From Eledone cirrhosa (taxonomy: Eukaryota), in assembly GCA_964016885.1 (NCBI GenBank), contig OZ024753.1, positions 39,060,001-39,124,000 on the forward strand: a stretch of 64,000 nt of DNA, written 5' to 3'. Position numbers and translations under genes: made by a program. The notes under the pieces were generated by a model that saw nothing but the letters and a program-made list of their open reading frames with translations, searched no databases and was not told where the DNA came from. This document shows, piece after piece, positions 1 through 64,000 of the stretch (position 1 is the first letter of the stretch; each line of letters begins with the position of its first letter).

Positions 1-133
<133 letters not shown>

Positions 134-134
134 A

Positions 135-184
<50 letters not shown>

Positions 185-199
185 TTCTCTTTCTCCCTA

Positions 200-298
<99 letters not shown>

Positions 299-427
299 TT
301 CTCCCTACCTCTCTCTCTCATTCTTTTTCTCCTTCACTGGAAGAAATCAACTGAGCTATGATACGCCGTCCATAACAGCAGCATCACTATGTCTCCATCC
401 GATGCTAAGCAACCGCCCTTGTTTTAA

Positions 428-785
428 ATAGTCTCTACTTTTGGCACAAAGCCAGCGATTACCCCAGTTAATCACTGGTACTTTATTTTATCGACTCCGT
501 AAGGATGAAAGGCAAAGTTAACCTTGGCGGATTTGAACTTAGAACGCATAGGGCCATAACAATGGTGCAAAGCATGGTGTTTGACGCTCTACAGATACTG
601 CCAAACCACCATTTTATATATAATTGTTTCTACTTTAGGCACAAGGCCAGCAATTATCCAGTGCATTACTGGTACTTTATTTTATCGACCCCGTAAGGAT
701 GAAAGGCAAAGTCAACCTCGGCGGGATTTGAACTCAGATCGTAAAGGGACGTAACTATGCTGGAAAGCATGGCGTCCGACACATA
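428..785 (-). mobile_element. Two tandem tRNA-derived SINE copies (Nin/Deu-domain type)
   Basis: Reverse complement has B-box-like GAGTTCAAATCC followed by GCCTTTCATCCTTACGGGGTCGATAAAATAAAGTACCAGT (resembles the Nin/Deu central domain); copies ~428-611 and ~621-785; many more copies in the window. Confidence 0.85.
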
Positions 786-1032
786 TATAATGAAATGATT
801 TGATTTATTTTCAAATTCTTGTTTCTCTTTTGTTTTATTGTTTGTTGCCATTTCACTGGATTTGTAAAATTCCGATATTGTTCTGGTTCATACTAAGGAG
901 TTACCTGACGGATATCGATTAGTCAATATATCGTAAATAAAAAAACAAAATAAAACAAAAAAAAAACAATTCATTTTGCCCTTTGAATCGATCGTAAATC
1001 AATGGATTAATAAAGTGTTAATCTTCTCTAAT

Positions 1033-1245
1033 GAAGGCGTGTGGCTGAGTGGTTAGAGAATTGGATTTTCAATCATAAGGTTGTGAGTTCGATTCACAGA
1101 CCGGGCGATGCGTTATGTCCTTGAGCAAGACACTTTATTTCACGTTGCTCCATCTACCTGGAGTTGCGACTGATAGATAGTATTAGCAATTGGAAAGACC
1201 AATGAAAACATTGTTTCCTCGGTCCGATTTGACGAAAGTCGATCG
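1033..1245 (+). mobile_element. tRNA-derived SINE, CORE-like family
   Basis: A-box TGGCTGAGTGG, B-box GAGTTCGATTC, then TGTCCTTGAGCAAGACACTT; near-full match to 42120-42333 and partial match to 60818-60965. Confidence 0.8.
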
Positions 1246-1493
1246 TTCCTTCCTAATCTTCTCTTATTTGATTTCATTGTTCATCCTTATTTATGTATTA
1301 TATATTAAAGAGAAACTTCGGTCTCTCATTCTCAGTATAAACAATCTGCATAGTACGCCATTAACACACAATTGTCGGTGTTAATAAACATATTTAACAC
1401 CGAATATCTTATTCAAGTAAAAGCATTGAGTGCTCAAACAGGTGGCACCTATAGTAAATGATATATTATAACTCGCTAACTGGCTATATGTGT

Positions 1494-1532
<39 letters not shown>

Positions 1533-1548
1533 GTGTATATATATATTT

Positions 1549-1608
<60 letters not shown>

Positions 1609-1790
1609 GTGTATATATATATATATATAAATATGCATGTATATATATATATATATATATATAAATTATATATATATATTCATAAATGTGTATATATATA
1701 TATAAATATGCATGTACATATATATATATATATATAAATTATATATATATATATATAAATGTGTATATATATATAGAAATATGTATGTAT

Positions 1791-1823
<33 letters not shown>

Positions 1824-2145
1824 CATGTTTACATAAAGTTATCGAATGCAAGTAAATTTTTTTCTCGACATGGGGGGAATGGTGTAATAATATATTTCTG
1901 CTAATCAACCTGTTTATTCTGTACTAGGAACAAATATCGAGGAAACTCCAGAGTTACAGTCAACTAAGTCCATCCAAACTTCCTATATATATACAGGTGT
2001 GTCTGTGTATATGTCTGTCCATAGAGAAAGAAGGGGAAAGGCATAAATTATACATATCGCTGTTATATATACAGTACGTATGTATATACAGTACGTTATA
2101 TATACAGTACGTATGTATACATACATATATAAATATATGTATGAG

Positions 2146-2325
2146 TTGGCAGTATCGGCAGAGGGTCGGACGCCATGCTTTGACGCATAGAGTTACGGCC
2201 CTTGCCATTCTGAGTTCAAATCCTGTCGAGGTTAACTTTGCCTTTCATCCTTACGGGGTCGATAAAATAAAGTACCAGTAATGCACTGTGATAATTGCTC
2301 GCCTTGTGCCAAAAGTAGAAACAAT
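2146..2325 (+). mobile_element. Nin/Deu-type SINE
   Basis: TTGGCAGTATCGG...GAGTTCAAATCC...GCCTTTCATCCTTACGGGGTCGATAAAATAAAGTACCAG...GTAGAAACAATTAT. Confidence 0.85.
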
Positions 2326-2327
2326 TA

Positions 2328-2377
<50 letters not shown>

Positions 2378-2385
2378 TATACATA

Positions 2386-2627
2386 TTACACCAAAACACA
2401 TCAAAGCAGAGACAGACCCCATCAAGTTCAAGAAGTCTTTGGATAAATTCCTTCAAGAAATCCCGGATAAGTCTCCTATACCCGGATATACCTCCGTAAA
2501 CAATAACTCTCTGCTCGAGAGGGCCATGGTGCCCAAACACTGATTTGTAGGACTTCGCTAGGTGGTGCTATTAAGTTAGACATGGCCTGGGCCAATACTG
2601 GCCGAAACCTAGCCAAGTTAACAAAGT

Positions 2628-2629
<2 letters not shown>
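2386..2629 (+). mobile_element. 5'-truncated CR1/L2-group LINE 3' end
   Basis: Translates PKHIKAETDPIKFKKSLDKFLQEIPDKSPIPGYTSVNNNSLLE, resembling the FKxxLDxFLxxIPDxP..GY..NSL C-terminus of invertebrate CR1-group ORF2; short 3' UTR follows; flanked by (TA)n. Confidence 0.65.
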
Positions 2630-2669
<40 letters not shown>

Positions 2670-4333
2670 CACATATATATATATATAATTATGTATATTA
2701 CATAATTTATCTATGTTCATACATCGAACAAAAAAAAGCGCTACCTAATCTTTCAAAGTCCAGTTATGACCATCTCTCCAGATGGTGTGTGGTGGTGCAG
2801 AGTAGAAGAGCGATCAGATTTGTGAATGTGTGGGTGTGTGTGTATGACTGTTTACATGTAAATATGTTGCCATATATTTATATCCATATGCATGTGTATG
2901 TGTCTGTGTGTGTATGGTCTTGGTTTTGTCCGCACGAGTGAATGTTTGTGAGGGTGTTAAAATCGAATGTATATAAATTATATGGTATGTGTGTGTCTAT
3001 GTTTCCTGTAGTCGTTATTAGAGTGAACAGATGGCTTTATTCTAAGCATTAGCAATTAAGACGTTCATTGTGCTACTGTTGAAACTGTGCCAGAATGTGT
3101 TTATAGAAGCTGACAGGATGAAAGCACTCCGGCGTCAAGCTGTCAAGTTCTTTGGCGATGGTTGTCTGTGATTAAGGTAAGATTCCGTGACAACATAAGA
3201 CAAGTGAGATAGGAATTCTCTGCAAGAATAGAATGTTTCCAATTAAAATTGTGCATACAAATAACAGAATGCAGTAATTCTTCTCCTCGTTTCTTTCACC
3301 TCACCCCTCTTTGTTCTCTTCAGAAGACAATGGTATTTTCGTTATGCAAAACTTTATAATGTGGATAAACGAATCGTTATAAAAACTATTTAAGGTTTTT
3401 AGTTTGTAAACGAACATTATTAAGGAAATAAAAAGACGAAAATTAAAGAAAAGACAAATGAAGAAAGAAACCGAAGGAAAGAAAAGAAATAAAATTTGAA
3501 AATGATAGAGCCATTAGATTAGTGAGTAAGATAAGACTAATCTTTGATAAAATATCTGATCAATAAATTATTCGGTAATTTTTACGTCTAGCTGAGTGGT
3601 AAGACTGTTCAGGTTACGATTGTATGTTCATAAGTTCCATTATCGGCACGTTGTGTCTGTCCTATTTCACGTTGCTTCAGTCCATTCAACAGGGTAAATA
3701 TAAGTTGTAGTTATACTTGAAATTCAAAGAGTTAGCCTTGTCATTCACACAAATACATAGCCTTTCTCCCACGCTGAATGTCCCTGAGAACTAGGACAAG
3801 GATGCATGTAACTCTGGAAAACTCAACCACTTGATTCATTTCCCCTTTGAGGCTCTTCATCCTGATTTTTTACTATATGATAGACACCTAGACTTATCCA
3901 AAGTGACACAAAAATATTGAGTATACACATAGAGACTTATAGTGGAGAACATGAGCGACATTTTCATCTACTCCACTGCCTTTTGGACATGTATGGAGCT
4001 GAAGTAAATATCTTCCCATAAAATGTATGTAATTTCCAGCTAAACTGTAGTCAAGTCTACTATAATTTATACGAACGATATTAGGAACAAAAATATTCCA
4101 AATATAGTCATAATTTTGGTACACAGTGTAATTTGAGAAGATTGAGAAGATACATAGTTATACGATAAAGAAAACAGATCTGGAAGAACCAAGGATCTCG
4201 CATAAAAATAAAAGAAACGAATGCACCGTGAAAATATAAAGAAATAAACACAAAAATGAAACGTATAAAATAACCCACTAAGGCACAAAAAAAGAGACAA
4301 AAATACAAAAATACAAAACCAAAAAATTGTCAA

Positions 4334-4367
<34 letters not shown>

Positions 4368-6099
4368 GTAGCACTGCAAACTCTAACATCTGCATACATA
4401 ACGTAGAGAAGGTTTTGAAACAACATTTGAAACAGAATTACAGTACGGAAATTATAACCATTAGGGAATATAACAAATATTTAAGTATAGAAGGCTGTTA
4501 ACACTGAGTCTGACAATAATCTAAAGCTGGAAGGAATAAATAAAAACTAGTAAAATAAAATCAATAAAATACATGCCTTTGAGCTAACGATAGTCATTCC
4601 CAAATACAAAACCAAGTGATAAAATAAGCAACAATAATGTTATAAAAAAAAACGCATGTTTGTCCCAATGTAGACATAATAGAAGCAGAGGTGAATATCA
4701 AGGTAAGCCGGATAAATCAACTAATATACACGTAAAACAGTCGAGGTAGTTAGAAGATTTGCTTAGAACTTCTTTTTCGAGAACATCTGAACGCAAGCAA
4801 ACAATATGGGGAATAAACATACAAGTGAAAATACATCATTGTTTAATCCTTACTGAGTTGGCCTAGTTAAAAAAGACATGCATGATGACAAGAAAGAGAG
4901 ACAAGCTGTTAACAACAGCAAGGAATATATTGAATCAAAGAATGCCTAAAATAAGTGATTTTTTTCAAAAGATCGTGAAATTGCAGAGTCGTTGGAGCGA
5001 CGAATTAAATACATCGGTGTTTGTTCGGGCGTACTACAACTTTAGAGTCGGACGGGATGTTTTGCAGTATTTGATCTGGCTCTGTTGGTTCTGAGTTCAA
5101 ATTCCACCTCCTTCTGACTGGTGGTGCACCCGGCAGATAGTATCCGTATGTATGTGCAAGTATGGGAGAACACAGTCAGAAGCGAACAGTGGAAAGTCCC
5201 AGAGGAGTCTACAGTTGGCATGTTTGTGTCAAAGTGTGCATGTCTTTGGCTGGTTTAAAGAACCACATTCGTGCCTCACACTTTTGAGCATTTTATCAGG
5301 CGATGGCCATGCTCGAACACGAGTTTGCGGCCATCATATACGTACGTACGTACGTACGTACGTACGTATGTATGTATGTATGTATGTATGTATGTATGTA
5401 TGTATGTATGTATGTATGTACGTATGCATGTATGTATGTATGTACGTATGTGTATATGTATGTGTGTTTTTAGATGCTGTTATCTTAATACAACCAATGT
5501 AGCATGCTTCCAATATCAGGAATATTTTGTGTACCTTAGTGTGTTTACAAATGGTAGAATGCAGACAATGAGCAAAGGAAACAAAGCGACAACGAAGTGA
5601 AAAGTCATTTGACAGTAATAAATAGAATTTAGCTCTCTGCAAGAACATGGCAGAGAGCAGCAAATATAATTCTGGCCAAGAGTAAATGTGTTATCCGATA
5701 TTGCACTCATCAAATATGAGAATGGTACGTCTAAAATATTGATCCAGGTTTCAGATATAATAGAGTGAAATTTCTTACCTAAATACCACCATCTCCAGAG
5801 AATTATCACTCCTCTGTCTTTTACAAAGTATATTATTTCATTGGTCGCTTTTCATTTAGCTGCCGCTGATTGAAGTAAGTTGGTTCATTATCACCCTCAG
5901 GTAAAATGAGTAGATTTTTGAAGGTGACGAGAAAAGTGGAAAGAGTCATGGTGACAGTCGCACCTTACAATGATTGTAAACTGCTCTAGTTTCTAGTTAT
6001 TAGAATTTCGAAATAAGAACAACGCGAAATTTACGACGAATCATTTAGCAAGTGAGTAAAGCAGGTACAATCCCATTTATACTTTTGTACTTTTGTTGT

Positions 6100-6365
6100 A
6101 TGGCGGTGAATTGAGTCATAAGAAGATCAGCTAGAACGCTTTGCACTATTCGGTTCTGATCTCGGCTCCCTGAGTTCAAATCACGCCGAAATCAACTTTG
6201 CCTTTCATACATTCTAGGTTGAAAAGAAAATACCTGTCAAGTACTGGGTTCGATTCTTCTTCGGTTCTGCTCTATGCTCAGTGAGTTCAAATCCCGCCGA
6301 GGTCAACTTTGCCTTTCATCCATTCTAGTTCGATAACAAAATACCTGTCACATATTTGGGTCGAT
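6100..6365 (+). mobile_element. Two degenerate Nin/Deu-type SINE pieces
   Basis: Two GAGTTCAAATC...CAACTTTGCCTTTCAT motifs (~6173, ~6283). Confidence 0.65.
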
Positions 6366-6943
6366 TCTTCTTCTAAATCTCTTTCTCACTTCCATTCTCT
6401 CACACTCTATCATTCTCTGGAAGACATCTGCTCTATTCAGACCTATAGAGGAGAAGGGCTCCGCCAGGCTTTAAACCAGTGTCTTAGAAATGCCGTATAA
6501 GAATATACGGCTCCAACGACTCACTCTGAGTATATATATATATGTGTACATATATATGTTTATATATATAGGAAAAGAGTCAGGACCCCGACGGCTGAGC
6601 TCCGGCAGTTTCGACAGTTAGATCCTAATTAAGCCACCAGTATATATATATATATATATATCATAAATCATGTCTTTAGAATCATCAGATAAAATATATA
6701 CTATTTCTTCTTCTAATTAGCATAATTAACCATATAAAAAATCAATTAGAACAAGCTATAAGAATAAATGCTCTTATGGAGAAATCTCCGACAAATAACC
6801 GAACGTAGCCTCTTCGCGGCGGCCTCAATCGAGTATTTATCCAACATTTCGACAGCATGTAGAAACTGACTAAATATACCATCAACCATACACAATTAGG
6901 TGTAAAATTAAACTTAGAAGAAATGCGCACATACCGTAATTAT

Positions 6944-7020
6944 ATCTCTACCATGGTTTCTTCCTTATTTTTAGACATCCAAATAATAGGAATGTCCTGA
7001 GTTAGGATTCATCAGGAGAC
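6944..7020 (-). ncRNA. Type I hammerhead ribozyme with long stem II and palindromic stem III
   Basis: Minus strand: GTCTC-CTGATGA-ATCCT...GACATTCC-TATTATTT-GGATGTC...AGGAA-GAAA-CCATGG-TA-GAGAT; stem I GTCTC/GAGAT. Confidence 0.75.
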
Positions 7021-7044
7021 AAACTCAAAATCAGACATCATGTA

Positions 7045-7500
7045 TATTTATTACAATAACAGATTAAAGTTTAAGCAAAGAATCGCTGCTTTCACCCTTA
7101 ACGGTATCTCTTCTGAAACTAACGGGATCTCTTCTGAAACTAACAAAATCAATCTGTGAACGCAGAAGCAAATATTTCAAAAAACGTTGCAACCGGAGGA
7201 AGACAGGAAGTCGATACTTTGGTTCGTGGAAACATTCCTTGGCAAAGAAAGGGAAAAAACGAATATAATACGTCATTATTTGGAGCGATAAAATAAAGTA
7301 CCAGTAATGTACTGGTTAATTTCTGGCCTTGTGCCAATAGTAGAAACAATTATTTGGAGCGGTGAAAAGCAGCGATTCTTTGCTTAAACTTTAATCTGTT
7401 ATTTTAATAAATATTTGCTCTACGGTTCTTATATATTTGATATATATTTATCCTTATCGAGCCCTCTTTGGATTTTAGTCTTCAAATTTATTATTATTAC
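7045..7500 (+). mobile_element. Asymmetric inverted-repeat mini-element, family E
   Basis: AATAACAGATTAAAGTTTAAGCAAAGAATCGCTGCTTT (7057-) is inverted at ~7366-7403; constant tail TTTGCTCTACGGTTC...CTTCAAATTTATTATTATTAC recurs at 8720-8938, 44727-44840 and 52635-52752; contains a SINE fragment. Confidence 0.65.
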
Positions 7501-7537
7501 TATATATAGATATAGAGAGAGAAAATTGAGGTTGGTA

Positions 7538-7584
<47 letters not shown>

Positions 7585-8188
7585 TTAATGGACTAAAATT
7601 TAAATAGTAATTTTCTACTGAGACAGAGTATTTAGTGTTTTGTTTTTCTTCTCTCATTTTTTTATATTGCTTTTTTTCTTTCATTATTCTTTCATTAGAT
7701 TTTAGAATTATTTCCCTCTTGTATGTTGTTGTTTTTATTGTTGTTGTAGTCGTTCCAGCGGCAAGTGGAGAACATCACCACAGCTTGCTGGGGTTTGTCA
7801 TCAATTTTACAATAAAACAATAAACAATATAATAAATATACAACATAAAAAACTTCAACAATAAAATGGCAAGCTGGTGCTAGATAATGTGTGTGTGTGT
7901 GTGTATATCTGTGTGTGTATCCGAGGAGGTGTGTTCGTGTGTGTGTATGTGTGTGTGTGTGTGTGTGTGTCTGTGTGTGTGTGTCTGTGTGTTTGAGAGA
8001 TAAAGAGGGTGATGGAGGAGGAGGATAGAGAGAGGAGAGATAGAAAGAAATTTGGAATGAGAGAATGGCGCAGATGTTGCAGACACACACACACACACAG
8101 ACACACACACGCGCACGCACATACACAGATACACACACACATACACAGATACACAGATACACATACACACACACGCACATACACAGAT

Positions 8189-8220
<32 letters not shown>

Positions 8221-8529
8221 ACATACATACACACACATGCACATATACAGATACGCACACACATACACAGATACACACACACACACATACACACATACAC
8301 AGATACACACAGACACACACACATACACACACGCACATATACAGATTCACACACACATACACATATACACACACGCACACATACACACACACACACACAT
8401 ACTCCCATATACACATATATACACATATATATATATAGACACACTGTGAGATACATGAACAGGAGTTACATATTTATATGTGTTAAAGAGAAGTGGTGTG
8501 TGTTGAGACACCATCTTGAATAATGTTAG

Positions 8530-8565
<36 letters not shown>

Positions 8566-8576
8566 GTATGTTAAAA

Positions 8577-8722
8577 ATAATTGTTTCTACTTTTGGCACA
8601 AGGCCAGCAATTACCCAGTGTATTACTGGTACTTTATTTTATCGACCCCGTGAGGATGAAAGGCAAAGTTAACCTCGGCGGGATTTGAACTCAGATCATA
8701 AAGGGACGTAACTCTATGCGTC
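8577..8722 (-). mobile_element. 5'-truncated Nin/Deu-type SINE
   Basis: Same consensus as the other copies. Confidence 0.85.
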
Positions 8723-8938
8723 CGGTTGCAACGTTTTTTGAAATATCCACTTCTGCGTTTACAAATTGACTTTGTTAGTTTCAGAAGATCCCGTTAAGGG
8801 TGAACGCAACGATTCTTTGCTTAAACTTTAATCTGTTATTTTAATAAATATTTGCTCTACGGTTCTTATATATTTGATATATATTTATCCTTATCGAGCC
8901 CTCTTTGGATTTTAGTCTTCAAATTTATTATTATTACT
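8720..8938 (+). mobile_element. Family E mini-element copy
   Basis: Matches the reverse complement of ~7057-7195 and the direct tail 7360-7500; ends in (TA)n. Confidence 0.65.
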
Positions 8939-9486
8939 ATATATATATATATATATATATTTCGTTTCTGAATTTGTTTAGCAAGATTCTTTATCTGAAA
9001 TCATGTGTTGAAACCGATATTGTTATACTTTGGGAGGGTCATGTTGCCAATAAGAAACACACGCACCAGTTGCTTTCACTTCAATTTATTATATATTTAT
9101 AAATTTATAAATTTACAAATCTACAAACTTATAAATTTCTGGTTGGTTGGTTGGTTCCACAACCAGATAGTTGTTTATATATAGTCATAGTCCTTTCGTC
9201 ACACACTCTGTGACCTCTTCAGTGACTGGGGATTCCTTTCTTTGTTTCTGTGTTTCTGTGACTCTGTGTGTACATATATATATATGTATATGTATATATA
9301 TGTATATATATACATGTATATGTATATATATATGTATCGTAGAATCAAGACGTATCTGAGGACTTTGCGATTTTCAGAGTCAGGCTCGATCACCACATCA
9401 ATCGTGCCTCGAGCAGGTCGCCAGAGAAACGATTGTAATATGTCCAATAAATTCCATTCGTCGCAACATTGAATCTCTTTTTTTCT

Positions 9487-10200
<714 letters not shown>

Positions 10201-10216
10201 AATTGTATATATATAA

Positions 10217-10339
<123 letters not shown>

Positions 10340-10530
10340 TGTTTCTTTATTAGCGACAGAGGTACAAAAGAAGGTGACAAATACAAAGGGGGAAGTTTAC
10401 ATACAATAAAAACGTGTAAAATTTTATGATAGATAGATATATTTCTTTATTAGCCACAGGGGCACAAAAGAAGGGGACAAATACAAAGGGGGAAGTTTAC
10501 ATACAATAAAAACGTGTAAAATTTTATGAT
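10340..10530 (-). mobile_element. Two tandem short 3' ends of an L1/Tx1-like LINE
   Basis: TTTCTTTATTAGCCACA..GCACAAAAGAAGGGGACAAATACAAA twice; same sequence as the 3' terminus of the 11118-11740 fragment; bounded by GATA/AG repeats. Confidence 0.7.
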
Positions 10531-11117
10531 AGATAGATAGATAGATAGATAGGAAGTTAGCGAAAGAGTGAATGAGGAATATGGCGTACCGAGGTAAAAA
10601 GAAGCGGGAGATACATGAAGGGGCAAACATGTTGGTGCTAGTAATTAGAAAATGTAAATAAAAACTTAACAAAGTCAAAATATATTGTCTCTCGATCGAT
10701 AATAATGTTTTGGCCGCCAAAATCTTCGAATGTTTTAATAAGATCGGAAGAGAATTTGTGTGTCTTTAACCTTTGGTTCGTTTTTAGAATCTCAGAGTCG
10801 AGCTGATACTGATGGTGGGAAGTTGATGAATAATGGTGAGGTGATATAGTAGAGGGTGAGAGGGAGAGGGAGAGTGAGAGAGATAGGATAGATAGAGAGG
10901 GAGAGAGAGAAAGGGAGAGATAGGGGAGAGAGTGAGAGAGAAATATGGGAGAGATTGATTGTTAAATAGATAGACATAGAAATATAGATATATAGATCCG
11001 TCAATAGGTAATCTTGTAATAAAGTATGACGATAGATAGATGGATAGATAAATAGATAGATAGATAGAGAGATAGATAGATAGATTGATGGATAGATAGA
11101 CAGATAGATACATAGAT

Positions 11118-11740
11118 AAATTTCTTTATTAGCCACAAGGGCACAAAAGAAGGGGACAAATACAAATGGGGAGTTTACATACAGGTATATGAAAATAAAA
11201 CTATTAATAAAATAACAAATAACAATTGATATCCCCAGTAGGGGGGAGGTGTTACACAGGGGTTGTACACACCCCGAAAAAATGTACAACCCTCATCTTC
11301 AGGAGCACCAAGAGTGAGTACTCCCTTCCTCTCTTCCTCTTTTTCCTCAACCTACAGGCTTATATAGAGAGAAGAGCCAACCACTCGGGCCATCTTTGCC
11401 ACATTCACCCACCTTTTATAAAATTTGCTGGGGTACAGCACCTCTCTCTCCATCCTGATTCTTCTTCCAAAATGATATTTGAAATAACGAATTAGTTGCT
11501 CGCCGGAGAGAAAGGTGTCTGACCTCAGCCCTTTTAGCCTCGTCCACCATATAACCTCTTTCATCATAGTCATAACACATAGGAAAACCGCCCCTCCCTC
11601 GTTTTTGAAGGAGGGTGGCGGTTTGATCATGCCAATGGACTCGGTGGTCAACTGGATTGGTCCCACCCGCGACAATAGTCGTTCTACATAGCCCCACAGG
11701 TCGGTAACGCCTGGGCAGTGTACAAATGCGTGCGCGACAG
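11118..11740 (-). mobile_element. 5'-truncated L1/Tx1-clade LINE (ORF2 C-terminus + 3' UTR)
   Basis: Minus-strand peptide AHAFVHCPGVTDLWGYVERLL...MKEVIWWTR...RW resembles the end of the CCHC zinc knuckle (HxxxxC..xW) and KxxIWxxR motif of L1/Tx1 ORF2; ends with AATAAA then a (CTAT)n tail. Confidence 0.75.
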
Positions 11741-11779
11741 AGATAGATAGATAGATAAATAGATAGGTAGATATATATC

Positions 11780-11848
11780 TTTCTTTATTTGCCACAGGGG
11801 CGTAGAAGAAATGGGACATTACAAGACGTGACGGCAGAGGTTTTACAA
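11780..11848 (-). mobile_element. Short related L1/Tx1-like 3' end
   Basis: TTTCTTTATTTGCCACAGGGG..AGAA..GGGACA.TACAA between (GATA)n tracts. Confidence 0.6.
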
Positions 11849-11867
11849 GATAGATAGATAGATAGAG

Positions 11868-11947
<80 letters not shown>

Positions 11948-12280
11948 CGAGAGAGAGAGAGAGAGAGAGAGATGTTGAAAGGGAGATTGATACAAAAATT
12001 TAGAAAGATAGCCTGATAGATAGATAGGTATTGTAAAGACATATTGATGAGTATCTCTCGGCAGAGAAGAAGAGAGGAGAGTAGGGAGGTTGAGTTTGGG
12101 GGGGGGGGGGATGAGGAGCGGAGGACAGGAGATGAAGTAGGACGATGAGGGATGTGGGAGGATGGAGGATAGGGGGGATGGTGGAAGAAAGGTACAAGTT
12201 ATCACAACAGCTGATTACTGTAATGTTAAGAGTGGCTTAGAGGGAGAAAATATTGATTAAATTGAGATGGGAGGGGCGTG

Positions 12281-12309
<29 letters not shown>

Positions 12310-12316
<7 letters not shown>

Positions 12317-12824
12317 ATATTTATATATGTATCTATCTCTATTTCCTCTCTCTATATATATATATATATCTCTTTCGGTCTCTTTACATGAAGCTCTTCG
12401 CTTTATCTATTTTTCCATCTCTCTATTTTGTCCCATGCATTTCTTCTTTTTCTTCTTTTTCTTCCTTTTCTTCGTTTCGTCTTTCTTTCTTTCTTATTTC
12501 CCTCTTTTCTCTCTCTCTTTCTTTCTCTCTGTATTTTCACTGCTAGAGTGAACCTCTTCAAATGAAGTTGATGTTTATTACGGTATGTCGAATATATTTA
12601 TCTATAAAACTGTTTATATTGTATTTTGTCTGATGAAGGCATAGCATATTGTTAATATGATATCCCCGAAATATATATAATGAAATAAATATGGTTTTAT
12701 AAATATAGTTTTCCATTTATTTAATATTGTAAATATACTCCAAGTATTTGTCGAGTGCTTTTATATCAGTTATAAATATTTACTAGTTGTAACCCAACAA
12801 TTTTAAATATAACTTTACATGTAT
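12310..12824 (+). repeat. 5' pseudo-LTR
   Basis: No difference from 16324-16838 seen by eye. Confidence 0.92.
12622..12687 (+). ncRNA. Type I hammerhead ribozyme in 5' pseudo-LTR
   Basis: TATTTTGT-CTGATGA(12630)-AGGCATAGCATATT-GTT-AATATGATATCCCC-GAAA-TATATA-TA^ATGAAATA; predicted cleavage after 12679. HHRs in PLE pseudo-LTRs are established. Confidence 0.8.
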
Positions 12825-12866
12825 CTTGCTCCAATACTGTTGAGCGCTTTATATTATAACTGAAAA

Positions 12867-15080
12867 ATGGAATTCTTTAAGATTACTTCCTCTCTAAAAG
12901 ACATACCTCTACCTAGAAACAAAGACTTTGTAAAACAACTAATAGATAAATCTGACTCTTTTATAAGGAGAATCAGGTGGCGTGCATTCCACTTTGATAA
13001 ATTTAATGCAGACGAAAATATCTCGGACTTAAACAAAGTTTTCAAATCTAAAAGAAATCCACCCCCTAACAAACTTTTATCTGACTTTGAAAACGATATA
13101 ATTTCTATCATACAAGGGGTCAAATTCAAGAGAAACTTTAAAGGCCAGGAATATCTGAAAGGCATTAAGGATAACATTGAGAGCTTAGAGAAAACTGAGA
13201 AGATCTTGGTGAAATCTGACAAGACCAACAACCTCTATGGAGTGCAGAAAGACATGTATAATGGCCTCATACTGAAAGAGCTGAGGAAAAAATACAAGGT
13301 AGCAGATAAGACCGAACTTGTGAAAATGAATGTTGAAGCATCTTGTATAATGCATGAGTTGGAAATTGAGAACAGAACACAACCTTTTGTGCCCAGGAAA
13401 CCGAAGATCAATATGAAGGACCACAAGAGGAATTTTGAGATTGACCTGCCAGTTAGATTAATCGCACCTTCAAAATCGGACCTGGGCAAATTAAGCAAAA
13501 ACATTCTTGACAGGGTGATACTGCAAATTAAGAACTTGGATTATGTATCTAACCTGAGCTTGTGGAAGGGAACCGGAGAGGTTGTTGAGTGGTTTAGGCA
13601 AATTAAATATGACAATAATAATAGGTTTATTCAACTTGATATAGCTAACTATTATTCTTCTATTACCCCTAGTCTACTAAATAAGGCACTAAATTACGCA
13701 TTCAAACATACGGACCTAACTAGCAAAGAAATGCATATTATATTATCGGCTAGGAAAACTTTGATAGAATTTGATGACAAATTATGGACCAGAGCAGATA
13801 GAGATAGCAATTTTGACATAACTATGGGATCTTCCGACTCAGCTCAAGTAACTGACCTTGTGGGCTTATTTTTAATCAATTCGCTACATAGGAAAATACC
13901 TGGTACTACCGGAGGTTTATATAGGGATGACATGCTTTTACTCATTAATAATAATAACCCTGAACTAAATAGAAAATGTAAACAAATTACAAAATTTTTT
14001 AATTACTTTAACCTTAAAATAGAAATTGAGAACAACCATAGAATAGTCAATTTCCTAGATATAACATTAAATCTCAACACATGTCTCCACTATCCTTTTC
14101 ACAAGTTGAATGAAAACTTAAACTATGTCAATTTTAACTCTAACCACCCCAGATCTGTCAAAAACACTATAGTAAACTCAGTCCAAAAGCGTATCTCTAG
14201 GATCTCGTCGAATAGAAAGATTTTTGACGAAAAGGCCCAATACTATAATGATGCACTAGCTAGGGCAGGGTATGCTGATAAGATTGTGTACATAGATAAT
14301 GATAAACAAACTAAACAAAGTAACAACTTTTTTAATTATGGCAACAACATTAACAACTATAATAGAAAGCATTACAATAATTCCAAAGGACAAAAAAGAA
14401 ATAGAACTAGGAACATAATTTGGTTTGCCCCCCCTTTCTCACTAAACATTAAAACCCACATCGCTAAATTATTTTTCAAAGCTCTTGATAATCGCTTCCC
14501 TAGAACACATAGGTACCACTCAATCTTCAATAGGCATACAATTAAATTAACCTATTCATCCACCAAAAATTTAGCACAAAATATTAATAGAATAAATAAT
14601 AGGAACTTAAAAACTACTGATAATAGCATAAATAATATACAAGTTAACAAATGCAACTGTAGAGATAGATCTAAATGTCCGTTAAATAACAACTGCTTAG
14701 TTAAAAATATAGTATACAATTGTAATGTTAATACTGACTCTAATTCTTTTAACTACGTCGGTTCCACATCGACGGAATTTAAACTTCGCTATAATAACCA
14801 CAAGAATTCTTTCACAGATCCAAATAAAAAATCTTCAACGGCACTATCAGGTGTACTCTGGCAACTTAAGCTAGATAACGTTAGATATTCGACGGCTTGG
14901 AATATAGTCTCAAGAGGGATTCCTTTTAATTCATCCTCTGAGACATGTGACCTCTGCGCAGAGGAGATATTCTTTATACTAAAATCTAAAAATTCCCTTA
15001 ACCTACGGACAAATTTATTCAGTTGTTGCAAACATAGATTAAACTCAACGTTTAAATATAAATTTAAATTTAAAATGTAG
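12867..15080 (+). CDS. Penelope-like element protein: reverse transcriptase + C-terminal GIY-YIG endonuclease (probably Naiad clade)
   Basis: 737 aa uninterrupted. PLE RT motifs: SDKTNN, LDIANYYSSI, FDITMGSSDSAQVTDLVG, GLYRDD, NFLDITL, YVNFNSNHP. Cys linker CNCRxxxxCPLxxxC. GIY-YIG variant NIVY...YVGST..FKLRYNNH; CDLC; terminal CCKH. Clade call is from recalled motif style, not a phylogeny. Confidence 0.95.
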   Translation: MEFFKITSSLKDIPLPRNKDFVKQLIDKSDSFIRRIRWRAFHFDKFNADENISDLNKVFKSKRNPPPNKLLSDFENDIISIIQGVKFKRNFKGQEYLKGIKDNIESLEKTEKILVKSDKTNNLYGVQKDMYNGLILKELRKKYKVADKTELVKMNVEASCIMHELEIENRTQPFVPRKPKINMKDHKRNFEIDLPVRLIAPSKSDLGKLSKNILDRVILQIKNLDYVSNLSLWKGTGEVVEWFRQIKYDNNNRFIQLDIANYYSSITPSLLNKALNYAFKHTDLTSKEMHIILSARKTLIEFDDKLWTRADRDSNFDITMGSSDSAQVTDLVGLFLINSLHRKIPGTTGGLYRDDMLLLINNNNPELNRKCKQITKFFNYFNLKIEIENNHRIVNFLDITLNLNTCLHYPFHKLNENLNYVNFNSNHPRSVKNTIVNSVQKRISRISSNRKIFDEKAQYYNDALARAGYADKIVYIDNDKQTKQSNNFFNYGNNINNYNRKHYNNSKGQKRNRTRNIIWFAPPFSLNIKTHIAKLFFKALDNRFPRTHRYHSIFNRHTIKLTYSSTKNLAQNINRINNRNLKTTDNSINNIQVNKCNCRDRSKCPLNNNCLVKNIVYNCNVNTDSNSFNYVGSTSTEFKLRYNNHKNSFTDPNKKSSTALSGVLWQLKLDNVRYSTAWNIVSRGIPFNSSSETCDLCAEEIFFILKSKNSLNLRTNLFSCCKHRLNSTFKYKFKFKM

Positions 15081-15342
15081 TATATTTAGTTTGATTTATA
15101 TTTATATGAGAACTAGCCGATAAATCTTTTGATTCCTAAATCTTTGATTCCCTCTTTTTACTGTTTATTTTATTGTATTTATTTTTATTTTTATTTTTTA
15201 TTTTTATTTTTATCTAAACATTCCTCATGAAAAATTAAGCTACCCTAAAAGCCGATGCTCCAAATTTTATGAATTAACCTTACACTTGATAAACTTATAT
15301 ATTAAATATAGGAACATATGTAGACATTATTGGACATCATAA

Positions 15343-15377
<35 letters not shown>

Positions 15378-16237
15378 GATATTCCTTGCTAGATGTGATT
15401 TGATAGATAATTTTTGGCTTTGTCTTGTAGTGAACTTGGCAATATATTGTCAATTAACCTTGAAGGGTTGTTCTTTGTGGTTTATTTTTTATTTTTATTT
15501 TTATTTTTATTTTTATTTTTATTTTTATTTTTATTTTTATTTTTATTCTTTTAGTATTGTAGTATTCTATAATATTTTTATATTTTTATTTTTTATTTTT
15601 TATTTTATTTTATTTTTATTTTTAATATTTTTATTTTTATTTTTATTATTTTATTTTTAATATTTTTATATGTAAAGTTTTAATACGTAATAATTTTAAA
15701 ACATAGTATTTTTAATATGCAATATTTTTATTATGTAATATTCTTTCGTAATATTCTTTTTTAGTTTTCTATTCTATATTTTTATATTTTTATATATTTT
15801 TACTTATTATCATTATTATTGTTATCTCTGCTTATAATATAATATATATTTTCGATTAGTATATTGAAATCTGCTCTCTATTTCTGCTTGATAGATAATC
15901 TTGTAGAGTAATAGCAAGAATAATAATACGCTCAAATGTTTATACCACATTGAGAATGTTTTCCGGTAACTTTGAATTTGCGGAGTGAATCAGTTGGATT
16001 CACATAGACATATGAATTTTTTAAAAAACTAAACATAAGATAATGAATTTTCACGCATTGTGAATACTTGTTTCATTCAGGAATACTGATATTTACAATG
16101 TAGTGTAAGTTTTATAAATACTAATACATTAAAACATAGGATTTTCTACGCCTCGAATATGTCTGGCTATTTTTAAATTTTTCTCTCTCTATATCTCTCT
16201 ATATCTCTCTATATCTCCCTTACATTAATACTTGAGC

Positions 16238-16272
<35 letters not shown>

Positions 16273-16323
16273 ATGCATCATTGATACACTTACTCAAAAT
16301 GACCTCCCACTACCTAATTTTTC

Positions 16324-16829
16324 TATATCTATATTTATATATGTATCTATCTCTATTTCCTCTCTCTATATATATATATATATCTCTTTCGGTCTCTTTA
16401 CATGAAGCTCTTCGCTTTATCTATTTTTCCATCTCTCTATTTTGTCCCATGCATTTCTTCTTTTTCTTCTTTTTCTTCCTTTTCTTCGTTTCGTCTTTCT
16501 TTCTTTCTTATTTCCCTCTTTTCTCTCTCTCTTTCTTTCTCTCTGTATTTTCACTGCTAGAGTGAACCTCTTCAAATGAAGTTGATGTTTATTACGGTAT
16601 GTCGAATATATTTATCTATAAAACTGTTTATATTGTATTTTGTCTGATGAAGGCATAGCATATTGTTAATATGATATCCCCGAAATATATATAATGAAAT
16701 AAATATGGTTTTATAAATATAGTTTTCCATTTATTTAATATTGTAAATATACTCCAAGTATTTGTCGAGTGCTTTTATATCAGTTATAAATATTTACTAG
16801 TTGTAACCCAACAATTTTAAATATAACTT

Positions 16830-16838
<9 letters not shown>
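16324..16838 (+). repeat. 3' pseudo-LTR
   Basis: Direct repeat of 12310-12824; ends ACATGTA running into (TA)n. Confidence 0.92.
16636..16701 (+). ncRNA. Type I hammerhead ribozyme in 3' pseudo-LTR
   Basis: Same sequence as the 5' copy; CTGATGA at 16644, predicted cleavage after 16693. Confidence 0.8.
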
Positions 16839-16920
<82 letters not shown>

Positions 16921-16923
<3 letters not shown>

Positions 16924-17116
16924 ACAAAGGAATTGTGGTAAGGGACCCGATGGACCATAACGCAAAAGAGTACTCAATACTTAGGGTAGTCGAGTAGGAA
17001 ATAGGAAAAACTATGACCCCGACGGCAGAGCTCAAGCCGTTTCGACGGCTATTTCTGAGTCCAGAAATAGCCGTCGAAACGGCTTGAGCTCTGCCGTTGG
17101 GGGCATACTTTTTCAT
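16921..17116. mobile_element. Asymmetric palindromic mini-element, family B
   Basis: CCCCGACGGCAGAGCTCAAGCCGTTTCGACGGCTATTTCTG inverted around ~17058; between (TA)n tracts; other copies at 6571, 23827, 29936, 35271, 37906, 46918, 59880. Confidence 0.8.
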
Positions 17117-17117
17117 A

Positions 17118-17314
<197 letters not shown>

Positions 17315-17484
17315 GATATATATATATACATATATTTATATTTATATACACATATATATATATGTATATATATATCTATATATATGTGTATATATATATA
17401 AATATATATGTATATATATATATCTATATATATATACATATATATAAATATAATGTGTAATATATATACATATATATAAATATA

Positions 17485-17521
<37 letters not shown>

Positions 17522-17565
17522 TATAAATATATATGTATATATATATATATTTATAAATGAGTATG

Positions 17566-17599
<34 letters not shown>

Positions 17600-18039
17600 C
17601 ATACACATACACACACACACGTACACACACAGTGTAGGCAGTGGTGGTGGTGGTACTGGTAATAGTGGTGGTGGTGGTGGTGGTAATAGCGGTGGTGGTG
17701 GTGGTGGTAATAGGAATAATAGTGTAGGCAGTGGTGGTGGGGGGGGGGGGTAGTACCGGTAATAGTGGTGGTGGTGGTGGTGGTGGTGGTGGTGGTGGTA
17801 ATAGTGGTGGTGGTGGTGGTGGTGGTGGTTGTGGTAATAGTGGTGGTGCTGGAGTTATCTTCTCTTCAGCAAAGTAGTATTTAGCGTACCGCTTTAAATG
17901 CAATACCATTTGATGAAATTATTTATTTTTCGCGAATTACTGAATTAATTTAGCAGCTAATCAAGTCAATTTGATAAGTGACCTATCGTGTGACTGTGTT
18001 CCGACTAACACATACCCTCGGGAGACTATTCATCGACTT

Positions 18040-18630
18040 ATTAGCTGGTGGTGGCGGGGGGAGGCACTGCCACAACGGTTTGTGGTAGTAGTGTGGTGGT
18101 GTCGGTGGTAGTAGTGTGGTGGTGGTGGTAGTGGAGGTGGTGGGGGAGGCACTGCCACAACGGTTTGTGGTAGTGGTGGTGGTGTTGATAGTAGTAGTGT
18201 GGTGGTGGTGGTGGTGTGTGTGTGGGGGGGAGGGGGGAGGGGGGGGGGGGGGCACTGCTAAAACGGTTTGTGGTAGTAGTGGTGGTGTCGGTGGTAGTAG
18301 TGTGGTAGTAGTGGTGGTGTCGGTGGTAGTAGTGTGGTGGTGGTGGTGGTGGAGGCACTGCCACAACGGTTTGTGGTGGTGGAGGCATTGCCACAACGGT
18401 TTGTGGTAGTGGTGGTGGTGTCGGTGGTAGTAGTGTTGTGGTGGTGGTGGTGGTGGTGGTGTGTGTGTGTGGGGGGGACACTGCTACAACGGTTTATGGT
18501 AGTGGTGGTGGTGGTGGGGGGTGGGGGGGGGGGGCACTGCTACAACGGTTTGTGGAAGTGGTGTTGGTAGTAGTAGTGTGGTGGTGGTGGTGGTGGTGGA
18601 GGCACTGCTACAACGGTTTGTGGTAGTGGT
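18040..18630. repeat. (GGT)n-derived minisatellite
   Basis: ~8 variably spaced copies of GGCACTGCYACAACGGTTTGTGG among GGT runs. Confidence 0.85.
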
Positions 18631-19109
18631 GGTGGTGATGGTGCTAGTGGTGGTGTTGGTGTTGATGTTGTTGTTGCTGTTGTTCGTGGTGGTGGTGGTG
18701 GGACGGAGACACACCGTTTTGATGATATGAGCGCTGAGAGTAGTTTTGCTCGCGCGAGCCTCACAGCCGACAGTCACGGCAGAGGAGCGGTGTGGAGGGG
18801 TGTGGGGGGTGTGGAGGCGTGTGGAGGGGTGTGGAGGGGGCGTGGACGTGTGTGGAGCGGCGTGGAGTGGTGTGGGGTGTGGAGGAGTTTGGAAGCGTGT
18901 GGAGGGGTGTGGAGGGATGTGGAGATGTGTGGAGGAGTGTGGAGGGATGTGGAGGGGTGTGGGGGAGTGTGGAGGGATGTGTTAGTCTGACGGGTGGCTA
19001 GGGATGTAACTCAAAGATTAGCAAATAGTTAGAAGCTGGGGTATGGGAGGGTAGATGGAGATAGTGTGAAATGACTGAGGTGTGTGTGTGTGTGGGGGGG
19101 GGTATTTCT

Positions 19110-20066
19110 ACTGATGGTAATTAGGAGTTTGGTATTGGTATTGCTGGTGATGATTGTAGTGTTTGTGGTGCTGATGGTGATGGTGGTGATGGTGGTGGTG
19201 GTCGTATTGGTGGTGGTGGCATTGGAGGTGGTGGTGGTGGTGGTGATGGTGGTCGTATTGGTGGTGGTGGCATTGGAGGTGGTGGTGGTGGTGGTGGTGG
19301 TGATGGTGGTGGTGATGGTGGTCGTATTGGTGGTGGTGGCATTGGAGGTGGTGGTGGTGGTGCTGGTGGTGGTGGTGGTGGTCGTATTCGTGGTGGTGGC
19401 GGTTGTAGTGTTTGTGGTGTTGGTGGTGCTGGTGATGGTGGTGGTGATGTTGTTAGTATTGCTGGTGGTGGCATTGGAGGTGGTGGCGGTGGTGGTGATG
19501 GTGGTCATATTACTGATGGTGGCATTGGAGGTGGTGGTGCTGGTGGTCATATTGCTGGTGGTGGCATTGGAGGTGGTGGTGGTGGTGCTGGTGGTTATGG
19601 TTATGGTGGTGGTGATGGTGGTGGTGATGGTGGTCATATTGCTGGTGGTGGCATTGGAGGTGGTGGTGGTGGTGGTCGTCGTATTGGTGGTGGTGGTGGC
19701 GGTTGTAGTGTTTGTGGTGCTGGTGGTACTGGTGATGGTGGTTGTGATGTTGTTAGTATTGCTGGTGGTGGCATTGGAGGTGGTGGTGGTGGTGGTGATG
19801 ATGGTGGCGGTGGTGGCGTTCTGCTGATGGTGGTGCTGCTGCTAATTGTGCTGCTGATGGTGCTAGTGGTATTGCTGGTGGTGCTGGTGGTGATGGTGAT
19901 GCTGGTGGTGTCGGTTATGGTGATGGTGTTAGTGGTCTTGGTGGAGGTAATGTTGTTGGTGATTGTGATGGTGTTGCTTGGGGTGGTGACGGGGATGGTG
20001 ATGGTGTTAGTGGTGGTGCTAATTGTGCAGCAGATGGTAGTGGTGGTGCTGGTGGTGGTGGTGGAC
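19110..20066. repeat. Degenerate (GGT)n trinucleotide minisatellite
   Basis: Recurring GGTGGTGGCATTGGAGGTGG and GGTCGTATTGG units. Confidence 0.85.
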
Positions 20067-20206
20067 TGCATTGCTGTTCCTACATCTGGAGTATTTGCTG
20101 CATTTAATGACAGGAAAGAAAGAATTTAGCTGTGTTTTTATGGCGACAAATTTGCTGTTAATGTTGTTGTTAGAATTAGTGGTTTTGGTTGAGTGGAGAC
20201 GATTAT

Positions 20207-20278
<72 letters not shown>

Positions 20279-20495
20279 CAGAGAGAGGGATAGAAAGGCA
20301 GAGAGAGGGATAGAGGGAAAGAAAGAGAGAAAGGGATGGATGGAGAGAGAGGGGGAGAGGGCGAGAGAGCTAGAGAGAGAGAGAAACAAAGAGAGAGACA
20401 GAGTCAGAGACACAAAGAAAGAGGGAATGAGAAAGAGAGATAGAGAGAGAGAAAGAGATATAGAGAGAGTGAGAGAGAGAGGGATAGAGAAACAG

Positions 20496-20528
<33 letters not shown>

Positions 20529-21327
20529 CAGAGAGAGTTGTTTGCCTGTAATATCAACATGGAAGACATAAACGGTTAATTTTTGTATGATTTTATTTTC
20601 GTCATGTATTTTTTTGGCAATTTTCTCCCCTACATTATTTCCCTTTTATTTTATATATCTTTATATCCCCTTTACTAAACCACGGGGTATAAAAGTGTCG
20701 ACAGTTTACAGCCTGTGGTTTACAAATACCAAATGATCCTTATGTTTTTAGATCAGCAACTTTATTCACTTAACAAACAATTTCGTTGACATTAACGATA
20801 TCAACCTTTTCAGAAGTATTTTGTTAGTATAAAATTGCTTTGTATGCTTATATAATCATTATTAGTAAATAGCTGTGATAAAATACTCATTCTATGTAAG
20901 TATTGTACAAGATTAACATTCGTTTTTTCTTTATATTTACCTCTTTACATGTTATTTTCTATGCTTTTGTTATAGCTATTATTATTGTTTTTATAGAAGA
21001 GAAGCTTAATAGCTTTGTTTATTATTAAAACAAAAATGTCTGTATTATTAGGAACATATTATTTGAGTTAACAACTTCTCGTGATATTTTGTTCTCGCGA
21101 AATCTTATATCTGATGTGAATGTTGCTACAATATAAACTGGTAAACGCTATAATTTCAGACAATTATGTACATTTGTAAACAAAGGATCGGAATAACTGC
21201 CGCATAATTTTTGATGTACATGATATACATCCATACATACTATACATGCACAGATATACATACATATATAGCTATATATATATATATATACATGCAGGCG
21301 TACGTACGCATATATATATATATATAT

Positions 21328-21797
21328 ACATGCAAAAGTTTTATTTACAATTGTTGGGTTACAACAAGTAAATATTTTATAACCGATATAAAGCACTCGA
21401 CAAGTTTTTGGAGTAGATATACGATAGTAAACAAATGGAAACTATATTTATAAAACCATATTTATTTCATTATACTTATTTCAGGGATACCATATTAAAA
21501 ATATGGCATGCCTTCGTCAGATAAAATACAATATATAAACTGTTTTATAAATAATTTTGACGTACCATAAATATAAGCCACCATTAAGGTAGGAAGCTCT
21601 AATAAGACTACCAAGCCAGCTTCCTACCTTAATGGTGGCTTATATTTATGGTACGTCAAAATTATTTATAAATCAGTTTATATATTGTATTTTATCTGAC
21701 GAAGGCATGCCATATTTTTAATATGGTATCCCTGAAATAAGTATAATGAAATAAATATGGTTTTATAAATATAGTTTCCATTTGTTTACTATCGTAT
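21328..21797. mobile_element. Palindromic family A mini-element, HHR on both strands
   Basis: ~180-bp arms (21419-21797, centre ~21608); left arm carries the full pseudo-LTR-like 3' end; clear homology to 12580-12824. Confidence 0.88.
21688..21753 (+). ncRNA. Type I hammerhead ribozyme, CUGACGA variant (mirror copy ~21462-21528 minus)
   Basis: TATTTTAT-CTGACGA-AGGCATGCCATATT-TTT-AATATGGTATCCCT-GAAA-TAAGTA-TA-ATGAAATA. Confidence 0.75.
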
Positions 21798-22100
21798 ATA
21801 TATATATATATATATGCAGGCGTACGCACGTATATATATAAATAAGTTAATTTAAAAAAAAAATTTTTTTTTAAAATTTTCTTATTTTACGTCTTTTATA
21901 TTATTGTTCTGCATTCTCCTGCATCGAACCACCTAGGTACTATGACATAACCTGTGTATTTGCTGGCATTGGCGTACATCTGTGCGCTTATGTTAGTAGA
22001 TATATTAAATTATCTCTCTATATATATATATATATATATATAAAAAAAAATATATATATATAATAAATATATATATATATATAAATATATATATATATAA

Positions 22101-22194
<94 letters not shown>

Positions 22195-22342
22195 CGGTTA
22201 AAATACTGGAGTGTGTTAGAGTTAAATACCCTCTTCGTATTATAGAAATGACAGTAAAAGGTATAGCTCAATGTAGTTAAACAGAGCCGAAAAATTAAGA
22301 GAGTAAAGCAAAGAAGCCTTCAATACATCAAAAGTCTTTATT

Positions 22343-22382
22343 AGCCGACAATGTTTCGTCCTATTAAGGACTCATCAGGGCA
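22343..22382 (-). ncRNA. Minimal type I hammerhead ribozyme
   Basis: Minus strand GCC-CTGATGA-GTCC-TTAATA-GGAC-GAAA-CATTG-TC-GGC: canonical core, G10.1-C11.1, GUC cleavage triplet. Confidence 0.88.
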
Positions 22383-22771
22383 ATCAAAACAACAAGAAGT
22401 AATATCGGCAGATACAAGCCGGAAGCTCCGAAGAATATGGAGTGTACATACACTGGAGTATTACAAAAATATATAATAAAAATATATGATAAAAATATAT
22501 GATAAAAAATTACTAAGGATGTATATAACACTAAGAACCATATTACAAATATAGTCCAAAGCAAAAACTAGAGCTAAACAAAAACTTTTTGCTTTGGACT
22601 ATATTTGTAATATGGTTCTTAGTGTTATATACATCCTTAGTAATTTTTTATCATATATTTTTATCATATATTTTTATTATATATTTTTGTAATACTCCAG
22701 TGTATGTACACTCCATATTCTCCGGAGCTTCCGGCTTGTATCTGCCGATATTACTTCTTGTTGTTTTGATT

Positions 22772-22808
22772 GCCCTGATGAGTCCTTAATAGACGAAACA
22801 TTGTCGGC
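22772..22808 (+). ncRNA. Minimal type I hammerhead ribozyme (mirror copy, one G deleted in stem II)
   Basis: GCC-CTGATGA-GTC-CTTAATA-GAC-GAAA-CATTG-TC-GGC. Confidence 0.82.
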
Positions 22809-22852
22809 TCATAAAGACTTTTGATGTATTGAGGCTTCTTTGTTTTACTCTC

Positions 22853-22922
<70 letters not shown>

Positions 22923-23121
22923 CATATATATATATACATATATATATATATACATATATATATACATATATATATACATATATATATACATATATACATA
23001 TATACATATATATATACATATATATATATACATATATACATATATACATATATACATATACACATATATATATATACATATATATATATACATATATATA
23101 TACATATATACATATATATAC

Positions 23122-23154
<33 letters not shown>

Positions 23155-23185
23155 ACATATATATATATACACATATATATATATA

Positions 23186-23250
<65 letters not shown>

Positions 23251-23501
23251 ATTTAGGAAGTGAACAACACAATATATAACTAACTCCATTACCAAGGTTT
23301 CAGGGTACCAGACAATATTAACAAACGTCACAGATGGCTGTCACCGAAATATATATACCAGTATATCTATAATTTATAATAAACGAGCCAAATTTTATAT
23401 ATTTGACTTAATTATTTTACATTACTCCGGAGTAAAGATTGATTTCAATCTGCGTGTGCTCCAATCTACATATTGAGGTGTCGGTAAACAAACAACATAT
23501 A

Positions 23502-23652
<151 letters not shown>

Positions 23653-23653
23653 T

Positions 23654-23803
23654 TTTGTTTCATTCAGATGAAATCTTCAGGAAGCTTCCTGAATGAAACA
23701 GTACTAGTCCTGTAGAAGCTCCTTCTATAAAATAAAAAATGTTTACTCTGCCATGTATTGAGTACCTTACTTACTGTGGTTATCCCGACTCAACCCGGGA
23801 CCT
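23654..23803. mobile_element. Family D mini-element (rearranged HHR halves)
   Basis: Minus CTGAAGA-TTTC-ATCT-GAAT-GAAAC joined to plus GAATGAAACAGTACTAGTCCTGTAGAAGCTC...GTATTGAGTACC...CAACCCGG; homologous to 51433-51629. Confidence 0.7.
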
Positions 23804-23826
23804 ACGTATATATATATATATATATA

Positions 23827-24035
23827 TAACGAAGGAAGTTTGATAAGGAACCAGGTGAACCATCACGCACCAGAGTATTCAATACTTTGGGTAGTAGAGT
23901 GGGTAATAGGAAAATGTTCAAGACCCCGACGGCAGAGGTCTGGACGGAATAGTCCTGAAATAGCCGTCCAGAAATATAGACCAGAAATAGCCGTCGAAAC
24001 GGTTTGAGCTCTGCCGCTGGGGTCTTGAACATTTT

Positions 24036-24039
<4 letters not shown>
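23827..24039. mobile_element. Family B mini-element
   Basis: Homologous to 16921-17116; inverted arms AGGAAAATGTTCAAGACCCC / GGGGTCTTGAACATTTTCCT. Confidence 0.8.
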
Positions 24040-24075
<36 letters not shown>

Positions 24076-24082
<7 letters not shown>

Positions 24083-25922
24083 TTGGAATAAATGCTCTGA
24101 AATAGCGATATATATGTGAATATAGACATAGAATATTCGAAAATATTCTGTATGTTTATAATAAACATTTTGAAGACCTAATCGCTATAGAATAGAATAC
24201 GTCACGTATTACAATTATATTCTCGATAAAAGCAAGGGAAGTAATCTACGCGTTTCATTCTTATTAGAAATCTTCAGGACTACATATCCAGTGCTTTTAT
24301 CGAGAATGACACAGCTAGAGACTTATAGAATACTTAGCTGTGTACAGGAACTGGTTTGAAAGAGCGGTTGCCGGTCCGGCAGAAATTAGAAATTGGAATA
24401 AATGCTCTGAAATAGCGATATATATGTGAATATAGACATAGAATATTCGAAAATATTCTGTATGTTTATAATAAACATTTTGAAGACCTAATCGCTATAG
24501 AATAGAATACGTCACGTATTACAATTATATTCTCGATAAAAGCAAGGGAAGTAATCTACGCGTTTCATTCTTATTAGAAATCTTCAGGACTACATATCCA
24601 GTGCTTTTATCGAGAATGACACAGCTAGAGACTTATAGAATACTTAGCTGTGTACAGGAACTGTATTCTATGTCTATATTCACATATATATCGCTATTTC
24701 AGAGCATTTATTCCAATTTCTAATTTCTGCCGGACCGGCAACCGCTCTTTCAAACCAGTTCCTGTACACAGCTAAGTATTCTATAAGTCTCTAGCTGTGT
24801 CATTCTCGATAAAAGCACTGGATATGTAGTCCTGAAGATTTCTAATAAGAATGAAACGCGTAGATTACTTCCCTTGCTTTTATCGAGAATATAATTGTAA
24901 TACGTGACGTATTCTATTCTATAGCGATTAGGTCTTCAAAATGTTTATTATAAACATACAGAATATTTTCGAATATTCTATGTCTATATTCACATATATA
25001 TCGCTATTTCAGAGCATTTATTCCAATTTCTAATTTCTGCCGGACCGGCAACCGCTCTTTCAAACCAGTTCCTGTACACAGCTAAGTATTCTATAAGTCT
25101 CTAGCTGTGTCATTCTCGATAAAAGCACTGGATATGTAGTCCTGAAGATTTCTAATAAGAATGAAACGCGTAGATTACTTCCCTTGCTTTTATCGAGAAT
25201 ATAATTGTAATACGTGACGTATTCTATTCTATAGCGATTAGGTCTTCAAAATGTTTATTATAAACATACAGAATATTTTCGAATATTCTATGTCTATATT
25301 CACATATATATCGCTATTTCAGAGCATTTATTCCAATTTCTAATTTCTGCCGGACCGGCAACCGCTCTTTCAAACCAGTTCCTGTACACAGCTAAGTATT
25401 CTATAAGTCTCTAGCTGTGTCATTCTCGATAAAAGCACTGGATATGTAGTCCTGAAGATTTCTAATAAGAATGAAACGCGTAGATTACTTCCCTTGCTTT
25501 TATCGAGAATATAATTGTAATACGTGACGTATTCTATTCTATAGCGATTAGGTCTTCAAAATGTTTATTATAAACATACAGAATATTTCGAATATTCTAT
25601 GTCTATATTCACATATATATCGCTATTTCAGAGCATTTATTCCAATTTCTAATTTCTGCCGGACCGGCAACCGCTCTTTCAAACCAGTTCCTGTACACAG
25701 CTAAGTATTCTATAAGTCTCTAGCTGTGTCATTCTCGATAAAAGCACTGGATATGTAGTCCTGAAGATTTCTAATAAGAATGAAACGCGTAGATTACTTC
25801 CCTTGCTTTTATCGAGAATATAATTGTAATACGTGACGTATTCTATTCTATAGCGATTAGGTCTTCAAAATGTTTATTATAAACATACAGAATATTTTCG
25901 AATATTCTATGTCTATATTCAT
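24076..25922. mobile_element. 310-bp hammerhead tandem array (non-LTR retrozyme-like): ~1.9 copies minus + ~4 copies plus, head-to-head
   Basis: Period 310 (one unit 309); inversion at 24663/24664; each unit has GTAGTC-CTGAAGA-TTTC-TAATAA-GAAT-GAAA-CGCG-TA-GATTAC; plus cores at 24832, 25142, 25452, 25761 and minus cores at 24277, 24587; TA repeats at both ends. Confidence 0.9.
24802..24890 (+). ncRNA. Hammerhead ribozyme of the 310-bp unit (representative copy)
   Basis: Core as above with palindromic CGCG stem III; stem I extended past an internal loop by a perfect 16-bp helix ATTCTCGATAAAAGCA/TGCTTTTATCGAGAAT. Confidence 0.85.
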
Positions 25923-25927
25923 ATATA

Positions 25928-26402
25928 TATTGTTATACTTGGGGAGGGTCATATTTGTGTAATATTGCCAGAATTATAACAGAAGACACTCACTGTTTGG
26001 TTGGTTTTCGCTTTTCGAAATAAAATAAACAAATAAATAAATATATAAACAGACTAAATAAAGATGGCGTAGAAAATACAATGCAACGAGAGGAAACAAT
26101 AGCACCACTGACGATGTTGCAAATGTGCAACGAAAGAACTTTGATAAACTATATATATGTGTTTGTGGTCTATATTGTATCTGTATTATTTTTGACCGTT
26201 GGTCAGTCAATGGCAACATTGAGGACCGAATAAATTAGATTACCGATATAAAAGACACAGAAGCGAAAAGCGAAAAGCGAAAACCAACCAAACAGTGAGT
26301 GTGATCTGTTATTAATTCTGGCAATATTACACAAATATGACCCTCCCCAAGTATAACAATATTTGTTTCGACACACGATTTCATATAAAAAACCTCGCAA
26401 AA
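25928..26402. mobile_element. Asymmetric inverted-repeat element, family F
   Basis: ~90-bp inverted arms (25928-26017 / ~26271-26362) plus ~40-nt right extension; related sequence at 8962-9160. Confidence 0.65.
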
Positions 26403-26475
26403 CTATATATATATATATATGTATATCACAATTTATCTCTCTATCTCTTCCTTCCAAACCTTTAAGAGAGAGAGG

Positions 26476-26578
<103 letters not shown>

Positions 26579-27026
26579 GAGAGATTTGGCCTTACGCCGA
26601 AATAATGGAATCTTCTATGCTAAAATTTTATAAAATTTGCCAACATCTTCGCTGCAGCTGGTCAGCATTGTTGTGTGTTAAGCAAGACAACGACAGGTTT
26701 GCTTCGAGAATCTTCGAATCTTCGTCTGATGAGCCATGATATTTCGGATCAATCACTACAGTTATTTGACAAAGATATTAATCTTTACAACAGCCATTCC
26801 TTTCGTCCTGCTAGACATTTCAAGAAGAATTGTTTCTGCTTCACAGAGAAATTATACCCGAATAACTCTATACCACTCTGTCACACCGCCACACCACCAC
26901 ATCATATCATATCATCACATAGAGAAAATCACTGATTCATACGGATCAATGCTTTCTCATTATCCAATCATTCTACTTTCTCTCTTTTTTCCCTCGCTCC
27001 CCCAAATCTATCCCCCCCCCCTCTCC

Positions 27027-27111
<85 letters not shown>

Positions 27112-27136
27112 GCATATATGTGCATATATATATATA

Positions 27137-27278
<142 letters not shown>

Positions 27279-27534
27279 TATATATATATATATATATATG
27301 CATATATATATATGCATGCATATATATATATGCATATATATATGCATATATATATATATATATATATATATACACGCATATATATATATACGCATATATA
27401 TATATATATACGCATATATATATATATACGCATATATATATACGCATATATATATATATACGCATTATATATATACGCATATATATATATATATATATAT
27501 CTTTATCTACATTTCTCTCTCTCTCTCTCTATGT

Positions 27535-27567
<33 letters not shown>

Positions 27568-27936
27568 CAATTATATTTCCATGTCTCCGCAAATCTCTTT
27601 TGTCTCTCATCTCCTTCTCTCCTTCTCACGCCATTGTCTCTCTCCCTCCCTCATTTTCTTCTTCTTCTCTCTCTCTTTTTCTCTCTCTCTATTTCTATCT
27701 ATCCCTCTCTGCTTATTCCTATTAATATATAATATATATATATAATCCTTGTATATATATATCCTTATATAAATATATATATATTTATATCCTTATATAT
27801 ATATATATCCTTATATATATATATATATTTTTATATATATATATATATATCCTTATATATATATATATAAGGATATATATATAAATATATAAGCATATAA
27901 ATATATATATATTTATATAAGGGTATATATATACAA

Positions 27937-27993
<57 letters not shown>

Positions 27994-27996
27994 TAT

Positions 27997-28046
<50 letters not shown>

Positions 28047-28224
28047 TCCTTATGTTTGAGTATATATATCTTTCCACTTTTTGCCTTTATGGCACAAACT
28101 CTTATATTTTAGCTCACATACACAAGCACACATTGACCCATCACCAGCAAACCTACACACTTTTATACACCTGTGCACACACAAATATTTCCTACATACG
28201 CACTTATATATCTCAACGTATATA

Positions 28225-28307
<83 letters not shown>

Positions 28308-28829
28308 AATACAAAATTATACGTTATACTTGAAACAACCATCCCACTTTGCGTTAAGTTTTTCTATATTCTATTGATTTTCCTGGAGCATAACGGAAGG
28401 AAAAATTGTAATAAAAAAACATAAAGACTGTGATACCAGGGGAAAGGTTACGAAGGAGATGAAATATTTAGTTTACGTAGAAAGTGTTTTAAAACCCATT
28501 GATCTCATCCATGAAGTGAAAGAAAATAAAGAAGCATCAATTTCTTTGAGATAACAAAATATTGACTTCTAAATTAGTTAGATGGTTGAGTACCAGCTTA
28601 ATTGCTATGTAGTACATAATTTCGTTCTGCTATTGTTTGAGTTCGATTCTCGGTGGGCTTCATTTTTTTTTTATTGTTAAAGGGCTCTTTTTTAAAAGAG
28701 TGCATGTTTTAAAGGGTTTGGAAGGACCGCTGTAAGAAGTCTGTGAAACTGAGAGTGGAATATGTTGAATATAATCATAATTAACTGATCCTTCTCTATT
28801 TTCTTTTGTCAAAGCAAGGTACTGTATAT

Positions 28830-29925
<1,096 letters not shown>

Positions 29926-29935
29926 ATATGAATAT

Positions 29936-30114
29936 ATTCAGCACCCCGACGGCTGAGCTCCGGCCGTTTCGACAGCTAGATCCGAACTCTCGAAACGGCC
30001 GGAGTTCCACCGTCGGGGTCCTGACTCTTTTCCTATTACCCACTCTACTACACTTAGTATTGAGTACTCTGGTGCGTTATGGTCCACCTGGTTCCTTACC
30101 ACACTTTCTTTATT
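29936..30114. mobile_element. Family B mini-element
   Basis: Short inverted arm plus full tail ...GTATTGAGTACTCTGGTGCGTTATGGTCCACC... Confidence 0.8.
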
Positions 30115-30131
30115 ACACACACACACACTCA

Positions 30132-30210
<79 letters not shown>

Positions 30211-30657
30211 TCTTAATGAAGTACAGCAATGGTGGCCTTTGGTATTGATGTCATTATTACTATAATCTTAGAATACACCAGAAACAGGGAAGTCGATAAA
30301 CACTCATAGGGCTGATGTATATTTTCTGTTATATTTTTAATATACATTTTGTGTTTGTTTTAGCTATGACTACTTTTACTGTTGTTTTATCGATTCGAAA
30401 TATGTATAGTACTTAATATAAGATAATGAAACTACTTCTCAATGTATGATAACATTGAGTTCCTTTATATTAAGTAAGACATTACCAGTTTTTAACACAT
30501 ACGAAAACAATCAATGGTGGAAATAAGTCATGTATATAATAGCCTTCATTATAATATACATAAAACTTGCATTGAGGTTCCGGAACTGAAGGTAGAATAT
30601 AAACAATAGAAGGTGTGGCAATAGGTGAAGTCCTTATTATCTGAAAGAAATGGCAGC

Positions 30658-30748
<91 letters not shown>

Positions 30749-30799
30749 GAAACATGTAGTATAAGTGTACATATGGATGAATTAGTTGATATATACAAT

Positions 30800-31020
30800 G
30801 ATTTCTGTTTGAGGCACAAGGCTAGTAATTTCAAGGGTAGAGGAGGGGAAAGTCGATTTTATCGATCCCTGTAATTGACTGGTAATTTATTTTATCGAAC
30901 CCGGAAGAATGTAAGGCAGAGTTGACCCCAAGCAGGATTTGAAAGTAGAACGTAAAGACCAGGAACAAAGGCTGCTAAGCATTGGTCTTATACTTAAACA
31001 ATTATGTCAATCCACTGCCC
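30800..31020 (-). mobile_element. Degenerate Nin/Deu-type SINE (similar old copies at 33010-33380)
   Basis: GGCACAAGG...ACTGGTAATTTATTTTATCGA...GGATTTGAA. Confidence 0.6.
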
Positions 31021-31755
31021 TAAAGTTGTTCTATATAATACTAGATACTATTCGTAGAAAGGAGCAATGGTTGTATTACTGGTACTAACGTTATCGATTC
31101 TTGAAAAATAGAAAAGAAACGAAGTCGATAATGGTTGTATTAGTTTAATAAATATCAATTCTCTTCGAGAATTATCTTAACGGTACACGTGTCTGTGGAA
31201 ATATTCAGCAACATATATTTATTCTTGATCAAACTAATGGTACATTCGGCTTTGGAATCATCAGAGGTAGAACAACAGCAACAACAATAACAACAACAAC
31301 GACTACAACGACAACAACAACAAAGCATACAGCAAGAGCTACAACAACTACAAAAACAACAACGTGTGTGTGCGTTTGTGTGGATTATAGAAGGTGATAG
31401 AACCGTATGAATGAAAGCTTTCTAAAATTAGTTCATGTAGTTTGGAAGACACATCGTCGATACCGACGGAGATCCATTACACTGTCTTTAGTAAGTATGT
31501 AGCCTGCCTGAGCAATTTACAGAGAGAGAGAAAGGATCTGCCATCATTATCGAGTAAATATCATTGACATAAATATCAGCAGGCCCGACTAAGCCTTTGA
31601 TTCGTTATCAACCCTCCTTCAATGTATTTTTATAATACTATACAATAACTAACACACGTGACTTAACTATCACACTGACGGCTTAACTTTTACTGAGTTA
31701 TTTTCTTAAGCTGCTACTTGGCGAGAGAAGGAGAGAGAGTGAGTGAGAGTGGGAG

Positions 31756-31817
<62 letters not shown>

Positions 31818-31989
31818 GGAGAGGGAATAGGACAAGAGAGGTTGGTGGATAGAGGGAGAAAGAGAGTGAAATTAGGAGAATGGCGAAAAAAGTAAGAGAG
31901 AGAGAGTGTGTGGGGGAGTGAATGTAATAAAGAGAGAAGGGGAAGACAGAGATTGGGAGAGAGAGAGAGGTGAAACAGAAAGACAGAAG

Positions 31990-32037
<48 letters not shown>

Positions 32038-32181
32038 GAGACAGAGAGAGACAGAGAGAGTTTGGGAGAGCGAAAGTGGGGAAATGAGAAAGACAGAGAG
32101 TGTGTAAAATACAGAGAAAAGGAAAGAGTGAGAGAAAGAGATAGAGATAAGGGAGGAAGACAGAGAGAGAGAGAGAGGATA

Positions 32182-32219
<38 letters not shown>

Positions 32220-34097
32220 GGGAGAGCGTAACAGATGAAGTTCGGGTGTTTTATTATAAAATGTCCATGCTTTTTGTTTATTTTTCGTTATTGTTACTGT
32301 TGTTATTGTTATTATTGTTATTGTTGCTATTGTTGTTATTTCTCTTTTCCCTTTTTTCTTCTTTTTTGTCTCATCAGAAACTCCATTCTGTTTTCAGATA
32401 CATTCTATCAATCTTAAAAGTGTTTTAATCCGAAAATTGAAGAGCTAAATCGGTCTATGTTGGTATTATAAAGATTGTTGAAATATATTCACAATATCTT
32501 TTCAGTACAATTGAAAATCTAGGTGAAGGGCAAACTGAGATATTACTACTTTAGAGAGAAAATAAACACAATATTTAGGGTGGGTTTGTCAGCAGCCTGA
32601 AAACACAAACGTAATTTTACAAAGATTTTTCTTAATACGTTTTATTGTATCATTTTCTATCTCCCAGCCGACCACACACACATACAGACATACTCACATG
32701 CACATACATTCACAAACACACATACATACATACACACACACATACATATAAACACACACACAAACACACAGTCACACACACACAAACACACTTACACACA
32801 TACACACATACACACACGCAAGTTGTTATTCGTTTCGTTGGATCTCCAACGGTTTCGACGAAGTGTGTTCATGTAGTTTGAGCAACACAACACCTTTCTT
32901 GTTACATTTGCGAAAAATATAGTATTCACATCTAGACACCAAATAAACGATTTACGACCTTTCATTTTCCAGATCTTGTGTTTAAATCAGTAACCAAATT
33001 TTTCATAAATTTAACTATTAAATCGACCCAAGTACTTGAGAGGTTATATATTATATCGAAGGGCAAAATTGACTTAGCAGTATTTGAACTTAGGAAGTAG
33101 AGAGCTGGGATAAAAAATACAAAACATTTTGTCCGGCGCTCTAACGATTCTGACAATCTACTACCTTTATATTACTATTAATAATTATTTCTAATTTTGG
33201 CACCAGGCCAACTACTTTTGATAGTGGAAAGTCAATTAAATTGACCACAGTATTTCACTGTTTCTTTATTTTATCGACTCTGGGAGAATGAAAGACTAAG
33301 ATGACTTCATTAGAATTTGATCTGGGAAGATATAGAACATAAAACATTTTGTCCGACGCTCTACCAATTCTGCCAAAACAACAATATTTACATTAATATT
33401 TATAAAATAAGCAGAACATTCCATTTCATGTCTTCAAATTTACTGAAACAATGAAAAGTAGTTTTGCTGCCAATTTCCAGTCAGTTTTTACTGCAAAAGA
33501 TAACTATAAGCAACACTATTGCCTCCCACCCACAATGTTCTCTAATTATTTGATAACACTGTTTGCAATTTTAATTCTAGCTTTCACGCTAAAACCACTA
33601 GAAGAGAAGATGTCTTGAAACGTTGGTTTAACTTTCATAATTCTATTAATTCCTGCTAGTAAATATTGGCCGACAGCGAAAAATGAAACGAAAATGCCAC
33701 AATTTAATAATGCTGATTGAATTTTCGAGCTAGATTCTTAAGAGCCTCTTATCAACAAGAGCTTGTTACTCCATCATAAGTGGCGTTTTATCGACTACTA
33801 AAGAAGACAAAGGCTGCAAGAAACCTGGTAAATTATTAATTCAAATGTTGCGAATCTACAAACGTTATTATTGTTTTTATGTATGTTTATATGTGTGTAT
33901 ATAATTTTGTTGATTTTGTTGTTGCTGATTATTATCAAGTCTTTTTATTATTATTTATTTTAGTTTTTTGTTCTTTGGTCTTTCACTCTCTTGTTAGAAA
34001 TATATTAAGGAATAAAAGCAAGAGAAATCAAAGCAATGCAAAGTAAATAAGTTTAGTGTTTGCTGCAAAATCAGACACAGGAAGAAGTAAAATCAAA

Positions 34098-34167
<70 letters not shown>

Positions 34168-34979
34168 TTATTGAATCGCACATCATTGAACTAATTAAAA
34201 TAGACTATCTATTTTTGAGAAACTTGGATGAGGTAAAGGACTTCCATCGACGGAATGAAATGAAAAGAATACGAAATATGATAAAGAATGAAAAAGGAAG
34301 GAAAACAATAAAATAAATGAATAAATACATAAATATATGAATGAGAAAAAGATAACGAAAAACAAAAGAACAAAATTATACTGGAAATAAATACTTCAGA
34401 ACTGCAAAATATTTTTTAAAACAGCAACTCTACTTTAGTAAATTTGAATTTAATATAAAGAGGAATGCAAAACTGAAAAATATTCTTATATGACCCAATT
34501 AACGTTCGAATTATTACTTTTAATTTGCATTTATGATAGAAAAATTCTTTAATTAAACTTAATGAAGTGTTTCAGAATGATTAATAAAATCAAAAGAGAA
34601 ATGAAATATTATCAATAAAAACAATTTCTGAGGTTGAGAGAAAGTAGAGTTTTGTTGGAGTGAAGTAGTAGAGTCCACTGAAGCAAATGTATCGATTAAA
34701 CGAACGGTACATATTTTACGTTAACCTCGCTGAATGGAAACCAATGTACGAGGGTCGGCTGACACGTCCATAGGCTGACCAAGATAACGCAGGATTTCAC
34801 AGTTCAATCATCACTCCTTTATAGTCAGTCTATAAAATCTTCAGCCGACACTCGTACGTTAGTTTGAATCTCATCAAAAGTGTCTTAACGTTTCGGACGC
34901 TAGATCTTCATGAGAAGACAGAAGGAGTAAAAGAAGTAGAAAGATAGAAGTATGCGAGCGAAAGGATGAAGAAACGGGG

Positions 34980-35059
<80 letters not shown>

Positions 35060-35181
35060 AGTATTGAAATTTCCGTTGGAAACAGAAAAGGTCATAGAAA
35101 TGAAGAGTGCTCTATGTAAGTATCAGAGCAAAATTTAATGTATAAAAATCAATGAGGTAATTATATTGTATTGATTTTTAT

Positions 35182-35270
<89 letters not shown>

Positions 35271-35272
<2 letters not shown>

Positions 35273-35426
35273 GAAAAGAATCAGGATTCCGACGGCTGCA
35301 CTTCTGCCGTTTCGACAACTAGATCCATCGAAGTCCTGATTCTTATCCTATTACCCACTCTACTACCCTAAGTATTGGATACTATGGTGCGTTATGGTCT
35401 ACCTGGTATCTTACCACACCCCTTTG

Positions 35427-35430
<4 letters not shown>
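35271..35430. mobile_element. Family B mini-element
   Basis: Same arms and tail, between (TA)n tracts. Confidence 0.75.
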
Positions 35431-35471
<41 letters not shown>

Positions 35472-35512
35472 ACAGATTAAAATTTAAGAATTTGCATTTT
35501 AGTCTTCACATT

Positions 35513-35647
<135 letters not shown>

Positions 35648-35777
35648 AGGTTAGATATTACATGTTATGAGCAAACATTTGAAGTGTAAAGCAGGATAAC
35701 GCACCCATTACTGTGATTTGAAACTACGTACTAACCGTATACTGAACAATCGTGTCCTAACGATTATCCATTACATG

Positions 35778-35844
<67 letters not shown>

Positions 35845-36768
35845 GTGTGTGTATATATATATATATTTATATGTGTGTTTGTATGTATTTATGTATGTAT
35901 GTATGCATGAAATTGTCTATGTTTATTTGTGTATGTGCCTTTGTATGCAGGTGTGTAGGTATAGATGTATGTGTCTTATGGAGAGAGAGAGAGAGAGAGA
36001 AAGATAGATAGATAGATAGAGAGAGGGGGAGTGGTAGATAAATAGATAGCTTAATAGATATATAGATAATGAATATCTTTTGAAATCAGTCAACTAGAAA
36101 ATACTAATATTCAAGAATAATAAATCAGACACTATATATATATATATATACGTGTGTGTGTGTGTGTGTGTGTGTCTGTGCATATATGTATACAAACATA
36201 CACACGTACGTATACATATAGGAAAAAAGCGAGAGAAAGAGGGCGAGAGGACAGTAGGAATTCGCAAAAGAGTTGCGTTTTGAGAATTTTTGAAATCGAA
36301 AATTTAAAAAAAGCGAATTCATTAACCAAAAAAAAAAGACAAGATCGACAAAAAAAAAATTAAATCAAATAATAAAAAAATAATAATAAACAAGTCGCAA
36401 GTACTTCTCTGGTAGAAATATTATAATTCTGTCATAAAATGAGAAAGAATAAAATAAAATTATATGATAAGAAAAGATTAAAGAGATAGTCGGATAGCTC
36501 AAATGGAATGTTCTTTTGAGAAAAATCATAAAGTGAAAAAGGTTTACAACATTTTGTGTGCATTGAAGAAGAATTCGCTAAACTCCTTGTAGAAATGGAA
36601 ACAAGAAAATGTCTAGCAAAATTACGATTCTTTGAAAGAATTATAAGATTTATGAAATGTGTCCCCAATGTTCTTTCCGTATGTTGATCATTTAAAAAAA
36701 AAAAATCTGAAGTTATTTGTTGTGGTTGATTTTTTTTTTGGTGTTGTTGTTGTTGTTATTTCGTTTGT

Positions 36769-36912
<144 letters not shown>

Positions 36913-36914
36913 CA

Positions 36915-36945
<31 letters not shown>

Positions 36946-37258
36946 TATATTATATATATATTATATTATATACATATATATTATATATATATATATTATA
37001 TATATATATACATACGTATATATATATTATATTATATATATATTATATATATATATGTATACACACACACATACATGTATATATATATATATATTATATT
37101 ATATATATTATATTATATATATATATATTATATATATATATATTATATATATATATTATATATATATATATACATACGTATATATATATTATATTATATA
37201 TATATTATATTATATATATATTATATTATATATATATTATATATATATACACACACAC

Positions 37259-37323
<65 letters not shown>

Positions 37324-37586
37324 TTATTTTGATTTTGTAAGTGTTTGTGTTTTGTTTTTCTACTATCATATCGTGTGTGGTGAGGTGTTGAATTGTTTGG
37401 GACATAACATTTCCAAGTTGAACGCAGTGACAGGCGTTTTTAGGAGAGGTTTGTGGATTGAGTGAGATATATCGAATAAGGTTATTGAAGAATGTAAAAA
37501 TGATCTCACTTGTAATATATATATAGTAGAGAGTCAGCACCCGGCAGCTGAGCTCCTGCCGTATTGATAGCAAATTCCATATAGCG

Positions 37587-37675
<89 letters not shown>

Positions 37676-37824
37676 CTGGTAGTAGAGGTAACTACCTGAA
37701 ACCGCCGAGCTAGTGATATATACTCTACTTCCACTAATATAATATAACCCTGTATCTTACCATGTATCACAAACTTCTTTTATTTGCGGTCTTCCCGGTC
37801 CCAGAACCACAGACTCTCAATATG

Positions 37825-37899
<75 letters not shown>

Positions 37900-37905
37900 T
37901 ATATA

Positions 37906-38096
37906 TAACGAAAGAAATGTGGTAAGGAAACAAGTGGACCATAACGCACCAAAGTACTCAATACTTAGGGTAGTAGAGTGGGTAATAGGAACGAGTAGGA
38001 CTCCGACGGCTGAGCTCAAGCCGTTTCGACGGCTAATTCTGGACCAGAATTAGCCGTCGAAACGGCTTGAGCTCAGCCGTCGGGGTCCTACTCGTT

Positions 38097-38100
<4 letters not shown>
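37906..38100. mobile_element. Family B mini-element
   Basis: Near-perfect ~56-bp arms (37986-38100) centred ~38043. Confidence 0.82.
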
Positions 38101-38146
<46 letters not shown>

Positions 38147-38544
38147 CCGACGAATGTTTATATCTACTTCGTAATCATAAATACCCGAGTTCAAATCACT
38201 TCATGTTACCATCCCAGAAGACCAACACTTATCCTTGAAAGAAATTGAAAAAAATAACAAAACATATAGATTTAAAGATCGAAATTGCACGACTGGGATC
38301 AATACCACCTAAGTATAACAAGATGTTTCCAGTCTTTTGGAATTTTTACCAATAAATCTGAAAGTTTATCTTGAGCAAATAAATCAGGAAAGACAAATTC
38401 TAACGCATTTACAAAAGACCAGATACAAAAGACCAGACATTGTACACATATAGAACAAAATAACGTCCACCTATGGTTCTTTGTCAGTATAAGATCTAGC
38501 AAACATTAACTGTGCAAACTATAAATAATAATAATAATAATAAT

Positions 38545-39097
38545 GATTTCATTTATTGACCACAAGGGCCGACTTGTAGGGTACAATACAAAGACACAGA
38601 CAGTGGGGGTTTATAATTGTTTCTAATTTTGGCACAAGGCCAGCAATTGCCTAGTGTATTACTGGTACTTTATTTTATCGACCCCGTAAGGATGAAAGGC
38701 AAAGTTAACCTTGGCGGGATTTGAACTCAGAATGGCAAGGACCGTAACTCTATGCGTCAAAGCATGGTGTCCGACCTTCTACCGATACTACCAATCCACC
38801 GCTCTTGGGGGCGTTTATAATAAAGTCGGGATTTATAATAAAGTCGGGGTTTATAATAAAGTCGAGTAATAGTGCACAATGGCAAGACTAATTTAACAAT
38901 GAAGATATAAAAATATGAAATAAACTATGCATAAATATAACAAAATAAATTCCCCTATAGGGGGTGGACGACCCAGGGGTGACTCAAGTACCCCACCAAT
39001 CCTGAACCACCCTGCGCTTCTAGGGCATCCAGGGAGAGTACCCCTCTCCTCCTCAAATTAGCTGGCTTATAGGCGCATGGTCAGAGTAGACCCATTA
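38545..39097 (-). mobile_element. Diverged L1/Tx1-like 3' UTR interrupted by a SINE (~38612-38805)
   Basis: TTTCATTTATTGACCACAAGGG start and GC-rich blocks colinear with 11118-11390; SINE flanked by GTTTATAAT direct repeats; flanked by (AAT)n. Confidence 0.55.
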
Positions 39098-39114
39098 TAA
39101 TAATAGTAATAATA

Positions 39115-40726
39115 ATTCTTTCTACTTCTACAATTCCAGCAATTTTGTGGGAAGGGAAAGTCGATTAAATCGACACCAGTGAATTACAGGTGCTTTATTT
39201 TATCGAGCCCATAAGGATGAAATTCAAATCTAACCTCAGTGGGATCTGAACTCAGAACGTAAGAGGTCGTAAGTCTAACAACAATAACAACAACAATAAC
39301 AACAATAATTGTTTCTACTTTTGGCACAAGGCCAGCAATTATCTCAGTGTATTACTGGTACTTTATTTTATCGACCCCGTAAGGATGAAAGGCAAAGTTA
39401 ACCTCGGCGGGATTTGAACTCAGACCATAATAGGCCGTAACTCTTTGCTGAAAGTATGGTGTCAGACCCTCTACCGATACTGACAATCCATCGCCCTTAT
39501 GTTTACTAATTTAGGCACAGGGACATCCATTTTACGGGAGGGAAAAGTCGATTAAATCGACCCCAGTGTATTACTGGTGTTTCAATTTATCGACAAAAGG
39601 ATGAAAGGCAAAGTTAACCTCGGCGGGATTTGAACTCAGTCCGTAAAGGAACGTAACTGTGCTGCAAAACATGGCGTCCGACCCTCTACCGATACTGACA
39701 ATCCACCACCCTCAATAACAACAACAATAATAACGATTTATTTTGGTTAGCCATAAGGCCTAGTTTATATGGGTCGGTATATATTTGATTGAATTGACCC
39801 CATAATATTTACTTGTGTATATTTAATCATCTTCAGCAAATTAATACAAATACTTAAAAAGTAAGATGTGCCGGGAAAGAAGAGAACATGATGTCTGGTG
39901 ATAATAATTATTATGACAGATTTCTCAATTTTTGATGAAGTTCCCCCAAGCTAGTAGTGTATTGGTGAACATAAATGAATAACTCATCTGCATATAATAT
40001 ATCTAGGGCAAATATGCCTGTGGGTGGTAGTAGTTTTGGTGGTAGAGGTGTTGTAAGTGGTGATGGTTGAGTCTATTTCTCATCATGTTCCACCCATTAT
40101 TGTGGATTTAAACTTGGAATGAAGCGGAACGAAAAAATATTGTAAACACTTTTTTTATTTCCCAGTACTGTTGTATTTATGGCAGTGATTTGGCAGAATG
40201 ATTAAAACGTTGGATTGAATGCTTTGCGGTATTCCTCCCGGTTTCCTTTCTCTGTGCCGAGATTAACTTTGCCTTTCAACCTTCTGGGGTTCAATAAACT
40301 ATAGTATGAATCAAGTACTTGGGTCTATATAATCGACTAACCCCTCCCCTAAAGTAATGCCCTTGTGCTCAAATTATGGCCCTTTACGTTCTGAGTTCAA
40401 ATGCTACCGAGGTTAGATTTGCCTTTCATCCTTTTGTCGATAAATTGAAGCACCAGTAATACACTGGGGTCGATTTAATCGACTTTTCCCTCCCGTAAAA
40501 TGGATGTCCCTGTGCCTAAATTAGTAAACATAAGGGCGATGGATTGTCAGTATCGGTAGAGGGTCTGACACCATACTTTCAGCAAAGAGTTACGGCCTGT
40601 TATGGTCTAAGTTTAAATCCCGCCGAGGTTAACTTTGCCTTTCATCCTTATAGGGTCGATAAAATAAAGTACCAGTAATACACTGGGATAATTGCTGGCC
40701 TTCTGCCAAAAGTAGAAACAATTATT
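39115..40726. mobile_element. Cluster of ~6 Nin/Deu-type SINEs (3 minus, 3 plus)
   Basis: Repeated SINE consensus; 39304-39612 is inverted at 40418-40726. Confidence 0.85.
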
Positions 40727-41486
40727 ACTTAGAAAAAAACTATGATAATTTGGCGCGTGCTATGCGGCGTTAAAATAAAATATAGTAATAGTAAAGTACC
40801 AGTTAAATACTGGTTAGATATAATGGAATATTTCTTCTTCCACCAGTTGCCGTGTGTCTAACATAGGAACTCGTATTAGTAATAAAAATATAAGATCAAG
40901 AGTTCTAAGGTCATCTATACTGCCAAAGCAACGGTTAGCTTTGTGGGTCTCATAAGCCTTAGAGCAGTAAACGGTCCTTTTTGAGGCAATGTTTTTATCT
41001 AAATATTATCTTATATTTCGACCATATAACTGAAATCACATCCTTACTAAAGTTTGTGCAACACCCTAACTAGTAAACTACTTGACATTACATTGACATC
41101 AGGTGTAAGCAAATAATTATCTAATTATAATCCACGTTATATCTCAATAAAACTATTAATGCTAATTGATTCTTTGTAGAATCAGGTATGAATTTTCGCA
41201 AATCTCAATTGCAGCATCTCAATATGTTTTATGAATTCCATATATAAACATATGTCGTATATTCGGTATTTTTTGTATACGGCACGATTATGTAAGTCTA
41301 TATAATACCAGAGCAGTCTGTTTTTAAACCCTCTCTAAATCTCCCAGTGGTAATATATATATTGAAAATAGTTTCTTCCCTAAAGATTTGTATTGGTTGT
41401 AATATATTTAATATTCATAGCTTCACTCTCGTAGATATAGACCGACCCCAAAACAACAACTCCAGTGCATTAACGTATATCACACA

Positions 41487-41534
<48 letters not shown>

Positions 41535-41535
41535 C

Positions 41536-41810
<275 letters not shown>

Positions 41811-41890
41811 TATATATATATATATATATACATAAATATATATTCATATATATTCATATATATATATATATATATACATACATACATACG

Positions 41891-41929
<39 letters not shown>

Positions 41930-42119
41930 TGTATTACGTAAAATCATATAAACCCTCCGTTCAGTCTTAAACGAATTTCTTTAAACTTATTTCTATATTG
42001 ATCACACTAGATTCAAACAATACATTATAAATAAGTATAATAAAAATAATATTAATAATATAGTAATGCACACACATACATACGCACACACACACAAACA
42101 CACATACGTATATATATGT

Positions 42120-42333
42120 GAAGGCGCGTGGCTGAGTGGTTAGAGAATTGGATTTGCAATCGTGAGGTTGTGAGTTCAATTCCCGGACCGGACAAAGCAT
42201 ATATGTCCTTGGGCAAGACACTTTATTTCACGTTGCTCCTTCTACCTAAAGTTGCGACCGATGGAGAGAATTAGCAATCAGAAAGACCAATGGAAACATT
42301 GTTTCCTCGGTCCGATTTGATGAAAGTCGATCG
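42120..42333 (+). mobile_element. CORE-like tRNA-derived SINE
   Basis: Matches 1033-1245. Confidence 0.8.
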
Positions 42334-42684
42334 ACAGTAGATAGATATATATATACCTACCTACATACATATAGATTGAATGATGTATCAATTTATTACT
42401 ATGAACCTATAGATACATATGAAATTGTATAAATAACCTTCTATATTTCTCTGAACAAGTCAAATTTAAATATGCATTTATTGAATATTTTCTTACAGTT
42501 AGAAGCTTCGACGCTCGTATTTTAATTCCTCTTCACGTATTTTACTGTCAATGAAAACAGCGTCGTTTGGCATACGGTAGATGTGAGTTCGCATCCCAAT
42601 GAATACATATCCACTCTACGTTGTAATTGCTAAAAATAGATCACGAAATACGTATATACTCACACACACTCACTCACTCACTCA

Positions 42685-42799
<115 letters not shown>

Positions 42800-42947
42800 T
42801 TATTTAGGTTGGATAGATATGGTCATTCCGTATGGTCAATCTTGATGTAATATTATGGAGAGTACTCAACGTAATGCAGCTTACCCGTCTTCATTTGTGT
42901 AGATGGTGGTGCGAATACGGAGTTAATTATTTATAATTATATATATA

Positions 42948-43013
<66 letters not shown>

Positions 43014-43171
43014 TATGTGTGTGTAAAAGGTAAACAGAAATAACAACACAACCGGTACAGTATATGCAAGGAATATATTAGGTTAACGCTTGAAATATAT
43101 ATATACATACATATGTAGAGGTATGTAGATGTATGTAGATGTATATATATATACACATATATATACATGTA

Positions 43172-43271
<100 letters not shown>

Positions 43272-43281
43272 TATATACATA

Positions 43282-43312
<31 letters not shown>

Positions 43313-43858
43313 ACATATATATATATATATATATGTTTGTGTGTTATATATATATAACAATATATATATTTTTAAAGTGGAGCAAAACATATATCATCCA
43401 AAAATTGGCGATTAAATAATAGCTATCGTACGGTGTCTTTTTCTAGATTGAACGCGGTTGGTGGTCAAAATAATATTCGCTGAGAAGATATTAGCAAGAA
43501 TAACCTTTGACACACTTAGTAGTATTTTAAGAACATGGGAGCACACGAAATCATCGCAGTCTTTCTAGAGAATTAAAAAATGATAGCAAAATTCTCCTTA
43601 ATGTGAGTTCAGAAAGTTCATAGAAGAACCAGCAGAGATATTCGTGTATAGTCTCATCACTTCTCGAAAGTGAAAGTGAAACTAAAATGTGACTGCCGTC
43701 TTTAATTGTCGGGGTTTTATACTTTTCTATGTTGTATGATTTACATTCCGCCTAGGAAGTGGAATATGGAGTGATAATGGATAATATATAAAAGGAAAAA
43801 GCTGAGTAAACCCTTAATATACACACACACAAACACACACACATATATATATATATAT

Positions 43859-43889
<31 letters not shown>

Positions 43890-43968
43890 GTATATATATA
43901 TGTGTTTGTGTGTGTGTGTGTGTGTATGTATATATATATATGTGTATATATATATTATATATATTTAA

Positions 43969-44009
<41 letters not shown>

Positions 44010-44281
44010 TAAACACACACACACATATATATGTGTTTAGATATATAAATATAAATGTAGATAAATACTTGTGTACTATATATACATATATATGAATATA
44101 TATGTATATATATATGTGTGTAGGTTTATGTATGCATATGTGAGTATGCAGAAATATATATTTTTCTTTATTATTCATTTAAACTTAAAAAAAAATCCAT
44201 TGAAATAGCAATTAGACATACACTTAGCAACAACGAGGCTAATGGAATTAGAAACCAATGTAAGCATACACATAATGTGTC

Positions 44282-44323
44282 ATTGAAGATATGGTATATA
44301 TATATATATATCATCTGAAAAGT

Positions 44324-44396
<73 letters not shown>

Positions 44397-44444
44397 TTTC
44401 AGATGATATATTTTTCGGTCTACTTTAACCAAATGTATATAACA

Positions 44445-44525
<81 letters not shown>

Positions 44526-44599
44526 TATATGTATATTGTTATATACATTTGGTTAAAGTAGACCGAAAAATATATAATCTGAAAAGATATATATATATA

Positions 44600-44662
<63 letters not shown>

Positions 44663-44699
44663 CTTTTCAGATGATATATATATATACCATATCTTCAAT
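44282..44699. repeat. Nested palindrome including microsatellite tracts
   Basis: ATTGAAGATATGG...CCATATCTTCAAT ends; each arm has its own CATCTGAAAAG/CTTTTCAGAT inverted pair; (TA)n centre. Confidence 0.85.
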
Positions 44700-44957
44700 A
44701 TACATATATATATATACATATATATATTGATTAAAATAACAGATTAATAGATATTTGCTCTACGGTTCTTATATATTTGATATATATTTATCCTTATGGA
44801 GCGCTCTTTGGATTTTAGTCTTCAAATTTATTATTATTACTATATATATATATGTATTAGATATAAAATATACAATACATATATATATATATATATAGAT
44901 ATAAAATATACAATACATATATATGTATATATATATATATAATATATATATATATGC

Positions 44958-45038
<81 letters not shown>

Positions 45039-45089
45039 CGTGCGTGCATGTGTGCGTGTCTGAGTTACATTATATTTACCAGTAATTAA

Positions 45090-45330
45090 GAGGCGGTGGA
45101 TTGGCAGTATCGGTAGAGGGACGGATCCGCCATGCTTTCCAGCATAGTTACGTCCCTTTACGATCTGAGTTCAAATCCCGCCGAGGTTGACTTTGCCTTT
45201 CATCCTTACGGGGTCGATAAAATAAAGTACCAGTAATGCACTGGGTATTTGCTGGCCTTGTGCCTAAAGTAGAAACAATTATATTTACCAGTAATGCACT
45301 GGGTATTTGCCTAAAGCAGAAACAATTATA
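45090..45330 (+). mobile_element. Full-length Nin/Deu-type SINE with duplicated 3' end
   Basis: GGCGGTGGATTGGCAGTATCGG...GAGTTCAAATCC...; TACCAGTAATGCACTGGGTATTTGC repeated. Confidence 0.88.
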
Positions 45331-45552
45331 TTGACACCAATATAATTGTGGAGGCGGGTAGTTTCGTTGTTTGGGTGTTCGATTCGAAAATTTGGAATAT
45401 ATTTGCTTTTATTCTGAAAAAACGGAGACATTACATATATTAACTAAAAAAAATAATGGAATACGTTAGCTAAATTACCCTTGGAAACAGATTAATGGTG
45501 AACAGATACGATGTTAAGATATGAATTGTGGCAGTTTTTCATCGTGAAGCAT

Positions 45553-45594
<42 letters not shown>

Positions 45595-45595
45595 C

Positions 45596-45667
<72 letters not shown>

Positions 45668-45694
45668 GTATATATATGTATATGTATATATATG

Positions 45695-45764
<70 letters not shown>

Positions 45765-45851
45765 CACTGACACATTTGTGTGTGCAGCTACGTGGGCGTG
45801 GGTGTTTATGTATATATGTACATATGTATGCATGAATGTATTTATGTATGG

Positions 45852-45978
<127 letters not shown>

Positions 45979-45989
45979 TACATACATAC

Positions 45990-46069
<80 letters not shown>

Positions 46070-46826
46070 AGATAGATAGATAGATATATGTATATATATA
46101 TGAATTTACGGATGTAAGTGTATATATTTGTCTATATGTGTCTGTATATATACATTAACATAACTATAGTATAAACTTTCTAGTTAGATTGTCAACTTCA
46201 TTATTGAAATAAAATAAAATAATTTCGGTTTTGAGTTAAGGAGACAATTTTACAAACAATCACGTTATCTGAATGTGATAGATCGTCTTCCGGTTGCAAG
46301 AAATTACCAGTAGATCGATGGATTTATCAAACGGAAGGAAACTCTCTTTTGTTTGATACACTAACTTATCCTACGGTCGAATGCTCTAATTTCCGTTCGG
46401 AGAGATATTAAATTGTTTAAGAAGAGGTTAATGTTTCCATGATGATCAGAAAAGCGAAAAGTTTAGCGCACAGGTAATATATTATATATATACTAAAGTG
46501 TCTTACCAAACATTTAATCCATTTCTTAGAAGATGTTACTAGAAATGAAGTGAACTATCTGGTTTTCACTGGGGGTCAAATATTTGTGATATATGTGATA
46601 TATGTGATATATGGTCGAAATCCGGTTGAGACTTAAGCAAAGAAATTGATAATAAAAATATAGCTTTATTTAAACAACAAACAAATATTATCACATTACT
46701 CAAATCTGAATATCTGATGCCATGGCATGTCAGGTTAAGTTTCGACAGCTATGGATGGATACTGTTCTTCTGATTATACAAACAATGATACAGTGATATT
46801 GTCGAAAATATCTGTCTGTATGTCTG

Positions 46827-46861
<35 letters not shown>

Positions 46862-46866
46862 ACTCT

Positions 46867-46919
<53 letters not shown>

Positions 46920-47085
46920 ACAAAGAATGTGTGGTAAGGAGCCAGGTGGACCATAATGCATCAGAGTACTCGAAAGCAATGGATGGATACTGTTCTTCTG
47001 ATTATACAAATAATGATACAGTGATATGGGTTCGGGTCTAGCTGTTGAAACGACCGGAGCTCACCCATCGGGTCTTGACTCTTTT

Positions 47086-47165
<80 letters not shown>

Positions 47166-48266
47166 AGTGGGGTGACGTAAAATGCCAGGAAGCTTAAGGT
47201 GTTCGTTTAGCAGTACTTGTGACGGACGCCCGCCGAGTGGGCTGTACTTATAATTCAAAGGGATAAACTTATCACGCTGAATCTCCATTAGAACTAAGTT
47301 GAGTTTACACGTGTCTATGAAATGCTCAACAACATTTCGTTGTTAGAAGAAGTAGGATCCTCATTATCAGCACAACTGGAGGCCCAACGCATCGGCATCA
47401 TTTGCTATATTACTACATACCCTCTTCTGTAATTACGAATCAATGGCTAAATTGATACATCAATTTAGTGTGGTTGTTAAACGATTTTCCCCTAAAATCG
47501 TATCACAGTAGTCTGTCGTATTGGGCGGATCTTCATTCTCACAAACGTCTCCATTTGATTTTCTAAGTTAATCAAACCATTACATTAAACATTTTAATCA
47601 ATCTGAATTTATAAAAAAATAAAAAGCTGAGAAGGAAAAAATCACTAAAAAATAATAACGAACATAAAAAAAATGATTGCGATAAACTAATTATGTAATT
47701 AAAATATTTTTTTTTTTAAATTCATATTGAAGAAACTTCATTTTGTATATGATTTTATATATTTATTTTAATTTTATTTATTTATTTAATTTTTTAATTC
47801 AAAGGTGAAAAAAAATCAGAAAACCGCGATAAAGCTTGGAAGCTCCTTTTTTATCCGTAGAGAAGTAAAAAAAAAATAATTCCAATATCTTAAGATGTTC
47901 TCTCACCAAACAGAAGCCAGAATGTGTTTAAACCGCGTCAATACAACATGGCTTCCCATACTGTAATCACACTTTTATGATGGCGTTTTCCACTATCCAG
48001 TTAAACTGATATGATTAAATGGAGCATTAAACACAAGTTGTTAATAGGAGAGCCTTGATACAAGTGTGAATACTTGACTGGTTATTAGCCCCTGAAAGCT
48101 GGAGGAGGTTATGTGAAGAGGCGGTTGAAAGCCTGGAAGCATTGGAGAGAGAGAGAAAGAGAGCATGAGACGAGAGCAAAGTAAGGTGAAAGGAAACGCA
48201 AAGACCAAAAGGAAGGAAACACAAACACTAAGGTGAAGATTAAAACAAATACACACACACACACAC

Positions 48267-48299
<33 letters not shown>

Positions 48300-49965
48300 T
48301 ATATATATGTCTCTCTGGCGTTGCTATTCAGCTACCTGCCTTTCACTCCGTCTTAGATAGAAGAAGAAGAAGAAGAAGAAGAAGAAGAAGAAGAAGAAGA
48401 AGAAGAAGAAGAAGAAGAAGAAGAAGAAGAAGAAGAAATAACTTATAAGGAAATAGCAAAGAGCTAGCAAAGATATAAGGTAGTTGTGGTGAATGTTGTG
48501 AAAGACCGATAATAACAACAACACAAACCTAGTACAATGGAGTTGGTAATACATTAGTTTAGAAAACATTTCATAGAAATTAACTTCTTTGCATCATTTA
48601 CTATTATCCAATGAGAACCATAGATAACTAGGAAAGGAAGATCAATGGCACGTGTCAAATCAGAGGCGACATGTGTCCGCCATGAATATATTAAAAAAAA
48701 TATATTTAAATGTTTGAAAATGTTTTGATATGTAGTATTGTTAGGACGTCGTAGAAAAGGATTTGTGGTATTTATTTGCAATATTCTACGCTCTAAGTTC
48801 AAATGCCATCGAGATCAACACTCCCTTTCGTCATTCCGGGGTCGGTAAAATAAAGTACGAATTAACAAGTAGTTTCGAGATAATCGACTTTCTCTCCCCT
48901 TAATTGCTGGGCTTGTGTTAAAATTTGAAATCATTAAGTGTGAAAGATCAAGATACCCTTACACTAAGAGGATATTACAGGAGGGCTTTATGAAACGGGA
49001 GGGCTTTATGAAGGAGGGCTTTGAAGAAACGTCGCAGCTTTTAAAAAATAACACAACGTACGGCCCAGTCGGAGGATTGAACCCATGATATTATTATCGA
49101 AAGATCAACGTTTGAAACATTGGGTCTACAACGTTTATTCCTTAATATAACATTTTGAATTTCTGTATTTGAACATCCAAGATTGAAGATTTTCATCTCA
49201 AACAAATTTAAACTTGAAGGTGGTAGGAAATCCTATTAAACAATACTTTCAACATTCTGTTTGTTCTAACAATCATAGTACAAATAAAATGGACAGTTTA
49301 TTCGTTAAGATTTTCTGTTTAACAGTCAAACAACAAGGAGACTTGTTGGGAAAACCTAACACAATGTTTGCAGAGAAGAAAATAATATTTGCACGTTGCT
49401 TAAATAATAATTAAAATCAATAGACAAACGAAACTATAAATACAATTATATTTAACAATGGAGCATGTGGCGGGAATTAGTTCTATTTGAAGAACGTTGG
49501 TTAGATGTAAAGAAAATATAAACAGTTAGAATGTCGATACTACGTGCGATACAGTTTCAAATCTCGGTAGGAATAAATTTTTTTTACTTAGTCTAAGATC
49601 TTTAACACCATATAATGATTTAGAGGAAAATATCTAAAGACGTATTTCTTAATTAAAATGCTTATTGTATCTTCAAATGTTAGACATAATTGCAAAATGT
49701 GCAGCTCAGAACATTAAACATCGGTGTAAGCTGCAAACCATTTTGTTCGACGCTCTCCTAGTTCTGCCAATCCTCAGTACGCATACGAAAAGGGACTCTC
49801 ACTTGACCATTAAAATTTATTAATAAAATTAATTAATTTATTATAATTTTGGAATAACCGAAAACCCTAATGATCCCCAGAAAACAGCTGATGAGCGGGA
49901 ATTAACAATGTCCTTGTGTCTTCCGAGTTTTCTGTTTTCTGTATATGTTTCCCTCGTATTTTTAA

Positions 49966-50039
<74 letters not shown>

Positions 50040-50074
50040 ATATATACAGAGAGAGAGAGAGAGAGAGAAACAGA

Positions 50075-50154
50075 GGTAGAAGGTAAGAAAGAGACAGACG
50101 TAGCGAAGGAGAGAGTATGGTGTTGTTTGTATAACAGAAGGAAGAAAGAAAGAA

Positions 50155-50229
<75 letters not shown>

Positions 50230-50305
50230 AAGAAAGAGACAGACGTAGCGAAGGAGAGAGTATGGTGTTGTTTGTATAACAGAAGGAAGAAAGAAAGAAG
50301 GAAAG

Positions 50306-50352
<47 letters not shown>

Positions 50353-50430
50353 GAAGGTAAGAAAGAGACAGACGTAGCGAAGGAGAGAGTATGGTGTTGT
50401 TTGTATAACAGAAGGAAGAAAGAAAGAAGG
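50075..50430. repeat. Three tandem copies of a ~80-bp unit separated by variable (AG)n
   Basis: AGAAGGTAAGAAAGAGACAGACGTAGCGAAGG...AGAAGG x3. Confidence 0.9.
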
Positions 50431-50456
50431 AGAGAGAGAGAGAGAGAGTGAGGGAG

Positions 50457-50524
<68 letters not shown>

Positions 50525-50865
50525 CGAAAGAGAGAGTGAGAGTTGGAGAAAATTATTATATATGGGAGAAAGCTTCGTGGAAATCTAATTTCATGTTGTT
50601 TACACAATAATTAGTTACTTTATTATTTATATTATTTGTTCTTCCTTTGTTTACAGTTTTGGGTTTCAATCCCAGCAACTTATTGTTAAGTAATTTTTAT
50701 TTCCTTCTCTTCGTTTATTAATTAACTTGAGATTGTTAATAATTAATTAATAACACAATCATTTAATACAAGCTATACTTTATGTTGTTATTTTATTTCA
50801 TCTCTCTCTCTCTTTCTCCCCCCCCCCTCTCTCTCTATATATATATACACATAATACACACACAC

Positions 50866-50896
<31 letters not shown>

Positions 50897-51328
50897 AAAG
50901 TTAAACAAGGTTCAATGAATACATCAACGAATGAGTTTTACAATAGATTGGAAGCACTCAACTGCAAAAAGGTTTTCCAGAGTTATTAATATTAATTTAA
51001 AATATTAACAAAATAGATATTCTTGTGAACAAGTATATTTTATTATACATATTTCAGAGCTACTGAGTTAAGTTCAACAGTACGTACTCATCAGATAAAA
51101 TAAGATGATGCATGACATACCCTGACATAGTAGATGGTTAAGATTCAGTCATAGTATTACCATGACTGAATATTAACCATCTACTATGTCAGGGTATGTC
51201 ATGCATCATCTCATTTTATCTGATGAGGACGTACTGTTGAACTTAACTCAGTACTTCTGAAATATGTATAATAAAATATACTTGATCACAAGAATATCTA
51301 TTTTGTTAATATTTTGAATTAATATTAT
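50897..51328. mobile_element. Palindromic mini-element (divergent family A), HHR on both strands
   Basis: ~165-bp arms (50988-51328, centre ~51156) plus ~90-nt left extension; between (TA)n tracts. Confidence 0.85.
51213..51277 (+). ncRNA. Type I hammerhead ribozyme (mirror copy ~51037-51101 minus)
   Basis: ATTTTAT-CTGATGA-GGACGTACTG-TTGAACTTAACT-CAGTACTTCT-GAAA-TATGTA-TA-ATAAAAT. Confidence 0.78.
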
Positions 51329-51340
51329 ATATATATATAT

Positions 51341-51408
<68 letters not shown>

Positions 51409-51432
51409 GAGAGAGAGAGAGACAGAGAAAAG

Positions 51433-51629
51433 TTATTCCGGGTTGAGTCGGAGGTAACCACAGTAAGTAAGGTACTCAATACATAGCAGAGTATAAAAGT
51501 TTTAATATAGAAGAGCTTCTACAGGACTAGAACTGTTTCATTCGTGAGAAATCATCAGAGCTTCCTGATGATTTCTCACGAATGAAACAGTTCTAGTCCT
51601 GTAGAAGCTCTACTATATTAAAACTTTTC
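51433..51629. mobile_element. Family D palindromic mini-element with back-to-back HHRs
   Basis: Arms 51495-51629 centred ~51561; left extension carries the family 3' end. Confidence 0.85.
51557..51611 (+). ncRNA. Type I hammerhead ribozyme
   Basis: AGAGCTTC-CTGATGA-TTTC-TCAC-GAAT-GAAA-CAG-TTCTAGTC-CTG-TA-GAAGCTCT: 8-bp stem I, 3-bp stem III. Confidence 0.85.
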
Positions 51630-51669
51630 AGAATTATTGTTGTTCTTCTCGTCGTCGTCGTCGTCGTCG

Positions 51670-51701
<32 letters not shown>

Positions 51702-52139
51702 GCTGTGGTGGTGGTGGTGGTGGTGGCGGTGGTCACATTTTTGATATTGTTTCAATGACTTTTGTCGTTGATTTTGGTTTTGTTCACTGTTGGTTCATCT
51801 CTAACAAGTTAGTGTACAACGACTTCATTGCAACGCTAATCACTTTTGCAATAAAACTGACTTCAAATAATCAAAGCGTATTTTTTGGCATTCTGTCAGT
51901 TGGCAATTCTTCAAGAAAAGGGCAAATAAACCGGCTTTAAGTTTACACGGAACACAGCACCACGTATATTCATAGCGATAAGCAACAGATAATGTTTACT
52001 TTACTAGTTTGTTTGTACGTATGTATGCATGTATGTATGTATGTATGTATGTATGTATGCATGTATGTATGCATGCATGTATCTATGTATGTATGGATGT
52101 ATGTACGTATGTATGAGTGTGAGTAAATGTATTATCTTC

Positions 52140-52289
<150 letters not shown>

Positions 52290-52527
52290 GTTTCCGTGAT
52301 TTTGAGATAGAGAAGAACGCAGATGAGGTTAGCAATCAATACATGTTGAGGTACAACGATGATATATTATTTTATCGCTTGATATAGAAGGAAAAGTGTC
52401 TGAACATTTTGGGCGCTAGTCTTTCATCAAAAGATAGATTGAAACGGGAAAGTATGTAAGATTAAGAAAAGTGTGTGACATTAAAAAATGCAAAAATTTA
52501 AATAAATATATATATACATATATATAT

Positions 52528-52637
<110 letters not shown>

Positions 52638-52751
52638 TTATTAAAATAACAGATTAAAGTTTAAGCAAATGCTCTACGGTTCTTATATATTTGATATATA
52701 TTTTCCTTATCGAGCCTATTTGGATTTTAGTCTTCAATTTTATTATTATTA

Positions 52752-52823
<72 letters not shown>

Positions 52824-52830
<7 letters not shown>

Positions 52831-53166
52831 AAGTTATATTTAAAATTGTTGGGTTACAACTAGTAAATATTTATAACTGATATAAAAGCACTCGACAAAT
52901 ATTTGGAGTATATTTACAATATTAAATAAATGGAAAACTATATTTATAAAACCATATCTATTTCATTATATATATTTCGGGGATATCATATTAACAATAT
53001 GCTATGCCTTCATCAGACAAAATACAATATAAACATATTTATCTATAAAACTGTTTATATTGTATTTTGTCTGATGAAGGCATAGCATATTGTTAATATG
53101 ATATCCCCGAAATATATATAATGAAATAGATATGGTTTTATAAATATAGTTTTCCATTTATTTAAT

Positions 53167-53172
<6 letters not shown>
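52824..53172. mobile_element. Palindromic solo pseudo-LTR derivative of the local PLE, HHR on both strands
   Basis: 52824-53034 is the reverse complement of the pseudo-LTR 3' part; 53035-53172 is a direct copy; near-identical to 12592-12824; HHR cores at 53016 (-) and 53071 (+). Confidence 0.92.
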
Positions 53173-53265
<93 letters not shown>

Positions 53266-55009
53266 GTGTATGTGAGTGTGTGTGTGTGTGATCTTGATTT
53301 ATCTTATTGATTTTTCTGGGTGCCACGGTCTTAGAGTCAACCTCATTTTGGGTGGAGATGTGGATGTGGCGTTTTTCCTTGAAAAACCGGATGGTTATAT
53401 ATTTTGTGTGTGCTCATATATATATATAACTTATAAATAAAACATTAAAAATATCATATACATTTGTTACTTTTCCAGCTTCAAATTTGTAATATATATA
53501 TTATATTTTGAAATACATTTTGATTATATCTCGGAATATTGGATTTCCAAAGGTATGACAACATTCTAGTACATATTTGAACATAGAACTGGTATTGTAC
53601 ACATTTTATAAACATACTATCAAAGTCTACGTATACGAAGATATTGGGGAATTTTATTCGCTTTTCTTATGCTGAAATGCATATTATCTTCTTGTCAAAT
53701 ACATCGGGTAAATTCACCCTGGAAACGGTAGACTGGTGAACATAATCGTCTGCGGAATCGAACCCGGCTAAATTACCCGAGTTATTTAACTGTTGTATTG
53801 TTTAATATTAATTCTTGTATTTTTGCAACAACAACAAAAAAAGCAAATGCAAGTAGATTTAAACATTTTTATACTATCAAAGTTTTACGCTGTTCGAATC
53901 CAAAAAAGGTAGAATACATTCTGCAGATCCCGTATATGTATTTCAAGAATACAAAAATGATATCAGTCTTTCCACCCCAAGGCAGATTACACGGATTAAA
54001 TAGTGAAAAAAAAAATTGACTAAAGGCTATATTTTCAAATGAAATTCAAGTACAACAGGAAGAATAAAGAAACAGTTTCGCTTAGTTGAAAATACAGAAA
54101 AAAATGAAACTATTGAAAGTGTGCATATGTGAGATAGAAATATAAATGGACAAAGATGGTGGCTAGTTATAAAAACGTTTCATCCAATGTATACAGTTAT
54201 TAGTTTGTGCAGTCAACCAGCAGGGCGCATGCCTGCAGGACAGAAAATGACAAACTATACAATATTCTCTAGTGGTACCTCAACACATTTTCCTCACATT
54301 AAATGTATTGTCTGTCCGCGCGTCGTAATGTTTCGTGAAGCGGACTATCTTGAGAGAATCTATGTTAACCTATCGGACAATATATCGGTTTAAATGAAAA
54401 CTCTTTCTGATGCTTAATTATGTAACTGGAAAACAGCGTGATTAATAGGCCTAAGTCTTCTTATCAAAACGGCTGCTTCTGCTATCTGGAAGTAGAATGA
54501 AGATTGACAGTTTTTCTTGATTAGATAGATGTGTCATAGTTTTGTGTGTCTCTTCTCGTAAATACAACAAACAACGTTTGCTTGCATAGATTTTTCAGTT
54601 GAAGTATTAAAAGACTTGCTCTACCATATGTTGTGTACATTTAGTGCTCATAGCAATAATAAAACAACTGATTAAGAGTAAAAGTATTAAAGAAACATAC
54701 AGGTTAATGTACTATGGTTCATATAAAGAAGAGTGTGAGATATTTTTAAACAAAAAGATAGGAAGAATTACAGATCAAAAGATGGCCGAAGCCGAACTGT
54801 TGTTGTTGTCTTTCTTGGTGGTTTTATTATTGCTGTTGTTAGTTGTGATGGCGGTTTTTTATAACAAGGACGTGATGAACGAAAAGATTTCGAATCAAAG
54901 GACATTTTAGCCACATATATGTATGTGAATTCCCGTAGGGGATCGGGAAATGACCATACGCTAAAGAAGGTATTCTATACGTTGGTAGAGGATAGGCGTT
55001 ATTAATTTG

Positions 55010-55132
55010 TATAAAAATCAATTCTACAAGACGAGAAATGTTTCATTCGTATGAAATCATCAGAACATTCCAGATGATTTTTCAAACGAATGAATGAAAC
55101 AGTTCTAGTCCTATAGAATCATTTCTATAATA
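55010..55132. mobile_element. Degenerate family D palindrome
   Basis: TGTTTCATTCGTATGAAATCATCAG...GAATGAAACAGTTCTAGTCC. Confidence 0.65.
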
Positions 55133-55489
55133 TATATATATATATATATCTTACACACTCACACACATATATATATTTATTTTATATACATATTGGTGAG
55201 TTGAGCGTATATACCTGGAATGTAAAGAGAAGAGAAAGAGAAGAAGGAAGAGCAGATGTGGGAGGGAGAGAAAAGAAACGAATGATAATAATAGGAAGGT
55301 GGAAGAAAGAGAGAGAGAGAGGGGGTGGGGGAGGGGAGACATGGAGGAGAAGGAAGAGGCCGGGGGTGGTGGGTAGAGAACGGATAAACCTCCAAACACA
55401 AAATAAAAATATAGAAAAACAAAACCACAGTCAGTGAAAACACAGCACGAAGCAGATGTCGTTGGCAGCCGAAGTATTGGCAGCCATCT

Positions 55490-56310
55490 TGCCACCAACA
55501 CCACGACACTCAGTACCACCATCACCATCAACCACAACACCACCACCACCACCACCACCACCACCACCAACACCACGACACTCAGTACTACCAGCATCAT
55601 ACCACCATCACCATCAACACCAACACCACCACCACCAACACCACGACATTCAGTACTACCATCACCATCAACACCAACACCACCACCAACACCACGACAC
55701 TCAGTACTACCAGCATCATACCACCATCACCACCACCACCACCACCAACACCACGACACTCAGTACTACCAGCATCATACCACCATCACCATCACCATCA
55801 ACATCAACACCACCACCACCACCAACACCACGACACTCAGTACTACCAGCATCATCACTGTAACAACCATTACCACCACCATTAACGCCACCATCAATAC
55901 CACCACAACTACAACCAATCTACCCACCACTATCACAACCACCACATTACCACCACATTACCACCACCACCACCAACAACAACAACACCACATTACCACC
56001 ACATTACCACCACATTACCACCACCACTACCACCACCACCACCACATCACCACCACATTACCACCACCACCACCACCATCACCACCACCACCATCACCAC
56101 CACCATCACCACCACCACCACCACCACCACCACCACCACCACCACCACCACCGTCACCACCACCACCATCACCACCACAACCATCACAACCACCACCACC
56201 ACCACCATCACCACCACCACCACCACCACCACCACCACCACGACTGCCACGTCAACAACAACACCAATCACAACAACAACAACAACACACACAACAATAA
56301 CAACATCAAC
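55490..56310. repeat. (CCA)n-derived minisatellite and CCA/CAA runs
   Basis: ~6 copies of CCAACACCACGACACTCAGTAC, then CCA/CAA repeats. Confidence 0.85.
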
Positions 56311-56371
56311 AAGCTTAAGAGGAAAAAGAAAAATGAAAAAGAAGAAATCAGAAACCATGATTATAATGCAA

Positions 56372-57922
56372 CGTGTGTGTACATGTGTGTGTGCCTGTGT
56401 TTGACTGTGTATGTGTGTGTACATGTGTGTGTGTGTGCCTGTGTTTGACTGTGTATGTGTGTGTACATGTGTGTGTGTGCCTGTGTTTGACTGTGTATGT
56501 GTGTGTACATGTGTGTGTGTGCCTGTGTTTGACTGTGTATGTGTGTGTACATGTATGTGTGCCTGTGTTTGACTGTGTATGTGTGTGTACATGTGTGTGT
56601 GTGTGCCTGTGTTTGACTGTGTATGTGTGTGTACATGTGTGTGTGCCTGTGTTTGACTGTGTATGTGTGTGTACATGTGTGTGTGCCTGTGTTTTTCACT
56701 GTGTGTGTGTGTGTACATGTGTGTGTGCCTGTGTTTGACTGTGTATGTGTGTGTACATGTGTGTGTGCCTGTGTTTGACTGTGTATGTGTGTGTACATGT
56801 GTGTGTGTGCCTGTGTTTGACTGTGTATGTGTGTGTACATGTGTGTGTGCCTGTGTTTGACTGTGTATGTGTGTGTACATGTGTGTGTGCCTGTGTTTGA
56901 CTGTGTATGTGTGTGTACATGTGTGTGTGTGCCTGTGTTTGACTGTGTATGTGTGTGTACATGTGTGTGCGTGCCTGTGTTTGACTGTGTATGTGTGTGT
57001 ACATGTGTGTGTGCCTGTGTTTGACTGTGTATGTGTGTGTACATGTGTGTGTGCCTGTGTTTGACTGTGTATGTGTGTGTACATGTGTGTGTGTGCCTGT
57101 GTTTGACTGTGTATGTGTGTGTACATGTGTGTGTGTGTGTATGTGTTTGAATGTGTATGTATATGTGTGTGTACATGTGTGTGACCCTGTGTTTGACTGT
57201 GTATGTGTGTGTACATGTGTGTGTGTGCCTGTGTTTGACTGTATATGTGTGTGTACATGTATGTGTGTGTGCCTGTGTTTGACTGTGTATGTGTGTGTAC
57301 ATGTGTGTGTGTGCCTGTGTTTGACTGTGTATGTGTGTGTACATGTGTGTGTGTGCCTGTGTTTGACTGTGTATGTGTGTGTACATGTGTGTGTGTGCCT
57401 GTGTTTGACTGTGTATTTGTGTGTACATGTGTCTGTGCCTGTGTTTGACTGTATATGTGTGTGTACATGTGTGTGTGTGCCTGTGTTTGACTGTGTATGT
57501 GTGTGTACATGTGTGTGTGCCTGTGTTTGACTGTGTATGTGTGTGTACATGTGTGTGTGCCAGTGTTTGACTGTGTATGTGTGTGTACATGTGTGTGTGT
57601 GTCTGTATTTGACTGTGTATGTGTGTGTACATGTGTGTGTGTGCCTGTGTTTGACTGTTTATGTGTGTGTACATGTGTGTGTGTGCCTGTGTTTGACTGT
57701 GTATGTGTGTGTACATGAGTGTGTGTGCCTGTGTTTGACTGTGTATGTGTGTGTACATGTGTGTGTGCCTGTGTTTGACTGTGTATGTGTGTGTACATGT
57801 GTGTGTGCCTGTATTTGACTGTGTATGTGTGTGTACATGTGTGTGTGTGTGTGCCTATGTTTGACTGTGTATGTGTGTGTATATGTGTGTGTGTGCCAGT
57901 GTTTGACTGTGTATGTGTGTGT
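56372..57922. repeat. 40-44-bp GT-derived minisatellite (>35 copies)
   Basis: Unit GTACATGTGTGTGTGCCTGTGTTTGACTGTGTATGTGTGT with variable GT count. Confidence 0.95.
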
Positions 57923-58279
57923 TTGAGTGTGTCCGTCTCCATGAGTGAGTGTGTACGTATATGTGCATTTATGTGTGTGTATATCAGTGTTTGCGTGTGA
58001 GCCTGTCTCCTTATGTTTGTGTGCGTGTTTATGTGTATGTGTGAGTGTGTCCGTGTCCGTGAGTGAGTATGTACGTGTATTGTGTATGTGTATATATCAG
58101 TGTGCGTGTGTGTGTTTGTCTGTGTGTGTATGTTTACGCGTGGGTGTGTATATACATCAGTGTGTGTGTGTGTGTGTGTGTGTTTGCGTGTGTGTGTGTG
58201 TGTGTGTGTAGACGATAAGATAGACAAGGGCTTAGATCAATCAATCGATAGCAAAATACATACTTTTATATAAACACAC

Positions 58280-58382
<103 letters not shown>

Positions 58383-58623
58383 TGTGTGTTTATATATATA
58401 CATATGTATGTGTGTGTGTGTGCGTGTGTGTGTGTGTATATTTATATATGTAAGCATGATGGTATATATATATATATATATATATATGGTTGTGTGTGTG
58501 TGTGTGTATGATTAAAACCAAATCATGTGTGTATATTTTTAAACTTCCCGGATAAGTATACACACATATATGTACACATATATAAGTATGTGTACATATA
58601 TATATGTATAAATGTATACATGT

Positions 58624-58689
<66 letters not shown>

Positions 58690-59407
58690 ATATGTATATG
58701 CATATGTATATGCATATGTATATACATACATGTACACCCATATATCTATATGTACATATATATGTATGTGCATACATGTACACACAATGTATGTATATAT
58801 ATATGCATATGTATATACATACATGTACACACATATATCTATATGTACATATATATGTATGTGCATACATGTACACACAATGTATGTATTTATATATGCA
58901 TATGTATATGCATATGTATATACATACATGTACACACATATATCTATATGTACATATATATGTATGTGCATACATGTACACACAATGTATGTATATATAT
59001 ATGCATATGTATATGCATACATGAACACACATATATGTGGGCTTTCATTGCAGTATACGTATATATGGTTTTCTGTGTATATGTATAGCTCGGCGGGCAA
59101 CATCCTTTTCGAGCCTGGTTTCCCTATGAAGTCATGGAAAGGATTGAACGAGAGGAAAGTGGGATTATGTTGGATATTTGCTAAAATGAATAGAAAATTA
59201 GATAAGATGTCGTGTTGATAGCTACAGGGAGAGGGCGATAGAGAGGGGAAGAAGGAGTACGAGTAAAAAGCCAGACAATATAAGCGAGATATGTGTATCA
59301 ACATTGTATATAGTGTACGTCTAGAAAAATTCTGCATATATACATATATACGTGTTTATTTATACGCATATTTATATACATATATATAAATATATATATA
59401 TATATCC

Positions 59408-59438
<31 letters not shown>

Positions 59439-59699
59439 TGTATGTATGTATGTATGTATGTATCTATGTATGTATGTATGTATGTATGTATGTATGTATG
59501 TATGTATGTATGTATGTATATAGATATATAATTCTCTCTATATATATATTTATACATATATCTATATCTATATATATATGTATACATATATATATATATA
59601 TATACATATATATATACATACATATATGAATATCTATATATATCTATATACATATATGAATATAAATATATATATATACACGCTCACACACACATACAC

Positions 59700-59765
<66 letters not shown>

Positions 59766-60229
59766 ACATATATTGATGAGCAGATCGATGGTAGACTCGG
59801 GTCCTTAACTTCGATGAATGATCTTGAGCAAACCATCTGTGAACCGAGCGTACCGAAATGCATGTAAACAAAACATCATCGTTCGGATTTAGCTGTGGAA
59901 ACGGCTGGAGGTCAGCCGCCGGGGTCCCGAATTTTTCCTATATATTATATATATATATATATAATACTACCCGATCCTGTTACCCGGAGATTTACTCATC
60001 TGCGTGTTGAGGCTTTCAAAACGACTATTTTTATTATTCCACAATACTTCAAGCATACTTCAACACTCTCTCTTACATATATATATATATATATATTAAG
60101 ACAGGGGGGAAGAAAAAAATGGCTTCACTTGTGCTTTCAACAAATTTATTTTCTTCACAAAATCCAAAAAGAATTTTTTTCCGGATTAGAAAAAATGTTT
60201 TAAAAAATTTTTTTTTATAAATTGAGTCG

Positions 60230-60310
<81 letters not shown>

Positions 60311-60817
60311 AGATACTTGCAAGTAAAGCATCAGAGCATCGAATCCTTTGAAATTCTAAGAAAATGTAAAACGTATCCAACGCAGATGATATGTGGTTCA
60401 ACGGAATTTGAGAGGCGCAGAGATCTAAGGAGGTTTTGCTGTCTTTCGATTAGGTTACACCCCATGGAGCATACAATATGGAATTCTCAAGAACACAGCG
60501 TATGTCCCTGTCAAGGAATTGAACACCTTATGTCATGATACCAAGTCAAACACACTGAACACTAGAAAAATTGCTAATGAATCGGTCTTGTTTCATCTTT
60601 ATTAAAACGAATTAAATCTCCTTTTCCCTTCATTAATTATAATCAAATAGAATACAAATTATATCTTCTCATGAACAACCTTAGGAGGCTTATACTGGCG
60701 TGAGGAAATTCCCATAACATAAACCAGGTTTACTGCCGCGATTTATTACCTAAATATCATAAATATCAACAAAGCATGGTCATGTATAAATATGTATACA
60801 ATTACCATATATAGAGT

Positions 60818-60965
60818 GAAGGCGCATGGCTTAGTGGTTAGAGCATTGAGCTTGCAATCGAAAGGTTGTGAGTTCAATTCTCAGACCGAGTGATGTATTG
60901 TTTCCTTGAGCAAGCCACTTTATTTCACGTTGCTCCAGTTTACTCAGCTATAGAAATGAGATGAC
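60818..60965 (+). mobile_element. CORE-like tRNA-derived SINE
   Basis: TGGCTTAGTGG, GAGTTCAATTC, CCTTGAGCAAGCCACTTTATTTCACGTTGCTCCAG. Confidence 0.78.
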
Positions 60966-61581
60966 AGGACTGGGGTCTCTATCATTAAATCAGCGAAGAC
61001 ACCACCAACGACATATACCTTGGAGGAGGCCAGTTAAACCTGCATAGAATACAAATTGTTACATATGTAACATACATATGTAACATACATACATAATTAT
61101 CATATACAACGACAGTACACTCAACGGAAAGTACAATTACTTCTTTCAGATCTATCATAATCCTTTAACTACACTTTCACCAAGGTCACCTATGTTATTT
61201 TGGGGAGCTCTCTCTACGGGTCTAGTTCCCTCGATCAAATGGATCACTATCTGGTTGATTGATTTCTGGAGTATCTGCTCGACAGACGGCTAGGCAAAGT
61301 TGCACATTTCAGTATTTGTCCTGCTACTCTTCTCTGAAGTACACCTTCTCTAAAGTCTCAGAACTAAAACTCCAAAAGGCCTCAAATCTTCACATTTGTT
61401 CCATTAACACATACTTAATCCAAACAAACTAAGAACATACGCACATACAATCAAATTCATATACATTTACACACACACATATTCCTACATTATCAACATT
61501 TACCTGCCTCTTCACTTGAAACGTATTTCCCTTTCAGCAATTAATGTGTATACAACTGGGATCCGTGCATTTAAATGATTG

Positions 61582-61767
61582 GGATTGGCAGTATCGGTAG
61601 AGGGTCGGACGCCATTCTTTACAGCAAAAGGTTACGGCCCTTTATGGTCTGAGTTCAAATCCCACCGAGATTAACTTTCCCTTTCATCCTTACGGAGTCG
61701 ATAAAATAAAGTACCAGTAATGCACTGGATAATTGCTGGCCTTGTGCCAAAAGTAGAAACAATTATT
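61582..61767 (+). mobile_element. Nin/Deu-type SINE
   Basis: Same consensus as 45090-45280. Confidence 0.85.
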
Positions 61768-62622
61768 AACGTAGATCTCGGTTAGATACATCGCGACATC
61801 GTGTATGACAAGGAGACCTTTTTTGCCAGCAGAATGGACTGATGTACAGAGACATAAAGCCGCGTCATGCGCAAGGACACAATACGCCGTCAGATATCGA
61901 ACCCCCGGTATTCCGAGCGTGAACTGACGAGCGTGAACTGAACATACTAATAACTGTTAGGCAACTTCACATATATACATCATAATATAGACACCATCTC
62001 GTATATACCCAGACAAAATATAACAAAATAAATGAAAATTATACAAAACAGAAAATTGTCAACGAAAACCTGACAAAGAATATACCTTATATATATATAA
62101 GAGTTAAAGACTGAAAGAAACAAAAACCAAAAATACCAAAATATATACAAAAAAAAAAAAAAACGAAATCTAAGAAATAAAACTATATAGACATTTGAAT
62201 ATTTGGACGATATCGCGAATTCTGTAGAAGTGGTGCAATGTAGAAGAAACTGAAAGAAACGGAAAAAAAAAATATATATATATATATTAGAAGACACAAA
62301 AAAAAAACAAAAAAAAAACATCAACAACAATACAAAAAACCCTGGTAAACCACGAAAAACGAAATCGTTTTAAACCGTTGTGCATTATTGAAATAGTTTG
62401 TTGGAAAATTTCTCCAGGCAGTTTGATGTGTCCAATTTTTTTTTATCTTTGCATATAAATATATCTAATAATTTATTTCTTAAATTTTATTTCTATTTTT
62501 CAAAGCTAAATACTTGTAAGAAGCACGTGCTTGGCTAGTATTGGGAGCGAAAAAAAGAAAGAAAAAAGTAGAAACACAAAATAGAGATTCATTTCTTTTT
62601 TTCCCCTAATTTTTATTTTACT

Positions 62623-62678
<56 letters not shown>

Positions 62679-62700
62679 TATACATAGATTTATATGTGTG

Positions 62701-62762
<62 letters not shown>

Positions 62763-62787
62763 ATATATATGTATTTGTATATATATT

Positions 62788-62818
<31 letters not shown>

Positions 62819-62842
62819 TTGTATATATATATATATATGTAC

Positions 62843-62878
<36 letters not shown>

Positions 62879-63252
62879 TAAATTTTACCTTTCAGCAAAA
62901 TAGAAATGTTTTTGCGGTTTTCCTTGCAAATAATAGTTAACATTTTACTGTTTTTTGCGTGTCTAATCTGTTCTTTGTTCTTTTTCTTCATTTATTCAAT
63001 TGTCTTTCTCTTTTTCTTTCTTTTTCTGTCTCTCTCTCACTTTCGTTGTCTCTCCACTTCTCTCATCCTCTATTATTTTTCATCATCCGATCGTCATTCT
63101 ATCACATGGCTTCACTCATAGACGACAATTTTGTAACTGTCACATTCTTAAGAACAGAACACTTGGCGGTTTTACTGCCGTATATATATATATATGTATA
63201 TATGTATACATATATACACATATATATACATATATACATATATATATATACA

Positions 63253-63316
<64 letters not shown>

Positions 63317-63379
63317 TACTCACACACACACACACACATACTCACACACATATATATATATATATAAATACATATATAC

Positions 63380-63474
<95 letters not shown>

Positions 63475-63505
63475 CATTTATAAATACATATATACATATA
63501 TATAT

Positions 63506-63631
<126 letters not shown>

Positions 63632-64000
63632 TTGTATGGTCGTAAGTTAACTTCAATGATCGTGGGGTGGGATATTTCTCGTGGAATGAAATTTGTTCTA
63701 ATATGTAAATTTAATCTCTATTTTCTAACATCACAAGAAACCTTCGTCATTATTTGCCTGGCTCTCAGCTCTTGTGGAACCGAGACAAAATTACATAAAA
63801 GGATAAAGTAAGATTCTCTATCTCTTACCAAGCTTACATAAAAGGATAAAGTAAGATTCTCTATCTCCTACCAAGCTTCTCCAATCTACTACAGTAATAA
63901 ACAAAAAAGAACATCCAGCTACAAAGACATAATACCCTCTCTATCTTGTTTTACAGAAACCTAACATTTTACATTTGAAAGAAAATTTACCCGTTTTACA

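Follow-up and report, generated by a model that had tools for sequence, protein, structure and literature searches.

A Penelope-like element palindrome in Eledone cirrhosa whose two arms carry the same putative RNA edit

A 351-base palindrome at positions 52822-53172 of the window, the 64,000-nucleotide stretch of Eledone cirrhosa contig OZ024753.1 analysed here (assembly GCA_964016885.1, positions 39,060,001 to 39,124,000), consists of two pieces of a Hydra-type Penelope-like element, both from its 3′ repeat and placed head to head, and is a one-off insertion of such an element into (TA)n. The palindrome is a real, ordinary-looking Penelope insertion product, and the variant shared by its arms is more informative than first thought, for a different reason. 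In our preferred reading, to which we assign a probability of about 0.6, both cut strands of the target prime on a single sense RNA, where their start sites are 93 nt apart, and the shared G is an A-to-I edit that this RNA already carried. The features below use repeat positions 1-515, counted from window position 16324.

12310..16838, plus strand: local full-length Penelope-like element, with identical 515-nt direct repeats at 12310-12824 and 16324-16838
12867..15080, plus strand: intact open reading frame (ORF), 737 aa from ATG, with reverse transcriptase, a C-terminal GIY-YIG-type endonuclease and Hydra-clade motifs
52752..52824, no strand: left (TA)n flank, presumed target
52822..53035, minus strand: tail-bearing arm, repeat positions 302-515, its 3′ end facing left into (TA)n
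52822..52914, minus strand: 93-nt tail, positions 423-515, on the left arm only, with lineage marker A435 at 52902
52958, minus strand: G379 of the left arm, where the local element has A; putative fossil A-to-I edit
52959..53024, minus strand: hammerhead-type motif of the left arm, the same as in the right arm
53035, no strand: head-to-head junction with 1-nt microhomology (shared base A); the spanning 40-mer is unique in the genome
53035..53172, plus strand: tail-less arm, positions 285-422, its 3′ end facing right into (TA)n
53036-53051, plus strand: bases inside the tail-less arm that have no partner in the left arm
53063..53128, plus strand: hammerhead-type motif of the right arm, with 8-bp stem I, CUGAUGA core, stem II and GAAA; predicted cut after 53120
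53129, plus strand: G379 of the right arm, the same G as in the left arm
53171..53262, no strand: right (TA)n flank, presumed target; a target-site duplication is not discernible inside (TA)n

The two arms are 100% identical across their whole overlap, positions 302-422, and are unequal at both ends, with the 93-nt tail on the left only and 17 extra inner bases on the right only. Each arm has sequence that is absent from the other; as neither span contains the other, neither arm is a simple copy of its partner. Among contigs from unlabelled sequencing runs, mostly of older subfamilies, the change at 379 is not one of the listed variants and no contig bridges the junction; neither result is informative about the palindrome.

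The local element has a unit of 4014 nt. Its single ORF combines reverse transcriptase with a C-terminal GIY-YIG domain, and the family includes both partial tandems (pseudo-LTRs) and inverted 5′-truncated copies, as is typical of endonuclease-bearing Penelope-like elements. An alignment of the ORF with 14 of the 26 relatives found contains the reverse transcriptase motifs, DKT, CxCX5C, a GIY-YIG-type core in which IVY...YVG is visible, and CxxC...CxH. Searches of the ORF against Pfam, NCBIfam and PDB returned no match, and Pfam GIY-YIG gave a weak match in 1 of 15 members, which was not the query ORF. Judged by its motifs, the element fits the description of the Hydra clade in section 11 of PMC8557442: it has DKT, an RWK-like motif corresponding to RW-R/K, the CxCX5C linker, CxxC and CxH around E and N (CxxC...E...N...CxH), outer ends at a (TA)n target, and the core and stems of a hammerhead motif. 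Its unit of about 4.0 kb exceeds the length of generally <3 kb given there, which in that section is a tendency rather than a strict criterion.

The earlier note on this DNA had claimed that both arms differ from the local pseudo-LTR by the same variant, and this is what we find: G379 stands at 52958 and 53129, and the local repeats have A at 12688 and 16702. The motif at the variant site has 8 matches with at most one mismatch, compared with 0.92 expected by chance. The further claim that the palindrome was built from the local element does not survive, because the left arm has a second difference from it, G435A at 52902; position 435 is a marker linked to ORF variants (r2 0.83), and the local copy has G435. 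The local element is a member of the same family and, on this marker, not the donor of the palindrome. As to its proximity, the chance of a family insertion lying within 36 kb is about 6%. The family is young and large: in the 3.0-Gb genome, the A form of an exact 45-mer has 3,663 occurrences and the G form 468, so that G is present in about one copy in nine, whatever the lineage.

Agreement between arms is a general property of this family. We collected palindromes with 225-255 nt between two 31-mers; at position 379, the 496 palindromes comprise 428 AA, 66 GG and 2 mixed, compared with 116 mixed expected. Discordant arms, which would have spoken against a common origin, are thus rare, and the proposal that both arms derive from the same template in one event holds well beyond the window. 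Long-spaced arms also agree (7 GG, 13 AA and 2 mixed, both of the latter explained by different copies or templates). With the hypermutated locus L144 and the diverged locus L149 removed, private differences between arms number 57 and shared private variants 21; later conversion is therefore too weak to produce the observed concordance, and homogenisation, which the earlier note had offered as the other possible cause, is not supported as the main one. The 21 shared variants lie in roughly 25 kb, a frequency close to that of private variants in a single copy, so lost donors suffice to explain them. Of four tested shared private changes of kinds that editing cannot make, three occur nowhere else in the genome, and such locus-unique changes fit arm-to-arm copying as well as lost donors.

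Position 379 behaves unlike the rest of the repeat. G379 has an r2 of at most 0.01 with ten repeat markers, whereas the flanking markers 325 and 400 are linked to each other at r2 1.00, and its r2 with any recurrent variant, including those in the ORF, is at most 0.10. The same change at neighbouring adenosines was found in 5 and 0 matches, compared with 468 for G379, making G379 about 100-fold commoner, and C or T at position 379 was found in 7. In a sister subfamily, the same change recurs in 278 of 3,984 matches (7%), again mostly in pairs. Copies that precede an ORF, and so resemble donors, have G379 in 3 of 166 cases (1.8%), compared with 7-11% overall. By linkage, then, G379 is not a lineage allele. 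The view that it is the allele of a sister donor is contradicted by this absence of linkage, by its recurrence in another subfamily and by its rarity in donor-like copies, and a search for a full-length donor with G, as the earlier note had advised, found none that matches: each of the two young-family copies with G that extend to the ORF start has G435. A hotspot of DNA mutation would give mixed arms, which are rare. A G that is not a lineage allele and is seldom mixed between arms would mostly arise on the way from donor DNA to insertion, before the arms part. The change is A-to-G only and confined to a single site, as expected of site-selective A-to-I editing, and such editing of the sense RNA would be the simplest cause of G379; no G donor is needed if this is so.

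Full-length tandems rarely carry the variant. We fetched 40 tandems of the A type (L216-L255), 39 of them with a readable downstream repeat, and found G there in 0 of 39. Both tandems with an upstream G, L197 and L282, also have a downstream G, implying that G is in some cases passed on by donors or else set once for each molecule; both are full-length G/G elements, and that of L197 has a frameshifted ORF. A third locus, L280, appeared to be a discordant tandem and proved to be two adjacent insertions. In L216-L255, the upstream repeats begin at various distances, up to 1.5 kb, ahead of the repeat, upstream and downstream repeats differ at 14 positions in 6,566 nt, hinting at a circular or re-read template, and the ORF has at least 737 aa in 14 of 40. 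By class of insertion, the G frequency is 0.185 where only a tail-less arm is present, 0.119 with two arms and 0.067 with a tail only (P 0.08), a difference that editing by itself would not lead one to expect.

The variant site is the first base beyond stem I of the hammerhead-type motif. This motif was identified by eye and by folding, and an Rfam search gave no hammerhead match. Position 325 (window 16648) is the variable N of the CUGANGA core; subfamilies differ in which of several bases they have there, and a hammerhead under selection should show such variation. A379 is unpaired in the best folds or else sits at a G-A mismatch past stem I, with no convincing duplex around it, which weighs against editing; a helix pairing A379 with C293 was discarded, having only 7 bp and being absent from the best folds.

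A second probable signature of editing comes from hypermutated insertions. Loci L113, L127 and L144 carry 115, 31 and 79 rare A-to-G changes, respectively; in L113 and L127 the hypermutated block lies upstream, with position 379 changed separately. The arms of L144 have 62 and 63 sense-strand A-to-G changes over 883 nt, of which 61 are common to both; their direct alignment has no substitutions away from the end, and genome-wide the pattern occurs only in these two arms. Because the arms lie on opposite DNA strands and the changes keep sense-strand polarity, the change is placed in the sense RNA. Hypermutated copies avoid adenosines with a 5′ G (1 of 71, 4 of 66 and 2 of 62), which is the known preference of ADAR, and A_deamin domains are encoded in the genome. 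Hypermutation occurs at 3 of 8 long G loci and 0 of 24 long A loci (P 0.011); the sister subfamily does not reproduce this link (0 of 8 and 0 of 10), and the pooled counts are 3 of 16 and 0 of 34 (P 0.03).

The ends of the insertions are strictly paired. We parsed 155 junctions, 129 after duplicate removal; five loci (an old-subfamily pair and rearranged copies) were dropped, and the window's own copy stands outside the class counts. Among 110 insertions with both ends resolved, 105 have one tail-bearing end (512-515) and one tail-less end (422), and the same pairing holds in 81 of the 84 picked by the 45-mer only. These outer ends are fixed, at positions 422 and 512-515, and both run into TA. 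At the junctions there is either microhomology of 0-6 nt or a short insert, in some cases templated by sequence close by; such junctions may resemble polymerase-theta joins. Inner ends cluster at 225-250, which is probably the 5′ end of the RNA. Arms that end at the common inner boundary (positions 215-250) are paired with arms reaching further upstream in 2 of 86 cases, compared with 23.7 expected. Seven tail arms stop at 398-419, just beyond the other start site (1.9 expected, P 0.004, with the interval chosen post hoc), and five, ending at 441-472, have no overlap with their partner arm.

Several loci depart from this scheme. The rare insertion L114 has two tail-bearing ends, and its arms differ at 9 of 1,260 sites, probably reflecting two templates. 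L196, a short G insertion, ends 30 nt beyond position 515, a possible third start site. In L105, the tail-less arm has G, and the other arm, with A, spans the whole unit and stops at 472 of the upstream copy, as if the two primers had drawn on separate repeat copies within a single tandem RNA. What looked like a grouping of 5′ ends near -323 was set aside as an alignment break, and a cap-derived G ahead of position 230 had weak support (8 of 25).

Strict end pairing, concordance at an unlinked site and shared hypermutation patterns together support priming at two sites on one RNA. Both target strands would be cut and both ends would prime reverse transcription, starting at two sites 93 nt apart on one sense RNA already edited, presumably by ADAR, at adenosine 379. 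The trailing enzyme would displace the first cDNA from the RNA, and the 3′ ends of the two cDNAs would then meet head to head, their joining mediated by microhomology of 0-6 nt or by short templated inserts. In the window palindrome, both cDNAs would have stopped early, at 302 and 285, and joined through one base. LINE-1 twin priming also yields an inversion when two target ends prime on one RNA; there the second primer is opportunistic and the two parts barely overlap, whereas here the sites are fixed and the same stretch of RNA is present in both arms. A related enzyme, that of the Poseidon element PAc, cleaves both strands in vitro, extends both of them and initiates at two positions, which set the limits of the tail (PMC11167929). 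The part of that study considered here reports no difference in start site between the two strands, which counts against our mechanism, and does not show the use of one RNA by insertion products; here, moreover, both ends lie at TA matching the target, unlike in PAc. More tentatively, with the odds somewhat against it, twin priming might be programmed, with a dimer acting on one RNA at one site per tail boundary and inverted pseudo-LTRs as its normal product. The edited adenosine by the hammerhead would then barcode the template RNA, written into the germline several hundred times and largely kept from full-length tandems, so that the edit may steer RNAs away from productive replication.

The strongest competitor, which we nevertheless consider unlikely, is that one arm was for the most part copied from the DNA of the other: the longer cDNA would fold back or switch template, copy itself and anneal to a short cDNA at the other end, duplicating at 379 either an edit or a hotspot of misincorporation by reverse transcriptase. 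Locus-unique transversions common to both arms fit this, as do the many near-symmetric junctions (inner ends at most 20 nt apart in 56 of 80 short insertions), the tendency of G to be commoner in tail-less arms and the frequent stopping of tail cDNAs just past position 422. Non-overlapping arm pairs, however, are direct joins of two primed cDNAs, and copying would be needed in about 98% of events to leave 2 mixed palindromes in 496. A strictly A-to-G change (468 compared with 7) that also occurs in six tail-only insertions is likewise against it, and lost donors suffice for the shared private variants. That the two ends prime on two different RNAs, which agree because one donor dominates in a cell, seems to us improbable. 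A dimeric enzyme is predicted in PMC11167929, and L114 suggests that two templates can be used; yet the identical edit patterns of L144 would need a hypermutated donor, of which the assembly has none, and both the agreement at an unlinked site and the class of arms ending at the common inner boundary would be left unexplained.

A shade less probable again, and already largely refuted, is the earlier note's idea that G marks the sister donor lineage that made the G palindromes: the G/G elements L197 and L282 do exist, but G is unlinked to all markers, present in two subfamilies and rare in donor-like copies, and the two G copies running into the ORF start lack the palindrome's A435. We find it very hard to credit that the arms arose independently and were later homogenised by hairpin-driven conversion, even if locus-unique shared variants and short spacers that favour hairpins could be read in that way. 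At most 21 variants are shared where 57 private differences remain; by arithmetic, conversion at that rate would leave about 30 mixed palindromes rather than 2, long-spaced arms are concordant too, and older palindromes in the window retain 1-7% arm differences. Least credible of all is copying of the palindrome as a unit, a non-autonomous mini-element. A few junctions do recur near position 230, in four pairs of loci, but these have unrelated flanks, with the arm types swapped in 2 of the 4 pairs, and the junction of the window palindrome occurs once in the genome, which refutes for this copy the mini-element architecture that the earlier note had seen in it.

Two-site priming on one RNA would bear on known elements. 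An inverted pseudo-LTR copy and a one-sided tail have already been published for endonuclease-bearing Penelope-like elements (PMC3846280, PMC8557442), and in the parts of these papers considered here such elements have head-to-head, 5′-truncated copies, a tail at one end only and a microsatellite target, as here. Their tail is 30-40 nt long and optional, whereas here it is 93 nt long and the pairing of tail and no tail is near-obligate. The origin of these inverted repeats and one-sided tails is called unsettled in the corresponding parts of PMC3846280, PMC8557442 and PMC11167929. The self-priming on an antisense template proposed in PMC3846280 is at odds with the sense-strand A-to-G marks, which point to a sense RNA, at least for these copies. 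Marks of ADAR in replicons, as described in the part of PMC12925331 considered here, include the amber/W site of hepatitis delta virus (HDV) and hypermutated avian retroviruses. These share with our case a site-selective edit in replicon RNA and the fixation of A-to-G in DNA by reverse transcription; our case differs in that the record, spread over hundreds of chromosomal insertions, is of a single non-coding site, a putative edit without assigned function. Literature searches (Penelope with twin priming, hammerhead with A-to-I, ADAR) that covered openly accessible papers found no single-site hotspot and no strict end pairing. These two features are thus apparently new, and the inverted repeat and the tail are known.

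The young family offers thousands of natural insertion products with a built-in mark, and these speak for a single sense RNA with two fixed priming sites rather than for antisense self-priming, a claim that the in vitro system already in use could test. Should G be an edit, then a single editing site is on record in the genome, its level, about 7-13%, being readable from DNA alone, and such hotspots would mislead subfamily trees.

The window holds further repeats. Older relatives of the 515-nt repeat lie at 21328-21802 and 9764-10213, where they form asymmetric palindromes, again with one tail-bearing and one tail-less end and with A at 379, and at 41654-41805, as a single tail-less arm. Another young family is present at 24075-25936 as a 589-nt perfect inverted repeat of tandem units of about 310 nt. 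A second abundant family has 353-nt inverted arms at 39304-40726 and pieces at 427-780, 2146-2325, 8572-8722, 38609-38806, 45087-45287 and 61582-61770. An automated repeat search of the window returned mostly microsatellites. Further palindromes, unrelated to the 515-nt repeat, are found at 22294-22857, 50987-51327, 51495-51628, 17001-17118 and 37985-38101.
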